Shown here one piece after another: positions 1 to 64,000 of a stretch of DNA of 64,000 nucleotides. Origin of the DNA: Candidatus Woesearchaeota archaeon (GTDB lineage: Archaea > Nanobdellota > Nanobdellia > Woesearchaeales > SKIA01). Where the stretch lies: contig JBLKOP010000003.1 of the NCBI GenBank assembly GCA_047602905.1, positions 15,508-79,507 on the forward strand. The letters are read 5' to 3'. Both the position numbers and the translations under genes were made by a program. The notes below the pieces were generated by a model. That model searched no databases. It was not told the origin of the DNA and was given only the letters and a program-made list of their open reading frames with translations. How positions within the stretch are numbered: the first letter of the stretch is position 1; each line of letters starts with the position of its first letter.

Positions 1-518
1 TCAAGAATCAAGATTTTTGGCTTATGAATCATCGCACAAATAATATCTAGCCGTCGCTGCATACCACCAGACAAATTAATCGCTTTTGTCTGACGAGCAT
101 GACCTAAATCCATAAGAGACAACAACAAATTAGCGGTGCGAGAATACTGCGCTTTAGAAAGACCGTACAACGAAGCAAAATACTCGATGTTCTCATCAAC
201 AGTCATATCCATATACACAGAAGGGTGCTGGCTAGCAAAACCAAATACTTGCTTAACAGCAGAACTAGGATTACTTACCGGAGTGTATAAATGGTGTTGA
301 TGACCCTGAATAATAGCGCTACGAACAAGGACTTGTCCGCGCTCAGGAGTAAAGAAACCAATCATACTACGCAGAAGAGTAGTTTTACCAGAACCACTAC
401 CGCCAATAAGACCAAGAATCTCTCCTTGCTTAACAGACAAAGAAACATCGTATAAAATAACTTTTTCACCAAGAATCTTCACTACCGAATCAAGTCGAAG
501 AATATCTTTCTCTACCAT
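1..518 (-). CDS. ABC transporter ATP-binding protein (3' end runs off the window)
   Basis: Manual translation: MVEKDILRLDSVVKILG...GEILGLIGGSGSGKTTLL (Walker A)...NLSGGMQRRLDI (signature)...KPKILIL. An in-frame ATG at 527 is an alternative start. Confidence 0.9.
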   Translation of the reverse strand, partial: MVEKDILRLDSVVKILGEKVILYDVSLSVKQGEILGLIGGSGSGKTTLLRSMIGFFTPERGQVLVRSAIIQGHQHHLYTPVSNPSSAVKQVFGFASQHPSVYMDMTVDENIEYFASLYGLSKAQYSRTANLLLSLMDLGHARQTKAINLSGGMQRRLDIICAMIHKPKILIL

Positions 519-550
519 ACCCAACATAATACTTTTCGTAAGGCTTTATA

Positions 551-1081
551 TTAGTTTCTGCGAAACAAAAACGTAATAGCAGCACCTAAGAATACGCACA
601 AAGCACCCAGAAGAATCCAAGGCCAAACAACAGGGTCACTAGAGACCATAACTGCTTGTGATTCCATACGCATAGTATCAGCAGCCATCATCATAGGAGA
701 AGCACTTTCTTGACGCGCAGCAAAAAAAGCGATACCAGCACTCATAAGAGCAACTAATGAGCCACCAACCGCTAACTCAGCAAGACGAGCAGAGGACTTA
801 ACAGTAATAACTACGTGCTCAGAAGCTAACCGGTAGTAACGAACTTCTTTTCCTTTCTGTGAATACGTAAACTCATCAGTAAGCAAAATACCTGCACTAA
901 CAAGCTTTTGCACGTTATAATGCACTGTAGAAGCAGCTAAGTCAAGTTCTTTAGCAATCTCTGACTCGCTTTTACTATCCGCACTCACTGCGTTCATAAT
1001 CTTTTGAGCAGTCTCGTTAGCAAGTAACTTAGCTACCTGAGAAGCTTGCTCTTCTCCAAGAGAGAGTTGTAAAACACCCAT
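551..1081 (-). CDS. ArsR-like winged-HTH regulator with two C-terminal hydrophobic segments
   Basis: LANETAQKIM...SESEIAKELDLAASTVHYNVQKLVSAGIL HTH with wing (YSQKGKEVRYY), followed by two TM-like stretches. Confidence 0.8.
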   Translation of the reverse strand: MGVLQLSLGEEQASQVAKLLANETAQKIMNAVSADSKSESEIAKELDLAASTVHYNVQKLVSAGILLTDEFTYSQKGKEVRYYRLASEHVVITVKSSARLAELAVGGSLVALMSAGIAFFAARQESASPMMMAADTMRMESQAVMVSSDPVVWPWILLGALCVFLGAAITFLFRRN

Positions 1082-1126
1082 AGGCGTTGTAGAGTACGTA
1101 CTCCTTTATAGCTTATACGGATAGTT

Positions 1127-2185
1127 TCAAGAAAGAAGCTTTTTTGCTTGCGCAGTAAATAGTTCTTGGAATTCCTCGAAACGTTCTTTAGGAATCCTCG
1201 CACCAGCAGCAGGTCTATGTCCTCCGCCAGAACCACCAACAAGAGAAGCTACTTCATTAACGACTTCGCCAAGATGAAACGCTCGAGACTGCAAACGAAG
1301 ACTCATCGTAAACGCATCACCCTTATCACGATACACAACAAGAACAGTATCTGGGTGTTTATCACTCACCGCATTACTAATCCAACCAGAAATCCCGTAG
1401 GGGCTGTTAAGAAACACCCAAACAACAGAATCAGTGCTTGCTTGCTTATCAGCTTCAGCAACTAACTCTTCAAACGCTTCTCGTACTTCTGGATGAGGGT
1501 TTGCTAAACTAGCAGCTTCTCTAAGAGTGTTACATTCTCGAAGAGAGGACAAATAGTTTTGTAACGAGTCGTTATCAATTGCTTGCGAGCACTGAATAGC
1601 CTCATTAATCACTCCTATAGGAGAGGAGTAAATGCTTTCTTGAGTACTAAAGCCTTCTTGACGTAGCGCTGTAGTAAGAACTTCAGGAAAGTAGTTTTCG
1701 TTTTTGTCACCAAGAACGCCACTAGCAGCCAACCAAATAAACTGGTCGCCAAGAACAGGTTTAGTGAGGTCGTAAGCAAGCTTAGCAGTACAGTAATCCG
1801 CTCCCTCAACGTTATGGAGTTCTCCAGCGTGAACAAACACTGCATCAGCATACTCCTCTACATGGTGATGATCAAGAATAAGTAACTGAGTAGAAGGAAA
1901 GTGCTTTCTAAACACGTCATAATTACCGTTACTTTTTGGGTTAATATCAGCAATAATTACTCTATCAACACCCTTTGCTGCTCTGTAGGCTTCTTCTGAG
2001 AGAATCTCGCTACGATCAGTGTGCGTAGAGATACTTGCCACTCCACCAACGGCCTGTACTGCATGAAAGAGCTGAAAACCCGCGCCGATACCATCAGCAT
2101 CGCTATCATGAAAGATATGAACAGTCTTATCTTTACAATCCTTAACGAACTCTTGTGCTTGCCTAAACGCTTCTTGGGGAATCAT
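1127..2185 (-). CDS. DHH/DHHA1 family phosphoesterase (RecJ/NrnA-like)
   Basis: Motifs HDSDADG, IIAD, LILDHH, GVLGD and GGGHRPAAGA. Confidence 0.9.
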   Translation of the reverse strand: MIPQEAFRQAQEFVKDCKDKTVHIFHDSDADGIGAGFQLFHAVQAVGGVASISTHTDRSEILSEEAYRAAKGVDRVIIADINPKSNGNYDVFRKHFPSTQLLILDHHHVEEYADAVFVHAGELHNVEGADYCTAKLAYDLTKPVLGDQFIWLAASGVLGDKNENYFPEVLTTALRQEGFSTQESIYSSPIGVINEAIQCSQAIDNDSLQNYLSSLRECNTLREAASLANPHPEVREAFEELVAEADKQASTDSVVWVFLNSPYGISGWISNAVSDKHPDTVLVVYRDKGDAFTMSLRLQSRAFHLGEVVNEVASLVGGSGGGHRPAAGARIPKERFEEFQELFTAQAKKLLS

Positions 2186-2287
2186 AAGCTATAAGAAATC
2201 TTTCTTGCTGTATAAGTGTTACGTAACGAGTTTTTTTTTGAAAGAATTTCGCTTTAGCAAACAAAATGTTTACGTAAGACAAAACCT

Positions 2288-2446
2288 ATTAGTAAGGAAA
2301 AACTTACAGATATCGTTACCGTATCCATAAAAGGACACATAGTCATCCTAAAGATATCTGAGAAAGCACTAAAAACCTATACTATAACAGAATAAGACGT
2401 TATCAACATCGTAGAACGAGTACGAAAGCGTGAACGTAATACCTGA
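2288..2446 (+). pseudogene. Decayed AbrB/MazE/SpoVT-like gene
   Basis: Reads (ATT)SKEKLTDIVTVSIKGHIVI; one extra C would give VIPKDI; in-frame TAA at 2393-2395 is followed by DVINIVERVRK. Resembles the RGQIVIPKDVR motif of 19967..20245. Confidence 0.45.
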
Positions 2447-2489
2447 TACAAACACAACTCTTTAAGAACTCCAAAGACTTACTCTTCTT

Positions 2490-2785
2490 TGTAGTCGTGC
2501 CGTGTAGCTATCGGTACTTGTACTGAGGAACGTCCGCCCACTCATAACGGGTTTCAAGCAGCGGAGACGCAGCAAAGCGAGGCGCACAAGAAAAACAACC
2601 GTGAGCAGCGAGGAGGAAGAGCAGCGAATGCTTAGACGTTGCTGCTTGCAAGGCTGAGAAGCGCGCGCACCCGGAGTGCAACCAAGAAATTTTGGGCTTA
2701 GGCGAATGCTACACAGACAATCCATGACGTGCTACCCGTGCGTACAAGGTGTCTGCACAGAAGGCGGCGTACAGGCACGCTACAC
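2490..2785 (+). ncRNA. rnpB: RNase P RNA (archaeal)
   Basis: GC-rich island with GAGGAACGTCCGCCCAC (CR-I/P4 5' strand, from 2525) and ACAGAAGGCGGCGTA (CR-V/P4 3' strand, ~2757-2771). P1 pairs TGTAG-T-CGTGCC-G-TGTA (2490-2506) with TACAGGCACGCTACA (2770-2784). TTTAAG box at 2461. Confidence 0.9.
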
Positions 2786-2822
2786 AAAACACTTAAAACC
2801 ACATAGGTATTCACAACAAACA

Positions 2823-2981
2823 ATGGCTAAAGACAACAAAGTACGCATGCCTAGCAGTATGGCAGGTATCACGCAGTACTATGACGGAGACCAAAGCAAG
2901 ATCATGATCACGCCTAAACACGTCATGATCCTTATCGCAGGAGTAGCTCTTATCGTACTCGCTTTACACGCCTTTTTGTAA
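2823..2981 (+). CDS. secG: Preprotein translocase subunit Sec61beta
   Basis: MAKDNKVRMPSSMAGITQYYD...ITPKHVM plus one C-terminal TM. True start is ATG 2823, not 2676. Confidence 0.88.
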   Translation: MAKDNKVRMPSSMAGITQYYDGDQSKIMITPKHVMILIAGVALIVLALHAFL

Positions 2982-2983
2982 AC

Positions 2984-3334
2984 ATGATTCCTGGAATGAA
3001 CCCTAAGCAAGTCGAGAAGATGATGAAGCAAATGGGAATGCAACAACAAGACTTAGACGCAATAGGAGTAGAGATAGTACTATCTGACGGTACAAAACTC
3101 GTTTTTGAAAACCCACAAGTAGCAAAAGTAAACATGATGGGACAAGACACGTACCAAATAACAGGCAGTCCTTCTGAAGTAGAAGCTGATAGCATGCCAG
3201 AAATAAGTGATGAAGACTTAGAAACAATTATTTCACAAACAGGCTGCTCTCTTGAAGAAGCACAGAACGCATTGGTGGCTACAAACGGCGACTTAGCAGA
3301 AGCAATTATGAAGCTAAGTGATACGGGTTCTTAA
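2984..3334 (+). CDS. nac: Nascent polypeptide-associated complex protein
   Basis: MIPGMNPKQVEKMMKQMGM...FENPQV...TYQI; UBA-like C-terminus NGDLAEAIMKL. Confidence 0.93.
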   Translation: MIPGMNPKQVEKMMKQMGMQQQDLDAIGVEIVLSDGTKLVFENPQVAKVNMMGQDTYQITGSPSEVEADSMPEISDEDLETIISQTGCSLEEAQNALVATNGDLAEAIMKLSDTGS

Positions 3335-3794
3335 TCTCAGGTGCTTTTCCTACATACATTAGTAAGTCTTGTGCAGGAAGTTGTTTTTCATGAGTAAATA
3401 GTTGTGGATGCGCGTGCCGAGTAGCTTCTTCTAGGCGCTTATTAAATGGTGCGTGAATATAGGCACGATCAAGCCGTACTCCTCGTGCTTGAGGAAATAA
3501 CTCATTAATACCTGCGTCCTTAAAATATCTCTTATCAGAAGGGCTGTGGGCGTTGCTTATTGCTTCAGCAAGTTCCACTAAGAAGTCTACATTTGTTTGT
3601 GAAGAATACTCTCGAGGGTGTAGATGAACTGAGTTACCAAAACCAAATACTCCTGGTTTTACGGTGATGTCTTGCTCAAACAATACATAGATGTTATCTG
3701 AGGAGTTGCGAGGAATACTTTCTACTACTTCGTTTAGATGACTAATTCCTTGAGCGGTGTATGCTTCTTTTGTTAACAAAGCGATGTTTTTCAT
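3306..3794 (-). CDS. Hypothetical protein
   Basis: 162-aa ORF with ATG and upstream TATA-like box; composition differs from its neighbours. Confidence 0.6.
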   Translation of the reverse strand: MKNIALLTKEAYTAQGISHLNEVVESIPRNSSDNIYVLFEQDITVKPGVFGFGNSVHLHPREYSSQTNVDFLVELAEAISNAHSPSDKRYFKDAGINELFPQARGVRLDRAYIHAPFNKRLEEATRHAHPQLFTHEKQLPAQDLLMYVGKAPEIKNPYHLAS

Positions 3795-3902
3795 TTCTAT
3801 ACTACTATAGGGTTTACCTCCCTTATAAACACCTGTGCGTAGTTTTTAGTACAAATAAACAAACACAGTATATTTTATTGTCTAAAAATACAAAAACAGT
3901 TC

Positions 3903-4883
3903 TCACTCTTTTTGCTGAGGGTTCAGAACAGAAAACGGAATGTGATTGTTCTTAACAACATTACCGCCCACATACACCTGATAATCAGTAATACTAAACT
4001 CGCTGCGCAAACGCTCAATAACCTCAGTAAAGTTCTCAAACGTCTCAATACGAACAAACACGTTCTCACGACCAATAACTTTCGTTAACCCAACAACCTC
4101 ATCAACCTCACGAGCAAACGAAACAAAACGCTTCATCTCCTGAGGAGTCACGTGAGAAAACTCAATACCCAAAATAGCACTCTTAATATCAGAGAGCTCA
4201 TAATCAAGAGTAACAGAAAAACCACGAATAACACGCTCATCCAAACAATCACGCAAACAACGACGAACAGTACGAGGATCAAGACCAGCATCCCGAGCAA
4301 GAGAAGCAACTGAAGAGGAAGGATCACTAACAAGAGCAGCAAGAACACGAAAATCATTCTCCCCAATATCAGCAACCTCACGATCACCACTCAAAATAGC
4401 AGAAGAACTCTTCGCAGAAGAATGCAAATAGGTACGCTCAAACTCGTAACGAACAAGAACAGGAAAGATATGCTTGTTCTTAACAAAATTAGAGAACTTA
4501 TCAAGAAACGACGTATGCAACTTATTAAACAACGAAAGATTAGGAACAGTATACTCAACAAGCAAATCAGCACCAAGACGCAACTTCTGAACAAAAACAA
4601 CCTCCTCCTGAGAAACTAACGCATCAACAACAACGCCACGAGCACGCTCAGAAAACGTGGTGTAAGAAAGAAACACACGAATAGTAATGAGACCAAACTT
4701 TGCAGGATCAAGAATAACAGACTCAGAAAACACTCCTCGCTCACGCAAAGAATCAATATGATACTTCAAATTCTGAGGACTCACACGCATACGACGAGCA
4801 ACATCAGCCTGAGAAGCACGAGAATCCATAGACAACTCAGAAATGACACGTTTTTCACGAGTAGACAAAACCATACTGAACAT
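3903..4883 (-). CDS. Lrp/AsnC-family regulator with two tandem HTH-RAM units
   Basis: Two HTHs (DSRASQADVARRMRVSPQNLKYHIDSL; DPSSSVASLARDAGLDPRTVRRCL), each followed by a RAM-like region. Confidence 0.85.
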   Translation of the reverse strand: MFSMVLSTREKRVISELSMDSRASQADVARRMRVSPQNLKYHIDSLRERGVFSESVILDPAKFGLITIRVFLSYTTFSERARGVVVDALVSQEEVVFVQKLRLGADLLVEYTVPNLSLFNKLHTSFLDKFSNFVKNKHIFPVLVRYEFERTYLHSSAKSSSAILSGDREVADIGENDFRVLAALVSDPSSSVASLARDAGLDPRTVRRCLRDCLDERVIRGFSVTLDYELSDIKSAILGIEFSHVTPQEMKRFVSFAREVDEVVGLTKVIGRENVFVRIETFENFTEVIERLRSEFSITDYQVYVGGNVVKNNHIPFSVLNPQQKE

Positions 4884-4970
4884 ACAAACAAAACATACTT
4901 ATAAAGATGACCAAAAATACAAAAAAGCTAAGTTGCTTCTTTAAATTATTTTACACCTTCCTCTTCTTAT

Positions 4971-5426
4971 ATGAATCAACCATTAACCCACCTCAAGCCA
5001 GCAACCTATCAATCAAGTGCAATACTTCTTCGTAACAAGGATAGAATTCTCTTTCAGAAACGAGACAACAACACAAAACACAACCCCAACAAATGGTCTT
5101 TTTTCGGTGGAGGATTAAACCCACAAGAAATACCGCTAGAAGCAGCTATAAGAGAATTCAAGGAAGAAACAGGATACCAACTACAAAACCCTCAACTAGT
5201 TTATTCTTGGAGAAGGCCAAAACAAACGGCAAGCAACGAATACATATTCACAGAACTAATACCAAATAACAAACTGCACACACTCAGACTATACGAAGGA
5301 GCAATGATGGGCTGGTTTACTGAACAAGAAGCAAAACAACTAGACTTCGTAGACATGTACAAACCACTACTTTCAGAACTATACGCATTCACTAATTATG
5401 AACTTATAATGAATAAGAGCGCATAA
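4971..5426 (+). CDS. NUDIX hydrolase
   Basis: Nudix box GGGLNPQEIPLEAAIREFKEETG. Confidence 0.9.
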   Translation: MNQPLTHLKPATYQSSAILLRNKDRILFQKRDNNTKHNPNKWSFFGGGLNPQEIPLEAAIREFKEETGYQLQNPQLVYSWRRPKQTASNEYIFTELIPNNKLHTLRLYEGAMMGWFTEQEAKQLDFVDMYKPLLSELYAFTNYELIMNKSA

Positions 5427-5449
5427 CATAAAAAGCAAGAAACCCAGAT

Positions 5450-5923
5450 ATGCACTTGATGAAAACAATACGCGTATTCGTGTACGGCTCTTTACTAAAC
5501 AAAGAAAGCCTTAAAGAAACAGCGCCACAAGCAAAAATCTTAGGAGTAAGAAAACTCCTTGGCTACAAACGAGTACTGAACAAGCCATCAAAGAGAAGAG
5601 GCTGCGCGATGAACATACAAGAACAAGAACAAACAGAAGTACTTGGAGTACTCATACAAGTAAGCACAGAAGAATACGAAGAAATACGCAAACGAGAAGT
5701 ACTCTACACAGAAAAAGAAATAACACTAAGTGACAAAACAACAGTAAAAACATTCATCTACCTTCAAGAACCAGAAACCTTCAACATACAAGACCCTAAA
5801 CAACAAGAATACCTAAAGATTTGTTGGCAAGGAGCACAACAACACACACAAGAACTCAAAGAAAACTTTCAAGAAACAACAACACAACAAAACACCTCAA
5901 TAAAGAAACACCTATTTAAGTAA
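5450..5923 (+). CDS. Gamma-glutamylcyclotransferase (GGCT/AIG2-like) family protein
   Basis: VFVYGSLL, LLGYKRV, EVLGVL...IRKRE motifs. Confidence 0.8.
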   Translation: MHLMKTIRVFVYGSLLNKESLKETAPQAKILGVRKLLGYKRVLNKPSKRRGCAMNIQEQEQTEVLGVLIQVSTEEYEEIRKREVLYTEKEITLSDKTTVKTFIYLQEPETFNIQDPKQQEYLKICWQGAQQHTQELKENFQETTTQQNTSIKKHLFK

Positions 5924-5943
5924 CAACAAACTCCCTAGAGCAC

Positions 5944-6372
5944 ATGAAAGCCGGTATGCGACAACTAGCAATCGCAGAACACCTACTTAACAAAAGCTAC
6001 CCAGCACTACAAGACCCAAAAATCTTACTTAGTGTACTACAAAACCTTCTTGCAGCCATAGACGAAGCAATCACGCAACACCTACAAGAAGCAAGAAAAA
6101 ACCACGAAATACCTCCGTACAACAACACCCTAAACGGACGACTAAACGCAGCAAGAATGCACTTAGCAAAGAAAAAAAACATCACCAAAGTAGACTTCAT
6201 GATGATAAGTGAAATACAAGAAACCCTATCTGAGCATGAACAAGCACCAACAGAATTCAAAAAAAACAACGCGTTATACATAGCAAACAACGACTTTCAC
6301 CTCACAAAGCTTGACGAGAAGAAAACAAAGACTTATATGTCCAGAACAAGAACCCTATTGACACGGCTATGA
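5944..6372 (+). CDS. Hypothetical helical protein (paralog of 6369..6833)
   Basis: Host-like codon usage; shares (A/V)EHL, (I/V)LL and EF(K/R)(K/R) motifs with the next ORF. Confidence 0.75.
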   Translation: MKAGMRQLAIAEHLLNKSYPALQDPKILLSVLQNLLAAIDEAITQHLQEARKNHEIPPYNNTLNGRLNAARMHLAKKKNITKVDFMMISEIQETLSEHEQAPTEFKKNNALYIANNDFHLTKLDEKKTKTYMSRTRTLLTRL

Positions 6373-6833
6373 ACGAAGAACAACAAGACTTTCTAGACGA
6401 CGCAGTAAACGAACTCAAACGAGTAGAACACCTCGTATTCGTAAGCCTCAAATACACACGAACAGTAGACGTACTCCTCAACATCATCAGCCGACAAATA
6501 GACGGCTACGAAGCAATGTGGAACGCACTACTCACAAAACTCGTAGAAGAAAAAAAGATACCAAGCATACCAGAAGCACCCGTACCAAGAGCAAACGCAC
6601 TCATGCAACACTACATGCAACACCCAGAGATACTTGAGAACGTAGAACTATACATCCTCCTAAGAAAACTACACCGATCAAACCCAGAGCGAGAACAAGA
6701 ATTTCGAAGACACGTAGCAATGAGAACAGTAATAGACGGAAGAGAAGAAGTAGTAAACATAGACATAATAACGCAATACGCACAAATACAAAAAGAATTC
6801 GTTAAATGGCTGTACACATTCTTAGAAAAATAA
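6369..6833 (+). CDS. Hypothetical helical protein (paralog of 5944..6372)
   Basis: ATGA overlap with the upstream ORF; ELKRVEHLVFVSLKYTRTVDV. Confidence 0.8.
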   Translation: MNEEQQDFLDDAVNELKRVEHLVFVSLKYTRTVDVLLNIISRQIDGYEAMWNALLTKLVEEKKIPSIPEAPVPRANALMQHYMQHPEILENVELYILLRKLHRSNPEREQEFRRHVAMRTVIDGREEVVNIDIITQYAQIQKEFVKWLYTFLEK

Positions 6834-6877
6834 CCTCAACGAAGCCCTTATAAATACGGTTTGCTTACCAAAATATA

Positions 6878-7157
6878 ACCGTTTGGCCTTAGGTTCTTGT
6901 ACAAGCAATAGGCGAGCCGCCTACGCGATGAGTACGAGCCACCACCAAGCGATCCAGCCCTCCGCGAGAGTACCCGAGTAAGCAACGGTGAAACCACCAA
7001 GCAAGGACCAAGGGAGTTAGTAGCGAGGGCGTCACCATCACCACTGCATCACCAGAATCACAATCATCACCAACAAATAAGTGCTTTGGGAAACCATTCG
7101 CGAAGAGAGGGGAGTAAACGATTCTTAACACAGCAGCGGTGGGAGAAGAATCCACCA
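6878..7157 (+). ncRNA. Candidate structured RNA or long 5' leader of dnaG (family not recognised)
   Basis: TATA (CTTATAAATA, 6847-6856). Helices 6887-6899/7002-7013, 6909-6923, 6957-6962/7025-7030, TGG-GAAA-CCA (7087-7096) and GGTGG/CCACC (7138-7156). Confidence 0.65.
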
Positions 7158-8357
7158 ATGGCAAAAATTAGTCAAGCAACATCAAAGTACATCATAAAGG
7201 CAAGCATTAACATCGAAGGAGTAGTCGAGAGACCAGACGTAGTAGGAGCAATATTTGGACAAGTAGAAGGACTACTCGGAAGCGACTTAGAACTACGAGA
7301 ACTACAAAAAAGCGGACGAATAGGAAGAATAGAAGTACACGTAGAAAGCAAGAGCGGAAAAACCAGTGGATCAATAGAAATACCTAGCAGCCTAGACAAA
7401 GCAGAAACAGCAATCATCGGAGGAGCACTAGAAACCATAGAAAGAATAGGACCGTGTGATGCAGTAGTAGCAGTAGAAGAAATAAAAGATGAACGAATAG
7501 AAAAAAGGCAGAAAGTCATTAACCGAGCAAAAGAACTCCTCAAAAAAATGAACGACACAGGAACAGAAAGCAGCGAGTTATCAAGTGAAGTAACAAGCGG
7601 AATACGACTCATGGAAATAGGAACGTTTGGACCAGGACTAGCGTGCGGACCAGACATCCTAGAAGAAAAAGAAATCATTTTCGTAGAAGGAAGAGCAGAC
7701 GTAGTAAACCTGCTTAAGCACGGAATAAAAAACGTTGTGAGCATCAACGGAAGCAACATACCAAAAGAAATACAACAACTCAGCAAAGAAAAAAACGTAA
7801 CAGTATTTTGTGACGGAGACAGAGGAGGAGACCTCATCATAAAAGCACTCCTAGAAACATGCAAGATAGACTACATCACCAAAGCACCAGACGGAAAAGA
7901 AGTAGAAGAGCTACAACAAAAAGAGCTCTTACAAGCACTCAGACACAAAAAAACCGTTGATGAATGGACAGGAAAAAAGAGCAGCAAAAAAAGTAGTAGC
8001 AGCAAAAAAACTACCAAAAAAACTACTAAACCAACAAGCAAACAAACAAAGAATAACAAACCCTCTGTAAAACTAAGTGATGAGCAAACAAGCCAATACA
8101 AGAAACTACACAAGGAACTAAAGAAAAACAAAGACGCATACGTACTAGACAAACAAGACAAGATACTAGGAAAACTCGCGATAAAAGACCTAGAAGCAAC
8201 ACTACCAAGCCTAGACAACGTACAAACAGTCATCATAAAAGCAGACGTAGACGAAAAAATTGCTCAAGCAATGAGTAAAGGACGCATAAAAACACTTGTA
8301 GCAAACGGAGGAGAAGAAAACATGCGAACAAACCTCATAATAGCAAAAGACCTCTAA
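7158..8357 (+). CDS. dnaG: Archaeal DnaG-type primase / exosome-associated protein
   Basis: GVVERPDVVGAIFGQVEGLLG, TOPRIM IFVEGRADV and CDGDRGG. Start taken as ATG 7158. Confidence 0.95.
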   Translation: MAKISQATSKYIIKASINIEGVVERPDVVGAIFGQVEGLLGSDLELRELQKSGRIGRIEVHVESKSGKTSGSIEIPSSLDKAETAIIGGALETIERIGPCDAVVAVEEIKDERIEKRQKVINRAKELLKKMNDTGTESSELSSEVTSGIRLMEIGTFGPGLACGPDILEEKEIIFVEGRADVVNLLKHGIKNVVSINGSNIPKEIQQLSKEKNVTVFCDGDRGGDLIIKALLETCKIDYITKAPDGKEVEELQQKELLQALRHKKTVDEWTGKKSSKKSSSSKKTTKKTTKPTSKQTKNNKPSVKLSDEQTSQYKKLHKELKKNKDAYVLDKQDKILGKLAIKDLEATLPSLDNVQTVIIKADVDEKIAQAMSKGRIKTLVANGGEENMRTNLIIAKDL

Positions 8358-8361
8358 GAGC

Positions 8362-9048
8362 GTGGCCGTAAACGCAGCAAGAGAAGAATGGAGGATACGA
8401 GACGGAGTATTTGACAACTTCACGCTGCGAATACTAGAAAAACTACGAGGACAAAAACACTTTGACGAACTAGAAAGTGCGCTAGCACTAGGAAAAGAAG
8501 CAAACGTATTCACAACAAAAGCAACGCAACCAACAGTAATAAAGATCTACCGCCTAGAAAACAAGGACTTCAACCAAATGCTAGGATACCTCCTACAAGA
8601 CCCTCGCTACATGCACACAAAAAGAAGAAAAAGAGAAATAGTCTTTGCATGGGCGCAAAGAGAATACAGAAACCTTCTTCTAGCAAGAGAAGCAATACCT
8701 GTACCAAAACCAATAGCGCACAACAAAAACGTACTTGTAATGGAGCAAATAGGAACTCCACAACCAGCACCCAAACTCAAAGACGCCCAACCAACAAACC
8801 CAGAAGAATTCTTTAGCAAAGTAGTACACTACATGAAAGAACTCTGGAGAATACACCTAGTACACGGAGACCTCAGCGACTTTAACATACTCAACAACAA
8901 CGAACAACCAGTATTTATTGATTTCAGCCAGTGCAGCAGAACAGACGCGCCAAACGCAGAAGAACTCTGGCAGCGAGACGTGAAAAACATCATAACAGCA
9001 GCAAGAAGAGCAGGATACGAACTAAGAGAAGAAGACTTTACTCGATAA
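8362..9048 (+). CDS. rio1: RIO1 family kinase
   Basis: GKEANVF, IKIYR, WAQREYRNL, LVHGDLSDFNIL, FIDFSQ. Confidence 0.93.
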   Translation: MAVNAAREEWRIRDGVFDNFTLRILEKLRGQKHFDELESALALGKEANVFTTKATQPTVIKIYRLENKDFNQMLGYLLQDPRYMHTKRRKREIVFAWAQREYRNLLLAREAIPVPKPIAHNKNVLVMEQIGTPQPAPKLKDAQPTNPEEFFSKVVHYMKELWRIHLVHGDLSDFNILNNNEQPVFIDFSQCSRTDAPNAEELWQRDVKNIITAARRAGYELREEDFTR

Positions 9049-9099
9049 CACCATATAAGAAGCCCAACCAATATAAAGAGAAGCTCATTTGCAAGCAGT

Positions 9100-9645
9100 A
9101 TGCTCTCCTACAACATAAAAATACCGCACGACAGAATAGCCGTCCTCATAGGAGTAGATGGCAAGACGAAGCGAAGAATAGAAAAAGCAACCAAATGCGA
9201 AATAGACGTAGAAAGCGTTGAAGGAGAAGTAACTATCTCAGGAGAAGACGGACTAGCACTCTTTGACGCACAACACATAATAAAAGCAATAGCAAGAGGG
9301 TTTAACCCAACAAAAGCTCTACGACTACAAAAACCAGACTACTCACTAGAACTCATAGACCTACAAGACTACCACGACAAAAAAAACCATCACGAACGAA
9401 TGAAAGGACGAGTAATAGGAAAAGAAGGAAAAAGTAGACGAGTAATCGAGCAACTAGCAGAATGCGACGTGTGCGTATACGGAAAAACAATAGGAATAAT
9501 AGCACCAACAGAAACCATAGGAATAGCAAAAAAAGCAATAGAGATGCTGCTTGAAGGAGCAAATCACAGCACCGTATTCACGTTTCTAGAAAAAAAACGC
9601 CGAGAACAAAAACTCGCAAGCCTCATGGGAGCAAAGAAAAGATAA
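9100..9645 (+). CDS. KH-domain pre-rRNA processing protein (Dim2/Pno1/Krr1 family)
   Basis: RIAVLIGVDGKTK, AIARGF, KGRVIGKEGKSR, EMLLEGANHSTV. Confidence 0.92.
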   Translation: MLSYNIKIPHDRIAVLIGVDGKTKRRIEKATKCEIDVESVEGEVTISGEDGLALFDAQHIIKAIARGFNPTKALRLQKPDYSLELIDLQDYHDKKNHHERMKGRVIGKEGKSRRVIEQLAECDVCVYGKTIGIIAPTETIGIAKKAIEMLLEGANHSTVFTFLEKKRREQKLASLMGAKKR

Positions 9646-9711
9646 ACAACTCGCATTTTCTTACATTCTTTACGAAACGTTTAAAACACAGACAAAAGAA
9701 CTACGTATATA

Positions 9712-11358
9712 GTGGCCACAGCAGAAGAACTAGCAAAACAGCAACGAGAAATAAGCATAGCAGAATTCTTTGAGAAAAACAGACACTTACTAGGCTTTGA
9801 CAACGCAAGAAAAGCACTCCTAACAACAGTAAAAGAAGCAGTAGATAACAGCCTAGACGCATGTGAAGAAGCAGACATCCTACCAGAAATAGAAGTAGAA
9901 ATCATAGACATGGGAAATGACCGCTACAGAATAATCATCGAAGATAACGGACCAGGAATAATAAAAGCACAAATAGGAAAAATATTTGCAAAACTCCTGT
10001 ACGGAAGCAAATTTCACAAACTTTCCCAGTCTCGCGGCCAACAAGGAATAGGAATAAGTGCTTCAGTAATGTACGGACAACTAACTACAGGACGAGCAGC
10101 AAGAATAACCAGCAAAACAAGCCAAGAAAAACTTGCAGAATACGTAGAAGTAAAGATAGACACAAAAACGAACAAGCCAGACATCGTTAGAGAAGAAGAA
10201 AAAGAATGGAGTAAAGCACGAGGAACAAGAGTAGAAATAGACCTTGAAGGAAGTTACGCGAAAGGAAGCCAATCAGTGGATGAATACCTCAAACAAACAG
10301 CAATAGTAAACCCGCACTTACAACTCATTTACGTAAACCCGCGAGGAGAGCAGTACCTCTTTCCACGAGCAACAGAAAAACACCCAGAACTACCCCAAGA
10401 AATCAAACCTCACCCGTACGGAGTAGAACTCGGAATGCTCATCAAAATGCTAGGATCAGCAGAACAAAGAACCGTACTAGCATTTCTAAGAGAAGAATTT
10501 GTACGCGTAAGCAACGCAGTAGCAAACGAGATACTCGGACACGCAAAGATAAGCCCAAAAGCAAAACCAAAAAGTCTACAGCGAGAACAAGCAGAAGAAC
10601 TCATAAAAGCAATAAAAAAAACAAAAATTATGAGTCCACCAACAGACTGCATAAGCCCAATAGGAGAAGAACTCCTGCTTAAAGGACTAAAAAAAGAAGT
10701 AAACGCGGAGTTCTACACAGCAGTAAGCAGAACACCAGCAGTATACAGAGGAAATCCGTTTGCCATAGAAGCAGCGATAGCATACGGAGGAAACATCAAA
10801 AGTGACGGAGCAGTCAATGTTTTACGATTCGCAAACAAAGTACCCTTACTCTACCAGCAAGGAGCGTGCGCAATAACAAAAGCAATTAGTGAAACCAACT
10901 GGAAAAGCTACGGACTAGAACAATCAGGAAATAACCTCCCAAAAGGACCAGCAGTTATTCTTGTACACATGGCAAGTGTGTGGGTGCCCTTTACCAGTGA
11001 AGCAAAAGAAGCAATGGCGCACTACGATGACATCATCAAAGAAATCAAGCTCGCAGTACAAGAAGCAGGGCGCAACCTACAAACCTACACGAAGAAAAAA
11101 CAAAAAGTAGGACGAGAACTCAAGAAAAGAAGCTACATAGAAAAATACTTACCACACCTCGCAAGCAGCGTAACAGCAATACTAGAAGGAGACAGAGCAG
11201 ACGAGGAAGAACTCACCAACCACTTAGTAGACTTACTAGAAAAGAAAAGAGGAGCATTAGATGATCTGCGCTTTGACCCAGAAGCAAACGAGGAGTACGA
11301 CGAAGAATTCGCAAAGATAGGACGAGAAGACGAGGAGGAAGAAAAAGATGAGTTCTAA
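9712..11358 (+). CDS. top6B: DNA topoisomerase VI subunit B
   Basis: [44 protein letters not shown]. Confidence 0.97.
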
Positions 11359-12439
11359 AGAAGAAACACTAAAAAAAATACGTTCAGTAGCACAAAACAT
11401 CAAGAACATGGTCGAGCAAGACCAAGCACCAGTCCTCTCAAGTCCTGTAAGAAGCCTCTCAAACGTCGATTACGACGCAACAGTAGGGCACTTCGTACTC
11501 AAAGGAAGCACGAAAGAGCGACAACTCAACGCAAACACCATAAAAACATTTGCACAAACACTTCTCTTACTCAAAGAAGCAAAAGAAGTCGTAGAAACAG
11601 ACGACATCATGACCAAAAGAGAAGCGTATTATGTAAGTAAGAACTGGGGGGATGCGAAGTTTAACGAACAACCAGAAAGCGACTCAGTAATGGATGACAT
11701 AGAAGCAATGCTAGGAATTTTGCGAGAAGCACTCGGTTTCATACCAGAAGAAGACGGAGGAGCAGTAGCAGGAAAACTCGTTATTATCGATCAAGACCCA
11801 GAAACAAAAAAAGACATACGTATAGACTGCACAAAATTTGGTTCAGGAGCCTATAACATTCCTTCAGACGTAGAAGAATTGCGCTTTGAGACAGACGCAA
11901 AATTCGTGTTAGCAATAGAAACAGCAGGTATGTTTCAGAGACTCGTAAAAAACAAGTTCTACACAAAACACAACTGCATCCTCGTAAGCATGAAAGGAGT
12001 ACCGAGCAGAGCAACAAGAAGATTCGTACGAAGACTAGCAGACGACAAAAAACTCCCTGTATTCGTATTCGTAGACGGGGATCCGTACGGACACACAAAC
12101 ATATACAGAACTTTTAAAGTTGGCAGTGGAAACGCAGCACACGTAAACCAATACTTCTGCGTACCACAAGCAAAACTTTTAGGAGTAACACCAAAAGACA
12201 TAGAAGACTACGACCTACCAACCCACGAACTAAAAAGCGTAGATATCAAACGAGCAAAAGACGCACTAAAAAACGACCCGTTCATTAAACAACACCCAAA
12301 ATGGCAAGAAGCAATTAAACTCATGCTGAAGCAAGGAAAAAGAAGCGAGCAGCAAAGCTTAGCAAAATACGGTCTTAACTACGTAGCAGAAAAATACTTA
12401 CCGGAGAAGTTAGCAAACCCTGATAGCTGGCTACCATAA
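11348..12439 (+). CDS. top6A: DNA topoisomerase VI subunit A
   Basis: TKREAYY (catalytic Tyr), [27 protein letters not shown]. Confidence 0.97.
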
Positions 12440-12499
12440 GTTTAGTACGTATTGAAACTATATCCGAGCTATATAAACAACGAGTACTTAGTTACTTAC

Positions 12500-12559
12500 A
12501 TGAAGCTTAACCTAACAGTAGCAAGTATAACAATCATCCTTCTCATAGCAATATGGTAA
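12500..12559 (+). CDS. Possible 19-aa hydrophobic peptide
   Basis: MKLNLTVASITIILLIAIW*, with TATATAAA about 23 nt upstream. Confidence 0.35.
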   Translation: MKLNLTVASITIILLIAIW

Positions 12560-12591
12560 ACACATAAATACTTTTTCGCATTTCTTGTTAC

Positions 12592-12772
12592 ATGCAAGAA
12601 GTAGAGCTAAAGTTTATCGAAATAAACAAAGAGGAAATGATTTCACGCATAGAAGCATTAGGAGCTAACAAAAAGTATTCTCACACGCTTCAAAGCACGA
12701 TGTTTGGAGCAAAAGGGTACTGCATTAATTCAAGCATTGATAAACCATACCTGCGAGTACGCCAAATAGGAG
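12592..12772 (+). pseudogene. CYTH (class IV adenylate cyclase/triphosphatase) gene, 5' part, interrupted by an insertion
   Basis: N-terminal EVELK (ExExK) motif and YLRVRQIG; CYTH resemblance stops at ~12772. Confidence 0.85.
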
Positions 12773-13705
12773 TTATCTGCTCATTGAGAATAGGCAAGGA
12801 AGAGCAAAGTATTTGTTGTTACTATTTAGTTATTAATTTACGAATATTTATATAGTTGTGATACATTCTGTTTAATATGGCTGATAAGAACTCTATTCAC
12901 ATGCACTCAGGAAATTATGATATTCTTGAAAAGGTAAGTGAAAACTTTCAAAATTTGGAGCATCTCACAACAGCTGAATATCTTGCAAATAGGCTTTATT
13001 CTAAAGAAATTATTCCTTTACCGGAAAATGCTAAGCACAAACTTATTGGTCTTGCAGAAAAAATTTATGATATGGGAATTAGTGAGTCAGAAAAAGATCG
13101 TTCTATTGCTCGAAGAGCGGTTCCTCGTCTCATTAAAACAATAGCTGATGCGTACAGCTCAGAAAAAGATGCTCATGGAGAAACGCTCAAACACTTCTTT
13201 GAAGATGACAATAAATTAATCAGTGGTCTTGCTAAACTTGCATATGAACGAACTCCTGTGCGTCAACGAGAGCTCAAAGAAAATCATTTAGCATGGTATG
13301 ACTTGTCAGACAATTTAAAGACTCAAGAAATTCAGACCAAGTCAAAAGACCCTCGTGATAAAATTGCGGAATTCCTTCAACAGACCACTGCTCCTAAAAC
13401 ACAGGATACACCTATCCAAACACACATACACACTGAAAAATATTCTGGGAGGGCTGCACTTAATGTTGATGATATTATGCATACACTTGAAGTAAAAGAA
13501 TTTAATGTGCTAAAAGAATTTAATGTGCTAAACTTTTTTCGCAGAAACCAAGATAGACCACAATACAATATTCCAAACTGGTGATTTGTATTCAGCACTA
13601 AATTGCACTTTCTTTGCTCTTCTTACTTCGTATTTTTCTCAACGCCGCTAACGCTCAGATAACATGCTCTAAAACGCATTGCAAGCAACGCGCTTTACTG
13701 CTGAT
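12773..13705 (+). mobile_element. Inserted one-ORF element, integron-cassette-like (attC-like right end, no integrase)
   Basis: Removal restores CAA ATA GGA GAT AAA GTA (QIGDKV). Left end G|TTATCTG; complementary CAGATAAC at 13656-13663 followed by a hairpin at 13666-13701. Alternative in-frame boundaries are 12772..13707. Confidence 0.75.
12877..13584 (+). CDS. Hypothetical cargo protein of the inserted element
   Basis: 235-aa ORF with its own TTTATATA box at 12847-12854; codon usage more T-rich than flanking + strand genes; internal 18-bp tandem duplication (KEFNVL twice). Confidence 0.8.
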   Translation: MADKNSIHMHSGNYDILEKVSENFQNLEHLTTAEYLANRLYSKEIIPLPENAKHKLIGLAEKIYDMGISESEKDRSIARRAVPRLIKTIADAYSSEKDAHGETLKHFFEDDNKLISGLAKLAYERTPVRQRELKENHLAWYDLSDNLKTQEIQTKSKDPRDKIAEFLQQTTAPKTQDTPIQTHIHTEKYSGRAALNVDDIMHTLEVKEFNVLKEFNVLNFFRRNQDRPQYNIPNW

Positions 13706-14046
13706 ATAAAGTACTTATAACGCACAAAAGCCCAAGTCAAAGCAGCCAGTTTGATAGCCGCGAAGAAACAGAAATAATAACAAGCGCTTCGTACGAGCAA
13801 ACGATAGCTTTCATCGAGAAACTTGGCTTTAGCGCGCACAAAGACATCGCTAAGCATAGAACGCATTATGAGCTGGGAAACACTCATTTTGAGATAGACG
13901 AATACGAACAACTCCCGCCATACTTAGAGATAGAGACGCAAAACGAAAAAGACATGATTATGATATGTGAGAAGCTTGGACTTGACCCTGCAGAAGGAAA
14001 ACCGTTCTCTATAGTAGATATATACCCAGAATTAGTAATAGACTAA
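13706..14046 (+). pseudogene. CYTH gene, 3' part
   Basis: Open frame KVLITHKSP...SREETEI...KLGF...KHRTHYELGNTHFEIDEY...PPYLEIET...LVID* with no start codon of its own. Confidence 0.85.
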
Positions 14047-14468
14047 TTCTCTCGTACATCAACAACAGACAAGTCTTTTCGTATCTTTATAAGAGCGTCC
14101 AAGTTATAGAGTAAGCCATGATTTATGTCTCCAGAGCCTGTGTGAAGAACTTCTAAGTTAAGAACTGTTTTGTCAACAAACAACTCGCAATTAATTGTTA
14201 AGGGACAGCACTCACCAGGAAGCCAACCAAGCTCTATTAACTCTTCTGGTCGCAGAGGACTAACAGCGTCATCAACTATTTCACGAATTTTCTTGTACGA
14301 GACACGATCATCTTTTTTTACCGCAACAGCAAACGGCTCAGAGGAGCTGCGCTTCTTAAAAACAACTGTTTTCACCACGTCTCCCTTATCAGCATACGCC
14401 TCAAGTACCTCACAAGAAAACCCGTGCTTCTCAAGCAAAGAAACAGCAACTTGTACTTTCTCATTCAT
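14043..14468 (-). CDS. YbaK/ProX-like aminoacyl-tRNA editing domain protein
   Basis: VVKTVVFK, RVSYKKI, LGWLPGECCPL, VDKTVL, TGSG; ATG at 14468. Confidence 0.8.
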   Translation of the reverse strand: MNEKVQVAVSLLEKHGFSCEVLEAYADKGDVVKTVVFKKRSSSEPFAVAVKKDDRVSYKKIREIVDDAVSPLRPEELIELGWLPGECCPLTINCELFVDKTVLNLEVLHTGSGDINHGLLYNLDALIKIRKDLSVVDVREN

Positions 14469-14542
14469 AAACAAAACAAACAAGTAAGTCTTTAAGTCTG
14501 TTTTGCTAAACTACTTAAACAAGAAGCAACCAAAGACTCTGT

Positions 14543-15700
14543 ATGGTAACAGTAACTCCTTGGGACGTAGTAGGAACTATTGATTATGACAAGCTCATAG
14601 AAGAGTTTGGAGTGCAAAAACTCACACAAGATCTTAAGAAGCGCTTAGAAAAACACGCACAAAAAAAAGGCTTTCCACTACACAGACACCTGAGAAGAAA
14701 CTTAGTGTTTGCTCACAGAGACCTAGAAAAATTCTTAGACGCTTATGAAGCAGATAAACCCGTAGCTTTGTACACAGGAAGAAGCCCTTCAGGAAACATA
14801 CACCTAGGACACATGTACGTGTGGGAGTTTACGAAATGGCTTCAAGACGTCTTTGACTGCGAGCTTTACTTTCAGTTTCCTGACGAAGAAAAATTTTTGT
14901 TCAAACAAGAACTTAGCTACGAAGAAGCACAAAAATACTTAGAAGAAAACCTCCTAGACGTAGCAGCAATGGGCTTTAAGAAAGAAAAAACGTATTTCCT
15001 CATAGACACCAAGCACGCAAACACGCTCTACCCACTAGCACTACAAGTAGCGAAGAAAATCACGTACAACCAAGTAAAAAGCACGTTTGGATTTACAGAT
15101 AGCCAAAACATAGGAGCAATTTTTTACACAGCAATGCAAGCAGTACCCGCAATCCTGCCAAGCATAGATAACGGCACAGAAACCTACGTACTCATCCCGC
15201 ACGCAATAGACCAAGACCCACACTTTAGAATAAGTAGAGACGTCATAAAAAAACTCGGCTACCCAAAACCAGCAAGCATCCAAGGAAGATTCCTACCAGG
15301 ACTAGCAGGACAAGAAACCGATGGGAAAATGAGCAGCAGCAAAGAACAAACAGCAATATACAGCACAGACACAGCAAGTCAGATAAAGAAAAAAATCAAT
15401 AAATACGCGTACAGCGGAGGAAGAGAAACACTAGAAGAACATAGAAGACGAGGAGGAAAGCCAGAAGTAGACGTAGCGTATCAGTGGCTAACGTTCTTTT
15501 TAGAAGATGATAAAGAGCTTAAAGAACTTCATGAATTATACACAGAAGGAGAACTACTCAGCGGAGAGATGAAAGCAAGATGCATAGAAGTAATCCAAAA
15601 ATACTTACAAGAACACCAAACACGAAGAACAACAGTTAAGGTAAACAACTTCTTATACGATAAGCGTAAGAAAACTCACGATTCCCAAAGCAAACAATAA
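14543..15700 (+). CDS. trpS: Tryptophan--tRNA ligase
   Basis: VTPWDV, YTGRSPS, HLGH, DQDPHFR, KMSSS. Confidence 0.97.
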   Translation: MVTVTPWDVVGTIDYDKLIEEFGVQKLTQDLKKRLEKHAQKKGFPLHRHLRRNLVFAHRDLEKFLDAYEADKPVALYTGRSPSGNIHLGHMYVWEFTKWLQDVFDCELYFQFPDEEKFLFKQELSYEEAQKYLEENLLDVAAMGFKKEKTYFLIDTKHANTLYPLALQVAKKITYNQVKSTFGFTDSQNIGAIFYTAMQAVPAILPSIDNGTETYVLIPHAIDQDPHFRISRDVIKKLGYPKPASIQGRFLPGLAGQETDGKMSSSKEQTAIYSTDTASQIKKKINKYAYSGGRETLEEHRRRGGKPEVDVAYQWLTFFLEDDKELKELHELYTEGELLSGEMKARCIEVIQKYLQEHQTRRTTVKVNNFLYDKRKKTHDSQSKQ

Positions 15701-16456
15701 CGAAGCAACGTAACGCTCACGAACATGCGTAGGAAGAGAAGCACGAAAACGACTAGCAACAAGAACACCAGCAAGCATCCCTGAAGCGCCCAAAAAAAAG
15801 AATTTCTTAAGAGACAAAACAAGCGCAGAATCAGTAAACCACAAATGAGCAAGATGAGAGGAAGCAACCACTAAAGCAGTAATAGCAATAATAAACATAC
15901 TCGTAGCAGCAGCCATATCACCAGGCATACGATACTTCTTCAAAAAAACGTAGTTATTCACCTCACCAACACCCGTACCGGTAAGGCCAGCAAGCAAACC
16001 AGAAGTCGTTCCCGAAAAAATACTGATACTACGAGCAAGACCAAACTGACTACTCACATACCCAGAAGAAGGATCATCAAAACGATACAATACTTCGTGC
16101 TCAGGATGAAAAATAAGCACGGCCATAATGAGAAGAACAGAAGAAAAAATGATTACAGAAGTAGACGTAGTAATAAGCGTAGAAACAATAACGCCAACAA
16201 CAGCAGCAGGAACAGTATTTACAAGCGTCTGAGCAGCGAGTCTATACGCGACAAGACGCTGACGAATAAACGAGAGAAGAGCAGCGCTAAAACCAACAAT
16301 CTCAATAAGAAGAGTAACAGCAATAGCAGCACCAAAAGGAAAATTCATAACGATAACTAAGAACGGAAGAAACATAGGAGCAACTCCAATACCAAAAGAC
16401 ATACTAATAATACCAAATAATGTGCTGAGAAGAAAAAAAAGCAGTTCGTTAATCAT
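15653..16456 (-). CDS. TauE/SafE family membrane protein (copy 1)
   Basis: Multi-TM; FGIGVAPMFLP, GLTGTGVGE, AAATS. Confidence 0.8.
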   Translation of the reverse strand: MINELLFFLLSTLFGIISMSFGIGVAPMFLPFLVIVMNFPFGAAIAVTLLIEIVGFSAALLSFIRQRLVAYRLAAQTLVNTVPAAVVGVIVSTLITTSTSVIIFSSVLLIMAVLIFHPEHEVLYRFDDPSSGYVSSQFGLARSISIFSGTTSGLLAGLTGTGVGEVNNYVFLKKYRMPGDMAAATSMFIIAITALVVASSHLAHLWFTDSALVLSLKKFFFLGASGMLAGVLVASRFRASLPTHVRERYVASLLFALGIVSFLTLIV

Positions 16457-16506
16457 AAGCAGTATTTAGCCACTCATAGACTATAAACCCTGCGATAAAA
16501 AAAAGC

Positions 16507-17325
16507 TTATATGATTAAGGTGAGAAAACCAACGATTCCTAAAGCAAACAATAACGAAGCGACGTAACGCTCACGAACGCGTCCAGACAAAGAAACGCGG
16601 TAACGAGAAGAAATAAACACTCCCATAAGAGACCCTGCACACCCAAGAGCAGAAACAACCACTATCTCACTAAGTACGTGAGGAGTTACTAGCCAAGTCT
16701 GAATAAGCTGACCAGAAGAGACCACAAGAGCAGCCACTGCAATAATAAAAACAGAAGTAGCAGTAGCCATATCAGCAGACATACGGTACTTCTTTAAGAA
16801 AACATAATTGTTTATTTCACCAGCACCCATACCAGTAATTCCTTGCAGAACTCCCGAGGTAGTACTTGCAAACAAACTAATACTACGAGCAATACCAAAC
16901 TCGCTATGAATATAGCCAGAAGAAGGCTCATCAAAACGATACATAATCTCGTGATCAGGATGAAATACTAACGTTGCTAGCAATAAAAGACCAGATGAAA
17001 AAATAATTATTAGTACGCTTTGCGAGAGCATCGTAGAAAGAACCACGCCAACAATAGCAGCAGGAATAACATTTATGAGAATCTGAGTAGCTAAATGATA
17101 CGCAATTATGCGCTGACGAATAAACGAGAACAAAGCAGAGGAGAACGTAACTAACTCAATAATAAGCGCAGAAGCAATAGCAGCACTAAATGGAAAGCCC
17201 ATAACAAGAACAAAGAACGGAAGAAACATCGGAGAAATACCGATACCAAACGTCATACTAATAATACTAAATAACGCGCCGATAAGAATAAGCAAGGCGT
17301 GGTCAAACATGTACGTACTAGCCAT
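16507..17325 (-). CDS. TauE/SafE family membrane protein (copy 2, tandem paralog)
   Basis: Co-linear with copy 1 (NNYVFLKKYRM, VRERYVASLLFALGIV shared). Confidence 0.8.
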   Translation of the reverse strand: MASTYMFDHALLILIGALFSIISMTFGIGISPMFLPFFVLVMGFPFSAAIASALIIELVTFSSALFSFIRQRIIAYHLATQILINVIPAAIVGVVLSTMLSQSVLIIIFSSGLLLLATLVFHPDHEIMYRFDEPSSGYIHSEFGIARSISLFASTTSGVLQGITGMGAGEINNYVFLKKYRMSADMATATSVFIIAVAALVVSSGQLIQTWLVTPHVLSEIVVVSALGCAGSLMGVFISSRYRVSLSGRVRERYVASLLFALGIVGFLTLII

Positions 17326-17403
17326 GTAATGCCTTAAAAAGCTACAGCTCTCCTAAAAAGGAGTAACGAAACAATATAAAACAAGTTACTGAATAGACTA
17401 CAC

Positions 17404-18417
17404 GTGGTATTAGAAAAACTCATCAAACCAAAACTGCTAGAAAAAAACTTCTTGTACGCAATAACAATAGCAATCATGTACTCATGTATAGGAATAGTAC
17501 TTGGAAGATTCATCTTCGGAGCAAACGCAGGAGTAATGAGTGTAGTATTCACAAGCCTCTTCTTAATACCAGCACTCAGAAACTTACTACGAGCAGAGGA
17601 GCTAGATGAAGAAAAAGAAACAACATTTAGCATACAACACCTCATACAAGATAACAAACCACTCATCAAAGCATACACAGGAATATTCGCAGGAGTATTC
17701 ATAACATACTTTCTTGTATCAAGCCTGTTTCCAAGCGCAGGAATAAACGTCTTTAACATCCTACGAGAACAACTCGCACTCGACCCCTCCTTTGCAGGAA
17801 GAGCAAGCTTCATGTTGGGCATGTTCTGGAGCATTCTTGCAAACAACTGGTTAGTGCTGCTAGTAATATTTATTCTTGCACTACTCGTAGGAGATGGAGC
17901 AATATTCTTTGTCACCTGGAACGCAAGCGCGTGGGGAGCAATTTTTGGTTACAGAGCATTTGCAGCAAGCCAAGTAAGTGAAACAACACTACTCATTACT
18001 TCGTTAACGCTGCTGGCAATAGTTATTTGGCACACAATACTAGAAGGAGGAGCATACATTCTAGCAGCACTTGCAGGAAGCGCAATAAGCTACGCAGTAA
18101 TTAAACGAACAGATGAGCTGCACAAATACGTAGAATACATCGCGCTAGCAGTAATCGCGTACTTAGCAGTAGCGTTCTTTATGAGACCCTTTGACACAGC
18201 AACACGCATGATCGTTCTTATACCTACAGCGCTCATAGCACTCTACTATACGCACTACGCGTTCACGAATAAAAAACATCAACAAGTCTTTGTCTACAAC
18301 TACTGGCTGCTCGTCATAGCAATAGCCGTGTTCGTTCTCGGAGTACTCCTAGAAACGTTTGTGCTCGCAAACAGCCAAACACTAGCAACGATATACGCAC
18401 AAGCAGCAATGTTTTAA
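17404..18417 (+). CDS. SpoIIM-like (DUF95) membrane protein
   Basis: SILANNWLV, WNASAWG, HTILEGGAYILAALAG. Confidence 0.75.
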   Translation: MVLEKLIKPKLLEKNFLYAITIAIMYSCIGIVLGRFIFGANAGVMSVVFTSLFLIPALRNLLRAEELDEEKETTFSIQHLIQDNKPLIKAYTGIFAGVFITYFLVSSLFPSAGINVFNILREQLALDPSFAGRASFMLGMFWSILANNWLVLLVIFILALLVGDGAIFFVTWNASAWGAIFGYRAFAASQVSETTLLITSLTLLAIVIWHTILEGGAYILAALAGSAISYAVIKRTDELHKYVEYIALAVIAYLAVAFFMRPFDTATRMIVLIPTALIALYYTHYAFTNKKHQQVFVYNYWLLVIAIAVFVLGVLLETFVLANSQTLATIYAQAAMF

Positions 18418-18443
18418 AAAGAACAACTCCACACACAAATACA

Positions 18444-18656
18444 ATGGTAGAAGCACTTCCTCTATACTTACAACTACCCTACGTACTTGTATGGAGCATC
18501 CCACTACTTATATGGGTGGTTGTTTGGAAAGCAATGGCGCTATGGAAATCCGCTCGCAACAAACAACTCGGCTGGTTTATAACACTACTTCTCATACAAA
18601 CCCTTGGGATACTGGACTTACTATATATCCTCTTCTTTCAGCGAGAAAAGAAATGA
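18444..18656 (+). CDS. Small membrane protein (DUF5652-like)
   Basis: WKAMALWKSARNKQLGWF...TLGILDLLY. Confidence 0.8.
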   Translation: MVEALPLYLQLPYVLVWSIPLLIWVVVWKAMALWKSARNKQLGWFITLLLIQTLGILDLLYILFFQREKK

Positions 18657-19003
18657 GTGAAGAACTAACCCAAGAAGTACTGCGTAACAAAGCAACCGAG
18701 CCGCCCTTTAGCGGAAAGTACAACGATTACTTCATAGAAGGAACGTACGTGTGCGCTGGTTGCGGGCACGAACTCTTCACGTCAAAAAACAAGTACGCAA
18801 GCGGGTGCGGGTGGCCAAGCTTTACACAACCAAACAACGATTTACGAGAAGAAACAGACGACTCATACGGGATGAAACGAGTAGAAGTACTCTGCCCAGA
18901 ATGCGGCGGACACCTCGGACACGTATTTCGTGACGGACCAAAACCAACAGGGTTGCGGTACTGTATTAATAGCGCAGCACTACACTTTGAACCCAACGCT
19001 TAA
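18653..19003 (+). CDS. msrB: Peptide-methionine (R)-S-oxide reductase
   Basis: TEPPFSG, CAGC, SGCGWPSF, CPECGGHLGHVF, RYCINS; ATG 18653. Confidence 0.95.
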   Translation: MSEELTQEVLRNKATEPPFSGKYNDYFIEGTYVCAGCGHELFTSKNKYASGCGWPSFTQPNNDLREETDDSYGMKRVEVLCPECGGHLGHVFRDGPKPTGLRYCINSAALHFEPNA

Positions 19004-19034
19004 AAATAACGAGTGTCTTCTATAGTATACAGAA

Positions 19035-19490
19035 ATGCAAATAACCACGCAACACGTAACTGACACCGTCGACACACTCAACGCCGCTTTCTCACAAACA
19101 AGAATACCAGAGGACTACGAAGTCTGCAACGACTGCGTGGACCAAATAAAAGAAGCACTCCAAGAAACCATCCAAGCGTATGAAGAACTCTACGCGACAG
19201 TACGTAAAAATCAGTTACAACTCAACATGCTACAATTTCTTAACTCTGTACGAAGAATACGCAACACAAACCACTGCCTACGCATACACAGAGACCAATT
19301 CGTAGCAGAAGCAGATAAGTACTACAACCACCTAAAACTTACGTACACCTCAGACGTGGCGCCAATAATACTTAACGAAGCGTTATTAACACATGAGGAA
19401 GCAAGAAAAAGTGTGTTTGAAGCATTACACGCACTACAACGAACAGCAGCAGCGTTTGGAGTATGCACGAAACCAAAAACGTATTACTAA
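19035..19490 (+). CDS. Hypothetical helical protein
   Basis: 151-aa ORF with host-like codons, followed by a T-run at ~19528-19539. Confidence 0.65.
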   Translation: MQITTQHVTDTVDTLNAAFSQTRIPEDYEVCNDCVDQIKEALQETIQAYEELYATVRKNQLQLNMLQFLNSVRRIRNTNHCLRIHRDQFVAEADKYYNHLKLTYTSDVAPIILNEALLTHEEARKSVFEALHALQRTAAAFGVCTKPKTYY

Positions 19491-19548
19491 ACCTCGTTTA
19501 TCCTATTGCGTAAAATAACTTACCGCGGTTTTTTTTTTTAAATGAGAA

Positions 19549-19619
19549 AGCGCCCGCCCGGATTCGAACCGGGGATAGTCGCTCTGCAGGCGACGGCCTT
19601 ACCGCTTGGCGACGGACGC
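19549..19619 (-). tRNA. tRNA-Cys(GCA)
   Basis: Cloverleaf; anticodon arm GTCGC-CTGCAGA-GCGAC, GTTCGAATC T-loop, U73; no intron, no encoded CCA. Confidence 0.95.
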
Positions 19620-19660
19620 GTAAACGTAACGATTATGTGTGCGTATATAACGGTTACGAA

Positions 19661-19735
19661 TGACCCTGGAGGGATTTGAACCCTCGACCTCTCGCTTAGA
19701 AGGCGAATACTCTATCCAGGCTGAGCTACAGGGCC
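19661..19735 (-). tRNA. tRNA-Arg(TCT)
   Basis: GGCCCTG/CAGGGTC acceptor stem, loop CTTCTAA, GGTTCAAATCC; no intron, no encoded CCA. Confidence 0.95.
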
Positions 19736-19846
19736 AGGTAATACTCAAGAGGACAACGCTCTCGCTTAATAAATTGTCGCCTTTGAATTAGTTTTTTGTT
19801 GAATTCTTTTCCACAAACCTTTTTATATATCTACAAACAGAGTTAT

Positions 19847-19941
19847 TCTGAAATTCAGAGAAAGAAACAGAAAAAACAGAAAAACATTCTGATTTTCAGA
19901 TAGAAACGTGCCCGGTGGCCACCCCCTGACCAGACGGGCAC
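19847..19941 (+). promoter_or_regulatory. Two TCTGA-N3-TCAGA palindromes and a GC hairpin upstream of the AbrB-like gene
   Basis: TCTGAAATTCAGA 19847-19859, TCTGATTTTCAGA 19888-19900, GTGCCCG/CGGGCAC 19908-19941; TATA at 19821-19830. Confidence 0.55.
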
Positions 19942-19966
19942 ACCCCTTTCTCAAACAGAAACACCC

Positions 19967-20245
19967 ATGAAGAAATACCCAAAAATCCTGCAAGCAGACA
20001 CAAGAGGACAAATAGTCATCCCAAAAGACGTACGAAACGCACTAGGAATAGACGAAAACACAGGCTTCTACCTCTACGCAATACCAGAAGAAGGAATCTT
20101 TCTTAAACAAATAACCCCAGAAGAACTACCCAACTACACAAAAGAACTTGAAGAAAACGCAGAAAAAATCGGTGTAAACAAAAAAAACATTAAGAAAGCA
20201 CACAAACACTACAAACAAACACCAAGAGGACTTGAAGAACTATGA
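19967..20245 (+). CDS. AbrB/MazE/SpoVT family DNA-binding protein
   Basis: DTRGQIVIPKDVRNALGI. Confidence 0.85.
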   Translation: MKKYPKILQADTRGQIVIPKDVRNALGIDENTGFYLYAIPEEGIFLKQITPEELPNYTKELEENAEKIGVNKKNIKKAHKHYKQTPRGLEEL

Positions 20246-22344
20246 AACAACAACTCATCATACTAACACTCCTACTCTTTCTTGCACCAACAATAACTGA
20301 CCAACTAAACAGCGACTTCGCAGAAGGAACAAACACAAACATCAACATCAGCAACAACCAACTACGAATTACCGGAAGCCCAGGAAACTACGCAGCAACA
20401 GCAGAATACATAAGCCAAGAACACGACCTAGGAAGCAACCCAACAGCAACGATTAGCTGGAGCGCAACCAACCCAGCAAACACAACCCTACTACTCAGCA
20501 CACGAACAAGAGAAACAAACACGAGCAGCTGGAGCACCTACACAACCTCCATCAACCCAGCAGGAAGCACCATAAACCCCCTACAACGATACGTACAGTA
20601 CCGCCTACAACTCACAAGCACAGACGCACAAAACACGCCAGTAATAGACGCAATAACAATAGTATACACAGAACAAGGAGCAGATATTCAACCACAAACA
20701 AACCTTAACGCAAACCTAGATCAAGAAACAACAGGAAGCTACAGCTTTCACACAACAATACAAGACACCGTAGAACTCACCCAAACACAAGGAAGACACA
20801 GAATAGGAAGTGACGCATACACAACATACCAAGCACTCAACCACGTAGTAAACGATACATACCGACTCGTAATACCTGCGCCAACAGGAAACTGGGTTGC
20901 TCGCAGAGGAGAACTCCTACACATACAAATACAAGCAACCAACGAGAACAACATAACAAACCAAGAAACCTACAGCATACTCATACAAGAAATAAACACC
21001 CCACCAACCATTACCGCAGTAGCAGACCAACAAGCAACAGAAGGAGAAGAACTTGTTCTTAGCGTACTCGCAAACGACGCAGACGCAGACACACTCAACT
21101 ACACAGCAACACACGGAACAATAACCAAAATAACCAATACCGTAGCGGACTGGAGCTGGACGCCACAAGCAAGCAACATAGGACTAACCAACGTAACCAT
21201 AACAGTAACTGACGGAATAGACAGCGCAAACACAACCTTTAGCGTGAATACAACACCAAGCCCAAAAGCACCAGTAATACGAGAAATAAGTGACGTAACA
21301 GCGTACTACGGAGAAAGAATAATCATAGACATAATCGTAGATGATGAGAATGAAGAAGAAAACATAACGTACCAAATAAGCCCAAACATACCCATAACGC
21401 CCATACAAACAAACCAAAGCAACACGTACATAGGACGAATGAACTTTAGCGCGTTTGACGACTACAAAGGACAAACAACCATTCATGTAACCGTAACAGA
21501 CAAAGACGGACTAACAGACACAACAAACTTCACCCTAACAATAAACTACTGCGGAGACGGAATATGCCAAGCTAACGAGAACGCAGACACCTGCCCAACA
21601 GACTGCGCAGGAACACAAAGAAACAACTACCTAGCAGTACAATTCCCAGACAGGATATGCACGAACACAACACTAACAATAACCACGCATAACGCAAGCA
21701 GCAGATACGAGTGCTTCTTAGACAAAAGAACCACACCAACAGCAGCAGCGTGGTGTGAAGAACTCCCAGGAGCAGAAATCATTTTTTACCGCCTAAACGG
21801 AGAAGTACGAACACAACAAGCAACAGCAACAACAGACAACCAAGGACAAGCAACCTTTACAGCAGAAGAAGAAGGAAGATACAGACTAGTAGCAGAAGCA
21901 GACGAGCACGTAGGAGTAACGGAGACATTCATAGCAAGAGACTGCAGCGAAGACATAACAGACCAAAGAAGAACAATACAAACACAAAGACCAAACCTAC
22001 AAGCAGGAACAATGCAACCAGTACTGCCAAGACCAGAAAGACCAGACATAACAGAAGAGCAAAGAAACATACTCGCAATAACAATATGGTTCGTACTCCT
22101 CCCGCTACTCATAGCAACAATGATATACACAACAACAGAATACTACGCACTCTACAAAGACACAGACCCAACACTACTAAAAATACAAATCTTCCTGTAC
22201 GAAAAAAAACAACAACTCAAACCGTACATAGAGCCAATACAAGAAAAATTACGTCCCGCGCTAAACTGGCTACAACAAACAATTATTCAACCTCTACAAG
22301 AACAAGTAATACAACCAATAAAACAGAAAATACAAAGAAAGTAG
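20242..22344 (+). CDS. Secreted, membrane-anchored surface protein with Ig/cadherin-like repeats
   Basis: Signal peptide; NTPPTIT...DADADTLNYT...ITVTDG repeats; CGDGICQANENADTCPTDC motif; C-terminal TM. Confidence 0.82.
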   Translation: MKQQLIILTLLLFLAPTITDQLNSDFAEGTNTNINISNNQLRITGSPGNYAATAEYISQEHDLGSNPTATISWSATNPANTTLLLSTRTRETNTSSWSTYTTSINPAGSTINPLQRYVQYRLQLTSTDAQNTPVIDAITIVYTEQGADIQPQTNLNANLDQETTGSYSFHTTIQDTVELTQTQGRHRIGSDAYTTYQALNHVVNDTYRLVIPAPTGNWVARRGELLHIQIQATNENNITNQETYSILIQEINTPPTITAVADQQATEGEELVLSVLANDADADTLNYTATHGTITKITNTVADWSWTPQASNIGLTNVTITVTDGIDSANTTFSVNTTPSPKAPVIREISDVTAYYGERIIIDIIVDDENEEENITYQISPNIPITPIQTNQSNTYIGRMNFSAFDDYKGQTTIHVTVTDKDGLTDTTNFTLTINYCGDGICQANENADTCPTDCAGTQRNNYLAVQFPDRICTNTTLTITTHNASSRYECFLDKRTTPTAAAWCEELPGAEIIFYRLNGEVRTQQATATTDNQGQATFTAEEEGRYRLVAEADEHVGVTETFIARDCSEDITDQRRTIQTQRPNLQAGTMQPVLPRPERPDITEEQRNILAITIWFVLLPLLIATMIYTTTEYYALYKDTDPTLLKIQIFLYEKKQQLKPYIEPIQEKLRPALNWLQQTIIQPLQEQVIQPIKQKIQRK

Positions 22345-22382
22345 ACAGAAAACTTATAAACAACTCTTTCTGAGTATACCTA

Positions 22383-22442
22383 ATGAACACGACAGGCTAC
22401 CAAACAAGCACCCTTCTAAACCTGGTAGTCGTCACGCTATAA
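22383..22442 (+). CDS. Candidate leader peptide (ilvL-like) for the acetolactate synthase gene
   Basis: MNTTGYQTSTLLNLVVVTL*; CTTATAAA box at 22353-22360; hairpin at 22450-22479. Confidence 0.6.
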   Translation: MNTTGYQTSTLLNLVVVTL

Positions 22443-22496
22443 CAAGCACGTGTTCCCATAAAACATTGTCTGGGAGCACAGATACTTCTCTACACC

Positions 22497-24281
22497 ATGA
22501 AACAAACAACCAAACTGCAAGAACCGGCCGCGACAACAAAGCAAGAACAAGCAGTACAAGTCGTCAAACAAACCTTTACAGGAGGAGAAATACTTCTTAA
22601 AACACTTCAAGAACTCGCAAAAAAACACCCAGGAATACGAAGAATAGCAGGACACCACGGAGGAGCAATACTACCGTTTTATGAGTACTACACAAAAAGC
22701 GAGTTGTACAAAGGATACATACACGCACCAAACGAACAAATAGCCGGCTTTATCGCAAAAGGGTACGCAAATACCAACAACGAAGTAGGAGTAAGTATCG
22801 CAACAAGCGGGCCAGGAGCAACAAATCTCCTCACACCATTGTATGACTGTTTTATGGACAGCACACCAGTAGTGTTCATAACAGCAAACGTACCAACAAC
22901 CGTATCAGGAAGCATGGCATTTCAAGAAGCACCAATAACACACATGGCTTCAACAGTAACAAAAAAAACGTACTACGTAACGCAAGTAGAATACCTTCAA
23001 GAAACACTACACGAAGCATTCAACATAGCAAGAAAAGGAAGACCAGGACCAGTACTTATAGACATACCAAAAGACGTACTCCTAGCAGAGACAACACACA
23101 AACAAGTGAGTATACAAGAAAAAACCATTTCTTTACCCATCGACGTAAGCACTATACGAGAAGTGATAAGCAAAGCAAAAAAACCACTTATTTACGCAGG
23201 AGGAGGAATAAAAATGGCAGACGCAAGTACTTTGCTAAGAGAATTCGCAAACAAATACGAAATACCAGTAACCACCACGCTCAAAGCAAAAGGCGTATAC
23301 CCAGAAACACACCCACTCGCACTGCGCATGCTAGGAATGCACGGAACAGCATACGCAAACTACGCAGTACACGAAGCAGATCTCTTACTCGTACTCGGAG
23401 CGCGCTTTGATGACCGAGTAACAGCAAACCCTGATGAGTTTGCAAAACAAGCATACATCATACACATAGACATAGACCCAAAAGGAATAGGAAAAAACAG
23501 ACAACCACACATAACACTACAAGCAAACGTAAAAGAAGCACTCAAAGAACTGCTCAAAGAAGACATACAAACACAAGACTACACTCAGTGGCATAAACGA
23601 ATACAAGAACTCAAACAAACATACCCACTAGACTATGACAGAGACAAAACACTCAAAGCACAACAAGCAATAGACATCCTCTGGGCAATAACCAAAGGAG
23701 AGCACGCAATAATAGCAGACGTAGGACAACACCAGATGTGGGCAGCACAACACTACGCAACAGCAATACCAAACGGCTTTGACACAAGCGCAGGAAGCGG
23801 AACAATGGGCTGTAGCTTAGCACAAGGGATAGGAACGTACTACGCACGAAGAGAAGCAGGAGAACAAACGCCCGTAACAGTAATTTGTGGAGATGAGAGT
23901 TTTTTGATGAACCCACAAACACTCAAGCTATACGCACAAGAACAACTAGACATACTCGTACTCATCATAGACAACAAAGAAGAAGACGGAACACCAGGAG
24001 GAATGGTAAAACAATGGTACACAGACGTGCACAACAACACACAACAACCAGTAAAAGGAAAAACAGACATAGTAGCAATAAGTGAAGGCTTTGGAGTACC
24101 AGCAGTAGAAACAAACAACGCAGAAGAACTCATAAGACACATAGAAGAAGCAGTTAGTGTGAAGGGGCCAAGACTCATCAACATACGAGTAAACCCAAAC
24201 GAGAAATGCCTACCAATACTACCACCAGGAAAAACAATCAACGAAATGAGAACGTATCAAGATATCTCATCAGGAAGATAG
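22497..24281 (+). CDS. ilvB: Acetolactate synthase large subunit (TPP enzyme)
   Basis: TSGPGATN, AFQE, GRPGPVLIDIPKD, MLGMHGT, GARFDDRVT, DVGQHQMWAAQ, GMVKQW. Confidence 0.9.
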   Translation: MKQTTKLQEPAATTKQEQAVQVVKQTFTGGEILLKTLQELAKKHPGIRRIAGHHGGAILPFYEYYTKSELYKGYIHAPNEQIAGFIAKGYANTNNEVGVSIATSGPGATNLLTPLYDCFMDSTPVVFITANVPTTVSGSMAFQEAPITHMASTVTKKTYYVTQVEYLQETLHEAFNIARKGRPGPVLIDIPKDVLLAETTHKQVSIQEKTISLPIDVSTIREVISKAKKPLIYAGGGIKMADASTLLREFANKYEIPVTTTLKAKGVYPETHPLALRMLGMHGTAYANYAVHEADLLLVLGARFDDRVTANPDEFAKQAYIIHIDIDPKGIGKNRQPHITLQANVKEALKELLKEDIQTQDYTQWHKRIQELKQTYPLDYDRDKTLKAQQAIDILWAITKGEHAIIADVGQHQMWAAQHYATAIPNGFDTSAGSGTMGCSLAQGIGTYYARREAGEQTPVTVICGDESFLMNPQTLKLYAQEQLDILVLIIDNKEEDGTPGGMVKQWYTDVHNNTQQPVKGKTDIVAISEGFGVPAVETNNAEELIRHIEEAVSVKGPRLINIRVNPNEKCLPILPPGKTINEMRTYQDISSGR

Positions 24282-25213
24282 GAGAGTTTGTAATAGCTAA
24301 TAGTCGATGCGTAGCGGATTTCACGAATCCACTGAAACTGCTGCCTGAGAGAATCAAGGTAATCAAGCAGCTCGTTTTTGTCTGTAAATTCCATTTCAGC
24401 CTCGAAATCTGCGCATAACAGACCTGAAACTGTAAATACTGTGTTAGGATGCAGCTCTATTTCGCTACGTAAGGAGGCTAGGCCAGTAAGGTTATCTAGT
24501 TGAAATTCCAAATAATAATTCTGCATCCCAATCTTTGAAATATTAATATCTGCACGTGTCGCCAACAATAACCCATTCTGCTGAAGCTTTCGTAGATGGT
24601 AGGTGACTACACGTGCGCTGACACCAGCGTGTTGTGCAATATCAATTGCCTTCATACGTGCATCTTTATTGAGTGCACGTAGGATTGATATGTCCGTTTT
24701 GTCATACTCATTTGTAGTCTCTGAGCGCACCGTCTCTCTGCTAAAACGATCAGAACCTAGATATCCTCTCGTAAACTCCTTAAGTGAGGTGATGATGCTA
24801 ATCTGTATGTCATCGATATATTGTGTGAATTGCTTTTTAAGTTGTGATACTTTCTGCTCAAAGGAAGAAATATCTTTGTGCCAACTAATGAAGCCAATAT
24901 CGTATTCTCCGTCGCGAAGAAATATTTGGGTTGCTCCAACACGTGTATCGATAAACGACATGATTTCTTCGTGCTTGTCTCTTGTTGCTCTGATGACGCG
25001 TAAGTATGTTCGGATGGTGTGGTACCCTAGTGCTCCCATGTTCAGAATGGGATAATATCTGTTGATGATTCCTTCCTCATTGAGTTTGTCAATGTGATAA
25101 TTAACGACTTCTCTGCTGGCATGGATACGCTTAGCGATTTTCGTGGCAGGGATTCGTGCGTCAACATCAAGCTGAGCGAGTACTTTTTGGTCTTTTTTCT
25201 TCAAATATTTCAA
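24257..25213 (-). CDS. Lrp/AsnC-family regulator with two tandem HTH-RAM units
   Basis: LDVDARIPATKIAKRI...VNYHIDKL; LNKDARMKAIDIAQHAGVS...TYHLRKL; TTG start. Confidence 0.88.
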   Translation of the reverse strand: MKYLKKKDQKVLAQLDVDARIPATKIAKRIHASREVVNYHIDKLNEEGIINRYYPILNMGALGYHTIRTYLRVIRATRDKHEEIMSFIDTRVGATQIFLRDGEYDIGFISWHKDISSFEQKVSQLKKQFTQYIDDIQISIITSLKEFTRGYLGSDRFSRETVRSETTNEYDKTDISILRALNKDARMKAIDIAQHAGVSARVVTYHLRKLQQNGLLLATRADINISKIGMQNYYLEFQLDNLTGLASLRSEIELHPNTVFTVSGLLCADFEAEMEFTDKNELLDYLDSLRQQFQWIREIRYASTISYYKLSYLPDEIS

Positions 25214-25289
25214 GATAGTAGTTATAATTGTTGTTTATGTAAATAAATCTATGCTAAATTTTATTTAGTTAGTACTACTTTAAAGTAGT

Positions 25290-26324
25290 ATGAAATATCT
25301 CTATATTTGTATCGCAGTCGTACTCGCAGCACTCATCACAGGAGTGAGCATCACAGGAATGGCAACGAAAAACACTCAAGAACCATTAATAGGGGCACTG
25401 CTATCGCTAAGTGGAGCCAACGCGGGATTTGGAGAAAATCTTAGAAAAGGACTTGAACTTGGACTTGAAAACTCACACCAACTCGTCATAGAAGACACGC
25501 AAAGTAACACTCGAAACGCAGTCAGTGCAGCACAAAAACTCATCGCAGCAGGAGCAGATATCTTGCTGACAGAATACAGCGAAGACTCATACGCAGTCAT
25601 CGAAGTTGCAGAACAGTACGGTGTACCAGTTGTATGTATCGCATGCGGAAGCGTTGGGACAACAGAAAAGAGTGAATTACTCTACAGCACATGGCCATCA
25701 GACGCCATAGAAACAGCAGCGCTTGCAGAGTACGCAGACTCATATGAACATATTGGAATTATTCAGACAGAATCAATATGGGAAAACACGCTTTCAGAGA
25801 GCTTCAAAGAACAAAGCAATGCACAAATAACACACATGCAAACTCTAAGAGACACTAAGAGCTTCCAGACTGAACTGCTCAGGATACAAAACACAGACAT
25901 CATCTACGCACCAGTGTACGAGCAGCGCTACCCGCTTCTCTTCAAACAAGCAAAAGAATTAGGAATTGACGCACAGATAATGACCACAAGCTGGATTAAC
26001 GAACCAAACATTCTACAAGCATGCGCAAGTGTATGCGAAGGAGCAATCGTACCTCAGTACGCAAAACCAAACGAAGCATTTGTCAAACAATATGAAGAGA
26101 TGTACGGAGAAAAACCAGGAACTGCAGCAGACATCGCCTACGACACAGGACTACTGATTAACGCATATCTAGATCAAGAAGAACCATTTCGCGTCTTCAT
26201 GCAGGATATACAGATTCAAGGAGCGACAGGAACACTTAGCTTCGACGCAACCGGAGCACGAATGCACAGAGACGTGAACCTATATGTTATACAAAACCAG
26301 AAACTCGTAGAAATACAAAAATAA
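25290..26324 (+). CDS. LivJ/LivK-like (periplasmic binding protein type 1) substrate-binding protein
   Basis: N-terminal anchor; IGALLSLSG...GENLRKGLEL, EDTQ, AYD, GATGTLSFD. Confidence 0.85.
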   Translation: MKYLYICIAVVLAALITGVSITGMATKNTQEPLIGALLSLSGANAGFGENLRKGLELGLENSHQLVIEDTQSNTRNAVSAAQKLIAAGADILLTEYSEDSYAVIEVAEQYGVPVVCIACGSVGTTEKSELLYSTWPSDAIETAALAEYADSYEHIGIIQTESIWENTLSESFKEQSNAQITHMQTLRDTKSFQTELLRIQNTDIIYAPVYEQRYPLLFKQAKELGIDAQIMTTSWINEPNILQACASVCEGAIVPQYAKPNEAFVKQYEEMYGEKPGTAADIAYDTGLLINAYLDQEEPFRVFMQDIQIQGATGTLSFDATGARMHRDVNLYVIQNQKLVEIQK

Positions 26325-26443
26325 TCTCTTATTGATTAGCAAAATACTTTTTACAAATACCAGCTGAATACTCACGAAAGAAACTTATTTCCTACACTAA
26401 AAAACAGCCTAAACATATAAACAAGAACACAATCTTTGAAGAC

Positions 26444-27268
26444 ATGCACATACACCGCATGCTCATGAACAAAACAGGAAGAACGTTCATACAAACAGCA
26501 ATAGATGAAGACGTACAAACCCAGTACGGAGTTATAGACGCACAAATAATTACTAACGCAACAGACGGAGAAATAATTAAAAGCAGAACAGGAGAGGAAT
26601 TTGTTGTCTACACACCAAGCTTCATAGACCGATACAAACGAATCAAACGAGACGCACAAATAATTACGTTCAAAGACGCAGGAATAATACTGGCAACAAC
26701 AGGGCTAGGACCAGAAAGCATAGTAGCAGAAGCAGGAGCAGGAAGCGGAGCAATGACAGCATACCTAGCAAGACACTGCAAACACGTATACACCTACGAT
26801 ATCAACTCCCATAACCTATCCGTAGCCAAAGAAAACTGCACCGATTTAGGACTAACAAACATCACCTACACAGAACACGACATAACACAAGGAATCCCGC
26901 ACGGACCAGTAGACGCGCTCCTCCTAGACATGCCAGAACCATGGAACGTACTAAATAAAACCAAGAACTTGAAAATAGGAAGCTACATCATCACCTACAC
27001 ACCAAGCGCAACACAACTAAAACAAGTAAGAAACACAGCAGAAAAACTCGGGCTCTTACACGTACGAACAGTAGAAGTAACAGAAAGACATTGGATGGTA
27101 CGAGAAGAAGCAGTACGGCCAACAAGCCAAAACGTAGCATTCACCGCATTTCTTTGCTTTCTAAGATACATGGGAGAAGAATGGCCAAAAATACGACCAC
27201 AAAAAACACCCCAGAACACCCCAGAACAACTGCCAAGTGAAGAAATAATGCAAGAGGTATTTGGATGA
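26444..27268 (+). CDS. trmI: tRNA (adenine-N1)-methyltransferase (m1A57/58)
   Basis: KRDAQII, EAGAGSGAMT, LDMPEPW, YTPS, FTAFL. Confidence 0.92.
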   Translation: MHIHRMLMNKTGRTFIQTAIDEDVQTQYGVIDAQIITNATDGEIIKSRTGEEFVVYTPSFIDRYKRIKRDAQIITFKDAGIILATTGLGPESIVAEAGAGSGAMTAYLARHCKHVYTYDINSHNLSVAKENCTDLGLTNITYTEHDITQGIPHGPVDALLLDMPEPWNVLNKTKNLKIGSYIITYTPSATQLKQVRNTAEKLGLLHVRTVEVTERHWMVREEAVRPTSQNVAFTAFLCFLRYMGEEWPKIRPQKTPQNTPEQLPSEEIMQEVFG

Positions 27269-27795
27269 AGATATACTTTGTCAGACACGCACAAACAACA
27301 GCAAACAAACAACAAAGAATAGAAGGACACACGCACTCAAGCATAACAGAAGAAGGAAGAAAACAAGCAAACGAAGCAGCAAACAAACTACAAAACACGC
27401 AGTTTGAAGCAACGTACTCAAGTGACTTAACACGCTGCAAAGAAACAGCAGAAATAATACTCACAAAACACAACAACAAACTACTACTGGACAAACGAAT
27501 ACGAGGAAGAAACTACGGAAAATACGAAGCAAAACCCGTAGGAAGCATAGACTGGAGTGAGGAAGGAATAACGTTTGAAAACGAAGAAAACTATACACAA
27601 AGAATACTTGCATTCATAGAAGAAATACAGAAAAAACACACAAAAAACGTCCTTGTAGTAACACACGGAGGAGTAATACGAAGAACACTACATTATTTCT
27701 GTGAGCACACAAAAGAAGAAGCAATGGACAAGAACATAGAAAACGGATCAGTACTTATCGTAGATATAGACGCAAACACGTGTACTACACACTAA
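27265..27795 (+). CDS. Histidine phosphatase family protein
   Basis: VRHAQT, SSDLTRCKETA, VVTHGGVI. Confidence 0.92.
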   Translation: MKIYFVRHAQTTANKQQRIEGHTHSSITEEGRKQANEAANKLQNTQFEATYSSDLTRCKETAEIILTKHNNKLLLDKRIRGRNYGKYEAKPVGSIDWSEEGITFENEENYTQRILAFIEEIQKKHTKNVLVVTHGGVIRRTLHYFCEHTKEEAMDKNIENGSVLIVDIDANTCTTH

Positions 27796-28289
27796 ACTTT
27801 CTTAGTAAACCAAACAAACACTACACCAATAAGAACAAGCAAACAAGCCCAAGCAGCACTAAAAAGAACAAAAAAGCTTTCTGGATACGTCTGAATTAAT
27901 AAACTATCAGGAGGAAACTGCCAGTTGCCCATAGGAAAGAACACGAGATGAAAATATCGAAAAAGAACACTCCACGGAAGAAGCGCTAATAACACAGGAA
28001 GACTAACTAAGACGTAGCCAACAACACGAACAACCCCTGCTTGTATAGACGAGTACAAAACAACAAGCAATGACAAAAAACCAACAACTTGAAACACGCG
28101 AAGAACGTTAAAGACATCAACCATATGGTTGTTTGCTTCCTCAGAAAAACCCAAAACACCCTCTCCCGTATTCAAAAAACTACGAACATCCTCTTGAAGA
28201 GGAGTGAGTGGGAAAAAAAAGAAAACTGCAGAAAACGAAAGCCACAAAACAGAAACAAACAAACAACAACCAACAACTACTTGTCTCAT
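27792..28289 (-). CDS. Integral membrane protein (DUF1461-like)
   Basis: EANNHMVDV, FHLVFFPMGNWQF...LIQTYPESFF. Confidence 0.8.
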   Translation of the reverse strand: MRQVVVGCCLFVSVLWLSFSAVFFFFPLTPLQEDVRSFLNTGEGVLGFSEEANNHMVDVFNVLRVFQVVGFLSLLVVLYSSIQAGVVRVVGYVLVSLPVLLALLPWSVLFRYFHLVFFPMGNWQFPPDSLLIQTYPESFFVLFSAAWACLLVLIGVVFVWFTKKV

Positions 28290-30028
28290 GTCGTATAATA
28301 CAACAACCCCTTAGATCGCTGCTCTTTATCCTTAACAGAACCAGGCTTATTTACGCGAGGACGACCAGACTCCTCATCACGACGAAACGTAACTTGTAAA
28401 TCTTGCAAGAAACGATTCATCCCCTCCTGCATACTAAACGGGCCGCGAGCATGACCAGAAACAGCAGGTTCACCATCAAAAACGATAAGTCGCTCAGAAA
28501 GATAATCCATAAACAACAAATCATGATCAACAACCAAACAAGCCTTACCCTTAACCTCCATCATGTCACGAATAATCTTAGACATACGAAGACGCTGCTC
28601 AACATCAAGATACGCGCTAGGCTCATCAAGCAAGAACAAATCAGCATCCTCAGCAAGCTTCTTAGCAATAACAACTCGCTGCAACTGACCACCGGAGAGC
28701 TCATTAAGTTGCTTCTCAAACAACGCCTCAAGCTCTAAGGGCTTAATGAGTTGTTGCTTGTACTGCATAGCCTCTTGTAAATACAACATAACCAAAGTAT
28801 CATCAGAAGGAATGTACTGAGGCTTATAACTAATACGCAACTCGCCACGCTTCGTCTCACCCTCGAGTTTAGCAAGTTCTTGAACATACGTAGTTTTACC
28901 AATACCATTCTCCCCAAGAACACCAACGATATCATGCGTATGAATCTTTCCTGCATCAGCCTCTAAAGAAAAACTTCCTTTACTCACTGAGAAAGAATCC
29001 CAACTCGCAAGCTTGCTATCTCGCTGGAAACCCTCAGGAGCGAATTGCTCAAAAGTAATCGCAGAGTCACGAAAACGCATGTTCTCCTCAGGCAAGTAAC
29101 CAGACAAATACACATTAATACCGTTCTTCGTAGTTTTTGGCTGAGAACAAATACCATACGCGTTCTCCTTACCATACACTAAATGAACAAGATCAGTAAG
29201 GTAATCAAGAATAATCAAGTCGTGCTCAATAACCAACACCGCAGTGTTCTCATCAGCTAAGCTACGAATAAACCGAGAAACCTTAATGCGCTGAGTAATG
29301 TCCAAATAACTTGTTGGCTCATCAAAAATGTATACGTTAGCATCCTTAAGAACAGTAGCAGCAATAGCAACTCGCTGCAACTCACCACCACTAATATCAG
29401 CAATGCTACGATCCAAAAACTTTCGTAACGACAACAAATTAATAATTTCCTCAACACTTCTCTTCGTAGGAATTTTTTCAAGCAACTCACGAACAGTACC
29501 AGAAACTTGTTTTGGAATCATCTCCACCTGCTGAGGCTTATACGCAACAGAAACCTCTCCGTCACGTAACTTCTCAAAATACCTCTGAGCCTCAGTACCC
29601 TTAAAATACTCGATAAGATCATCAACAGAAGCTTCCTGATTCGTCTTTAAGTTCGGCTTAAGAAGACCAGCAAGAATCTTAACAGCAGTACTCTTTCCAA
29701 TACCATTACGGCCAAGCAACCCAACAACTTTACCAAACATAGGAATAGGAAGGTTGTAGAGCTGAAAACCGCTCTCCCCATACTTATGAATAGGTTGCTC
29801 ATCAAACTCTTCAGGAAGATTAACAATAGTAATAGCATTAGTAGGACACTTCTTAGGACAAATACCACAACCAATACACTGGCTCTCAATAATCTTAGCC
29901 TTCTTATCCTCGCCCTCATACACGCACTCCTCACCAGCACGATTAATAGGACAAACCTTCTGACACAACAAGCCACCACAACGATCTTGGTTACACTTAT
30001 CCGCTTCAACAACAGCAATTCTAGACAT
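28286..30028 (-). CDS. rli: Ribosome recycling ATPase ABCE1/RLI
   Basis: N-terminal Fe-S Cys clusters (CIGCGICPKKCP); two ABC domains (GRNGIGKS, GENGIGKT, SGG). Confidence 0.97.
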   Translation of the reverse strand: MSRIAVVEADKCNQDRCGGLLCQKVCPINRAGEECVYEGEDKKAKIIESQCIGCGICPKKCPTNAITIVNLPEEFDEQPIHKYGESGFQLYNLPIPMFGKVVGLLGRNGIGKSTAVKILAGLLKPNLKTNQEASVDDLIEYFKGTEAQRYFEKLRDGEVSVAYKPQQVEMIPKQVSGTVRELLEKIPTKRSVEEIINLLSLRKFLDRSIADISGGELQRVAIAATVLKDANVYIFDEPTSYLDITQRIKVSRFIRSLADENTAVLVIEHDLIILDYLTDLVHLVYGKENAYGICSQPKTTKNGINVYLSGYLPEENMRFRDSAITFEQFAPEGFQRDSKLASWDSFSVSKGSFSLEADAGKIHTHDIVGVLGENGIGKTTYVQELAKLEGETKRGELRISYKPQYIPSDDTLVMLYLQEAMQYKQQLIKPLELEALFEKQLNELSGGQLQRVVIAKKLAEDADLFLLDEPSAYLDVEQRLRMSKIIRDMMEVKGKACLVVDHDLLFMDYLSERLIVFDGEPAVSGHARGPFSMQEGMNRFLQDLQVTFRRDEESGRPRVNKPGSVKDKEQRSKGLLYYTT

Positions 30029-30129
30029 ACTGTATAGAGAGAAACAACCATTTAAAAAAGAAGTGTTTTATTACTAGATAGAGAGTACACAACAACAATC
30101 TTTATAACTAGCAACGTTTCTGCTACTAA

Positions 30130-30975
30130 ATGAGAAAAGAACCCGTACTTGCCGACAACCTTCTTCTATACAACCCAAAAAAAGCAATTTTTTGTACCTT
30201 TGACCAAGAAACAGCAGATCAGCTAGAACAAAAACTAAACGTAGTAACAATTCCTCAAAGCCTCATAAAACAAACAAACCTGCCTGAATCAACCAGAAGT
30301 CCTATGCTGTATGCAGCAGGAATAAACCCTGAGCATAAAAAATATTTTCCAGAAATTGCTTCGGTAAGCATGATACATGAGCTAGAAAAAAATTTCCCTC
30401 ACCATATCAACGGATTTAGAAACAGAGCATTAGACATAATCATACAATCATACTCAAAATTAGCGTTGCCTGTTTTTCGCGAACGTTACATAGACCCAGT
30501 TATTACTAGCTTACATAATAGACGCAAAGAAAATTCTCAGGAGGCATCGTTACAAGCAATACAACACCACGGAGGAGACGCTCTTTTAGTGGAAGGACTT
30601 AAAGAAGAAGAACAATCATACCTGCAAGCAGTCATGAGTCTTTCTTATAATCATTTCTTCAAAAAAAATGTACGTGAACTAGCATTCAAACTACATGATC
30701 AACAAAACAAGCTTAAAACAAACATAGACTGTATAGAAGACATTCTAAATGAGTTAGGAGAATTGATTACAGAACGACCAACCATTACTTTAGACAAGTT
30801 TCCTGTAAGTGAAGTACAATATTTTGATATATCAGCTAGTAGATTAGAATTATTAGAATATATTCGTCTAACCTCTGCTGAAAAAGTAGCGCAGGAAAAC
30901 ATTAAAGAGAAAGCTAACTTAGTAAAAGAAGATCGTTTTCACAGTCTAAATCTTCCTTATATAATTATTAACTAA
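30130..30975 (+). CDS. Hypothetical protein
   Basis: 281-aa ORF, TTTATAA box upstream, AT-rich. Confidence 0.7.
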   Translation: MRKEPVLADNLLLYNPKKAIFCTFDQETADQLEQKLNVVTIPQSLIKQTNLPESTRSPMLYAAGINPEHKKYFPEIASVSMIHELEKNFPHHINGFRNRALDIIIQSYSKLALPVFRERYIDPVITSLHNRRKENSQEASLQAIQHHGGDALLVEGLKEEEQSYLQAVMSLSYNHFFKKNVRELAFKLHDQQNKLKTNIDCIEDILNELGELITERPTITLDKFPVSEVQYFDISASRLELLEYIRLTSAEKVAQENIKEKANLVKEDRFHSLNLPYIIIN

Positions 30976-31007
30976 ACACTTAAGAGAAAGAAATGCTTTC
31001 TTTTCTT

Positions 31008-33314
31008 GTGGTTAAAGGATTCATTATTTACTCAACCTATGACGTACGAGAAGAAACAGTGTACGCTCAGTACTACGGACGACTAGAGAACAACCAAACG
31101 TTTCTTATAGAACGAGAAGCAAAACCGTATTTTTACATAAAGACAAGTGATGAGAAACAAGTAAAAAAACTTTTTTCAGAATTAGAACAAGAAACTACTT
31201 CTCTAAAGAGCTTAAACGAAGAAGCAGTAAGTAAAGTATACATAACAACACCCAAAGAAGCAACAGGAATACGAAACACCTTACACGACCACGACATACA
31301 AACCTTTGAAGCAGACATCCGCTTTGCACAACAACAACTCATTACCAACAACATACAAACAACAATAGAACTGAGTGGTACGTATGAGAAAGGAGAGTTT
31401 GTAGACAGAACATACACTAACCCAACAATTAAGCCAACAACTTACAAGCAAGAACTCATAGTAGCAAGCATAGACATAGAAGCAAACCTAGAACCAAAAA
31501 CTCTTTGGAGCGTAGCAATAAGTACAAACACAGGAGAACAACACGCGCTTATAGTAAACAAACACGTACCTAACGCAAAAAACTGCTCTACAGAAAAAGA
31601 ACTCCTTGAAGAACTCACAAAACTCACACAACAAATAGACCCAGACATCATCACCGGATGGAACGTGATAGACTTTGATTTAGTATTCTTACAAGAAAAA
31701 TACAAAGAACATAACCTTTCCTGGGCGTGGGGGAGAAGCAATAGAAGTAACAAGCTACGCATAGAAAGCGACTACTACAGAGAAAGCAGCGCAGACATAA
31801 CTGGACGAATGGTACTGGATGGAATACACTTACTCAAATGGAACTTCGTAGACTTAGACAGCTACAGCCTAGACGCAACAGCAAAACACTACCTACAAGA
31901 AGGAAAGATCTTTAGCGGAGAAAACAAAGTAGAGCACATACAAGAAAGCTACAAAAACAACCCAGAAGAACTCATCAAATACAACCTCAAAGACACACAA
32001 CTCGTACTAGACATACTAAAAGAAAGCACCATACTAGAACTCACCATAACAAGAAGCCTACTCACAGGACTACACCTAGACAGAATAAAAGCAAGCATAG
32101 CAAGCCTAGACATGCTCTACCTACCAGAACTACACAAACGAGGATACGTAGCGCCAACAAGCGGGTACACAAGAAAAGAAGAACCCATAACAGGAGGATT
32201 TGTAATGGAGAGCAAACCAGGAATCTACAAGAACATCATCGTCTGCGACTTCAAAAGCCTGTATCCAAGCATCATGAGAACACTCAACATAGACCCGCTC
32301 AGCTTCGATCCTAACGCGAACAAAACAGAAAGTGATGAGGAGCACGTACGAGCAGAAAACAACGTGTACTTTAGACAAGAAGAAGCAATACTACCAGAAA
32401 TACTTACTAAGCTACTTAGAAAACGAGAAGAAGCAAGAAAACAAGGAGATGAACTAGCGCGTTTTGCAATAAAAATTTTGATGAACAGCTTCTTTGGAGT
32501 GCTTGCAAGCCCAAACTGCCGCTTCTTTAGTATGCAAGTAGCTAACGCAATAACAACAACAGGACAACACCTCATACAAACAGCAGCCAAACACATACAA
32601 GACACCTACGGCTACGAAGTAATCTACCAGGACACCGATTCCGCGTTCATAAACCCAAACATAGAAGACTCACAAAAAGCACAAAAGATAGGAGAAGAAA
32701 TAGAGCAAGAAACAAACGCGTTCTTTAGTGAATACACAAAAAAACGATATTGTCGAGAAAGCAAACTAGAAATAGAATTTGAAAAACTCTTTGTACGCTT
32801 TCTCATGCCACAAACACGTTCAGGTGTGGGAAGTAAGAAACGATACGCAGGACTACTACCAAACCAAGAAATAGATGTTACCGGACTAGAACTCGTTCGC
32901 AGAGACTGGACGGACTTAGCAAAAGAAGTACAACAAGAGCTCCTTAACTTAGTCTTTAAAGACAAACAACCACACAAATACCTTACACAAGTAATTATAG
33001 ATTTACGAGAAGGAAAACTTGATGACAAACTCATATACACAAAAGCACTCAGAAAACATTTGGAGGCATACACAAAAACCACTCCTCCACACGTAAAAGC
33101 AGCAAGACTCATGAAAACACTACCGCAAAACAACCTCATAGAATACGTGATGACAGTGGATGGTCCAGAACCAGCAACTAACGTGCAGCACTCAGTAGAC
33201 TACGAGCACTACATAGACAAACAAATCACTCCAGTAGCAGACGCGATACTCATCTTTTACAACACCACCCTTAGTGACGTGCTGAAAGGAACAAGCCAAA
33301 CAACACTATTTTAG
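31008..33314 (+). CDS. polB: Family B DNA polymerase with 3'-5' exonuclease
   Basis: SIDIE, GWNVIDFD, YNLKD, DFKSLYPSI, KILMNSFFG, YQDTDS, KKRYAG, C-terminal PIP box QTTLF. Start is GTG 31008 or ATG 30993. Confidence 0.93.
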   Translation: MVKGFIIYSTYDVREETVYAQYYGRLENNQTFLIEREAKPYFYIKTSDEKQVKKLFSELEQETTSLKSLNEEAVSKVYITTPKEATGIRNTLHDHDIQTFEADIRFAQQQLITNNIQTTIELSGTYEKGEFVDRTYTNPTIKPTTYKQELIVASIDIEANLEPKTLWSVAISTNTGEQHALIVNKHVPNAKNCSTEKELLEELTKLTQQIDPDIITGWNVIDFDLVFLQEKYKEHNLSWAWGRSNRSNKLRIESDYYRESSADITGRMVLDGIHLLKWNFVDLDSYSLDATAKHYLQEGKIFSGENKVEHIQESYKNNPEELIKYNLKDTQLVLDILKESTILELTITRSLLTGLHLDRIKASIASLDMLYLPELHKRGYVAPTSGYTRKEEPITGGFVMESKPGIYKNIIVCDFKSLYPSIMRTLNIDPLSFDPNANKTESDEEHVRAENNVYFRQEEAILPEILTKLLRKREEARKQGDELARFAIKILMNSFFGVLASPNCRFFSMQVANAITTTGQHLIQTAAKHIQDTYGYEVIYQDTDSAFINPNIEDSQKAQKIGEEIEQETNAFFSEYTKKRYCRESKLEIEFEKLFVRFLMPQTRSGVGSKKRYAGLLPNQEIDVTGLELVRRDWTDLAKEVQQELLNLVFKDKQPHKYLTQVIIDLREGKLDDKLIYTKALRKHLEAYTKTTPPHVKAARLMKTLPQNNLIEYVMTVDGPEPATNVQHSVDYEHYIDKQITPVADAILIFYNTTLSDVLKGTSQTTLF

Positions 33315-33575
33315 ACTTACAAAACCACCACGAGGACGAGAAACAAGGCCGTCACGAAACAAATCATCAAGCAAGTTTTGTGTCTCATCAGCACCAACAC
33401 CATGAGACTGCGTTTCAAGAAGCAATAACTCTACCTGAACAGGCTTCTTAGAAGCACCTAAATCCTGTAAAGCGTTAAGCACAACAATTTTGTGATCGGT
33501 ACGTTGCTCCTGCATAACGCGCTCACTCATTAATCGCTGGATGCGAAGAACCTCCTCAAAATCGTCTTGTCTCAT
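33306..33575 (-). CDS. Small winged-helix protein (MCM C-terminal wH-like)
   Basis: LLDDLFRDGLVSRPRGGFV C-terminal wing pattern. Confidence 0.7.
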   Translation of the reverse strand: MRQDDFEEVLRIQRLMSERVMQEQRTDHKIVVLNALQDLGASKKPVQVELLLLETQSHGVGADETQNLLDDLFRDGLVSRPRGGFVSLK

Positions 33576-33579
33576 GAAC

Positions 33580-33640
33580 TACTAGTATTGGCGACTACTA
33601 CAGAAAACCCTGTATAGATGGCCATCCCCCAATACTAGTA
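33580..33640. repeat. Perfect 12-bp inverted repeat enclosing a small hairpin
   Basis: TACTAGTATTGG (33580-33591) / CCAATACTAGTA (33629-33640); internal TACAG/CTGTA. Confidence 0.8.
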
Positions 33641-33721
33641 TACACTATCAGTATAAATAAGTATCTGCACAGGACAAACACCCACAAACCCTAAAAAGAA
33701 CTCCTAACTCACAACACCAAG

Positions 33722-34477
33722 ATGCTACGAAACACGTTCTGCCACCTACCAAGAATAGGCGAGAACACAGAAATAACTCTGTGGAAACAAGGAATACAAA
33801 CGTGGAATGACTTCATACAAACAAACAACGTCCCACGAATAGGAGCAAACAAGAAACACGCACTTAACAAACTCCTACGAGAAGCAAACCAAGCACTCCT
33901 AAACAACCAAGCAACGTACTTCTGCGCTTTACCAAGCAACCAGCACTGGAGAGTATGGGAGGAGTTTAACACAAAAGCAGCATTCATAGACATAGAAACC
34001 AACTACCGACAAAACATTACCGTACTAGGAATAAGTGATGGAGAGCGCGTATGGCAATTCGTGCGAGACCACAACATGAACGCACAAGACATACGACGAG
34101 TACTCAAACAATTTGATGTACTCGTAACCTTTAACGGAGCATGCTTTGACTTACCCATCATTAAACGATACTTTCATGACGTAATACCAGAAGTACCCCA
34201 TATAGACTTACGATTCGCAGCAGCAAAAATAGGGCTTACCGGAGGACTTAAGCATATAGAGCAAACACTAGGAATTGCTCGCACAGAAGACACACAAGAA
34301 CTCTCAGGAGCAGACGCACTAACTCTATGGGATACATACAGAAGCACACAAGAAAAAAAGTACTTAGACATCCTTCTTGAGTACAACGCAGAAGACATCC
34401 TCAACCTTAAACCACTAACAGACTACATCTACAAACACCTTCGTGAAGAACACAAAAAACATTTTAGACAAGCATAA
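33722..34477 (+). CDS. YprB/RNase_H_2 family exonuclease
   Basis: FIDIET, VTFNGACFDLP, GGLKHIE, LLEYNAED. Confidence 0.88.
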   Translation: MLRNTFCHLPRIGENTEITLWKQGIQTWNDFIQTNNVPRIGANKKHALNKLLREANQALLNNQATYFCALPSNQHWRVWEEFNTKAAFIDIETNYRQNITVLGISDGERVWQFVRDHNMNAQDIRRVLKQFDVLVTFNGACFDLPIIKRYFHDVIPEVPHIDLRFAAAKIGLTGGLKHIEQTLGIARTEDTQELSGADALTLWDTYRSTQEKKYLDILLEYNAEDILNLKPLTDYIYKHLREEHKKHFRQA

Positions 34478-34504
34478 AAACCCATACACCATACTTCTCC
34501 GTAC

Positions 34505-34867
34505 ATGAAATTCTTTAACAGCCGCAAACGACTAGAAAAACGAGTCCAAGAACTCCCAGAAACAAACAACGAAACGTTTGAGCAAACAAAACAACGATTC
34601 TCTGAAATAAACAAACGACTAGCCATAACGCAATACACAAAAATCATAGTCATATCTCTTCTGTATATCAGCGTCGCAAGCGCAATAGCAAGCAACATTA
34701 GCGGCTCACTACAAGAACTCATAACACCTTTTGTTCTCCTAGCAAACATTTTTGGAATAGGAATACTTACTATAGCGTACTTCTTTGTAGACTTACTCAG
34801 CGACGCACTACTCACAGAACTCCTTGCTGAATACGCAGAACTCATAGCACTCACACACAAACAATAA
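34505..34867 (+). CDS. Hypothetical membrane protein
   Basis: Two TM-like segments. Confidence 0.65.
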   Translation: MKFFNSRKRLEKRVQELPETNNETFEQTKQRFSEINKRLAITQYTKIIVISLLYISVASAIASNISGSLQELITPFVLLANIFGIGILTIAYFFVDLLSDALLTELLAEYAELIALTHKQ

Positions 34868-34961
34868 ACACACAAAAACCTATACTAGTACAGAGGATGC
34901 TGAGAAAACAATCCAACACTTTATAAAGGACTTTTTGAATGTTTCTGATAGGGGATTGATT

Positions 34962-35111
34962 ATGTTTGGCGACCAAGAACACACAGACACAATTGACGTA
35001 GTAGAACACAAAAACGGCTGCGTACTACACAGACAAATAGAACGCAGAAACGGACGAATATACATGCGCTTATCAAAAAAATCACTTACCAAAACACTTC
35101 TTGGACTATAA
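34962..35111 (+). CDS. Small hypothetical protein (49 aa, not in ORF track)
   Basis: MFGDQEHTDTIDVVEHKNGCVLHRQIERRNGRIYMRLSKKSLTKTLLGL*; TTATAAA at ~34921 and a GGGGA SD-like motif. Confidence 0.55.
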   Translation: MFGDQEHTDTIDVVEHKNGCVLHRQIERRNGRIYMRLSKKSLTKTLLGL

Positions 35112-35128
35112 GGACTTGCGGGGACGAA

Positions 35129-35156
35129 GCAGCGCGTAGCTTGCTGTGCGCGCTGC
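35129..35156 (+). other. GC-rich hairpin downstream of the small ORF
   Basis: GCAGCGCGTA / TGCGCGCTGC 10-bp stem (one G-U), no U-tail. Confidence 0.6.
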
Positions 35157-35198
35157 ACACAAAACCCCTATAAAGACGAACAACTTTTCAAACAAAAA

Positions 35199-35777
35199 AT
35201 GAGACTGGATAAACAAGAAACTCAAGACACACTCATAACCATCTTTCTTCTCACAATAGCACTAAGTATTTTACTCATACAAGTAACTACAACCATACAA
35301 CAAGCAATATTTACCAGCCTACTAGCAATAACAATAAGCGTACTGGCTAGACAAGCAGCACAAAAATATTTCGCACACAAACACAACAAACAAGTAACGT
35401 TTCAAATAAACACGTTAACAGCACTACTTAGCATCCCCGTAGCATTTATAGGCGTACTGCTTGCAGCACCAGGAAAAACAATTATAAGCGGGTTTGTAAG
35501 CAGAAAAGAACAAGGAATTATTGCAGCAATAGGGCCAATAACAAGCCTAGCAATAGCGCTTATCACCCTAACAATTTTCTTTACAGGAATAAACACCGCA
35601 CTCATAGCAAGCTTCGTACTTCTTAACAGCTACTACGCACTATTCACCCTGCTACCCCTATGGGAGTTTGATGGAGAAAAAATCTTTACGTACAACAAAA
35701 CAATCTACGCAGCACTTATTACTACTAGCGCAGTACTCGCGTTTATTGCCAGCACATACGTACTACCAACACTATAA
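35199..35777 (+). CDS. Site-2 protease (M50)-like membrane protein lacking HExxH
   Basis: AAPG, IAAIGP and LLPLWEFDGEKI are present; the HExxH position reads RQAAQ. Confidence 0.75.
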   Translation: MRLDKQETQDTLITIFLLTIALSILLIQVTTTIQQAIFTSLLAITISVLARQAAQKYFAHKHNKQVTFQINTLTALLSIPVAFIGVLLAAPGKTIISGFVSRKEQGIIAAIGPITSLAIALITLTIFFTGINTALIASFVLLNSYYALFTLLPLWEFDGEKIFTYNKTIYAALITTSAVLAFIASTYVLPTL

Positions 35778-35780
35778 CAA

Positions 35781-36017
35781 TTATTCTTGGTTGTACACTA
35801 ACTCAACAGGCTTTTGTTTGTATAAAGAATCAATAGGCGCAAACGTTTCGTGCACAGAAACAGGCTCTTTTTCAATGAGTGAGTCAATACTGTTGTACTG
35901 AGAAGAACAAGCAGTGGCAAAAACACTAACTGCTGCTGCGGTAGCAATAGTCCAAAGCAACTTTCTTCTCCAGCCTGACGCGTACGAACGCGGTTGAGGA
36001 CTAAGATTATGTCTCAT
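35781..36017 (-). CDS. Small putative lipoprotein
   Basis: MRHN...WRRKLLWTIATAAAVSVFATAC (basic, hydrophobic, Cys). Confidence 0.45.
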   Translation of the reverse strand: MRHNLSPQPRSYASGWRRKLLWTIATAAAVSVFATACSSQYNSIDSLIEKEPVSVHETFAPIDSLYKQKPVELVYNQE

Positions 36018-36084
36018 ATGCGTACTTAAACCAAAGGGACGTAAACATATAAACTTTACGTCACTACTCACACCCACGAAACCT

Positions 36085-36375
36085 ATGAGAGCAGAACAAA
36101 ACACCATCGACAAAGCAATTGCTGCGTACAACCAAGTAACCAAAGCACACAAAAGAAGCCCAGTAGAAGCATACATAAAAAAACGTTTATCAGAAGGAGA
36201 AGAAGTAGCGCTAAGCAGCGGAGTAAAAAGATGGAGTAGCGCGCTCGTATTTAGCGGAACACCAGAAGAGATGGTTGTAGAGTTCAGAATAAACCCTGCG
36301 CTACCAAACAGCTTTCAAGAACAACTAAAGAAACAACAACAAGAATTTTTAGAGTTGCTTGAAGACACGAACTGA
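36085..36375 (+). CDS. Hypothetical protein
   Basis: 96-aa ORF with TATAAA box upstream and host-like codons. Confidence 0.55.
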   Translation: MRAEQNTIDKAIAAYNQVTKAHKRSPVEAYIKKRLSEGEEVALSSGVKRWSSALVFSGTPEEMVVEFRINPALPNSFQEQLKKQQQEFLELLEDTN

Positions 36376-36795
36376 ATTACCAAACTTCGCATTCATAATT
36401 ATTTCTTTTCGTGTATACCCATGTTTCTCATAAAACATAACAGCTGCAAGAGAAGAATCTGCTTGCAAGTAAGTTATACCGTGCTCTTTTGCTGCTTGCT
36501 CTACGCGGTTGAGAAGTGAACGGCCAATACCTTGTTTTTGATGTGCTGGATGAACAAACATTCCTTTGATTTTTTCTTTACTAACTGCAAGCGAAGCAGT
36601 ACCAACTATAACTCCATCAATTACATACACATATATCTCATATTTTTTTGAACGATCAAGAAGAAACTCCTTACTAAAAACTTCATTAAGCGCATTTGTT
36701 TGCTGTTGAGTGTATACACCTATAAGGCTTGAATTAGACGCATGAATGACTTGTTGCAACATATCAAGATCTTCTTCTTGAAACCGCCTAATCAT
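36349..36795 (-). CDS. GNAT family N-acetyltransferase
   Basis: MFVHPAHQKQGIGRSLL, AVMFYEKHGY. Confidence 0.92.
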   Translation of the reverse strand: MIRRFQEEDLDMLQQVIHASNSSLIGVYTQQQTNALNEVFSKEFLLDRSKKYEIYVYVIDGVIVGTASLAVSKEKIKGMFVHPAHQKQGIGRSLLNRVEQAAKEHGITYLQADSSLAAVMFYEKHGYTRKEIIMNAKFGNSVRVFKQL

Positions 36796-37076
36796 TGCAC
36801 AACGTTGCGCTCATAATTCCACTGAGAATGACCAAAATGAATAACAAGATCAACACCCACGTGACGAGCCTCAAGAGGAAGATCACAAGCACCAAAATTA
36901 CTTCCAGCCCACACAAGAACATCATCAACGTCAGCGTTTTGAGAAACAAAATCTACTAAGTACTTCGCGTGCATCTTAATACCATCAGGAAACTGCAATA
37001 ACACTCGCCTAGCAGAGTGCTTCTTAATAGCAGCAAGAACTGCTTGCTCATCAAAATCCCAGATATCCTCTTGCAT
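36792..37076 (-). CDS. Stand-alone N-terminal domain of diphthamide synthesis protein Dph2
   Basis: VLLQFPDGIK, SNFGACD, LVIHFGHS; only 94 aa. Confidence 0.85.
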   Translation of the reverse strand: MQEDIWDFDEQAVLAAIKKHSARRVLLQFPDGIKMHAKYLVDFVSQNADVDDVLVWAGSNFGACDLPLEARHVGVDLVIHFGHSQWNYERNVVQ

Positions 37077-37333
37077 TAGTTTTCTAAAAACAACTCATCA
37101 AGTTCTTGTGTAGAGACATTGCTCTGATTAAGAACTGATAAGCGAGGCTTCTTTGCTTTACGACCAGTAACCGGATCTCGCTCGTACTCAAGAGAAGCGC
37201 TTTCTGACCCTTCATCAAAAAGTTTGTCGTACTCTTGCTCAAAAGAATCCTCTTCCTCGTAGTCCTCAAGATACCCAGCATCCTCTAAGTCAAGTTCGCC
37301 TTCGTAGTCTTCGATATATTCGTCATTTACCAT
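37076..37333 (-). CDS. Small acidic hypothetical protein
   Basis: MVNDEYIEDYEGELDLED...; ATG 37333 after GGGG SD-like motif. Confidence 0.65.
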   Translation of the reverse strand: MVNDEYIEDYEGELDLEDAGYLEDYEEEDSFEQEYDKLFDEGSESASLEYERDPVTGRKAKKPRLSVLNQSNVSTQELDELFLEN

Positions 37334-37559
37334 TGATACATACCCCCGTATGTAGATGCATCGAGCACAGTAATAATATATAAACGTATCTATCTTGATT
37401 TCGCAAAAAAAACACGTAAACACGCACAAGAGAGCCTGTATACCTAATAAACGCGTAGAGTTTATAAACAACGATTTGTACAGGCACCACTTAAGAATGA
37501 GTAACAACGTTTAAATACGTCTCTTCAGGCAATGTACGTAATAGAGGGAGTACTACCTT

Positions 37560-38012
37560 ATGCCAGAAATACAAACAGGAGTAGATGAGCTGATGCAACT
37601 ACTACAAGAACACAAAAAAATCAGTCTCAAAGAAGCAAGCACGCGACTAGAAACACCTGAAACAACAATACAAGCATGGGTAGACTTTCTTGTAGAAGAC
37701 CAAATACTTGGCATAGAATACAAATTTACAACACCATACATCTACATACACAACCCAGAAAGAGCAGAACAACTAGAAACTCCAGACGAAGACAAATACA
37801 CCCTAAAAGATTACAAGAACGGATTCTACCAAGAAGCAACCAACAAAGAACTTCCAGAAAAAGACATTCCTCGACTATGGAAAGAACACCTACGATACGT
37901 AATAGAACAAAACAAAGAATACTTCTTTACTGAATGCAAGAAACGAGCAATACCACACGAGCAAGAACTATTTATAGAATACACAGAGGAGGTGCGTGAA
38001 CGTGCATCTTGA
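37560..38012 (+). CDS. Hypothetical protein with N-terminal HTH-like region, first gene of the pilus locus
   Basis: TGVDELMQLL...ISLKEAS...IQAWVDFL. Confidence 0.75.
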   Translation: MPEIQTGVDELMQLLQEHKKISLKEASTRLETPETTIQAWVDFLVEDQILGIEYKFTTPYIYIHNPERAEQLETPDEDKYTLKDYKNGFYQEATNKELPEKDIPRLWKEHLRYVIEQNKEYFFTECKKRAIPHEQELFIEYTEEVRERAS

Positions 38013-39498
38013 AGAATGGGTGCGCAAAGACATGAAGCGCTTTATCAAAGAGCACGAACCAGAAATAGAAACAACAACACAAGTACGCCACGAAGACACA
38101 GCAATCACGCGCGTAGACTATCAACGACAAATACAACGAGCACTCAAACAACACCGCTTTCGAGAAGCAACAAACGTCTTTAACGACTTAAAAGAAGAAT
38201 TCCTTCACCTACCAAAAGAGTATGGCGAGCAAAGAAAACAATACTATCGCATACTGCAGAAATGCTACAAAGAAATTTATGAGTACGTAGAAGACAGACA
38301 CAAAACCAACCGCTTACTACAACGACTAGACGAAACAGCAGACGTGTTTAACACACAAGTACGCACAGTCAACCTTAAAGAAGAAGAAACAAAAGAAGCA
38401 ATACCTCCAATAGAAGAAATGATGTTTCGCAAGAAACAACTGCTACCAAGAATTGATGAAGAAACAGAAATAACCCTTCCTGAAGAACCAAACACCAAAG
38501 AACACTCTGTGTTACGACAACTATCCAGCTCACCAACAAGCAGTTATAGTCCATCATGGAACACACTAAAACACGAACAAACCCCTCCAAAAAACATTCT
38601 TGCAGAAAAGAACAAACAAGAACGCAAAGAAAGCACTCAGAAAGAAAAAAGACCAGAAAAACAACAAATAATACCTGAAAAAAAACCTTCACAACTAGAA
38701 GATACCAAAGAAAAAAAGCACTTAACAGACTTCCTTAACACAAACAACGAATTCAGCCCCAAATGGCAACCAAACAAACTTCCTAAAAAACAAAAATTTT
38801 CTAAACAACAAACGCCTCAAGAACAACAACTACAAACACCGAAAACAAACAAGCAAGCACCCAAAGAAGGATCAGAACAAAAACAACCAGCACAAGAAAA
38901 CAAACACGCGCCTGCATGGAAACCAACTATTCAACCAAGAAAACACGAGAACAAAACAAATACGCGCTCTACAAACACAAACGCTTCTCCTCCCGAATTC
39001 ACAGAAAAACCTCTGCCTAAACAAACGAACTTCAGCCCCAAATGGAAGCCAGTACTTACGCGCAAACAACAAGAAACAATACAAGAAACCACCCCTCAAA
39101 CAACAACGCCACCAGAAAGAATACTCGCAGTAGAGGAACTCACTAGACAAGCACAACAAGCACTACAAGAAAACGATCTTGAAGAAGCAAAAACTAAACT
39201 ACTAGAAGCAAGAATAGAATACTTACGAACAAGACACGAAAAACCAGAACAACTCAGCAAAATAGAACAACTAGAAAGAGAACTCGTAATACACAAATAC
39301 AGCAAACAACCACACCAACAAATAGACAAAGAATTCTTTAGCAGCCTATACACAAAAGGACTGTACGCGATGAGAAACGGAGACTACAAAACAGCAACGC
39401 AACTCTTTAGTAAACGAGTAAACCAAGCACCCTACGACATAGCAGCAAGGATACGATACCAAGAATGCAAGGAGGCACTACATGCAAAAACAACTTGA
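37996..39498 (+). CDS. Hypothetical protein with Pro/Gln/Lys-rich linker and C-terminal TPR-like helices
   Basis: GLYAMRNGDYKTATQLF...APYD; repeated SPKWxP motifs. Confidence 0.75.
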   Translation: MNVHLEEWVRKDMKRFIKEHEPEIETTTQVRHEDTAITRVDYQRQIQRALKQHRFREATNVFNDLKEEFLHLPKEYGEQRKQYYRILQKCYKEIYEYVEDRHKTNRLLQRLDETADVFNTQVRTVNLKEEETKEAIPPIEEMMFRKKQLLPRIDEETEITLPEEPNTKEHSVLRQLSSSPTSSYSPSWNTLKHEQTPPKNILAEKNKQERKESTQKEKRPEKQQIIPEKKPSQLEDTKEKKHLTDFLNTNNEFSPKWQPNKLPKKQKFSKQQTPQEQQLQTPKTNKQAPKEGSEQKQPAQENKHAPAWKPTIQPRKHENKTNTRSTNTNASPPEFTEKPLPKQTNFSPKWKPVLTRKQQETIQETTPQTTTPPERILAVEELTRQAQQALQENDLEEAKTKLLEARIEYLRTRHEKPEQLSKIEQLERELVIHKYSKQPHQQIDKEFFSSLYTKGLYAMRNGDYKTATQLFSKRVNQAPYDIAARIRYQECKEALHAKTT

Positions 39499-40942
39499 TA
39501 GCTACACAGTAACCACCAATAACATACTCGTAGACATAACCATACAACAAGACGAAGAACAATCAGTACCAAGCTACATACTTAACATCACCAACATCTC
39601 AGAGACAACCAAACTCATACTAGAAAAAATCCGTCAAGAATTCATCACGCACATGGACAGCGAAAGCATCCAACGAGCAGAAGAAGAACACGGAATAGAA
39701 GCAATACGAGAACAATTCGAGAAAGAAATACGCAAGCTACTAACAAAATACTTTCCTACCCTAGAAGAAAAAACTGAGGACATGCTCGCAAACTACCTCA
39801 TAGAAGAAAACCTTGGACTAGGAAAAATAGAGATACTCCTAGCAGACCCAAACCTAGAAGAAATAGTTGTTAACAACAGCAAAGAACCCGTCTGGGTGTA
39901 CCACAGAAAACACGCGTGGCTACGAACAAACGTAGAAATCCTTAGCGAAGCAAGAATACGCCACTACAGCATGAGCATAGGACGAGAAGTAGGCAAAGAA
40001 ATAACTGCGCTCAGCCCACTCATGGACGCGCACCTAACAACAGGAGACAGAGTAAACGCAACTCTTGAACCCATAAGCACGAAAGGAAACACCATAACAA
40101 TAAGAAAATTCGCAGACGACCCATGGACGATAACCAAATTCATCAAAGAAGGAACACTCAGCCTAGCAGCAGCAGCACTGATATGGCTAGCAATAGAAAA
40201 CGAGCTAAGCATACTCATAGCAGGAGGAACAGGAAGCGGAAAAACCTCTATGCTTAACGTAATAGCAAACTTCTTTCCCCCAAACCAACGAATAATCAGC
40301 ATAGAAGACACGCGAGAACTCGTACTCCCAAAAACCCTACACTGGGTACCCATGGAGACAAGACTAGCAAACCCAGAAGGAAAAGGAGCAGTAAGCATGC
40401 TAGACTTACTCGTAAACAGCCTACGGATGAGACCAGACAGAATAATCGTAGGAGAGATACGAAGAAAACGAGAAGCAGAAGTACTGCTTGAAGCAATACA
40501 CACAGGACACAGCGTGTACGGAACGATACACGCAAACGACGCAGACGAAGTAATAACAAGACTCACCAACAGCCCAATAGAAATACCAAAACCAATGATC
40601 AGCAGCCTAGGACTCATCGTTGTTCAGAACAGAAACCGAAGAAGCGGAAAACGACGAACACTACAAATAGCAGAGATACTGCCAACAGGAGATCCTAACG
40701 TACTCCTACAACACAACATATACACGGACTTACTCGTAAAGGTGCGTGATAGCGAGAGCGTAATGGAAAAACTCCATTTATACACAGGACTCACCCCAAA
40801 ACAACTCTCAGAAGACCTACAAAACAAGATAGACATACTCAAATGGATGGTACTACAAAAAAAAGAAGACGTGCACGAAATAGGAATGATTATGAGTAAA
40901 TACTACCGAAAAACGCTACGCATAGAGAAGGAGGAAGAATAA
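39482..40942 (+). CDS. Type IV pilus/secretion ATPase (CpaF/TadA/VirB11 family)
   Basis: EEIVVN, GGTGSGKT, SIEDTRE, LRMRPDRIIVGEIR, HTGH...GTIHA. Confidence 0.95.
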   Translation: MQKQLDSYTVTTNNILVDITIQQDEEQSVPSYILNITNISETTKLILEKIRQEFITHMDSESIQRAEEEHGIEAIREQFEKEIRKLLTKYFPTLEEKTEDMLANYLIEENLGLGKIEILLADPNLEEIVVNNSKEPVWVYHRKHAWLRTNVEILSEARIRHYSMSIGREVGKEITALSPLMDAHLTTGDRVNATLEPISTKGNTITIRKFADDPWTITKFIKEGTLSLAAAALIWLAIENELSILIAGGTGSGKTSMLNVIANFFPPNQRIISIEDTRELVLPKTLHWVPMETRLANPEGKGAVSMLDLLVNSLRMRPDRIIVGEIRRKREAEVLLEAIHTGHSVYGTIHANDADEVITRLTNSPIEIPKPMISSLGLIVVQNRNRRSGKRRTLQIAEILPTGDPNVLLQHNIYTDLLVKVRDSESVMEKLHLYTGLTPKQLSEDLQNKIDILKWMVLQKKEDVHEIGMIMSKYYRKTLRIEKEEE

Positions 40943-40943
40943 C

Positions 40944-41747
40944 GTGTTTCGCTACCTAGCAGAATACTTTCCCCACCTAAACCACCAACTACACGTAGCA
41001 CGCATAGACGCAACACCAGAAGAATTCTTACGAACAATAACAACACAAACAAGCATGTACAGCCTATTACTAGGATTTCTTTTCTTCATGCTTGCAGACA
41101 GACAAGGATGGGGATTAGAAACAGTACTTTTTGCAACAATAGGAATATGGTTGTTTGGTTTCTGGTTTGGGATGCAAAGACCAAAAATACAATCTTTTAG
41201 CAGAGCAAAAGACATAGACAAAGAAGTCATTTTTGCAGGAAGATACTTGCTTGTAAAACTACACAGCGGAAAACCACTCGTAAACGCATTATTTGAAGCA
41301 GCTAAGAGTTACGGAGTAGGAAGCAAGTACTTTGAAGAAATCGTTCGCGACATAGAACTCGGAACACCCCTAGAAGAAGCAATCGAGCGAGCAATGACGT
41401 ACACACCAAGTGATAACTTCAGAAAAATATTGTTTCAAATACACAACGCACTCAAACTAGGAATTAACGTAACCAAAAGCCTAGAAGCAGTCCTTGAAGA
41501 AATACAGAACAAACAACTCCTAGAAATACAAGACTACGGAAAAAAACTCTCCACAGTAACGCTGTTTTACATGCTGTTAGCAATAGTATTTCCTAGCTTA
41601 GGAATGACAATAATGACCATAATTCTTAGTTTCACAGAAATACAGATGAACGCAACAGCATACGCAGTAGTCATTCTTTTCTTAGTAATTCTTAACTTCA
41701 TCTTCATAACAGTATTTAGAGGGATACGACCAAAACTAAACATATGA
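40944..41747 (+). CDS. Type II secretion F-domain (TadB/C-like) platform protein
   Basis: SGKPLVNAL, ELGTPLEEAI, three or more TMs. Confidence 0.88.
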   Translation: MFRYLAEYFPHLNHQLHVARIDATPEEFLRTITTQTSMYSLLLGFLFFMLADRQGWGLETVLFATIGIWLFGFWFGMQRPKIQSFSRAKDIDKEVIFAGRYLLVKLHSGKPLVNALFEAAKSYGVGSKYFEEIVRDIELGTPLEEAIERAMTYTPSDNFRKILFQIHNALKLGINVTKSLEAVLEEIQNKQLLEIQDYGKKLSTVTLFYMLLAIVFPSLGMTIMTIILSFTEIQMNATAYAVVILFLVILNFIFITVFRGIRPKLNI

Positions 41748-42790
41748 TACGCAACGAAATACTTGAGCGCTTTGGACGAGCATTCGTGCCTCTACGAGCA
41801 CGAGAACCTCTAAGAAATTACTTACTCAAAGCAGGGTATCAGAACGTTCCGTACAGCGCGTTTGGACTCTTCTTTATCATAACACTCATAACAACGTACC
41901 TACTCTTTTTTGCAGCAATTCTTCCAGCACTACAAGAAACAACACAAGCATGGTTGTTTATCATAACACTTGGTTTCTGGATAGCGTCTTTACTCGTACA
42001 AAACGCTCTCATAATGTTTTTTATCTGGAGCTACCTGAACCTAAAAATTTATGGACGAATAAAAGAAATAGAAGACAAGCTGCCTGACTACTTAGAACTC
42101 GTTATTACGAACTTACGTAGCGGAATGAGCTTTGATAAAAGCTTATTTGGAGCTATAAGACCTGAATTTGGTGTTTTATCAGCAGAGATAGGAATGGTAA
42201 GTAAACGCGTAATGACGGGTAATGATACAGCAGCAGCGCTACAAGAATTCAGTGACCGCTACGAAAGCCCTATTCTGCGCAGAGGCTTAGAACTTATTAT
42301 CTCTGAGCTTGATAGCGGAGGAGAAATCGCTGACGTAATTGAGCGAGTAATAGATAACTTACGAAAAACTAAGCGCCTTAAAGACGAGATGAGAAGCTCA
42401 GTAATTAGTTACATGATGTTTATTAGTATCATCGTCATGGCACTAAGCCCAGTACTTTTTGCTCTTGCACACACCATTCTCTCTGTTATTCTTAGCTTCG
42501 CAGGACAAATAGGTTCAGCACCTGCAGGAGGAGTAGGAGCAGCAGCTTCTCTGTTTGATAACTTAGAAGCACTTGCTGCACAAGAAGAAATGCTACTTAT
42601 AGGCTTTAAGAATTTTAGTTACGCAGCTCTTACTACGATAAGCTTATTTGCAGGGATGATAGTAAGTATTATTGAGAAAGGAGATATTCGTGGAGGAATA
42701 AAATACATTCCTATATTCATAGCAGTAACGCTTACTCTCTACACACTCGCTTTAGGCGTTGTAGGAGGGGTGTTTGGAGGAATTGTTTGA
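41744..42790 (+). CDS. Type II secretion F-domain (TadC-like) platform protein
   Basis: IEDKLPDYL...LRSGMSF, SGGEIADVIE. Confidence 0.9.
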   Translation: MIRNEILERFGRAFVPLRAREPLRNYLLKAGYQNVPYSAFGLFFIITLITTYLLFFAAILPALQETTQAWLFIITLGFWIASLLVQNALIMFFIWSYLNLKIYGRIKEIEDKLPDYLELVITNLRSGMSFDKSLFGAIRPEFGVLSAEIGMVSKRVMTGNDTAAALQEFSDRYESPILRRGLELIISELDSGGEIADVIERVIDNLRKTKRLKDEMRSSVISYMMFISIIVMALSPVLFALAHTILSVILSFAGQIGSAPAGGVGAAASLFDNLEALAAQEEMLLIGFKNFSYAALTTISLFAGMIVSIIEKGDIRGGIKYIPIFIAVTLTLYTLALGVVGGVFGGIV

Positions 42791-42845
42791 AAACGATACG
42801 TTTAAATAGGTTTTTGAATAAGAGACAGGTATTGGTGAGTAATAC

Positions 42846-43343
42846 ATGACAAAAACACGCGGACAAGCAGCGCTAGAGTTTCTTTCAACATACGGATTTG
42901 CGTTCTTAGTCATTTTAGTAATGATAGGGGCACTGAGTTACTTTGGAGTTCTAAGCCCAGGAAGGTTTCTGCCAGAGAGATGTTTGGTAGGAGCAGAATT
43001 TAGTTGTGCGGAGTTTCAGATAGAACGAAGCGACCCTACAGGAGGAGTTGTTCGCTTCGTGTTACAAAACAATTTAGGAAATAGCGTTACGTATAACGTA
43101 TCTTCTTTTTCAGCAACAAGTGACTTTGCTTCTGCAAATACGTGTACAATTACTCCGGAGACACAAGTAGGAGGAGGAACTTCAATAATCGAGTGCTCAT
43201 TGGACCAAGCAGGTACTAGTGGAGGAAATATTCTTCCTGCAGCAGGAGAAAAAATTCGTATTCGCTTTGATGGTCGCTACACAGAACTCGGGCGAACACT
43301 TCCAAGATCCGTGCAGGGAGAAGTCTTTGCGACAGTACAATAA
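42846..43343 (+). CDS. Type IV pilin-like protein (class III signal peptide)
   Basis: MTKTRG|QAALEFLSTYGFAFLVIL. Confidence 0.9.
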   Translation: MTKTRGQAALEFLSTYGFAFLVILVMIGALSYFGVLSPGRFLPERCLVGAEFSCAEFQIERSDPTGGVVRFVLQNNLGNSVTYNVSSFSATSDFASANTCTITPETQVGGGTSIIECSLDQAGTSGGNILPAAGEKIRIRFDGRYTELGRTLPRSVQGEVFATVQ

Positions 43344-43351
43344 ATGCGTTT

Positions 43352-43837
43352 ATGAAGAAAGGACAAGCAGCACTAGAGTACCTGTTTACGTACGGATGGG
43401 CTTTTTTAGCAATTCTTCTTACGTTAGGAACACTTGCGTATTTTGGAGTCTTTGACATCAATAACTTGCGAGGAGAAACTTGTCGCTTCCCACCAGGAAT
43501 CGTTTGTGAAGAATACGCTCTTACAGACTCTTTTGATACAGAACCTTTTGTGTACGTAGAACTACGTAACGTGTTTGGAGCAATTATAAACGTTACAGAG
43601 ATGAACTTGACAGGAGCACAAATAGAAGGTATAGAGTCGTGTGATGTTAATGGTTCAGAAAGCCTTGGAGAAGTTGCTTGGGAGCATGAACAAGCAAAGA
43701 TGTTTCGCTGTGACTTTCCAAACGACCGCTTTTTTTCTCGACAAACCTATGAGCTTGTAGTATCCATGCAGTTTAGTCAGCCAGGACACACCTATATACA
43801 CACAACGTCTGGAGCTTTACGCGTAACTGCGCAGTAA
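43352..43837 (+). CDS. Type IV pilin-like protein (class III signal peptide)
   Basis: MKKG|QAALEYLFTYGWAFLAIL. Confidence 0.9.
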   Translation: MKKGQAALEYLFTYGWAFLAILLTLGTLAYFGVFDINNLRGETCRFPPGIVCEEYALTDSFDTEPFVYVELRNVFGAIINVTEMNLTGAQIEGIESCDVNGSESLGEVAWEHEQAKMFRCDFPNDRFFSRQTYELVVSMQFSQPGHTYIHTTSGALRVTAQ

Positions 43838-43918
43838 GACTTATAAGTAAACTCGCTCTTCCTAACTCTACGCGCAAGTATCATAGCGCAGTTTTATCGG
43901 AGAAGAAAAAACGGTTTT

Positions 43919-44560
43919 ATGAGCAAAGAACAACACGTTCTCAAGACAGGAACGACAACACTAGGAATAGTTGCTAAGGACGGTATCGTCATGGCAGCAG
44001 ATAAGCGAGCAACAGTAGGAAACCAAATCATTGTTTCTAAACTCACCAAAGTTATTAAGATAGGAAGACGATTCGTCATTACCATAGCAGGAACTGCTAG
44101 TGACGCGGTTATGCTTGGACGACAAATAACTGCTGAGCTAAAACTTAAGGAGCTTCGCAGCGGAAACGAAGTAACAGTTAAAGAAGCAGCTAACTTACTT
44201 GCTCAGTTCGTGTACGCAAATATTCGTCAACCAAGCACGATTCAAGGAATAACGCACTTCTTACTTGCAGGCTATGACAAAACAGGAGCGTACTTGTATG
44301 ACGTGTTTCCTGACGGAAGCATTACCGAAATAGATACGTACTTTAGTAGTGGTAGTGGTAGCGTGTTCGCGTATGGAGTTCTTGATGCGAAGTACGGCGA
44401 GGATATGAGCGTAGAGGAAGCAACGAGTGTAGCAAAAGACGCTATTCGAGCAGCTGTTAAGCGAGATAGCGCTAGTGGAAACGGCTATGACGTCGTTGTT
44501 GTTCGCAAAGACGCAATAGAAGATGTAGCAAGTGTTATGTTTAACACGACAGAAGAATAA
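43919..44560 (+). CDS. psmB: Proteasome subunit beta
   Basis: KTG|TTTLG, AADKRAT, SGSGS, RDSASG. Confidence 0.96.
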   Translation: MSKEQHVLKTGTTTLGIVAKDGIVMAADKRATVGNQIIVSKLTKVIKIGRRFVITIAGTASDAVMLGRQITAELKLKELRSGNEVTVKEAANLLAQFVYANIRQPSTIQGITHFLLAGYDKTGAYLYDVFPDGSITEIDTYFSSGSGSVFAYGVLDAKYGEDMSVEEATSVAKDAIRAAVKRDSASGNGYDVVVVRKDAIEDVASVMFNTTEE

Positions 44561-44586
44561 ACGATACTATTAGTAGGATTCATCAC

Positions 44587-46479
44587 ATGACTGATTTCAT
44601 AAAAGAAGTACTTAAGCACGTACCTAAAGAAAAAATTACTGAGGCTTGCTTTGAGGGAGCAAACATTGTTTTGTACACGAAAAGTAAGAAGTTCTTTCTT
44701 AATCATTCTCAAGAAGTGCGCAAAGCAGTTGCTGCAGTAAAGAAGCGTATTGAGGTGCGTCCAGACCCGGATATGTGTCTTTCTCAAGCCGAGGCGCAAG
44801 AGAAGATTATGAAGATGTTTGAGGAGGAGGTGGGCATTGCACAAATCATTTTTGATCCTCGCAGAAGCGTTGTTATTATTGAGGCTGAGAAGCCAGGAAG
44901 TATTATTGGTCGAGGAGGAGAAGGCCTTGACAAGATTAAGGAAGAGACGTTGTGGCTTCCTGTTATTAAACGAACGCCTCCTCTTCGCAGTACGCACTTA
45001 GAAAAAATTCGTAGTGTGCTGTATGAGAATAGTGATGAGAGACGTAAGTTTCTTAACGCTGCTGGTGAGCGTATTCAACGTCCTAAAAAAACTCCTGGTC
45101 AGGAGTGGGTTCGCATAACGTATCTTGGTAGTGGTCGACAAGTTGGTCGTAGTGCTTTGTTATTGCAGACTCCTGAGAGTAAAGTATTGTTTGATTGCGG
45201 TATTGATGTTTCTCGTGATGATGAAGAAGCGTATCCTATCCTAGAGGCTCCTGAGTTTCGTTTAGAGGAGCTTGATGCTATTGTTGTTAGTCACGCGCAC
45301 CTTGATCACACCGGTTTTATTCCGTACTTGTTTAAGTACGGGTATCGTGGTCCGGTGTATTGTACGCTTCCTACCCGTGATATTATGAGCTTAACGCAGC
45401 TGGATACGATTAAGATTGCTCGTCACGAGGGTAAAGAGCCTATTTATACTGCTGATGATATTAAGCAGCAGTTACTTCACACTATTGATTTGGAGTATGA
45501 GGAGGTGTGTGATATTACTCCTGATGTTCGTATTACGTTTTATAATTCTGGGCACATGCTTGGTGCTGCTATGGTTCACATTCATGTGGGTAATGGGCTT
45601 CATAATATTGTGTACTCAGCTGATATTAAGTACACGGATAGTTTCTTGCTTGCTAAGGCGAAAACGAAGTTTCCTCGTTGCGAAACGCTTCTTATTGAAG
45701 GAACGTATGGAGGTAAGGATAACGTTCTTCCTCCTATGCATGAACAAAACGAGATCTTTGCTGATATTATTAAGAAAACGATTGCTCGTAAGGGAAAACT
45801 TTTAGTTCCTGTTCTTGGTAGTGGTCGTGGCCAGGAGATCATGGCTCATATTCATTACATGGTTCGTAAGGGAGAAATTGATCCTGTTCCTGTCTATGTT
45901 GATGGGATGGTTTGGGATATTACTGCTCTTCACACCGCTTATCCGGAGTTCTTGAATCCTCAGATGCGTAAACAAATCTTTCATAAAGATGATAATCCGT
46001 TTTTAGCAGAGTATATCAAGCACGTTCCTAGTGGTAAGGAGCGACAAAACATTATTGATGGTGATGAGTCCTGTATTATTTTGGCTACGAGCGGTATGCT
46101 TGTTGGTGGTGCTTCTGTGCAGTACCTTAAGGGGCTTGCTGAGCAGAAAAAGAATTCTTTAGTGTTTTGTTCCTATCTTGGTCCTGGTAGTCTTGGTCGG
46201 CGCATTCATGATGGGGAGAAAGAAATTGCTTTCTCTAAGGGTAATGGTGGCCAGGACGTGTTGTACATTAACCTTGAGGTTCATAAAATTGAGATTACTG
46301 GTCACGCTGATAGGCGTGAACTTATGGCTTTTGTAAAGAACGTGCAGCCTCGTCCTAGGCGTATTATGATTAATCACGGCGAGGTTAGTCGCTGTATGGA
46401 TTTAGCGAGTTCTCTTCATAAGAAGTATCGTATTGAGACGCTTTGTCCTAAGAACTTGGATGCTATTCGTTTGCGTTAG
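44587..46479 (+). CDS. aCPSF1/FttA beta-CASP ribonuclease with KH domains
   Basis: KH region EKPGSIIG; VGRS, HAHLDH, GHMLG, GHADR, NHGE. Confidence 0.95.
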   Translation: MTDFIKEVLKHVPKEKITEACFEGANIVLYTKSKKFFLNHSQEVRKAVAAVKKRIEVRPDPDMCLSQAEAQEKIMKMFEEEVGIAQIIFDPRRSVVIIEAEKPGSIIGRGGEGLDKIKEETLWLPVIKRTPPLRSTHLEKIRSVLYENSDERRKFLNAAGERIQRPKKTPGQEWVRITYLGSGRQVGRSALLLQTPESKVLFDCGIDVSRDDEEAYPILEAPEFRLEELDAIVVSHAHLDHTGFIPYLFKYGYRGPVYCTLPTRDIMSLTQLDTIKIARHEGKEPIYTADDIKQQLLHTIDLEYEEVCDITPDVRITFYNSGHMLGAAMVHIHVGNGLHNIVYSADIKYTDSFLLAKAKTKFPRCETLLIEGTYGGKDNVLPPMHEQNEIFADIIKKTIARKGKLLVPVLGSGRGQEIMAHIHYMVRKGEIDPVPVYVDGMVWDITALHTAYPEFLNPQMRKQIFHKDDNPFLAEYIKHVPSGKERQNIIDGDESCIILATSGMLVGGASVQYLKGLAEQKKNSLVFCSYLGPGSLGRRIHDGEKEIAFSKGNGGQDVLYINLEVHKIEITGHADRRELMAFVKNVQPRPRRIMINHGEVSRCMDLASSLHKKYRIETLCPKNLDAIRLR

Positions 46480-46590
46480 AATAGTTTTTTTATTTTTTTG
46501 TTATTTTCTATATAGAAATAATATTGTTTGTTACTGTTAAGTGACTATAAATTCGTAGCTTTTATATAGTAGTTACTACATAGTAGTAGT

Positions 46591-47073
46591 ATGAGATTTG
46601 GCTTGTGGGCACTAATCGTGCTCAGCTTCACAATGGGACTCGTCACCGCCACAACACTAAGTGACAGCACCATACAATTTCCAAGCTCACCTCTCTCACT
46701 CCAAGGAGCAGAACGAATAGGCCCACAAGACTGGATCTCACAAGAACAAATACTCGTAACACAAGAAAAAGTAGAAATAAACATCCAAGGAGCACAATGG
46801 GCACGCTTCGCACCAACAGGAAGCATGAAACCAGTACTCGACCAAGGAGCATACGGAATACAAATAATACCAGAAAAACCAGAACAACTACAAATAGGAG
46901 ACATCATAACCTACGACTACAACGGAAGAAAAATAATCCACAGAATAGTAGACATACAACAAGACAGCCAAGGATACTACTACACACTAAAAGGAGACAA
47001 CAACCCAACACCAGACCCAGTAAAAGTACGCTTTGAAGACATAGAAAGAGTACTCGTAGCAATAATCTACTAG
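46591..47073 (+). CDS. Signal peptidase I (S26, Sec11-like)
   Basis: TGSMKP, GDII, IIHRI, KGDNN...D. Confidence 0.85.
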   Translation: MRFGLWALIVLSFTMGLVTATTLSDSTIQFPSSPLSLQGAERIGPQDWISQEQILVTQEKVEINIQGAQWARFAPTGSMKPVLDQGAYGIQIIPEKPEQLQIGDIITYDYNGRKIIHRIVDIQQDSQGYYYTLKGDNNPTPDPVKVRFEDIERVLVAIIY

Positions 47074-47077
47074 AAAA

Positions 47078-47512
47078 ATGCTAAAGAAACTAGACTCCCT
47101 TCTCCTACAAGCACATACACAAATAGCAAAGAAAACAAAAAAATCAGCACGAGAACTAGAAAGACACGCATACATGCTATCAGCAACTATTCACGCAGTA
47201 CAATACATACAAAACAATAAACCATCAGACGCATTTCTTGCAGTTATCAGCACAGCACTAAGCATACCAAATAGAGAAAATACCAAAGCACAAACATACG
47301 GACCAATAATGAGTCTCGTTCTACCTACAGGATACATAGTAGCTCCTTTGCTTGCAACAACAGGAATAATAGAAACAGTCAACGGAATAATAACAGCAGA
47401 TATACACACAACACAACAAGGAATAAACCACATACAAAAAGGATTAGCAACAGCAAGCTTTATGTCAGGAATGTATTTCTCAAGAGTAGAAGAAGAAAAA
47501 AAGAACACCTAA
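47078..47512 (+). CDS. Hypothetical membrane protein
   Basis: 144-aa ORF with hydrophobic segments. Confidence 0.6.
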   Translation: MLKKLDSLLLQAHTQIAKKTKKSARELERHAYMLSATIHAVQYIQNNKPSDAFLAVISTALSIPNRENTKAQTYGPIMSLVLPTGYIVAPLLATTGIIETVNGIITADIHTTQQGINHIQKGLATASFMSGMYFSRVEEEKKNT

Positions 47513-47538
47513 ATACTCTGTACTACTTCTACATATTC

Positions 47539-48438
47539 ATGAATGAAGCAACCAAACAAGACTACCTACAAGCAGGAAAAATAGTAGCGCAAGGACTAGC
47601 ACTAGGACGAGAACTTATCAAAGCAGAAAAAAACATTCTAGAAATACTACTTGCAATAGAACAACACATCCTAGATAGCGGAGCAGAAATAGCTTTTCCA
47701 GCACAAATAAGCATAAACGAAACAGCAGCGCACGACTGCGCAGAACCAAACGACAAAAAAATCTTGCAAGAAGGAGATCTTGTAAAACTAGATATAGGAG
47801 CACACATCAACGGACGAATAGCAGACGCAGCAATAACAATAGACCTCTCAACAGATAACAAACACAAAAAACTCATACAAGCAGCAGAACAAGCACGAGA
47901 CGCAGCAGTAGAAATGGCGCGACCAGGAGTAAGCCTAGGAGAAATAGGAAAAACAATACAAGACATCATCACACAAGCAGGATACGCACCAGTAAGAAAC
48001 CTAGGAGGACACGGACTAGGAGAATACGAAGTACACACAGAACCAAGAATACCAAACATAAACACAAAAGACGAAACAGTACTAGAAGAAGGAATGATAA
48101 TAGCAATAGAACCATTTGCGAGCACAGGAGAAGGAATAGTACACGAGCAAGAATACGGAAACATCTACTCCTTTAGCGGAAAAGCACGTGTACGAGGAAG
48201 ATACGCACGAGAAGCACTCAAACACATACAAACAAGAAACGGACTCCCGTTTAGCCTACACTGGCTAGCAAAACAAATGGGAGAAGGACCAGCACGATTC
48301 GGACTAAAAGAAATTTATCAAGCAGGAGAAGCACTCACCGTATACCCGCCACTAGTAGACAAAAAAGAGAGCTTTGTAGCACAAGCAGAACACTCAGTAA
48401 TAGTAGCAGAAGAACCAATCGTGTACACAAAACAATAA
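47539..48438 (+). CDS. map: Methionine aminopeptidase type II
   Basis: AFPAQIS...AAH, KLDIGAH, IADAA, LGGHG, AIEPF, AQAEHS. Confidence 0.96.
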   Translation: MNEATKQDYLQAGKIVAQGLALGRELIKAEKNILEILLAIEQHILDSGAEIAFPAQISINETAAHDCAEPNDKKILQEGDLVKLDIGAHINGRIADAAITIDLSTDNKHKKLIQAAEQARDAAVEMARPGVSLGEIGKTIQDIITQAGYAPVRNLGGHGLGEYEVHTEPRIPNINTKDETVLEEGMIIAIEPFASTGEGIVHEQEYGNIYSFSGKARVRGRYAREALKHIQTRNGLPFSLHWLAKQMGEGPARFGLKEIYQAGEALTVYPPLVDKKESFVAQAEHSVIVAEEPIVYTKQ

Positions 48439-48469
48439 ATTTTTTATAGCAAATTAACAAAAAAGCCGT

Positions 48470-49792
48470 GTGACGCAACACCACGTTATCGCACTCATCA
48501 TACTGTACTTCGTAATAGTATTAGCAATAGGGTGGTGGTCAAGAAAAAAAGAAACCAACGAAGGATTCCTACTCGCAAACAGAAACCTAGGAGTGTTCGC
48601 ACTCACAGGAACATTGCTAGCAAGCATGTTTGGAGGAACAGCAATCATCGTAACGATGAGCTTTGTCTACGACTACGGAGCAGCAATCATATGGGCTTTT
48701 CTAAGCACAACAATAGGCTGCTTCTTACTAGCAGCTCTTGTACCAAAAATAAAAAAACTCGCTGATAAGAAAAAACACCACACATACTCAGACTACTTCT
48801 TTGAAAAATACGGAAAACAAGCAGGAACACTCGTAGCAAGCATAATACTACTCGTGTACTTTGGTTACTTACTCGTACAACTCATAGCAGGAAGCATTAT
48901 CTTATCAACACTCACAACACTCACCTACACAGCAGCAGTCGTTCTTGTAGGAGGAACAATTATTTTGTACGTATACACAGCAGGGTTTAGAGCAGTAGTA
49001 AAAACAGACGTTTTCCAATACCTCATAATACTCTTACTCTTCATTCTCTCAATAGACATTTTTCGCAACGCACAAACAATACCAACACAAGAACTCAACT
49101 TACTGGCAGCAGGAGGAATAAACACCATAGGATTTCTTATCTACGGAATAATGATACTCTTCGTAGGAGCAGAATTCTGGCAAAGAATATACGCAGCAAA
49201 AAACAACTCAGTAGCAAGAAAATCACTTATAATAACAGGAACACTCTTCTTCTTACTAGGAATACTCGTAGTGCTTATAGGACTATCAGTAAAAGCAAGC
49301 TTTCCAGACATTATCCCAACAACAGCACTCATAGTAGGTTTTGAACAACTCCTCTCAGGATACCTACTAGGAATAGGCTTAGTCCTACTATTCGCAGCAG
49401 TCATGTCATCAGCAGATACATTTCTGTTTGTTCTCTCAACAAGCGTATCAAAAGATTTTCTTGCAAGAAAAAACAAACAAGCACTCACAAAACACACCCA
49501 ACACTTCACCATAGCAATAGGAATACTCGCGATAATAGTAGCGATACTCTTTGACAACATAGTAGAAGTCGTTACTTCAATAGTAGGAATAAGCTTCGCA
49601 CTCTTTCCAGCAACAATATTTAGTTTCTGGTACAAACTACACCCAAAAGCAGTCAACATAAGCATAATACTAGGAATAGCAGGAGCAATACTTGCGTTTA
49701 TAACAATAGGAATAAGCGTAGAAGCAGCACTCGTATCACTACCAATAGCACTCATAACACTAGGAATAATGCAAAGTATACACAAGAACTAG
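48470..49792 (+). CDS. Sodium:solute symporter family protein
   Basis: FLLANR, GFRAVVKTDVFQ, WQRIYAAK, AAVMSSAD. Confidence 0.92.
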   Translation: MTQHHVIALIILYFVIVLAIGWWSRKKETNEGFLLANRNLGVFALTGTLLASMFGGTAIIVTMSFVYDYGAAIIWAFLSTTIGCFLLAALVPKIKKLADKKKHHTYSDYFFEKYGKQAGTLVASIILLVYFGYLLVQLIAGSIILSTLTTLTYTAAVVLVGGTIILYVYTAGFRAVVKTDVFQYLIILLLFILSIDIFRNAQTIPTQELNLLAAGGINTIGFLIYGIMILFVGAEFWQRIYAAKNNSVARKSLIITGTLFFLLGILVVLIGLSVKASFPDIIPTTALIVGFEQLLSGYLLGIGLVLLFAAVMSSADTFLFVLSTSVSKDFLARKNKQALTKHTQHFTIAIGILAIIVAILFDNIVEVVTSIVGISFALFPATIFSFWYKLHPKAVNISIILGIAGAILAFITIGISVEAALVSLPIALITLGIMQSIHKN

Positions 49793-49819
49793 TTGTGTGT
49801 GAAAAGCGTATACGAAAAA

Positions 49820-49847
49820 ATAGTTTTTTTTGCAAAAAACTTTCGTA
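49820..49847. terminator. Inverted repeat with T-tract after the symporter gene
   Basis: TACGAAA..AGTTTTTT.TGCAAAAAACT.TTCGTA. Confidence 0.4.
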
Positions 49848-49895
49848 AACGTACAAGTAACACATTTAATATACTCATACATCTATAGATATACT

Positions 49896-50027
49896 ATGCC
49901 AAAATACATATATGCTCACGACCCCCAAATAGACCGACGAGTAGTGCATGTAATTAAAGGAGAATACGCTATTTCTATGGTAACAGGGAATAAATTTGTA
50001 TACAAACCAAAAAAAGAAGTAACATGA
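49896..50027 (+). CDS. Small hypothetical protein (43 aa)
   Basis: MPKYIYAHDPQIDRRVVHVIKGEYAISMVTGNKFVYKPKKEVT*; ATGA overlap with the next gene. Confidence 0.55.
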   Translation: MPKYIYAHDPQIDRRVVHVIKGEYAISMVTGNKFVYKPKKEVT

Positions 50028-50473
50028 AGTACAGAGAAACACTTCTTGAAACAAAAGAAATACTTACAGACATACAAAACGAAATAACAAACCAAAATGA
50101 GTTCTCAGCACTTCTTCTCGCTCACGGGTACATCGAAGCGTATTTGCGAGAGTGGTTTTTTATCTCAGGAAATATATCTAAAGAAACATTTAATAAACAA
50201 ACAATAAAGGATATTGAACGATTTAGTTTTACATACGTGTTATACACTCATCTCGTACTAGGAAATATTACTTACTCATTGTTTAAACAAATAAGCTCAT
50301 TTAATCAAAAAAGAAACGTTATTGCTCACGAAATAATAAAAATAAATCGTACACATACAAAAACAAAAAAATCACTTCATTCATCAATACAAATATCCTC
50401 GAGTATCATAAAACAACTCGCAAAAAAATATCAACAGTCACTTAATAAGTACCAAAAAAGTATACGCGCATAA
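50024..50473 (+). CDS. Hypothetical protein with HEPN-like Rx4H motif
   Basis: ALLLAHGYIEAYL...FNQKRNVIAH; very AT-rich. Confidence 0.6.
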   Translation: MKYRETLLETKEILTDIQNEITNQNEFSALLLAHGYIEAYLREWFFISGNISKETFNKQTIKDIERFSFTYVLYTHLVLGNITYSLFKQISSFNQKRNVIAHEIIKINRTHTKTKKSLHSSIQISSSIIKQLAKKYQQSLNKYQKSIRA

Positions 50474-50475
50474 AC

Positions 50476-51708
50476 TCACTCAAATAACTCTAAATCAAGT
50501 TCTTCAAGCTCACCAACAGAAAGCTTCTCTTCCTCGCCAGTTCTCATGTTCTTGAGTGTAACAACGCCTTCATCCAAGTCGCGTTTTCCAACGACAAGAA
50601 CAAAAGAGATGTTTTGTTTATCAGCATAATCAAGATTCTTAGAAATACTACGCCCCATAACATCAAGATCAACGCGATACCCAATTTTTCTTAGTGTCTG
50701 AGCAAACACAAACGCTTCCTGAACAACGCCAATAGGAGCAACGAAAATATCAGCAAAAGAAACTCCTTGATCAAACTGAACAGCAAGTAACGCCTCAGTA
50801 AGCGGCTCAACACCAAAGGAGCAGCCAACAGCAGGAAGTACTTCACCACCACGCATCTGACCAATAATGTTATCGTAACGACCACCAGCAGCAACACTAG
50901 AAGTAACCACGGAGTCCTTTAAGAACACCTCAAAAACCGTGCCCGTATAATAATTAAGGCCTCTAGCAAGAGAAGGATCAAAAACAACGTTTTCAGAATT
51001 TACTAATGAAAACACTTCTCGCAACTCACGAACAGCAACAGAATCATCAAAAGAATCCAAATCTTTCTTGATAAAAGAAAACAACCCACTAACCTGCTCT
51101 TCTGACAAATACTCAAGATACTGCTTTCGTAACTCCTCCTCACCAATTTTACGAATTTTATCAAGCAACGTAATAGTCTTTTGCTTCTCAGAAATACCCA
51201 GCGAACTAAGAACCTCATCAAGTAACTTACGGTTATTCACCCGAATCTCATACTCGAAAGGAAGCTCAGAGAACACGAAATCAAGTAATTGCAAGCACTC
51301 AGCGTCAGCAACCATGGACGAAGAACCAACAATATCTGCGTCACACTGCCAGAACTCGCGCGTACGACCAGCCTTAATAGGGCCGTCGCGATACACGCGA
51401 CCAATCTCAAAGCGCTTGAAAGGAAGCTTCAAATCCTTATTCTCAGCAACAAAACGACACAAAGGAACCGTTAAGTCAAAACGAAGACCAAGCTCACGAC
51501 CGCCTTGATCAGAGAGAGAAAACAACTCACTCATAACATCCTCATCCCCCGCGAACTTAAAGGTTAACGTCTCCTTACGCTGAATAACTGAAGAAGAAAA
51601 AGCAGAGAAGCCAAAGCGCTCAAACGCATCAACAACAAGAGAGAACAACTCTTGTCTAACAACCTCTACCTCAGGAGGATAATCCTTAACTCCGCGCGCA
51701 AGTTCCAT
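50476..51708 (-). CDS. hisS: Histidine--tRNA ligase
   Basis: RGVKDY, LRFDLTVP, GRTREFWQCD, LARGLNYYTG, GGRYD. Confidence 0.97.
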   Translation of the reverse strand: MELARGVKDYPPEVEVVRQELFSLVVDAFERFGFSAFSSSVIQRKETLTFKFAGDEDVMSELFSLSDQGGRELGLRFDLTVPLCRFVAENKDLKLPFKRFEIGRVYRDGPIKAGRTREFWQCDADIVGSSSMVADAECLQLLDFVFSELPFEYEIRVNNRKLLDEVLSSLGISEKQKTITLLDKIRKIGEEELRKQYLEYLSEEQVSGLFSFIKKDLDSFDDSVAVRELREVFSLVNSENVVFDPSLARGLNYYTGTVFEVFLKDSVVTSSVAAGGRYDNIIGQMRGGEVLPAVGCSFGVEPLTEALLAVQFDQGVSFADIFVAPIGVVQEAFVFAQTLRKIGYRVDLDVMGRSISKNLDYADKQNISFVLVVGKRDLDEGVVTLKNMRTGEEEKLSVGELEELDLELFE

Positions 51709-51733
51709 ACAACAACAAAATACGTACTATCAT

Positions 51734-52315
51734 TTAAGCGTTTTTGCCCTTGTAACGGCCACGACTCTCAACAACCTCTAAGCGCTCAACTAAACTAGCA
51801 CTAGGGCTGTACTCCTGCCAGAACACCTCCCAACAAGAAAAACCAGGGTGCTTAGCAGCAAGGGAGTGCTTAAGCAAATGAAGATCAACAGCAACGTGCT
51901 CAACGTGCTCTGAGAACTCAGAGAGACCAAAATCAATAAGCACCAACTCATCACCACGAACAAGAACGTTACTCGTCGTTAAGTCCCCATGAACAACGCC
52001 TCTGCTATGAACTTCTTGAATAAGAACGGCTAATTTCTTCATCCAAAAAACGTAGTTCTCCGCAGAAAGAACGTCACGAAGCTGAGAACTGTCAACAAAC
52101 TCCATCTCAATAAGCATTTTTTTATCATTAACAGAAAACACTCTTGGAGCAACTTCTCGTAAACGACTAAGAACTTTTCCTTCCCTGCGCGTACGAAACT
52201 GACGCAAACGAGCATCTAAGTCCTCGTGACGATACGATTTTTTCTCACGAGACTTCACAACACCTCTCTTTGTTCTCGTAATAGTAGCTTCAGCGCCGCG
52301 ATCAATAACTGTCAT
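51734..52315 (-). CDS. bud32: KEOPS kinase Bud32
   Basis: RGAEA, KSYRH..LD, HGDLTTSN, IDFGL, VESRGRY. Confidence 0.95.
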   Translation of the reverse strand: MTVIDRGAEATITRTKRGVVKSREKKSYRHEDLDARLRQFRTRREGKVLSRLREVAPRVFSVNDKKMLIEMEFVDSSQLRDVLSAENYVFWMKKLAVLIQEVHSRGVVHGDLTTSNVLVRGDELVLIDFGLSEFSEHVEHVAVDLHLLKHSLAAKHPGFSCWEVFWQEYSPSASLVERLEVVESRGRYKGKNA

Positions 52316-52366
52316 GAACAGAAGAGAAAAGAAGAAACTAAAAAAAAGTATTGGAAAAAAGAAGAG

Positions 52367-53200
52367 TTATTTCTTCTCTTTAGAAGAAGAATCCTCTTCC
52401 TCATCATCGTCTTCAGGATTAAACTCAAGCTCCTCAGAGGAGATATCACTATCTGCACGAAGCTGAGCAACTAAGCTATCAACCTCGTCTTCATCCTCCT
52501 CCTCGTCATCATCAAGCATAGCCTGCTCGACTTCTTCACGAAGAGCAGCGATAGCATCAACAGAATCCTTCTTCAAGTTCTTTTTACGAAGCTCATACTG
52601 CACTTCCTCAACAGCACCAGCAGCTTCATCATACTCGCCAGCGTACTTTAAGAAACGAATATCTACGCTTCGAGTAGGAAACACTGAGCTTAACTGATCT
52701 TTTAAGTAGCGCTGCATACGCCCCTCAACAACTTCGTTAATGAGCGTCTCGATAGTATACTTACTCGTAAACGCACGAACAATCTGCTTTGTTTTAGCAC
52801 GAAGAGCACGCTGCATATCGTTTTTTGCAAGGCTACGAGTCATAACAATAGGCTTTATACGAATAAGATCTCCGTTACTAACTTTCGCTAAGAAACTATC
52901 AGCAACTTTACTGCGTCCTCTACGAGCAAGGCGTCTAGCAGCGTTATGCTGCAACTCAACACCCAAAGCCTTTGTGTGAGCAACTCCTTCAGTAACCTGA
53001 GTTACTAAGAAATACGCATCCATACTTTGCTTCTTAGGATTACCTGTTAACGTCATTACATTAACCTTAACAGGTTTATGAAGAATACTTTCTGTCTCCC
53101 AAACCATCGTCTCACCAATAAGCTGCTTGTTAAAGAGCTCTGGAGCGTGGATAGGATACCATTTACGCTTACCTTTTCGAATCTTTTGATTACTTGCCAT
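52367..53200 (-). CDS. rps3ae: 30S ribosomal protein eS1 (S3Ae) with acidic C-terminal extension
   Basis: KRKWYPIHAPELF...IGET, RRGRSKV, VFPTRSVDIR. Confidence 0.88.
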   Translation of the reverse strand: MASNQKIRKGKRKWYPIHAPELFNKQLIGETMVWETESILHKPVKVNVMTLTGNPKKQSMDAYFLVTQVTEGVAHTKALGVELQHNAARRLARRGRSKVADSFLAKVSNGDLIRIKPIVMTRSLAKNDMQRALRAKTKQIVRAFTSKYTIETLINEVVEGRMQRYLKDQLSSVFPTRSVDIRFLKYAGEYDEAAGAVEEVQYELRKKNLKKDSVDAIAALREEVEQAMLDDDEEEDEDEVDSLVAQLRADSDISSEELEFNPEDDDEEEDSSSKEKK

Positions 53201-53319
53201 TTTTTCTTGTTCGAGACCCCCAACTTAATGGTAGAGATCAATGCTCGTCTTACGGTCTCTAGAAACAAGCAAAAAACGCTTCAGTTTAAAAAAGCATCTG
53301 AGAACTTTAAAAAGAAACT

Positions 53320-55242
<1,923 letters not shown>

Positions 55243-55251
55243 TTAGGCTGG

Positions 55252-56034
55252 TTAGTACGTCCATCCTTGACGTTTCATAAATGAGAGCGCCTTATCATAT
55301 GGTTTCTTAAATACGCTACCGACCTTTGTTGGTAAATCAAGATATACTAAAAAAATAGCGACTACAAGAATAGCTACGTTATCCATGTTTGGAAGAGGAG
55401 TAACTGGTACGTTGTGAGCCCATAAAAAATATTGGTCCATGAATGGATCAAATAACGCAACAAACGGAACAACGTACAACAAATACCCTTCTAAGTTTTT
55501 TGGGTTATGTTTTTTTGCATCAAGTAGTCCTCGCAGTGCGAGCAAATAGTTTCCGTGGCTGCGAATTTCTTGGCGATTAATTACTTCATATTCGCGTGCA
55601 GCTTCTAGAAATTGTGTGTACGCGACTAGAAGTTCTTGTTTTGTTGCTGTATTAGCAATCCATCGTTTTTCGATACTAAGAAAGTTTTCTTGCTTGTGCA
55701 GTAATTTATCGTAGTAAGATAAGAGGTTACGTAGTACTTGCTTGGGAATTTTTGCTTCAGAAGAGAGCTTTTTTCGAGGGTCGTTTTGTTTAACGATATC
55801 AAGGATGTTTTGTTCACGCATATTTAGTCTTGAGATCAACTCTTGTACTTGTTTCTTGTCTGGCCGAGAAAATAACACTCGTAAAAACCGGTGTTCTGCA
55901 CGAAGAAGTCTTTTAGTAAAGAAAAATCGATTATATATTTTTAGACGCTCTTCATAAATACGTACGAGTAGATTTTGTACGCGAAGAGTATTTTTGAGAA
56001 CATCAGCGTAACTAATAAGCTCTTCTTTACTCAT
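55252..56034 (-). CDS. Hypothetical protein with two C-terminal TM-like segments
   Basis: 260-aa ORF with an AGGTG SD-like motif upstream. Confidence 0.7.
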   Translation of the reverse strand: MSKEELISYADVLKNTLRVQNLLVRIYEERLKIYNRFFFTKRLLRAEHRFLRVLFSRPDKKQVQELISRLNMREQNILDIVKQNDPRKKLSSEAKIPKQVLRNLLSYYDKLLHKQENFLSIEKRWIANTATKQELLVAYTQFLEAAREYEVINRQEIRSHGNYLLALRGLLDAKKHNPKNLEGYLLYVVPFVALFDPFMDQYFLWAHNVPVTPLPNMDNVAILVVAIFLVYLDLPTKVGSVFKKPYDKALSFMKRQGWTY

Positions 56035-56065
56035 ACACCTTTATGAAAGGCCAATTCTTAAAAAC

Positions 56066-56344
56066 TTATCCGATTGCTCGGCGCACATCAGTTGTTTCAC
56101 AACTCATAACGCCCTCAAGAGACTCGATTTCTTCCTCAAGAACATCAGCACTACCCTTGCTCTCATCCATAACAAAAATGATATTAAGACTTTTTAGGCC
56201 AAAAGCAACAGGTTCAGTGGTGACTTTTGTCTCGTCATTACCACTAAACGTAGCGATTAGAGTAAGAGCTTTTTCTTGAAGAACTGCTAAATCAACATCA
56301 GGGCTTTCAGGCATGATTTTTAAGGTAATAATTGCTTTAGCCAT
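56066..56344 (-). CDS. ef1b: Elongation factor 1-beta
   Basis: KIMPESPDVDL, EPVAFGLKSL. Confidence 0.95.
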   Translation of the reverse strand: MAKAIITLKIMPESPDVDLAVLQEKALTLIATFSGNDETKVTTEPVAFGLKSLNIIFVMDESKGSADVLEEEIESLEGVMSCETTDVRRAIG

Positions 56345-56508
56345 TAGTTAGGACCCTCAAAACCGCACTTGCTACACGTGTACTTCACAACGATTTGTCG
56401 AGAACTCATGCTGCGAGTAATAACTTCTTCACCACAAGCAGGACAAGGAAAACTCACTGCTCCATTATCGTTAGCGACACTCACGTTAGCTGTTGTATCC
56501 ATTTTCAT
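56344..56508 (-). CDS. Small Zn-ribbon protein (DUF1610/HVO_2753-like, not in ORF track)
   Basis: MKMDTTANVSVANDNGAVSFPCPACGEEVITRSMSSRQIVVKYTCSKCGFEGPN*; usual position upstream of EF-1beta. Confidence 0.88.
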   Translation of the reverse strand: MKMDTTANVSVANDNGAVSFPCPACGEEVITRSMSSRQIVVKYTCSKCGFEGPN

Positions 56509-56539
56509 GTTGCTAGCGAACACAAAGGGCTTTATAAGC

Positions 56540-58111
56540 TTAATGCTGGACGAGTTGTTTCTTAGCAGAACGTACTAAGCCAAGAAACACCGGTGCAGGA
56601 GCGTCTAAACTACTTTTTAGTTCAGGGTGCGCTTGTGTAGCGACAAAGAACGGGTGTTCTGGCAACTCAATAAACTCTACTAAGTCTTCGTACATACCAG
56701 AAAACACTAGTCCGTGCTCAAGAAACGTTTCGTGATAGAAAGGGTTTACCTCATAGCGGTGTCGGTGACGCTCAGAAACCGTAAGGGAATCGTAGAGGCC
56801 AGCAACTAAGCTGTTTTTTTGTAGCTGAGCAGTGTACGCACCAAGACGCATAGTACCTCCTTTTTGCGTAACAGCCTTTTGTTCTTTAAGAATATCAACA
56901 ACAGGGTGCTTGGTGTCAGGATGTACTTCTGTTGTGTGAGCACCTGCTAGTTTGCAGACGTTACGAGCAAACTCCACAACAGCGAGTTGTAAACCATAGC
57001 ACAACCCAAGGTAGGGAACGTTATTTTCTCGACAATACTGAATAATACGTATTTTTCCCTCGATACCACGACTACCAAAACCACCAGGAACAATTACTGC
57101 GTCAACATCAGAAAGAACTTCTTCTACATTGTTATCCTCAGACGTTTCAACCCAAACAATGTTCGCAGCCACTCCTACATGAGCGCACGAATGCTTAATT
57201 GCTTCTACAACAGAAGCGTAGCTATCCTCAAGAGCAGTGTATTTACCAGCAATACCAATAGTAAGGGTTTCTTCTGGACAAGCAAGCGCTTCTAAGTACG
57301 TATCCCAAGAACCACTATACGTTGCTTGTAAACCAAGAGTGTCATTAATTACTTCCAAAAGTCCTTGGTTAGCGAAGTTACGAGGGATTTGATACACGTC
57401 AGGTAAGTCATGACCACTAATGACTTTAGCGCAGTTACAGAAACGACGAATTTTGTGCTTGATATCCTCAGGAACAGGCTCCTCGCAACGAGCAATAATA
57501 ACATCAGGAATGATACCTCTTTGAAGAAGTAGTTGCGTGCTTTGTTGCGCAGGCTTAGTTTTGTGCTCGCCAATCCAACCAGGGCGAGGAACGTACGCTA
57601 AATGAACAAACAAACAATTATTCGCTCCTACATCATCAGCAAGCTGCCTAGCAGCCTCTACGTATAACTCGTTTTCTATATCTCCAATCGTTCCTCCCAC
57701 CTCAACAAGCAGTACGTCTAGTTTCTGTGCACAAGAGAGTATTCGCTCCTTAATATGATCAGTTACGTGAGGAACGAACTGAACAGTCTTTCCTAAGTAA
57801 TCTCCTTCTCGCTCACGACTCATAATCGTTGAGAACACCTTTCCCATAGTGATGCTGTGCTCACCAGTAGGAGTAGTTTTTAAGAATCGCTCGTAGTGAC
57901 CAAAATCCATGTCTACCTCGCTTCCGTCTTCAAGAACAAAGACTTCTCCGTGCTCAATAGGATTCATCGTTCCTGGATCAACGTTAAGATACCCATCAAG
58001 CTTAATAGCACCTACTCTGTAAGTATCACTAAGAAGATGTCCTATGCTCGCAGCAGCAACTCCTTTTCCAAGTCCGCTAAGAACCCCCCCGGTGACGAAT
58101 ATTATTTTCAC
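56540..58111 (-). CDS. pyrG: CTP synthase
   Basis: TGGVLSGLGKG, NVDPGTM, KTKPAQ, GLCYG, ERHRHRYE, QAHPE. Confidence 0.97.
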   Translation of the reverse strand: MKIIFVTGGVLSGLGKGVAAASIGHLLSDTYRVGAIKLDGYLNVDPGTMNPIEHGEVFVLEDGSEVDMDFGHYERFLKTTPTGEHSITMGKVFSTIMSREREGDYLGKTVQFVPHVTDHIKERILSCAQKLDVLLVEVGGTIGDIENELYVEAARQLADDVGANNCLFVHLAYVPRPGWIGEHKTKPAQQSTQLLLQRGIIPDVIIARCEEPVPEDIKHKIRRFCNCAKVISGHDLPDVYQIPRNFANQGLLEVINDTLGLQATYSGSWDTYLEALACPEETLTIGIAGKYTALEDSYASVVEAIKHSCAHVGVAANIVWVETSEDNNVEEVLSDVDAVIVPGGFGSRGIEGKIRIIQYCRENNVPYLGLCYGLQLAVVEFARNVCKLAGAHTTEVHPDTKHPVVDILKEQKAVTQKGGTMRLGAYTAQLQKNSLVAGLYDSLTVSERHRHRYEVNPFYHETFLEHGLVFSGMYEDLVEFIELPEHPFFVATQAHPELKSSLDAPAPVFLGLVRSAKKQLVQH

Positions 58112-58159
58112 TACAACTTTTTTCTGAAAAAATACTTATAACGTTTATGGTCTTGTAAG

Positions 58160-58777
58160 CTATAACCGGCCGTTGCGCATATACTCCTCAAGGTCTTCTT
58201 TACTCATCTCTGTTCGCTGCTCAAAGAGTTTATGCACTCGTTTCTGCTCCTCTCGTAACGTGTAGCCGTACGCAAGACCAGCGCTTAAGCCTGCGAAGTG
58301 AGCAAAGGTTGCTATGTTACTTGCTGAGAACGTAAAGAAAATATCTGTTAGTACGATAAGTACGATAAGGTGCTTTAGGCGCATAGGAACTACACCCCAC
58401 AACAGCACTTGCATGTTTGGTGCAAGCATAGCAGTTACTCCAAGAACACCCATAAGCGCTCCGCTTGCTCCAAGAGCCGCTTCGTAAAAGAACGAAGCAA
58501 TAAGAGAGGCGAATATACCTGTAAGCAAGTAAAACACTATAAAGCGCTTACTTCCTAGACGCGCTTCTATAAGAGGACCAAAAAAGAAGAGGATGAACAT
58601 GTTAAAGAGTAAGTGCATAGTTGATCCGTGAAGAAACGTGCTGGTAAGAAGAATCCACGGTCTTGTGAGCACGTCACTGCTTTGCAGCATAAACAACGCA
58701 GTAAACGGCTGGTACTGTATTTGTATAATAAACGCAACGATATTAATTGCTAAAAACGTGTTTGTTACTCTACCCAT
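58160..58777 (-). CDS. Rhomboid family intramembrane serine protease
   Basis: FLHGSTMHLLFNM, GASG, AHFAG. Confidence 0.94.
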   Translation of the reverse strand: MGRVTNTFLAINIVAFIIQIQYQPFTALFMLQSSDVLTRPWILLTSTFLHGSTMHLLFNMFILFFFGPLIEARLGSKRFIVFYLLTGIFASLIASFFYEAALGASGALMGVLGVTAMLAPNMQVLLWGVVPMRLKHLIVLIVLTDIFFTFSASNIATFAHFAGLSAGLAYGYTLREEQKRVHKLFEQRTEMSKEDLEEYMRNGRL

Positions 58778-58852
58778 ATACAGTAGTGAATGAAGTACTT
58801 GTTTTAATGTTTATGCACAAATTTATATACCTACAACTCCCTTTGCAAAGGC

Positions 58853-59188
58853 ATGGGAGAACAAACCGACTACTCTGTCTTATTAATTGTTGCTTGCGTA
58901 GCAGTCGTTGCTATGGTAGTAATGATTCAACCAAGCTTTTCTTCTTCACAAAAATCTCTTGCTGGAGCAGCTACTGCAAACGCTGACGTACTTGTTTACG
59001 CACTAGCAACAGGTGTTTGTCCTGCAGGCTATGTGTGTGACGTAAATAACGACGGTGTTATTGATGAACGAGACTTAGCAGTAATTAATCAACAAGAAAC
59101 CTCGTATACCAAACCAGCAGTTATTTCAGCAAGTACTCATAGAAGTGTTGTTGTCGGCTATCATAGCATAGCAACAACACTCGCATAA
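58853..59188 (+). CDS. Small membrane-anchored protein with a dockerin/EF-hand-like loop
   Basis: N-terminal TM; CDVNNDGVIDERDL. Confidence 0.7.
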   Translation: MGEQTDYSVLLIVACVAVVAMVVMIQPSFSSSQKSLAGAATANADVLVYALATGVCPAGYVCDVNNDGVIDERDLAVINQQETSYTKPAVISASTHRSVVVGYHSIATTLA

Positions 59189-59190
59189 AC

Positions 59191-59331
59191 TTATACTTCT
59201 GCTTTTTTTGCTCCGCGCATAAACCCTTCTTCCCAGTCAGAGATACCGTCAGCGTCTAAGAGCTCATCAGTATTCTGCATGACATCCAGGTCATCGTTTT
59301 TTGGCTTGTACAGCCAGTAATTGTATTGCAT
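59191..59331 (-). CDS. Small acidic protein (46 aa, not in ORF track)
   Basis: MQYNYWLYKPKNDDLDVMQNTDELLDADGISDWEEGFMRGAKKAEV*; GGGGGTG SD-like motif. Confidence 0.65.
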   Translation of the reverse strand: MQYNYWLYKPKNDDLDVMQNTDELLDADGISDWEEGFMRGAKKAEV

Positions 59332-59389
59332 TCTTTGTGCACCCCCACTACGTACTCTCTAGTGTTTGTGCTTTTTAATTCTTATGAAC

Positions 59390-59500
59390 TTATGTGTACG
59401 CAAGTAGGGTTTCTTGGCGTAGTGTTCGTGGTTCTCGTTCTTGGTAGCGCTTCGCGTAGCGCTCATAAAAATCTGCTGGGTATGTGTTCGTCCATGTCAT
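59390..59500 (-). CDS. Small hypothetical protein (36 aa, not in ORF track)
   Basis: MTWTNTYPADFYERYAKRYQEREPRTLRQETLLAYT*; GGAGGGAG SD and TATATAAA upstream. Confidence 0.5.
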   Translation of the reverse strand: MTWTNTYPADFYERYAKRYQEREPRTLRQETLLAYT

Positions 59501-59599
59501 GACTCTCTCCCTCCAATACTTTCTTTATGGAAAAGAAAGTTTATATAGTTTATGAATTATATATTGCAGAATAGAAAAAAAACGTATTTATAAACAACC

Positions 59600-59914
59600 C
59601 TATTGGTGCTTCTCAAGAACTCTCTTAAGCTCATCCTTAGGCATAGCACCCATAACGCGCTCAACAGGCTGACCACCCTTAAAAATAATGAGTGTAGGAA
59701 TGCTCTGAACAGCAAACTGCCCAGCAAGCTCAGACTGATCATCAACATCAACCTTAAAAAAACCAACATCAGAAACCTCCTGAGATAACTCCTCAAAAAC
59801 AGGAGCTAAGCGCTTACAAGGGCCGCACCAATCAGCATAGAAATCAACAATGACTGCGTTGTCCGCGCCAAGCACGGAGCTCTCAAAAGATTCTTTAGTA
59901 ACGTGTTCTACCAT
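59600..59914 (-). CDS. trxA: Thioredoxin
   Basis: DFYADWCGPCK, VQSIPT. Confidence 0.96.
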   Translation of the reverse strand: MVEHVTKESFESSVLGADNAVIVDFYADWCGPCKRLAPVFEELSQEVSDVGFFKVDVDDQSELAGQFAVQSIPTLIIFKGGQPVERVMGAMPKDELKRVLEKHQ

Positions 59915-59930
59915 ACAAACAACAAATACT

Positions 59931-61088
59931 TCATTCTTTAAGAAGGTATTCTCTAAGTACAGGCTCAGCTAAACGATGCATCTGCAACTGCTCATCAGTA
60001 CGCAACACCAACACCTCAAACTCCTGCTCAGGAAGAGAAATCACTTGCTCATGAGCCAAGTTAGCTTCATGATCAATACCAACACCCAAGTACTCACACA
60101 CACGCTCACGAACATACCAAGCACCCTCGCCAATACCAGCAGTAAACACCAAATACTGAGGAGTAACTGCGGTGCGCAAAGCATTAACGAAATACGCTAT
60201 ACGATACGAGAGCATCTCCAAAGCAAGCTGGTCACGAGAAGAACCCCTCTTAGCAGCAGACCACACATCACGCAAATCACTATGACCAGTAAGACCAAGC
60301 AAACCAGACTCCTTACTAAACAACCGCTCAAGATCATCAACAGAATAATGAGCGTGCTTAAGCAAAAACAACGGAATCTCAGGATCAAGCTCCCCACTAC
60401 GAGTACCCATCAACACCCCATCAAGAGGACTAAAACCCATCGTGGTATCAACAGAAACACCGCCCTTAACAGCAGTTAAGCTACTGCCACTACCCAGATG
60501 AGCAATAATAGCATCAACAGGCTCTTTACGCAAAGAAGCCAATTCAGAAGCAATAAAGGAATGACTAATCCCATGAAAACCATACTTACGAATACCGTGA
60601 TCCTCATACAACGAGTACGGAACACCATACAAAAACACCGACTTAGCAATCGTGTGATGAAACGACGTATCAAACACCGCTACGTGACGAGCACGAGAAA
60701 ACATTTCTTGACACGCACGAACACCCTCGATATTCACCGGGTTGTGCAGAGGAGCAAGAACAGAAAACGAAGCAACACCCTCCAAGACGCTCTCATCAAT
60801 AAGAACAGGCTCACTAAAGCGCTCACCACCATGAACGACTCGATGAACAACACTAGACACCTCATCACAAGAACACACGCGACGAGAAACCAAGACCTCA
60901 GCAAGAACACTAACAGCCTCAGAAACACTACTAGCAACTACTTCTTGAGAAGAAGAACCAATACGCAAAGAACAAGCAGAAGTACCAAGACGATCAAAAG
61001 AACCAGACAAGAAAGCACTCTCAGAAGTGCTAGAACGAAACAACGAGAACTTCAACGAAGAAGAACCAGCATTCAAAACCAATTGCAT
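59931..61088 (-). CDS. ackA: Acetate kinase
   Basis: LNAGSSSLKF, HRVVHGG, APLHNP, VFDTSFH, YGFHGISH, HLGSG, MGTRSG, FTAGIGE, TDE; ATG 61088. Confidence 0.95.
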   Translation of the reverse strand: MQLVLNAGSSSLKFSLFRSSTSESAFLSGSFDRLGTSACSLRIGSSSQEVVASSVSEAVSVLAEVLVSRRVCSCDEVSSVVHRVVHGGERFSEPVLIDESVLEGVASFSVLAPLHNPVNIEGVRACQEMFSRARHVAVFDTSFHHTIAKSVFLYGVPYSLYEDHGIRKYGFHGISHSFIASELASLRKEPVDAIIAHLGSGSSLTAVKGGVSVDTTMGFSPLDGVLMGTRSGELDPEIPLFLLKHAHYSVDDLERLFSKESGLLGLTGHSDLRDVWSAAKRGSSRDQLALEMLSYRIAYFVNALRTAVTPQYLVFTAGIGEGAWYVRERVCEYLGVGIDHEANLAHEQVISLPEQEFEVLVLRTDEQLQMHRLAEPVLREYLLKE

Positions 61089-61186
61089 ACACGAAACAAA
61101 ACACTCAGCACATATATACTCTTTGAAACCACGCAACAAGAACAACACCGACACACTTAAAACAAGAAACAAACAATACAAGCAGT

Positions 61187-61525
61187 ATGAAAAAACACAA
61201 AACAGGAAGCGCGATAGGAAGCTGGGCGTTTCTGGTAGGAGTAATACTCGCAATAATTCTCGGATTCTTGCCCATGCAAGAATGGATGGCAGTAACGCTA
61301 GTACTCATAGGAATCATCGTAGGACTACTCAACATAACAGCACACGAAGCAATGGCATTCTTACACGTATCAGCAATACTTGTCATAGTAGTAGCGCTCA
61401 CAAGCGGAGTACTGCAAGGAATACTGCCCTGGGCACAAAACATCCTTAACGCACTCATGCTCGTATTCGCACCAGCAACCATTATCGTAGCGCTACGAGC
61501 AGTATTCGCAATAGCACACGACTAA
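61187..61525 (+). CDS. Small four-TM membrane protein
   Basis: GSWAFLVG...GLLNITAHE...FAPATIIVAL. Confidence 0.8.
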   Translation: MKKHKTGSAIGSWAFLVGVILAIILGFLPMQEWMAVTLVLIGIIVGLLNITAHEAMAFLHVSAILVIVVALTSGVLQGILPWAQNILNALMLVFAPATIIVALRAVFAIAHD

Positions 61526-62169
61526 ACAGGAGTCAATACGCGAAGAGAAGACAAACGAGAAACTAATTCTTCACAAAGACTAGGAGAAGAAAAGAACTTT
61601 GGATGAATACCAACAACACTCCAAGAATCACAAAGAGAAGAAAGAACTTCTTCAGAAAACGGCAGCTCATACCCAATAGAAGCATCCTCAAGAATTTGCT
61701 CACCAAAAACAACGATTTCATCAGAGACTAAACGACCATTCACGAAACGATCAAGAACAAAAAACACCACTAACTGAGCAAACCCGAAACGAGCACGCGT
61801 CTTCTCAATAACTAAACGAATATCTTCACGAAAAGAACCAGCAACGTCATCAACCAACCACTGCTTCGTGGCAGGATCAGCAGCCAAAGGCAAAAACACT
61901 CCTCCAACGCGCTCAGAAACAACAACAGGCTCAGACAACGAACTAACGAGACGAGAAGAAACAGAAGAAGAAACACCAGCAGCACCTACGGTAACAAGTA
62001 AAGAAGAAACAACCTCTTGTAAAGAAGCATCACACACAGAAGCAAGAAACCCCTTCTCAGAAGAAGAAAGACTCGTTAAGAAAGCAGAAGGAATACTGCC
62101 AGAAGAATACGCGACAAGAACCAAAGGGCTCTTCTGATACGCAAGCACTTTCACAGAACTCTCAACCAT
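61522..62169 (-). CDS. Hypothetical protein
   Basis: 215-aa ORF with strand-typical GT-rich codons. Confidence 0.6.
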   Translation of the reverse strand: MVESSVKVLAYQKSPLVLVAYSSGSIPSAFLTSLSSSEKGFLASVCDASLQEVVSSLLVTVGAAGVSSSVSSRLVSSLSEPVVVSERVGGVFLPLAADPATKQWLVDDVAGSFREDIRLVIEKTRARFGFAQLVVFFVLDRFVNGRLVSDEIVVFGEQILEDASIGYELPFSEEVLSSLCDSWSVVGIHPKFFSSPSLCEELVSRLSSLRVLTPV

Positions 62170-62205
62170 ACAAGAACTATAAGAGAGCAGACTTCAAAAA
62201 CGTTT

Positions 62206-62838
62206 CTACAAAATAAGCAACAAATGCATGACATACGCATCAACAACAGAAATAAGAGAACTTGTGCTACGAGCAGAAACAATTACGCAACCATCACGAA
62301 CAAACACTGCATCACGCTCACCCTGCGTTAAGTACACCACGCGATCACGAGAAGTACTTAACGAACAATGAGTACCCTCACCATACACAGCACCACGAGT
62401 AGGGATGTTATAGAGGCGCTCACCAGTAACGCGAGCCAATAAACTCGCAGCAACACCCACCTCGCCAGGAACGCCCTCATCAAAAGCAATCGTTAACGAA
62501 TTCTGTGAAGAATACGTTAAGTTAAGAACAGCAAGGACAGCCTCACGAGAAACAGGAATCCAATCTACCTCTCGAGGGTCAGAATAAAACGTGATAGGAT
62601 GAACGCCCACGTTAGAAACCACAGTAGTCTGCCAGCAACGACCCTCAACACTAGGACAAGCAGCCTGCTCAAAAGTAAAGCCGTTAAGCTCAAAAGAAGA
62701 ACTCGCAGGAGAAGCAGTTAACAAAAAAAACGCGAACAAACCAACACCAAGAACGCCAAGAGCAAAAAACACCCACAGAGTAGAAATAGGCTTAACAACC
62801 TCATCCTCTACTGCCTCAACAACCTTTTTTTTTGTCAT
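62206..62838 (-). CDS. Hypothetical membrane-anchored protein
   Basis: N-terminal TM; C-terminal Cys pattern resembles 62835..63422. Confidence 0.7.
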   Translation of the reverse strand: MTKKKVVEAVEDEVVKPISTLWVFFALGVLGVGLFAFFLLTASPASSSFELNGFTFEQAACPSVEGRCWQTTVVSNVGVHPITFYSDPREVDWIPVSREAVLAVLNLTYSSQNSLTIAFDEGVPGEVGVAASLLARVTGERLYNIPTRGAVYGEGTHCSLSTSRDRVVYLTQGERDAVFVRDGCVIVSARSTSSLISVVDAYVMHLLLIL

Positions 62839-63422
62839 ACCAAACCAAAATACGCGTATAGTAACGCGTCACGAACATACAAGACATCCTGACCAGAAGC
62901 ACCAACGACTAAACAATCCCCGCTCTGAGTAACGCCCAAACTCTCATTAGTAAAGAAAACGATAGGAACAGAAGCAGTAGCGTCAGAACAACTCACGACA
63001 GGAAACTGATTGTACAAAGAAGTATTACTACTACGAGCACCCGCTACCTCAAAGAACGAAGAAAGATCAAAACGAACAAAATCAGCAATTTCAACATCCT
63101 GCTCAGAAACAGGAGCAAAAGCCAAAACAACTCTGTCAGCCTCACGAATAAGAGAAGAAGCCTGCGAGGACAATACGTACCGCTCATCAGGAAAATTAAA
63201 GAACTGAACCATACCCGCACTCGTGCTCACAAACAACTGATTATCACGAACCTCGTAACGAAAATCGTAGCCAGAAGCATCCATGCCAGGACCAAAAAAT
63301 ACGATAGCAAACGCAAAAACCGAAAAAATCATGACAAGAATGACAAACACACCCATCAATAAACGATTCCTCTTTTGACGAGCTTCTTCTTTACGTTGAC
63401 GAGGAGATAATCGTTTAGCCAT
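62835..63422 (-). CDS. Hypothetical membrane-anchored protein
   Basis: Basic N-terminus plus TM; VSCSDAT...PIV...DCLVV. Confidence 0.7.
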   Translation of the reverse strand: MAKRLSPRQRKEEARQKRNRLLMGVFVILVMIFSVFAFAIVFFGPGMDASGYDFRYEVRDNQLFVSTSAGMVQFFNFPDERYVLSSQASSLIREADRVVLAFAPVSEQDVEIADFVRFDLSSFFEVAGARSSNTSLYNQFPVVSCSDATASVPIVFFTNESLGVTQSGDCLVVGASGQDVLYVRDALLYAYFGLV

Positions 63423-63502
63423 ACAACAAAGAAAATAGGCTCGTGCCTAAAAAGCTTTTTGTTAAACAAACAAATAAAAAGAGGTCCTTCTTAACAAATT
63501 CT

Positions 63503-64000
63503 ATGCGTGACGAACTCATCAAGTACTCCATGATAGCACTACTCTTAGTGCTTATTTACTTAGCATACAAAACAGTAGCTCCCATACTCACATACATCTT
63601 CTTTAGCGTCATCTTTGTTATCGTATTCAAACCACTGTATAACTGGCTAACAAAACAAACAGGCATGCCAAGACTCTCAAGCTTCATACTCGTAATGGGA
63701 CTTATACTACTCATAGTAATACCTAGCTTCTTTGTAGCAAGCGCAATTGTGCGAGAAGCACCAGCGTTTTATCAAACAGCAGTAGAAACAATTAATTTCG
63801 AGCAGATAGATGAGTTTGCAGCAAGAATAACAGGAGAAGAATTTAGTGTACAAGAAGAGCTACGAAAAAACGCTCCTGCAATACAAGACTTTCTTATAGA
63901 TAACGTAGGAAGCATGCTTGGACAACTCATGATAATAACACTAGGGCTTTTCGTAATGTTTTTTACCATGTTTTATCTCTTCACAGAAGGAGACAAAGTA
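63503..64000 (+). CDS. AI-2E family transporter (runs off the window)
   Basis: MRDELIKYSMIALLLVLIY...FKPLYNWL...IVIPS...FFTMFYLFTEG. Confidence 0.85.
   Translation, partial: MRDELIKYSMIALLLVLIYLAYKTVAPILTYIFFSVIFVIVFKPLYNWLTKQTGMPRLSSFILVMGLILLIVIPSFFVASAIVREAPAFYQTAVETINFEQIDEFAARITGEEFSVQEELRKNAPAIQDFLIDNVGSMLGQLMIITLGLFVMFFTMFYLFTEGDKV

Follow-up and report, generated by a model that had tools for sequence, protein, structure and literature searches.

Among described RNAs, those closest to the one analysed here are archaeal box H/ACA guide RNAs, in particular the single box H/ACA sRNA of N. equitans, which is 159 nt long and was detected by RNA-seq (Randau 2012, PMC3491384), and sR-h45 of H. 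volcanii, for whose stem-loop 2 a UVUN layout has been demonstrated experimentally (PMC7075261). By the published descriptions, such RNAs have a lower stem of at least 7 bp and an upper stem of at least 5 bp, between which each strand of the internal loop contributes 5-11 nt (Muller et al. 2008, PMC2377435); an ANA box, usually ACA, that sits just 3′ of each hairpin (PMC2377435, PMC7075261); and a distance of 9-10 from the K-turn to the base of the upper stem (PMC7075261). The n+15 rule puts the box at 15 ± 1 nt from the targeted uridine; activity is reported at box distances of up to 17 nt, and Cbf5 is reported to recognise both A's of ACA, the hinge ANA being needed in sR-h45 (PMC7075261).

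Here we describe an RNA encoded ahead of dnaG in a window of 64,000 nucleotides from a Candidatus Woesearchaeota archaeon (genome G000; unless stated otherwise, positions are those of the window and features lie on its plus strand). The structured RNA occupies 6879-7039, about 160 nt, and matches the whole of a covariance model at 150.2 bits. We consider it highly probable that this is a two-hairpin archaeal box H/ACA-type guide RNA transcribed from a TATA box at 6848-6856; most likely it belongs to a known kind of RNA that had gone unannotated in this group of tiny archaea. The identification draws on the fold and its covariation among relatives, the K-turn signature, complementarity to rRNA, guide-target co-variation, homology, and the presence of genes for Cbf5, Nop10 and L7Ae. 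From these we infer its transcription in this organism, the binding of proteins and the modifications, which may be pictured as follows: L7Ae would bind the K-turn of each upper stem, Cbf5 with Nop10 would hold the lower stem and the 3′ box, and the internal loops would pair with 23S rRNA on both flanks of a uridine that Cbf5 would turn into pseudouridine.

The TATA-like promoter box, TTATAAATA (6848-6856, read from the sequence), has its centre about 27 nt before the first position of the conserved model at 6879, in agreement with the original prediction, which had also correctly given a distance of 280 nt from the predicted start to the dnaG ATG, located at 7158. In a regex scan, 32/34 homologous loci have a TATA-like motif within 50 nt upstream. 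The region is, as claimed, GC-richer than its flanks (0.58-0.59 at 6900-7049 vs 0.33-0.46), and the plus strand folds better than shuffles (z = -2.09, with 4/200 shuffles as good). The structured extent of about 280 nt proposed originally was too long: nothing is shared beyond 7039, where RNAalifold on six close relatives finds 0 pairs in the spacer and folding of the sequence by itself gives z = -0.96, and a GAAA hairpin proposed at 7087-7096 has a stem of just 2-3 bp. A further hairpin there, GGUGG/CCACC at 7138-7156, can be drawn by eye in 5/6 close relatives, but no tool supports it. Three metatranscriptome runs, all from one study, have no reads on 6700-7500 and are uninformative for or against transcription.

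With a covariance model built from six relatives, exactly one copy is found in 131/151 genomes sampled from the same order (a count that includes the unpublished genome G137), and one copy is also found in 19/132 genomes from other orders of the class. In the model-fitted alignment, a kind of alignment that favours the model's own structure, 92.7% of the cells are paired vs 79.0% in shuffles (0/500 as high), only 28-41% pair when the partners are slid, and double changes occur at 22/41 pairs. A model-free analysis of 32 sequences with MAFFT and RNAalifold returns the same fold, with 38 pairs, 24 of them showing compensatory changes.

At gathering thresholds, an Rfam scan of the window reports two tRNAs only; at E ≤ 10, the plus strand of 6700-7300 is empty and no H/ACA family scores. 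Literature searches on ACA pseudouridylation in DPANN, or in archaea with dnaG, found no earlier description of this RNA. The original prediction was right that a conserved, structured and unannotated RNA lies here, that it has a promoter of its own and that Rfam contains no matching family; it was also right in setting aside SRP RNA and RNase P RNA, both of which are located elsewhere. Size and GC content would be similar for a divergent SRP RNA, RNase P RNA or 5S rRNA, and a minus-strand match to the C/D family sR2 at 7015-7074 (17.9 bits against a gathering score of 42, E = 0.14) could suggest a C/D box sRNA, but G000 encodes SRP RNA at G000:C5:3187-3459 (120.8 bits), RNase P RNA at 2491-2783 of the window (81 bits) and 5S rRNA at G000:C12:2608-2722 (74.2 bits), folding of the minus strand does not surpass that of shuffled sequences (z = +0.30), and the sR2-like match comes from CAUCAC repeats, without D boxes. 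We give this family of readings practically no chance.

In hairpin 1, the 5′ strand of the lower stem, CGUUUGG (6880-6886), pairs with CCAAGCG (6945-6951) over 7 bp, with 97% of the cells paired and double changes at 6/6 pairs, and not with 7134-7140 as had been proposed for the 5′ end. Another proposed partner arrangement, a 12-bp helix between 6887-6899 and 7002-7013, can be drawn, but across 34 homologues 53.3% of its cells pair vs 52.6% after shuffling (102/500 shuffles as high), and sliding the partner by +1 gives 60.5%; because this helix falls away, there is no support across the 34 homologues for the pseudoknot in which it was supposed to cross a second helix. The internal loop measures 9/6 nt. 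Its 5′ side is CCUUAGGUU (6887-6895), in which UAGGU (6890-6894) is complementary to 23S A2569-A2573 (ACCUA, 3′ side of the A-loop stem); its 3′ side is CCACCA (6939-6944), in which CACC (6940-6943) is complementary to 23S G2562-G2565 (GGUG), CAC being kept in 33-34 of 34 homologues and the first base of this side being C in 12/34. The upper stem of 6 bp is made by CUUGUA, which is followed by the non-bulged K-turn strand C-A-A-GC (together 6896-6906), and by GUACGAG, which follows the bulged strand GC-GAU-GA (together 6925-6938). Position 1n is A in 34/34; at 2n, 25 of the 34 have G and 9, G000 among them, have A. The bulged strand has its G in 34/34 and its A in 32/34. The apical hairpin UAGGCG-AGC-CGCCUA (6907-6924) had been recognised in the original prediction and is real: its stem varies in sequence among relatives with pairing kept. 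The repeat ACCACCAAGC does occur twice, at 6941-6950 and 6993-7002.

A hinge, AUCCA (6952-6956), separates hairpin 1 from hairpin 2, whose lower stem of 8 bp (6+2) is formed by GCCCUCCGC (6957-6965) and 7020-7030. The proposed pairing GCCCTC (6957-6962)/GAGGGC (7025-7030) belongs to this stem and is supported by double changes at 3/6 outer pairs; a variable 3-nt bulge lies on the 3′ strand. The 5′ side of the 7/5-nt internal loop, GAGAGUA (6966-6972), is invariant in 34/34 and pairs through GAGAGU with 23S A1939-C1944 (ACUCUC) in helix 69. On the 3′ side, AGUUA (7015-7019) pairs with U1931-U1935 (UAACU) of the same helix; GUUA is invariant in 34/34 and is preceded by A in 32 and by G in 2. Between them (6973-7014) are the 5-bp upper stem, in which G000 has only 3 Watson-Crick pairs left, the K-turn GU-A-A-GC/GC-AAG-GA and the apical hairpin GGUG-AAAC-CACC. 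The GA of the bulged strand and the A at 1n are each present in 34/34; at 2n, 29 have G and 5, including G000, have A. The RNA ends with the 3′ tail GUCACCAUC (7031-7039).

Both hairpins lie within the dimensions of the published stem and loop descriptor, and both carry the K-turn signature (5′ N-[G/A]-A-GC, 3′ GC-NNN-GA; a signature of sequence only), with A instead of G at 2n in both G000 K-turns. The distal G:A stands 9 positions from the upper-stem base in each. The distance from upper stem to box is 15 nt in hairpin 1, within 15 ± 1; in hairpin 2 it is 16-17 nt, at or beyond that range, or 13-14 nt if the variable 3-nt bulge is looped out. At the box positions G000 has CCA (hinge) and UCA (tail). 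Among 54 homologues, 21 have ACA in the hinge, 13 UCA and 6 CCA; in the tail, ACA occurs in 30, UCA in 14 and CCA in 3. CA is retained in nearly all copies and the first A is not; both 3′ boxes are NCA in this genus. Since the strict box rule fails here (CCA and UCA, not ANA), we file the G000 copy as an NCA-box variant: it is an H/ACA-type guide with degenerate NCA boxes, not a canonical member of the class.

Which sites would such a guide address? Our broad scans of rRNA for targets covered many geometries, the first of them too many for significance by itself, so a single match alone is not significant and the case rests on co-variation. A genome-wide target scan that allowed G-U pairs was uninformative, with many U-rich matches. 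For hairpin 2, the top site on G000 16S plus 23S rRNA is helix 69 (score 20, next 14.5), where the loop makes 11 Watson-Crick pairs (5 + 6) with UAACU-AUA-ACUCUC; if the first loop base of the hairpin is left unpaired, U-A-U-A of helix 69 stays open. The pairing is maintained where the rRNA differs: in G191 and G226 the guide reads GAGAAU(U) and helix 69 AAUUCUC, and the guide has A in 2/2 genomes with U at position 1920. In genomes of other orders the helix 69 pattern was not found in 9/10, probably because the rRNA is unassembled or the pattern too strict. The predicted site of hairpin 2 is in helix 69, at G000 U1935 and/or U1937 (E. coli U1915/U1917). A candidate resemblance to a permuted 5S RNA or to the sarcin-ricin loop, prompted by the motifs GAGAGUAC and GGAGUUAGU, was dropped, the loops being complementary to helix 69.

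For hairpin 1, scanning the loops of 34 guides against G000 rRNA picks the A-loop in 20/34, with the next site at 4/34. Most guides make 6 + 7 pairs with the A-loop of their own rRNA; G000 makes only 4 + 5 Watson-Crick pairs, with three bases (U-U-C) unpaired and not two. At E. coli position 2560, the rRNA base and the guide base facing it form a Watson-Crick pair in 22/22 genomes with a canonical hairpin 1, and all four pair types occur (C:G in 17, U:A in 3, G:C in 1 and A:U in 1). The predicted site is G000 U2567 or U2566 (E. coli U2555 or U2554) in the A-loop of helix 92; in the archaeal papers examined, we found no A-loop pseudouridine site. For both hairpins, compensatory change keeps the guide paired with the rRNA of its own genome, which means that the pairing matters and does not by itself fix what results from it.

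This last point bears on a different use of the same particle, as a folding or assembly chaperone that makes no pseudouridine, or as a guide whose activity in this genus is confined to hairpin 2. Such a reading would suit the non-ANA state of both G000 boxes, the weak pairing of G000 hairpin 1 and the reported requirement of the ACA box for the atypical double modification of helix 69 (PMC7075261). It would also suit the failure to find Gar1 (PF04410) in the 99%-complete G000, in a search that missed Sulfolobus among the control genomes. However, the catalytic protein Cbf5 is encoded intact, with TruB_N, TruB_C_2, DKCLD and PUA domains, the CA of the box is kept as described above, and the compensatory guide-target changes speak for pairing, whatever its outcome. 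Nop10 and L7Ae are also encoded in G000. We regard the chaperone or single-hairpin reading as improbable, and a guide for pseudouridylation at both loops remains our preferred interpretation.

The tie to dnaG holds as a fact of gene order: dnaG is the next gene downstream on the same strand in 5/5, 28/28 and 15/16 loci of the three sets examined. By Pfam scan, dnaG (Toprim protein, 7158-8357) is followed in the window by genes for a RIO1 kinase (8362-9048), a KH/Pno1-Dim2-like protein (9100-9645) and topoisomerase VI B (9712-11358). The spacer (7040-7157) is probably the dnaG leader and contains an SD-like GGAG; the presence of an SD-like motif ahead of dnaG in 32/34 loci suggests translation from an mRNA with a leader. 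A T run (at least 4) within 40 nt after the RNA is present in only 4/34 loci, and in G000 there is none before 7085. Gene order, the SD-like motifs and the scarcity of T runs would favour a cis-acting dnaG mRNA leader acting on dnaG expression as a riboswitch or as an operator bound by protein, which was the original view. Yet the invariant loop bases are explained by complementarity to rRNA, with which they co-vary; the distance to dnaG ranges from 86 to 563 nt, over a spacer without shared structure in close relatives; the homologue in genome G165 has no dnaG within 2 kb; and hairpin 1 has been lost or replaced in many lineages where dnaG stays. With no tie to an expression platform and with its conserved bases otherwise explained, the RNA does not belong with riboswitches or cis leaders, and we hold this alternative to be very improbable. 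The proposal of a new cis-regulatory switch or a DnaG-associated RNA is likewise not supported: the internal loops are complementary to, and co-vary with, helix 69 and the A-loop, so guide function of the H/ACA type accounts for the conserved sequence. L7Ae-binding K-turns were reportedly described in archaeal mRNA 5′ leaders by Daume and colleagues in 2017, and in both cases a protein-coding gene has a K-turn signature ahead of it; here, in contrast, the K-turns form part of whole guide hairpins with loops that co-vary with rRNA, and regulation need not be invoked.

Five [A/U]UCA[C/U] motifs occupy 7037-7070, a motif 4.6-fold enriched in the 34 spacers, and the clusters of AUCAC(C)-like motifs after the RNA resemble the 16S rRNA 3′ end, GGAUCACCUCCU in G000. 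The CAUCAC run was rejected as a small ORF or as the coding sequence of a His-rich peptide, having no start codon and no codon-like conservation. Tentatively, and as an idea that we think unlikely, the guide RNA could be the 5′ module of a single ribosome-biogenesis transcript (sRNA, dnaG, rio1, dim2) from which it would be cut away from the dnaG leader, perhaps by DnaG or the exosome, and the motif clusters may act as a decoy for the KH protein Dim2 of the same cluster in operon feedback. Processing from one such transcript, if true, would explain the fixed gene order across the class.

Taken together, these data point to an RNA of a known kind and to no new regulatory principle. They expose an annotation gap, in that a single-copy guide RNA of most sampled Woesearchaeales, found also in other orders, is absent from Rfam and would be overlooked by standard pipelines. 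They add two predicted pseudouridine sites in uncultured archaea, the near-universal site in helix 69 and one in the A-loop, and the fixed place before dnaG-rio1-dim2 may be a sign that ribosome-biogenesis functions are expressed together. With NCA boxes frequent and a Gar1 match lacking, these archaea are also a natural test of how strictly Cbf5 depends on ACA.

The same two rRNA loops are served in eukaryotes, where snR191/U19 guides helix 69 and snR10 the A-loop, with bipartite pairing in the H/ACA pocket. These are separate RNAs, without K-turns and with H and ACA boxes, and the commonest A-loop pairing in our set leads to U2555, whereas the yeast A-loop pseudouridine corresponds to E. coli U2554.

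Within the archaea, the likeness is closer. The N. equitans sRNA comes from the same class of archaea and shares with the G000 RNA a similar length, a box-A promoter of its own, a hinge of few bases and a pair of extended hairpins, both with a K-turn bulge (PMC3491384). A link between the two is provided by the RNA of genome G165, which model R1 matches at 53.9 bits (E = 2.7e-11) over model positions 1-159, both hairpins included; it has an ACA-only hinge, a tail of ACA and then T5, and an adjoining class-I W/Y synthetase gene, and it fits the published description of the N. equitans H/ACA sRNA (Randau 2012, PMC3491384). The hairpin 2 loops of G000 are nearly identical to those of this N. equitans-type RNA (GAGAGU.. 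and.GUUAGUG). However, N. equitans has ACA in hinge and tail, then a T stretch, and its sRNA gene lies between tyrosyl-tRNA synthetase and hypothetical genes (PMC3491384), whereas G000 has CCA and UCA without a T stretch, in a gene before dnaG. In sR-h45 (H. volcanii, 2020, PMC7075261), compared here by its published description, the two stem-loops are separated by a 56-nt linker with an H box, in contrast to the 5-nt hinge of G000, and the 5′ stem-loop serves pseudouridine 2605 between helices 90 and 93, whereas hairpin 1 of G000 would address the A-loop of helix 92. In spite of these differences, both are one RNA with two stem-loops and tandem G:A K-turns in both upper stems, and the 3′ stem-loop of sR-h45 guides both helix 69 pseudouridines from one pocket, with UNUN left unpaired, an arrangement that hairpin 2 of G000 can match (PMC7075261).

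The element at 6879-7039 (+ strand), upstream of dnaG, is a real, conserved and unannotated RNA of a known kind: its sequence and fold lead us to predict an H/ACA-type pseudouridylation guide for 23S helix 69 and the A-loop, and not the novel cis-regulatory RNA of the original prediction. Several local features described there are borne out, including a TATA-like box upstream of the sRNA (6848-6856, +) and a GC content (0.58-0.59 at 6900-7049) above that of the flanks (0.33-0.46); the dnaG ATG, placed by Pfam scan and sequence, lies at 7158 (+). Over 6878-7160 the predicted fold beats that of shuffled sequences on the + strand (z = -2.09) but not on the - strand (z = +0.30). An Rfam scan of the window at gathering thresholds returned two tRNAs only, and the + strand of 6700-7300 gave no match at E <= 10. 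RNase P RNA, previously read at 2490, was found at 2491-2783 (+); its 81.0 bits fall slightly below the Rfam gathering score of 84, so the default scan overlooks it. The element had also been read as lacking the SRP helix-8 motif, and SRP RNA indeed sits elsewhere in the genome (G000:C5:3187-3459, 120.8 bits). 5S rRNA was likewise ruled out, being located at G000:C12:2608-2722.

Among 40 relatives, five genomes, four congeneric and one from the same family, gave blastn matches to the core (~6890-7066), with identities of 75-82% and always directly upstream of dnaG; in all six genomes the stretch from AGGUYCUU to GGGC measures 139-140 nt. A covariance model, R1, built from these six sequences (G000, the genome holding the window, plus the five blastn relatives) had exactly one match at E <= 0.01 in 131 of 151 sampled Woesearchaeales genomes, a count that takes in the unpublished genome G137, and exactly one in 106 of the 116 of high quality. 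Across a sample of the class Nanobdellia it matched 38 of 151 genomes, namely 19/19 from the same order and 19/132 from other orders. Of the 20 weaker order matches fetched, 8 have a short plain hairpin in place of hairpin 1, as do most matches from other orders; hairpin 2 is the constant core of the sRNA.

The fold consists of two tandem hairpins. When 34 sequences are aligned to the model, 92.7% of cells are paired, against 79.0% in shuffles (0/500 as high) and 28-41% when partners are slid, with both-sided changes at 22 of 41 pairs. Because this alignment is fitted to R1, the test was repeated model-free: MAFFT and RNAalifold, applied to 32 sequences, gave the same fold, in which 24 of the 38 pairs show compensatory changes. 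This set comprised 31 of the 34 plus L120, the homologue in genome G165, and omitted L006, which nearly duplicates L005, L048, which carries a long insertion, and L049, in which hairpin 1 is truncated. The 12-bp long-range helix first proposed for this RNA does not survive the comparison (53.3% paired versus 52.6% in shuffles, and 60.5% with the partner slid by one), and the pseudoknot falls with it. Nor does the proposed extent of 280 nt hold, the six close relatives having no common structure 3' of 7039.

From base to tip, each hairpin consists of lower stem, internal loop, upper stem, K-turn motif and a short capping hairpin. The aligned motif, 5' N-[G/A]-A-GC facing 3' GC-NNN-GA, is the K-turn signature, and in both hairpins 9 positions separate it from the foot of the upper stem; archaeal H/ACA RNAs have a published distance of 9-10 (PMC7075261). 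After each hairpin comes an NCA trinucleotide, 15 nt past the upper stem in hairpin 1 and 16-17 nt in hairpin 2; the same paper gives a box-distance rule of 15 +/- 1. The boxes are degenerate in the genus of G000, whose own copy has CCA and UCA and, being non-canonical by strict box definition, is called an NCA-box variant; among homologues, ACA occurs in only 30/54 tails (3' ends) and 21/54 hinges (the linker between the hairpins). Position 2n is A in both G000 K-turns, and the upper stem of hairpin 2 retains only 3 Watson-Crick pairs there. G000 encodes Cbf5 (with TruB_N, TruB_C_2, DKCLD and PUA domains), Nop10 and L7Ae; a search for Gar1 (PF04410) gave no match in this genome, which is 99% complete, and also missed it in one of four archaeal control genomes.

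Loop strands were scanned against the 16S and 23S rRNA of G000 itself. The invariant loop of hairpin 2, GAGAGU(A) plus AGUUA (GAGAGUA and GUUA in 34/34, the first A of AGUUA in 32/34), has one standout site, 23S UAACU-AUA-ACUCUC, with 11 Watson-Crick pairs and a score of 20, the next best reaching 14.5. This site is helix 69, and its open bases we take to correspond to E. coli U1915-A1918. On G000 rRNA, hairpin 1 loops pointed to the helix 92 A-loop in 20/34 guides (next best site, 4/34). G000's own hairpin 1 forms only 4 + 5 pairs with the A-loop, with three bases open. The 23S segment was then fetched from 35 other genomes and every guide compared with its own genome's rRNA. Hairpin 1 is canonical and the A-loop readable in 22 genomes, and in all 22 the guide base facing position 2560 is paired (C:G 17, U:A 3, G:C 1, A:U 1); the 14 left out were 12 without canonical hairpin 1, G114 without A-loop sequence and the mis-parsed G048. 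All 33 order genomes from which helix 69 was recovered share one sequence for it, so there is no hairpin 2 co-variation to see within the order; the guides of G092 and G102 carry one mismatch each to this helix. Outside the order, where the comparison covers G191 and G226 (helix 69 was unrecovered in 9 other genomes), position 1920 is U, not C, and the guide base pairing with it is A, not G (2/2). The 23S genes at loci L130 (G191), L135 (G092) and L136 (G013) are interrupted by ~330-780 nt directly after UUAAGGU, 3' of helix 69, as are probably those of G017, G125 and G067; these are probably rRNA introns.

The sRNA is fixed in position ahead of dnaG: dnaG is next on the same strand in 5/5, 28/28 and 15/16 loci of three locus sets; counting only the loci from other orders the figure is 7/8, G165 being the exception. 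Since an SD-like motif precedes dnaG in 32/34 loci, a run of at least 4 T soon follows the sRNA in only 4/34, and the upstream gene is not conserved beyond the genus, co-transcription with later processing is possible. Two upstream ORFs of 142 and 154 aa (5944-6833, +) have no Pfam family; the latter is syntenic within the genus (66-73% identity) and is not upstream of the sRNA in other families. Downstream, the cluster originally described is present, in the order dnaG, RIO1 kinase, KH/Pno1-Dim2-like protein (9100-9645, +, by Pfam scan) and topoisomerase VI B. Across 34 sRNA-dnaG spacers, [A/U]UCA[C/U] motifs are enriched 4.6-fold (156 observed, 34.1 expected), clustering in the window at 7037-7070 (+). 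The G000 unit AUCACC resembles the 16S rRNA 3' end, GGAUCACCUCCU, and one idea is that the motifs might mimic it. Spacers in other families hold long helices and small upstream ORFs: a helix GAACAAGCUU...AAGCUUGUUCU (L026-L052 spacers, e.g. L050, L047, L046, L043) and, often, a second module in which CUCCUUCU closes an SD-like AGAAGGAG together with a short ORF that begins with AUG; the G000 spacer has neither. The GGUGG...CCACC hairpin proposed at 7138-7156 (+) would have GGAG in its loop and stop 1-2 nt short of the dnaG AUG. By eye, a similar hairpin can be drawn in 5/6 close relatives, but RNAalifold does not call it.

Two known systems resemble this RNA. Stem-loop 2 of Haloferax volcanii sR-h45 has the same target layout as hairpin 2, shown experimentally there, and guides the formation of two pseudouridines in an unpaired UVUN (PMC7075261). 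Nanoarchaeum equitans is reported to have a single H/ACA sRNA of 159 nt seen by RNA-seq, built of two K-turn hairpins with only ACA between them and flanked by the gene for tyrosyl-tRNA synthetase and a hypothetical gene (PMC3491384). The R1 match in G165 (53.9 bits), whose features fit this published sRNA, spans both hairpins, has a TTTAAA/TATA promoter, a hinge of ACA only and a 3' end of ACA followed by T5, and adjoins a class-I Trp/Tyr-type synthetase gene.

Follow-up and report, generated by a model that had tools for sequence, protein, structure and literature searches.

A CYTH gene of a Woesearchaeota-type archaeon interrupted in frame by a one-gene insert that most likely resembles an integron cassette only superficially

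Sites of the attC type carry boxes with the consensus RYYYAAC (R'') and GTTRRRY (R'), require extrahelical bases in the folded bottom strand, and need no complementarity in the 40-50 nt past the boxes. Seamless insertion is also known from single-strand (HUH-type) elements, which insert beside a short target and carry a hairpin that stops a few bases short of the 3' end, and from archaeal PATEs, non-autonomous derivatives of IS200/IS605 that insert seamlessly and have a hairpin close to their 3' end. Among described systems, the closest include SALINs (solo integron cassettes), which the integron integrase IntI inserts at attG/GWT genomic sites according to the portion available of Loot et al. 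(bioRxiv 10.1101/2022.09.11.507474), and the archaeal integrons and CALINs, which in the portion available of Ghaly et al. 2022 (PMC9668308) are arrays of at least two attC sites detected with an attC model, singletons excluded.

In a 64,000-nt stretch of DNA (the window) from a tiny, lake-dwelling Woesearchaeota-type DPANN archaeon (genome 0.96 Mb, 99% complete), direct reading of the sequence places a CYTH gene behind topoVI-A and finds it interrupted after 12772 by about 933 nt (Table 1). Like SALINs as far as that preprint describes them, the insert consists of one gene followed by a folded site, lies within a chromosomal gene outside any array, and has no target duplication, a left junction G|TT, a rejoined target GAT and no integrase nearby. 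Unlike them, it has no IntI in its own genome or in 400 relatives, its boxes are off consensus, its stem lacks extrahelical bases, its right junction is not G|W, its pairing continues past the boxes, it brings its own promoter, and its host is an archaeon. It shares with the archaeal integrons the theme of hairpin-site gene cassettes in DPANN, GTDB Nanoarchaeota included, but unlike the CALINs set out in the same source (PMC9668308) it comprises one site, with neither array nor IntI. The resemblance to an integron cassette is most likely superficial. The reading that we favour, with a probability of roughly 0.55, is that foreign one-gene DNA of about 933 nt was inserted into a dispensable CYTH paralogue and is now fixed, leaving CYTH as a young pseudogene.

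Table 1. Coordinates of the interrupted CYTH gene and of the features carried by the insert, numbered from the first base of the window.
Feature	Position	Strand	Details
CYTH 5' fragment	12592..12772	+	60 codons + 1 base; EVELK motif; N-termini of 5 intact homologues align
Insert, 933 nt	12773..13705	+	boundaries +/- 1-3 nt; single copy; GC 0.354
Left inverted-repeat arm	12772..12809		blocks GTTATCTG, TTGAGAA, GAAGAGCAAAG
Promoter module of insert ORF	12817..12854	+	operator-like GTTACTATTTAGTTA 12817-12831; TATA box TTTATATA 12847-12854
Orphan ORF, 235 aa	12877..13584	+	predicted all-helical, weakly HEAT-like
Right inverted-repeat arm	13612..13663		ends in CAGATAAC (13656-13663)
T5 run, likely ORF terminator	13633..13637	+	from sequence and the general pattern of archaeal termination
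Palindrome/hairpin	13666..13701		core 13670-13697, also readable as 11-6-11 inverted repeats; then spacer TGAT(AT)
CYTH 3' fragment	13706..14046	+	113 codons; Pfam PF01928 E 1.4e-6; alignment to homologues

The 5' half of the gene starts at the ATG at 12592 (MQEVELKF...YLRVRQIG), and its frame continues into the insert as far as a TAG stop at 12853-12855; the 3' half extends in that same frame from 13708 to its stop codon (KVLITHK...YLEIE...). No stop interrupts either half, the motif residues are retained in both, and the proposal of the initial annotation that they rejoin in frame is borne out by direct reading and by alignment. Assignment to CYTH comes from the PF01928 match of the 3' half, the EVELK motif of the 5' half (which, as 60 aa alone, matched nothing in Pfam) and the collinearity of both halves with five intact homologues (171-176 aa), each one tested of which matches PF01928. 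Against these five homologues the halves are contiguous and abut with exactly one column empty (RQIG-x-KV in the window, RQIG-S-D-V, RQIG-T-R-V and RQIG-E-Q-V in P0003-P0005), so that removal of 933 nt yields a CYTH of the homologues' length. The frame is kept on removal of any 933 nt between about 12772 and 13705, hence the uncertainty of 1-3 nt in the boundaries, the right one being limited by an in-frame TGA at 13702-13704. The insertion is precise, with no target duplication and the loss of at most one codon. As the first in-frame ATG, GTG or TTG of the 3' half lies at 13951, this half lacks a start codon of its own and is therefore not translatable alone, leaving the gene off. Stop-free halves with intact motifs fit a recent insertion, and fit equally a gene that is somehow still restored.

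CYTH had been described as a core gene, and the distribution of its relatives argues otherwise. One same-genus genome (G002) carries an intact 176-aa CYTH at the same place behind topoVI-A. With the 3' half as query (E <= 0.01), matches were found in 14 of 40 relatives and in only one of the four from the same genus, the other three giving no match at that threshold. Other genes occupy the slot behind topoVI-A in G001 and G003, where the locus is readable, and the slot is variable within the genus. The host genome itself encodes an intact CYTH paralogue on another contig, C9 (PF01928, E 1.6e-7). Because of this paralogue, and because a match is missing from three of four same-genus genomes, the interrupted CYTH is, as judged by gene content, a dispensable and non-essential gene here.

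The insert is compositionally foreign. Its GC content lies below that of the window (0.41), and its ORF has a third-position A/T skew of -0.10 (GC3 0.25), compared with a mean of +0.49 (sd 0.30) for 66 window ORFs, four of which are at or below 0, and with +0.27 to +0.63 for the genes flanking the insert. The strong strand bias of the neighbourhood is absent from the codon third positions of the insert, which therefore looks both foreign and recent. Neither a second copy of the insert nor another instance of its ends or hairpin was found in the host genome, blastn-short included; no sibling of the insert site appeared in a pattern search of 300 other genomes of the order, and none of the insert, its ends or its hairpin in viral contigs. 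Used as a DNA query against 400 genomes of the order, the insert returned nothing beyond the promoter module and short, dispersed matches of chance level.

The sequence also upholds the earlier observation that the insert carries one ORF with its own TATA box. This box lies 23 nt upstream of the ATG, so the mRNA is probably leaderless, and we take the T5 run to be the likely archaeal terminator of the transcript. The same promoter module stands upstream of other genes in five relatives and at two further places in the host genome; being common to other genes of the lineage, it points to a related archaeon, or mobile DNA of one, as the probable donor. The ORF, which contains a perfect 18-nt tandem duplication (13493-13528), matched no Pfam or PHROG family, gave 0 matches in a word-indexed search, and gave two among 1.84 billion representatives, one of them a full-length homologue of 242 aa. 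The one real homologue (P0001) is encoded on a single 922-bp contig, and 0 loci for it were confirmed in scans of genomes, metagenomes and viral contigs. Across 400 genomes of the order the ORF had chance matches only, the best of which (in G248) fell within a nucleotidyltransferase gene and was discarded. Its structure model (pLDDT 43.6) is too poor for a fold search, and its Atlas matches, all below 0.9, serve as leads only. One 159-nt contig with adapter ends from an RNA run (X8) covers 142 nt of the ORF (13263-13404); the ORF sequence is thus present in an RNA library, transcription itself not being shown thereby.

The ends of the insert have a distinctive anatomy. The complementarity of GTTATCTG (12772-12779) and CAGATAAC, the hairpin and the 6-nt spacer reported at the outset were all recovered by sequence and folding, and the box-hairpin-box layout of the circularised ends is real. 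The hairpin core is a 12-bp stem (13670-13681/13686-13697) with the loop CAAG, followed by the spacer TGATAT. Neither box 8-mer is unusual in itself, with 13 or 14 occurrences genome-wide where about 18 per strand would be expected; for an insert opening with such a box, the chance that the box's reverse complement also falls in the final ~100 nt is estimated from genome frequency at ~0.002. A second collinear inverted block, TTGAG..GAAGAGCAAAG (12799-12809 vs 13612-13622), scores 26 against 15.7 +/- 2.6 in shuffles, 4 of 1000 of which reach 26, and complementarity of the ends extends about 40-50 nt past the boxes. On the left, insert and inverted repeat start together; on the right, the repeat stops 42 nt short of the insert's end. 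The tip hairpin is intact, with the cut adjoining it. Among 1020 genome ORFs, the insert ORF ranks joint 5th-8th for flanking inverted repeats (7/1020 score as high or higher), and the other high scorers mostly have AT-rich low-complexity arms. One region (C3:30728-31468) considered as a similar cassette was rejected, its left arm lying inside a neighbouring pgi-like gene.

Folded as single-stranded DNA, the hairpin does not surpass shuffled sequences in stability: the bottom strand folds at -8.1 kcal/mol (z -1.03), as well as which 34 of 200 shuffles fold, and the top strand has a z of +0.62. The bottom strand stands out with RNA parameters only (-18.5 kcal/mol, z -2.39, 4/200 shuffles), and no hairpin beyond shuffle level was found at the left end. 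The two A-C mismatches of the top strand do appear as G-T pairs when the bottom strand is read, as initially proposed. Because this genome's bias enriching A+C on the + strand would make the same pairs from a perfect palindrome, they may be uninformative on strand use. The core can also be read as a dif-like site with 11-6-11 architecture (9/11 arm matches), of the Xer/dif type as far as described in PMC2958812; the junction is located 8 nt beyond it, and chance alone would yield such repeats at an estimated ~100-300 places. The dif-like reading concerns architecture only, the crossover not being there, and is not favoured.

Under the favoured reading, the insert is most likely a small, unclassified mobile element, inserted in the ordinary way and now fixed. 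It would have arrived as a non-autonomous one-gene cassette, equipped with its own promoter and a T-run terminator and encoding an orphan helical protein of 235 aa; once joined, its ends would make up a long, imperfect palindrome with a 28-36-nt hairpin at the tip. Joining to the chromosome would have proceeded by conservative hairpin-site recombination with the enzyme supplied in trans, working in the manner of an integron cassette or of an IS200/IS605-type single-strand element. That enzyme would not be a canonical integron integrase, and the host genome would no longer encode it or would never have done so. The insert would now most likely be fixed and immobile, and CYTH a young pseudogene rather than a switch. 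Against this reading stands the finding that searches for IntI, Y1 TnpA, TnpB and DDE_Tnp_1 yielded no recombinase or transposase able to move the insert; no sibling element is known, and mobility is therefore read from anatomy alone. A right repeat that stops short of the end, a hairpin of shuffle-level stability as DNA and G-T pairs that strand bias could explain count against it too. The role of a switch operated by excision, suggested initially, gained no support, since contigs from three DNA runs (of seven runs containing the stretch; two studies, lake metagenomes) show the identical inserted form only and no joints, although contigs hide rare empty sites and rare excision could escape them.

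A bolder version of mobility, which we consider doubtful, is that the insert represents a solo archaeal one-gene cassette of an undescribed class, with a private long palindrome and tip hairpin, placed seamlessly even into coding sequence by an Xer-like (non-IntI) recombinase acting on folded DNA. The host genome does encode two Xer-like recombinases (276-277 aa; C10:45085-45912 and C3:22255-23025), around which neither arrays nor 8-mer cores were found. Against the IntI model TIGR02249, each aligns only as two separate pieces (positions 1-174 and 237/239-314) without the middle, at 103+77 and 102+103 bits where the cut-off is 265; the missing segment is the one holding the IntI-specific domain.

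It is unlikely, in our judgement, that a foreign fragment was simply captured by illegitimate recombination or break repair, its inverted repeats and palindrome being regulatory or terminator features of the donor and not recombination sites. Such capture would accord with the lack of a mobility enzyme and of sibling copies, with a promoter module shared with ordinary chromosomal genes in this order, with the variable slot behind topoVI-A and with flanking inverted repeats that 7 of 1020 genome ORFs equal or exceed. It fits poorly with a left breakpoint that falls precisely where the inverted repeat begins, and target bases that are neither deleted nor added beyond one codon, with the frame kept, would be unusual for end joining.

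That the insert is a true integron cassette, a solo attC (SALIN) put by IntI at a GWT secondary (attG) site in CYTH and excisable, appears quite unlikely. The circularised ends do read box-hairpin-box, the insertion is seamless, the left junction (GGAG|TTATCTG) has the form G|TT, the rejoined target GAT agrees with the GWT consensus of IntI1 attG sites given in the available portion of bioRxiv 10.1101/2022.09.11.507474, and archaeal integrons exist, GTDB Nanoarchaeota among them in what PMC9668308 offers on this point. Yet the boxes AGATAAC/GTTATCT, although perfectly complementary, match 5 of 7 consensus positions and break consensus at 2 of 4 degenerate ones; only AAC/GTT is kept, and the initial annotation had itself cautioned that the core deviates from consensus. 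Its second caution, a right junction without the expected G, was equally well placed: the junction GCTGAT|ATAAAG shows T|A with no G before the target, and one substitution at 13705 must be assumed. The bottom strand forms an uninterrupted 12-bp stem with no extrahelical bases, pairing runs far past the boxes, and the promoter that the cassette brings along is of a lineage-specific type. No IntI-type recombinase exceeded the cut-off in the 99%-complete host genome or in any of 401 genomes of the order (own included), and no other box...box element was found in the host genome, in 300 genomes of the order or in viral contigs. The 16-mers present at least three times in the host genome included no repeat family of the attC kind, and Rfam (E up to 10) returned nothing relevant, only sub-threshold snoRNA-like noise. 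With no IntI found, no sibling site, a stem without bulges, the wrong right junction and a hairpin of shuffle-level stability as DNA, the initial claim of a cassette inserted by an integron integrase encoded elsewhere gained no support.

Two transposon-based readings are just as improbable. The insert could be a non-autonomous inverted-repeat transposon (a mobile insertion cassette, or a MITE with a passenger gene) served by a DDE transposase in trans, and its imperfect terminal inverted repeats of ~38-52 nt around a single passenger gene without a transposase do recall that concept as outlined in part of PMC3913671. It departs from elements described there in having no target-site duplication, a right repeat 42 nt from the end rather than terminal, and no sibling copy or cognate IS in the genome, where the one DDE family searched, DDE_Tnp_1, had 0 matches. 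A single-strand (HUH-type) element, such as an IS200/IS605 derivative or a rolling-circle element, would explain the seamless insertion without duplication, the hairpin ending 4-6 nt before the right junction and the strand asymmetry of the stem, and in the first two respects the insert is like PATEs. Unlike PATEs, it sits in a genome with 0 matches to Y1 TnpA (PF01797) and three weak matches to TnpB (PF07282), none over the cut-off, has no matching hairpin at its left end, and carries an ORF that is neither TnpA nor TnpB. Its inverted repeats, to our knowledge not a feature of HUH-type families, count further against this origin.

Removal from RNA as an archaeal bulge-helix-bulge or self-splicing intron, with CYTH still made, is highly improbable: the in-frame length, the two halves intact with all motif residues, long-range pairing of the ends that would bring the junctions close and the archaeal pre-mRNA introns known for cbf5 (PMC2738675, in the part available) are outweighed by 0 strict hBHBh' motifs in 16,830 junction pairs of a custom scan, relaxed BHB motifs near shuffle numbers (15 vs 10.3), the lack of any Intron_gpI or gpII match at E up to 10 in 12000-14600, an insert with its own promoter and terminator, and a foreign composition that shows a DNA acquisition.

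As it stands, the locus offers a clean and datable inactivation of a gene by recent acquisition of one gene in a 0.96-Mb genome, and it illustrates that local strand-biased mutation can mimic "bottom-strand" hairpin signatures. If the Xer-like version were true, such a one-gene cassette would parallel SALIN/attG insertion in an archaeon, and CYTH could be reactivated by its precise excision. More broadly, if the anatomy reflects a real mobility mechanism, the insert would supply an instance of integrase-poor gene capture at hairpin sites among ultra-small archaea, and would show that such cassettes can land inside genes.

The interrupted CYTH gene keeps one reading frame on both sides of its insert. 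From an ATG at 12592, the 5' part (MQEVELKF...YLRVRQIG) meets foreign sequence beyond 12771/12772 and reaches a stop at 12853; past a TGA at 13702-13704 the same frame resumes (KVLITHK...YLEIETQ...) and ends at 14044-14046. Only the 3' half matched Pfam CYTH (E 1.4e-6), since the 60 residues of the 5' half are too short to give a Pfam match alone. Five intact homologues (171-176 aa) served for alignment: the same-genus genome G002 and the relative G018 supplied one each, and the protein collection three, with 48-53% identity. Against these, the two pieces lay contiguously with exactly one empty column (RQIG-x-KV), so that removal of 933 nt gives a CYTH of normal length. The initial annotation, which described stop-free halves of one CYTH gene rejoining in frame, was therefore correct on this point. 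The boundary is ambiguous: of six bases at the junctions, the gene owns three, and GTT... and ...TAT are indistinguishable as candidates. G002 carries an uninterrupted CYTH directly behind topoisomerase VI subunit A (topoVI-A), the same place as in our genome.

Seven lake-water metagenomes from two studies contained the stretch, and the source sample may be among them. Contigs from three of these runs (DNA) carried the inserted form throughout, with zero differences and zero joints, ruling out the misassembly that the initial annotation had named as a threat to the insert; rare excision is not covered by contigs. The genome itself comprises 960,688 bp in 14 contigs (99.18% complete), and the window covers positions 15508-79507 of contig C12. 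The same 77-nt sequence lies at three contig ends (C1 start, C11 start as reverse complement, C12 end), indicating a repeat of at least 77 nt that breaks assembly there. Contig C14 (16115-16697) holds a 31-43-nt unit (AGTACCAAACATTAAAGATTCGCACTCTTCAGAAGCTCTACAA) in five or six copies at spacings of 78-204 nt, which could form a CRISPR-like or other interspersed array.

Features of the insert and its surroundings, and sites of the promoter module
Feature	Position	Strand	Remarks
topoVI-A	11348-12439		upstream of split CYTH; Pfam E 2.4e-63
Left end box GTTATCTG	12772-12779		then TTGAGAA; read from sequence
Left arm inner block GAAGAGCAAAG	12799-12809		after TTGAGAA; read from sequence
Promoter module: GTTACTATTTAGTTA, then TTTATATA	12817-12854	+	23 nt before ATG
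Insert ORF	12877-13584	+	235 aa
Right arm inner block CTTTGCTCTTC	13612-13622		complement of left block
T5 run	13633-13637	+	
Right arm: TTCTCAA, then CAGATAAC	13656-13663 (CAGATAAC)		complements, same order as left arm
Palindrome	13666-13701		two bases past right arm; 12-bp core stem, loop CAAG
Spacer TGAT(AT)	after palindrome		CYTH continues next
YbaK/tRNA-editing-domain gene	14043-14483	-	downstream of CYTH; Pfam
Further promoter-module sites, same genome	about 46531-46590 (C12:62038); C13:59024		
Promoter-module sites, relatives	near 1490-1560		loci L041, L042, L044, L045, L046

Chance does not account for the inverted arms: their inner block by itself scored 26 against 15.7 +/- 2.6 in shuffles (reached by 4 of 1000), the arm alignment started exactly at 12772 under milder gap costs, and in a ranking of the genome's 1020 ORFs by flanking inverted repeats the insert ORF came joint 5th-8th. 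The palindrome is more ordinary than its appearance suggests, standing out on the bottom strand only with RNA parameters (-18.5 kcal/mol, z -2.39, 4/200 shuffles); DNA parameters gave -8.1 kcal/mol there (z -1.03; 34/200 shuffles fold equally well) and -4.6 kcal/mol on the top strand (z +0.62). Its core (13670-13697) is readable as two 11-nt arms (9/11 complementary) around a 6-nt centre, a layout of Xer/dif-type architecture, but the insert junction falls outside it.

The insertion was seamless and conservative; its left cut coincides to the base with the start of a long split palindrome, and the tip hairpin stays on the right side. In anatomy this resembles folded-site recombination, as in integrons, and the initial annotation proposed a cassette integrated by an integrase encoded elsewhere. 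Two studies document solo cassettes at GWT sites for bacteria (10.1101/2022.09.11.507474) and archaeal integrons, the latter with singleton attCs excluded (PMC9668308). The insert lacks the attC bulges (zero bulged bases in the stem) and the G at the right junction, and its ends pair 40-50 nt past the boxes. Four tyrosine-recombinase-like matches were found in the genome, of which the two full-length ones (Xer-like, 276-277 aa) matched the IntI model (TIGR02249) in two pieces, skipping positions about 175-236 and falling far under cut-off, with no arrays or matching cores alongside. Across the order, this cut-off was exceeded in 0 of 401 genomes, our own included, and 14 control genomes were also without IntI and so gave no positive control. 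The insert is single-copy, with no second copy of its ends or hairpin in the genome, no box-plus-stem match in a further 300 genomes from the order, no ends or hairpin in viral contigs and no attC-like family among the genome's repeated 16-mers. Order-wide tallies (insert ORF, insert DNA, IntI) include the unpublished genomes G248, G210 and G137 in denominators only. The initial annotation had itself held that, with no attC-model hit and neither related element nor integrase, the insertion would stand and the integron mechanism would not; as related element and integrase are both missing, the insertion stands, the integron mechanism is unsupported, and the likeness to integron cassettes is architectural only.

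A DDE-type cassette should duplicate its target, carry a right repeat that is terminal, and have siblings or a cognate IS, all absent here, and an IS200/IS605-type element would bring TnpA, TnpB or a left hairpin, likewise absent. An RNA intron is unsupported: 16,830 junction pairs contained zero strict bulge-helix-bulge motifs and relaxed ones at shuffle level, and the insert matched neither group I nor group II introns. The insert shows the defining features of no family, and we regard the CYTH locus as genuinely and cleanly interrupted by a one-gene element that is unclassified.

This DNA is foreign and was probably acquired recently. Genes of the region show a strong, orientation-independent bias favouring A and C on the + strand, on which third positions are, for instance, A 0.51/T 0.12 (topoVI-A), A 0.49/T 0.14 (gene at 14543) and A 0.40/T 0.23 (minus-strand gene at 14043); the insert ORF reads A 0.34/T 0.41 (skew -0.10, GC3 0.25), against a mean A/T skew of +0.49 (sd 0.30) across 66 window ORFs, only four of which are at or below zero. 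Acting on a perfect palindrome, this bias gives A-C mismatches on the top strand and G-T pairs on the bottom strand, so the asymmetry that the initial annotation read as bottom-strand folding is present but not diagnostic of an integron. An unameliorated insert, however, has had little time to mutate, so the bias is only a candidate explanation of the mismatches. Elsewhere, a 631-codon ORF (44587-46479, +), just upstream of one promoter-module gene, has a skew of -0.60, opposite to nearly all neighbours, and could mark a segment that was inverted or acquired.

The insert ORF belonged to no Pfam or PHROG family and had no match in a word-indexed search of 5.8 billion clusters, with two among 1.84 billion representatives. 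P0001 (242 aa) aligned over the whole length (38% identity, E 6e-7) and derives from one 922-bp contig, near the insert's size, which is no more than a lead; in P0002, a protein of HEAT-like repeats, one helix pair matched. The AlphaFold model was all-helical and poor (pLDDT 43.6), and its HEAT-like Atlas neighbours are weak leads. These protein searches gave no sign of a nuclease, recombinase or transposase, making the ORF a passenger. Within it, a perfect 18-nt tandem duplication (13493-13528) encodes KEFNVL twice, the mark of recent slippage in a gene that is otherwise unique. The conserved promoter module (operator-like near-palindrome GTTACTnnTTAGTnA some 15 nt ahead of AAAGATTTATATAGTT) also precedes unrelated genes, clearly in five relatives among the loci aligned and at two further places in our genome; downstream genes in several Woesearchaeales genomes are signal-peptidase-like, Hsp20-like and others. 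By sequence, this looks like a small regulon with a putative regulator and, being shared with lineage genes, suggests that the donor belonged to this lineage and not to a bacterial cassette pool.

The slot behind topoVI-A varies within the genus, holding an intact CYTH in G002 (L008/L050), in G001 (L051) an opposite-strand ORF of 403 aa that belongs to no Pfam family, and in G003 (L052) a 302-aa LAGLIDADG-like ORF (PF14528, E 5.6e-5) bracketed by a 15-nt inverted repeat (80% match). CYTH is not the core gene initially supposed, its 3' half finding a match in 14 of 40 relatives and one of four same-genus genomes. An intact paralogue is retained on contig C9. In the 3' half, the first in-frame ATG, GTG or TTG occurs only at 13951, so the gene is off, and it is most likely a young pseudogene made by the insertion.

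Follow-up and report, generated by a model that had tools for sequence, protein, structure and literature searches.

In the stretch of DNA analysed here (64,000 nucleotides from a woesearchaeon, a small DPANN archaeon; hereafter the window), an AHAS-like gene is preceded by a short upstream ORF (uORF) that, judging from its sequence and from those of its counterparts elsewhere, probably belongs to a conserved archaeal leader-peptide element, that is, a ribosome-mediated Val/Leu sensor controlling this orphan gene. Nine further archaeal genomes have a leader of this design ahead of related enzymes, and for this reason a ribosome-based amino-acid sensor is the probable explanation. The anatomy of the leader, the geometry of its promoter, its recurrence within the superclade of the enzyme (10/10 loci) and the selection acting on its RNA structure are directly supported by the data. 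Attenuation by leader peptides is textbook knowledge for bacteria, and searches of a paper library gave no described case in archaea.

Promoter and leader ORF

All the features of the leader and of its gene described below are on the + strand, except for one inverted repeat that has no strand. The BRE/TATA promoter (22346..22364) was located with a matrix trained on genes of the same genome, and comprises a TATA core, cTTATAAa, at 22353-22360 and an A-rich BRE-like stretch at 22349-22352. Its matrix scores are 11.0 for an implied start at 22384 and 9.3 for one at 22383, the probability of a score of at least 10 at a random position being 0.0004. The geometry is that of the leaderless genes of this genome, in which leaderless starts dominate: 235 ATGs lie behind TATA hits at offsets of 37-39, vs. 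ca. 11 per control offset. By chance, an ATG would occupy a leaderless register (any of three) downstream of a TATA hit in ca. 3% of the cases. Here, this register is occupied by the ATG (22383-22385) of a leaderless leader ORF of 19 codons, MNTTGYQTSTLLNLVVVTL, that ends with a TAA (22440-22442) and thus spans 22383..22442, with its stop 54 nt before the ATG of the main gene. The peptide has four Leu, five Thr and three consecutive Val, as the initial annotation had read it, and the coordinates proposed there for uORF, TATA box and hairpins are correct within 1 nt. The Val codons (GTA GTC GTC, 22425..22433), located two codons before the stop, are the presumed stalling site.

The main ATG (22497), on the other side of the leader, has neither a leaderless TATA by the promoter matrix nor a Shine-Dalgarno motif, and follows a pyrimidine-rich tract, CTTCTCTACACC (22485..22496), devoid of Shine-Dalgarno motifs and of T-runs. 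A repeat search identified an exact direct repeat of 9 nt, AACAAGCAC, with one copy in the loop of hairpin 1 (22403-22411) and the other across the uORF stop (22441-22449). There is also an inverted repeat, ATACAAAGAAAG / CTTTCTGAGTAT (22330..22377, arms of 12 nt that are 83% complementary, 24 nt between them), that flanks the TATA box and may be an operator.

Within this 0.96 Mb genome the arrangement is found only once. Short ORFs (10-40 codons) number 5433, among which a run of at least three Val appears in 65 and a leaderless-register TATA scoring at least 7 in 19, and the ORF at 22383-22442 is the only one that has both, an arrangement far beyond chance. When ORFs of 10-49 codons are considered, 19 are found at leaderless registers vs. 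ca. 12 expected, and this is the only one with a large gene located some distance downstream; the idea that uORFs serve genome-wide to load ribosomes is weakly supported. There is no second copy of the leader elsewhere in the genome, no match at the DNA level in six other genomes of the family, and nothing below E = 1, i.e., no family match, in an Rfam search.

Recurrence in other archaeal genomes

The initial annotation had proposed to look in DPANN genomes for uORFs rich in branched-chain amino acids ahead of ilvB homologs, and this test gave a positive result. A leaderless uORF with a Val run is present in all ten loci of the AHAS-like superclade for which the DNA was examined (L001, L003, L005, L169, L221, L225, L226, L227, L228, and L231, belonging to 10 genomes from 9 genera and 9 families, all within a single order), vs. 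none of the other 41 AHAS/TPP loci in that order. A set of 11 TPP-enzyme loci representing other orders of the class did not contain it either. The TATA boxes of the ten loci are at registers -3 to +1 with scores of 5.3-11.6, and the runs contain 3-7 Val and finish 1-5 codons before the stop. The peptides vary in length from 18 to 27 residues and have unrelated N-terminal parts, but taken together they are composed of 31% Val, 22% Leu and 7% Ile (60% for the three amino acids), with 0.5% Phe, 1% Gly and no Trp. The uORF of the window is the weakest of them all, with three Val and Leu plus Val amounting to 7/19. Over the whole set of 51 loci (205,596 bp, both strands), a Val run was detected in only 12 of 1916 short ORFs, nine of them upstream of the AHAS gene on the same strand and the other three antisense and without TATA (the L221 uORF, the tenth case, is outside this count owing to the length limit).

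The enzymes accompanied by the uORF belong together. The ten form a single clade with P0002-P0012 (FastTree support 0.984), with the uORF in 10/10 of the locus rows inside and 0/41 outside, while a quick IQ-TREE phylogeny with fewer sequences did not separate the three uORF-bearing lineages in it from bacterial AHAS. The closest homologs of the enzyme of the window are P0002-P0005 (55-65% identity); the conservation of the leader is shown across enzymes that are 30-40% identical. Searching genome and metagenome contigs for close relatives with the pattern VGQHQMW retrieved mostly canonical AHAS, with at most 41% identity, and none of the 194 loci collected had the clade motifs. A search at the level of the order (401 genomes) gave enzyme identities of at most 39%, plus one fragment at 47%, and the AHAS-like gene is absent from same-genus genomes. 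The genomic context is not conserved either, with unrelated genes (SHMT, arginase, epimerase, methyltransferase, and others) flanking the ten. A second apparently conserved uORF (MASxIALIKGxNKALNF...) before canonical AHAS genes was discarded, as it corresponds to the C-terminus of the upstream leuA/cimA.

Structure of the leader RNA

The leader of the window contains two hairpins. Hairpin 1 pairs codons 3-7 of the uORF (22391-22402) with the Val codons (22423-22433) through 11 pairs, one of them G.U, and has a loop of 20 nt. Hairpin 2, GUGUUCCCA / UGGGAGCAC (22450-22458 / 22471-22479), has nine pairs, one of them U.G, closing a 12-nt loop, UAAAACAUUGUC; its 5' arm is pyrimidine-rich and its 3' arm is Shine-Dalgarno-like (GGGAG), the 3' end of the 16S rRNA of this genome being CCUCCU. 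Both hairpins, already proposed in the initial annotation, are recovered in the MFE fold (-28.9 kcal/mol, z = -3.09, equalled by 1 of 200 shuffles) with pair probabilities close to 1, and the uORF folds better than 98.7% of its synonymous recodings.

All ten leaders fold better than shuffled sequences (z from -2.3 to -6.1), and in 9 of the 10 loci the Val run pairs in the MFE fold with codons close to the 5' end of the uORF (codons 3-8). The comparison with synonymous recodings was passed by six uORFs (p ≤ 0.03, mean z -2.0) and the other four folded no better than their recodings; in other words, 6/10 leaders show selection for RNA structure at their synonymous positions. Hairpins with pyrimidine and purine arms and AAAAC-type loops, resembling hairpin 2, are also found in L003, L169, and L225. 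In two same-genus leaders the TATA box, the 5' arm, the Val run and the whole of hairpin 2 are kept within flanks that have diverged.

The pattern of change between these two copies bears on the nature of the short ORF, which might encode a functional hydrophobic micro-protein (e.g., a membrane anchor or a partner of the enzyme), made from the transcript of the gene, and not be a sensor. Such a role would fit the conservation of the ORF with one enzyme clade and the hydrophobic character of its C-terminal part. However, the same-genus copies differ by indels and by the length of the Val run (4 vs. 7) and keep the nucleotides of the arms, and the selection found at synonymous sites acts on the structure. 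Besides, the V/L/I runs are the only conserved part of these peptides, which vary so much in length, their 31% Val is accompanied by almost no Phe, Gly or Trp, and the hydrophobic stretch in the window is merely LLNLVVVTL, interrupted by Asn and Thr. We consider a micro-protein unlikely.

Hairpin 2 could be seen in another light if the promoter at 22346-22364 served the mini-ORF, or nothing, and the enzyme were expressed from a weaker internal promoter, with this hairpin as a 5'-terminal stabiliser. There is a matrix score of 7.5 at 22406-22424, with an implied start at ca. 22444 that would leave hairpin 2 only six nt from the 5' end of the transcript. This match is weaker and is located inside the uORF, though, and the linkage of uORF and gene, conserved in ten genomes, argues for a single transcript, so that we give an internal promoter little credence.

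The structure by itself could also be the functional element, a non-coding 5' UTR involved in protein binding, RNA stability or a riboswitch, with the ORF as a by-product of a G/U-rich arm. The two strong hairpins, the conservation in sequence of loop and stem of hairpin 2 within one genus, and the fact that a GUN repeat in a hairpin arm will read as Val in one of the three frames are all compatible with this. Yet in 10/10 loci the run is in the Val frame, the ATG is at the leaderless TATA register and the stop comes 1-5 codons past the run, when the probability for a random frame would be (1/3)^10, and no Rfam family matches. A purely non-coding leader appears very unlikely to us, and we retain the leader peptide as the preferred reading.

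The leader peptide does not appear to act through a classical attenuator with switching hairpins. The 15 lowest-energy suboptimal folds examined contained no helix competing with the two hairpins, and blocking the Val codons in the folding model left hairpin 2 unaltered; according to the model, hairpins 1 and 2 are independent and there is no antiterminator/terminator pair at the window locus. The leader has no run of four or more T, in agreement with the lack of a classical U-run noted in the initial annotation, and a scan of the + strand found no terminator-like site. T-runs of at least four are present in 6/10 loci (spacer sequences judged by eye), but behind the genes of this genome they are hardly enriched (117 vs. 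108 A-run controls, of 416 genes), which makes the T-run a weak test for this organism. A model based on sequestration of the main start site was also rejected. In the folding model no structure occludes it, the mean unpaired probability from -15 to +5 around the main AUG being 0.78 in the free leader, unchanged (0.78) when a ribosome covers the Val codons and 0.69 when it has reached the stop, and over the ten loci the modelled accessibility did not shift consistently with the position of the ribosome.

The downstream enzyme

The gene presumed to be controlled by the leader (22497..24281) codes for an AHAS-like thiamine-diphosphate enzyme of 594 aa. The start at 22497 is backed by the homolog P0002, which has the same N-terminus (MKQTTKL). 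The uORF and the main gene share a reading frame (114 nt from 22383 to 22497), which is open from 22443, but a remnant of a longer N-terminus, or an extension by stop-codon read-through, is scarcely credible, given that the uORF is out of frame in the three other loci checked (L003, L005, and L169), that P0002 begins exactly as the protein from ATG 22497 does and that 38 more residues would make an extension exceeding every aligned homolog. Since the uORF is out of frame in those three loci, its placement in the window is read as a coincidence.

Although its three TPP-enzyme Pfam domains are all above their cut-offs, the protein scores 523.9 bits against TIGR00118, under the cut-off of 538.35, and its clade has GDESF in place of the canonical GDGSF and a DGTPGG insertion. 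The genome, which is 99.2% complete, has no detectable ilvN, ilvD, class IV aminotransferase (PF01063), leuA-type gene (PF00682) or alsD, and no ilvC above cut-off. The same applies to the ten host genomes as a whole, with no ilvN, no ilvD and no ilvC above cut-off, while ilvC and ilvD were both present in 5/5 genomes of the canonical clade used as a positive control. From the TIGR00118 score and the missing ilvN, ilvD and ilvC we conclude, on sequence criteria, that the gene probably codes for a divergent and orphan AHAS-like enzyme and is not the ilvB of the pathway. The proposal of ribosome-stalling control of ilvB therefore holds in part. The idea of a Leu/Val leader peptide has strong comparative support (10/10 vs. 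0/41 loci, and structure under selection in 6/10), but the gene behind it does not appear to be a pathway ilvB. [quoted passage not shown]

Proposed mode of action

The sequence of events that we envisage is as follows. Transcription would start at or beside A22383, so that the mRNA would open with the AUG of the 19-codon ORF, and ribosomes would enter this ORF leaderlessly. They would then meet the Leu codons and, near the end, the three Val codons that make up the 3' arm of hairpin 1. With charged tRNA-Val (or tRNA-Leu) scarce, a ribosome would dwell on the Val/Leu codons, holding hairpin 1 open and stopping just short of hairpin 2, whereas with an ample supply it would reach the stop codon and hairpin 2 would be transiently opened. 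The supply of branched-chain amino acids would in this way set the output of the AHAS-like gene. We infer from the sequence that the ORF is translated, that ribosomes stall on it and that expression changes. Candidate readouts are premature termination, possibly assisted by aCPSF1/FttA, re-initiation or coupling via hairpin 2, and mRNA stability. The initial annotation was right in placing an aCPSF1 gene at 44587 (44587-46479, TIGR03675 822.6 bits vs. a cut-off of 580.2).

The sign of the control could be either way, with the gene on in starvation or on in plenty, and given that the hosts do not have the rest of the pathway, the second is as plausible as the classical logic. This leads to a more speculative proposal, which we regard as possible but put forward only tentatively: in DPANN archaea with small genomes that do not make branched-chain amino acids, a leaderless Val/Leu leader peptide may gauge external amino acids without a bacterial-type terminator switch, acting through an opening of hairpin 2 coupled to translation or through polarity of the aCPSF1/FttA type, maybe with the opposite sign (the enzyme being made when valine is plentiful), and controlling an orphan enzyme that is not biosynthetic. 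If this were true, ribosome-mediated attenuation would be native to archaea and would have been re-purposed for the economy of a symbiont. The promoter of the element is archaeal, its start is leaderless and the terminator logic of bacteria is absent from it, and how it acts bears on the coupling of translation and transcription termination in archaea. It also flags an unexplained part of DPANN metabolism that is apparently tied to the supply of valine and leucine, and its ten natural variants provide a ready mutational series for reporters.

Comparison with known leader systems

In enterobacteria, the AHAS genes under the attenuators of ilvBN (ivbL) and ilvGMEDA (ilvL) follow a leader peptide rich in Val and Leu (and Ile). 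[quoted passage not shown] The archaeal leader shares with them the Val/Leu-rich peptide, but not the four segments, the Shine-Dalgarno sequence or the terminator.

A second type is that of the mycobacterial polycysteine leaderless short ORFs, described as a sensory first cistron with consecutive codons for the same amino acid, whose control needs no classical terminator (Canestrari et al., bioRxiv 10.1101/834739). A duplex that hides the downstream ribosome-binding site and is blocked by the stalled ribosome, as expected for the Cys type, was not seen here, the modelled accessibility of the main start showing no consistent shift with the position of the ribosome in the ten archaeal loci. The resemblance is in the leaderless short ORF that acts as first cistron and carries a run of codons for a single amino acid.

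A third type is that of the candidate ilvB leaders of Actinobacteria, short ORFs in which stretches of Ile, Val and Leu codons overlap a hairpin (Seliverstov et al. 2005; PMC1262725). That paper calls the mode of regulation unclear and mentions codon substitutions without effect in S. coelicolor. A T-run after hairpin 1, as in the actinobacterial leaders there described, is found in L003 and L169, while the leader of the window, unlike them, has no poly-U after the hairpin.

[quoted passage not shown] The bacterial leader is transcribed from a sigma-factor promoter, is 292 nt long with three competing hairpins, including an intrinsic terminator, and belongs to a complete ilvBNC operon, whereas the archaeal one has a BRE/TATA promoter, two non-competing hairpins, no U-run and an orphan enzyme. 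The two have in common three consecutive Val codons, a 5'-proximal hairpin and a gene of the AHAS type, as well as, by prediction for the archaeal leader, a transcript start at or beside the start codon.

Anatomy and promoter of the leader

The 152 nt intergenic spacer between the gene of a 700-residue surface protein (end 22344) and the 594-residue gene at 22497-24281 holds a compact leader on the plus strand. A BRE/TATA promoter element (core cTTATAAa, 22353-22360) is followed by a short upstream ORF (uORF), MNTTGYQTSTLLNLVVVTL, that runs from the ATG at 22383 to the TAA at 22440-22442. In the fold, codons 3-7 of this frame (22391-22402) pair with CUG and three Val codons (22423-22433) as hairpin 1, hairpin 2 (arms GUGUUCCCA and UGGGAGCAC) occupies 22450-22479, and a pyrimidine-rich tract lies directly before the main ATG at 22497. 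The initial annotation had described a TATA box, uORF and hairpins before ilvB, the acetolactate synthase (AHAS) gene, and re-inspection of the sequence confirmed this, with all coordinates right to within one base. The minimum-energy fold of 22384-22500 has -28.9 kcal/mol (z = -3.09), and one of 200 shuffles was equally stable. A 12 nt inverted repeat (22330-22341/22366-22377, 83% complementary) lies on either side of the TATA box, perhaps as an operator.

The host genome is archaeal (0.96 Mb, 99.2% complete, archaeal 16S rRNA). A crude, purpose-made ORF caller gave 915 ORFs. Where the spacer before a gene is 60 nt or longer, an A-rich BRE (-35/-34) and a TATA box (-30 to -24, both relative to the ATG) are seen, and a Shine-Dalgarno signal is not. 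Such a signal is confined to overlapping operon-internal genes (5-mer motif in 33%, vs. 1% in a control window; the 16S rRNA 3' end is CCUCCU). A matrix derived from the genome's own promoters gave 1070 matches scoring at least 8 genome-wide, and ATGs located 37, 38, and 39 nt past the start of the match numbered 41, 118, and 76, against ca. 11 at control offsets; an ATG is expected by chance at one of these three leaderless registers behind ca. 3% of TATA matches. Within the leader the matrix scores 11.0 (implied start 22384) and 9.3 (implied start 22383), the probability of a score of at least 10 at a random position being 0.0004. The next-best match in the leader (7.5) implies a start near 22444, and nothing scores 2.6 or more in the register of the main ATG. 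The strongest promoter thus sits for the leaderless mini-ORF and not for the ATG of the enzyme gene, which lacks both a leaderless promoter and a Shine-Dalgarno motif of its own. The combination is unique in this genome: among 5433 short ORFs (10-40 codons), three or more Val in a row occur in 65 and a TATA score of at least 7 in the leaderless register in 19, the leader uORF being the only one with both.

Two other features of the genome were noticed. A leaderless 52-codon ORF (G000:C4:3882-4040, minus strand) starts like an NAD-dependent epimerase (MNILVTGGAGFLGSRL...) before its stop, perhaps as the result of truncation or a frameshift. There is also an extreme strand bias in the window (1-64000) and all 14 contigs (A >> T, AT skew up to 0.56), which holds also over minus-strand genes, each contig as a whole being A-rich or T-rich.

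Recurrence with one enzyme clade

We searched 401 genomes of the order, gathered 51 loci of AHAS or related thiamine diphosphate (TPP) enzymes, and screened the 450 nt before each gene for reading frames that contain a Val run or at least five L/V/I in a row. A short ORF ended by a Val run was found at 10 of the 51: the window's own locus (L001, MNTTGYQTSTLLNLVVVTL) and L003 (MKSAITQILVLVVVVVFI), L005 (MSNDCTYQLLDLSSVVVVLA), L169 (MEKATTMDLAVILLVLVVVVLTL), L221 (MVITKTETNGLSTLLISLILVVVVVIA), L225 (MEIATTHHMTSMVILLVVVVVVVL), L226 (MNNITNLQSVLLLLVVVVLLVA), L227 (MLLKALQTVQVVLVLVVVVVLSLTA), L228 (MDVYDALVRVGVVVVVVVLL), and L231 (MDKMLNLILIVQIVVVIVVL). For L221 and L228 the start was taken as the in-frame ATG with a TATA box, instead of the one that opens the frame. 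The stop codon follows the Val run at a distance of 1-5 codons, and all ten uORFs have a TATA match (5.3-11.6 when scored with the promoter matrix from the genome of L001) with an implied start at -3 to +1 from the ATG. Over the 51 loci (205,596 bp, both strands) a Val run occurs in 12 of 1916 short ORFs; nine of these are upstream of an AHAS gene on the same strand, and the remaining three are antisense with TATA scores below 0. The L221 uORF was missed in this count only because, from its first ATG, it exceeds the 40-codon limit.

The ten loci and the closest homologous proteins (P0002-P0012) formed one clade in FastTree (support 0.984). Branched-chain-rich uORFs, which the initial annotation suggested looking for upstream of relatives' genes, are present in all ten locus rows within this clade and in none of the 41 outside, among them L178 and L185, whose genomes are unpublished. 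An IQ-TREE quick tree, with only four of the ten loci included, did not resolve these lineages from bacterial AHAS. The uORF-negative loci belong mostly (35 of 41) to the canonical AHAS clade, with the gene in many cases directly behind leuA/cimA. A Val-run uORF was also absent at 11 TPP-enzyme loci in different orders of the class. An apparently conserved uORF before canonical AHAS (MASxIALIKGxNKALNF...; L002, L174, L175, L178, L180, L181, L183, L184, L187-L191, and L193) was rejected: it encodes the C-terminus of the preceding leuA/cimA product, a trap in searches of this kind. Ambiguous is L182 (G316:C20), with a Leu/Val-rich 54-codon frame ca. 400 nt upstream of AHAS that ends ...ALLILVLPVLVLLVLLL before the stop; it is longer and more distant than the ten leaders, and its AHAS gene has a leaderless TATA of its own.

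The structure is under selection. All ten leaders are more stable than their dinucleotide shuffles (z -2.3 to -6.1), and in nine of them the Val run is paired with uORF codons about 2-8 in the minimum-energy fold. The 5' arms differ in step with the Val codons (GGCUAC/GUAGUC in L001 and L169, vs. GCACAUACCA/UGGUAGUGC in L005). Against 300 synonymous recodings each, six of the ten uORFs fold significantly better (p ≤0.03) and four do not (mean z -2.0). A same-genus pair (L169/L225) retains the TATA box, 5' arm, Val codons, and the whole of hairpin 2 including its loop, but not the central uORF sequence, the Val-run length, or the flanking sequence. The pooled peptides (Val 31%, Leu 22%, Ile 7%; Phe, Gly, and Trp nearly absent) fit regulatory codon runs and not membrane helices.

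An AHAS-like enzyme without its pathway

The product of the gene at 22497-24281 has the three TPP-enzyme domains, and its best model is TIGR00118 (biosynthetic AHAS large subunit; 523.9 bits, slightly below the 538.35 cut-off). Its closest relatives are P0002 and P0003 (65% identity), P0004 (57%), P0005 (55%), and P0006-P0012 (42-48%), one of them named Woesearchaeota archaeon at NCBI; P0002 opens with an identical MKQTTKL, which supports the ATG at 22497 as the start. The clade is marked by AGHHGGAILP, by GDESF at the position of GDGSF, and by an inserted DGTPGG.

With searches that were each positive in their control genomes, we found no ilvN, ilvD, class IV aminotransferase, HMGL-type (leuA) gene, or acetolactate decarboxylase in the window's own genome, and no ilvC over the cut-off. 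The AHAS-like gene is itself absent from four same-genus and two same-family genomes. The wider AHAS-like superclade to which this clade belongs occurs without the rest of the pathway in the ten leader-bearing genomes examined: none has ilvD, ilvN, or an ilvC that reaches the cut-off (a sub-threshold relative, at 194.8 bits, is present in one), against ilvC and ilvD beside the AHAS gene in five of five canonical-clade genomes. The ten leader-linked genes are solitary, with neighbors unrelated to one another. In one Val-run-leader host a LeuA-like gene (L239, G032:C8, 8704-10344; HMGL-like plus LeuA_dimer) lies two genes behind the orphan AHAS, and the sub-threshold IlvC-like gene (194.8 bits) elsewhere; together they may represent a partial pathway.

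In the window, a regulator gene with two Lrp/AsnC-type HTH halves (24257-25213, minus strand) is convergent with the AHAS-like gene and adjoins a lone LivJ-like periplasmic binding protein gene (Peripla_BP_6; 25290-26324, plus strand). These genes and the leader make up a cluster of branched-chain-amino-acid-linked parts.

Possible mode of action

The initial annotation had proposed ribosome-stalling control. The comparison across loci supports the reading as a leader peptide, but some parts of a classical attenuator are missing in the window leader. No competing helix occurs in the 15 suboptimal folds of lowest energy that were listed; hairpins 1 and 2 are independent of each other in the fold model, with pair probabilities of ca. 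1. A modeled ribosome on the Val codons left hairpin 2 intact, which was opened only by a ribosome at the stop codon, and the accessibility of the main start showed no consistent shift with ribosome position. The leader has no T-run of at least 4 and no terminator-like site on the plus strand. The missing T-run is weak evidence, because such runs are barely enriched behind this genome's genes (at least five T at 117 of 416 gene ends, vs. 108 of 416 for A-runs), and termination signals here thus appear not to be the usual archaeal T-tracts. Spacer T-runs of at least 4, counted by eye, are present in six of the ten loci, two of them directly behind hairpin 1 (T6 in L003, T4 in L169).

We propose that the mRNA would begin at the AUG of the uORF and that a ribosome would load co-transcriptionally, ahead of the closure of hairpin 1. 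Its speed across the Leu and Val codons would select between two outcomes. In one it would pause within the 3' arm of hairpin 1, a short way before hairpin 2; in the other it would arrive at the stop, with hairpin 2 opened. The readout might be premature termination of the uncoupled polymerase, perhaps via the termination factor aCPSF1/FttA (its gene is indeed in the window, at 44587-46479, as annotated initially), re-initiation from the Shine-Dalgarno-like GGGAG arm after the opening of hairpin 2, or mRNA stability. A logic in which the gene is on when valine is plentiful appears no less likely than the classical logic. One reason is that, in the model, hairpin 2 is opened solely by a ribosome that has read the uORF to its end; the other is the missing pathway.

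Comparison with known systems

In a literature search mainly at the level of abstracts, we found no published description of an element of this type in archaea. Among known systems, the closest come from Actinobacteria. In the ilvBNC leader of C. glutamicum (peptide MTIIRLVVVTARRLP) the start codon and the transcription start are described as one base apart (PMC11857589), similar to the archaeal uORF, whose start codon is predicted at or next to the mRNA 5' end. Candidate ilvB leaders of Actinobacteria are reported with Ile/Val/Leu runs that overlap a hairpin (PMC1262725), another bacterial example is the ilvB-II uORF motif (PMC10272879), and for the leaderless polycysteine ORFs of mycobacteria an effect on translation is described (bioRxiv 10.1101/834739). 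By analogy, the archaeal element may work like these bacterial leaders. It differs from the classical attenuator family in lacking the defining switch and terminator features.
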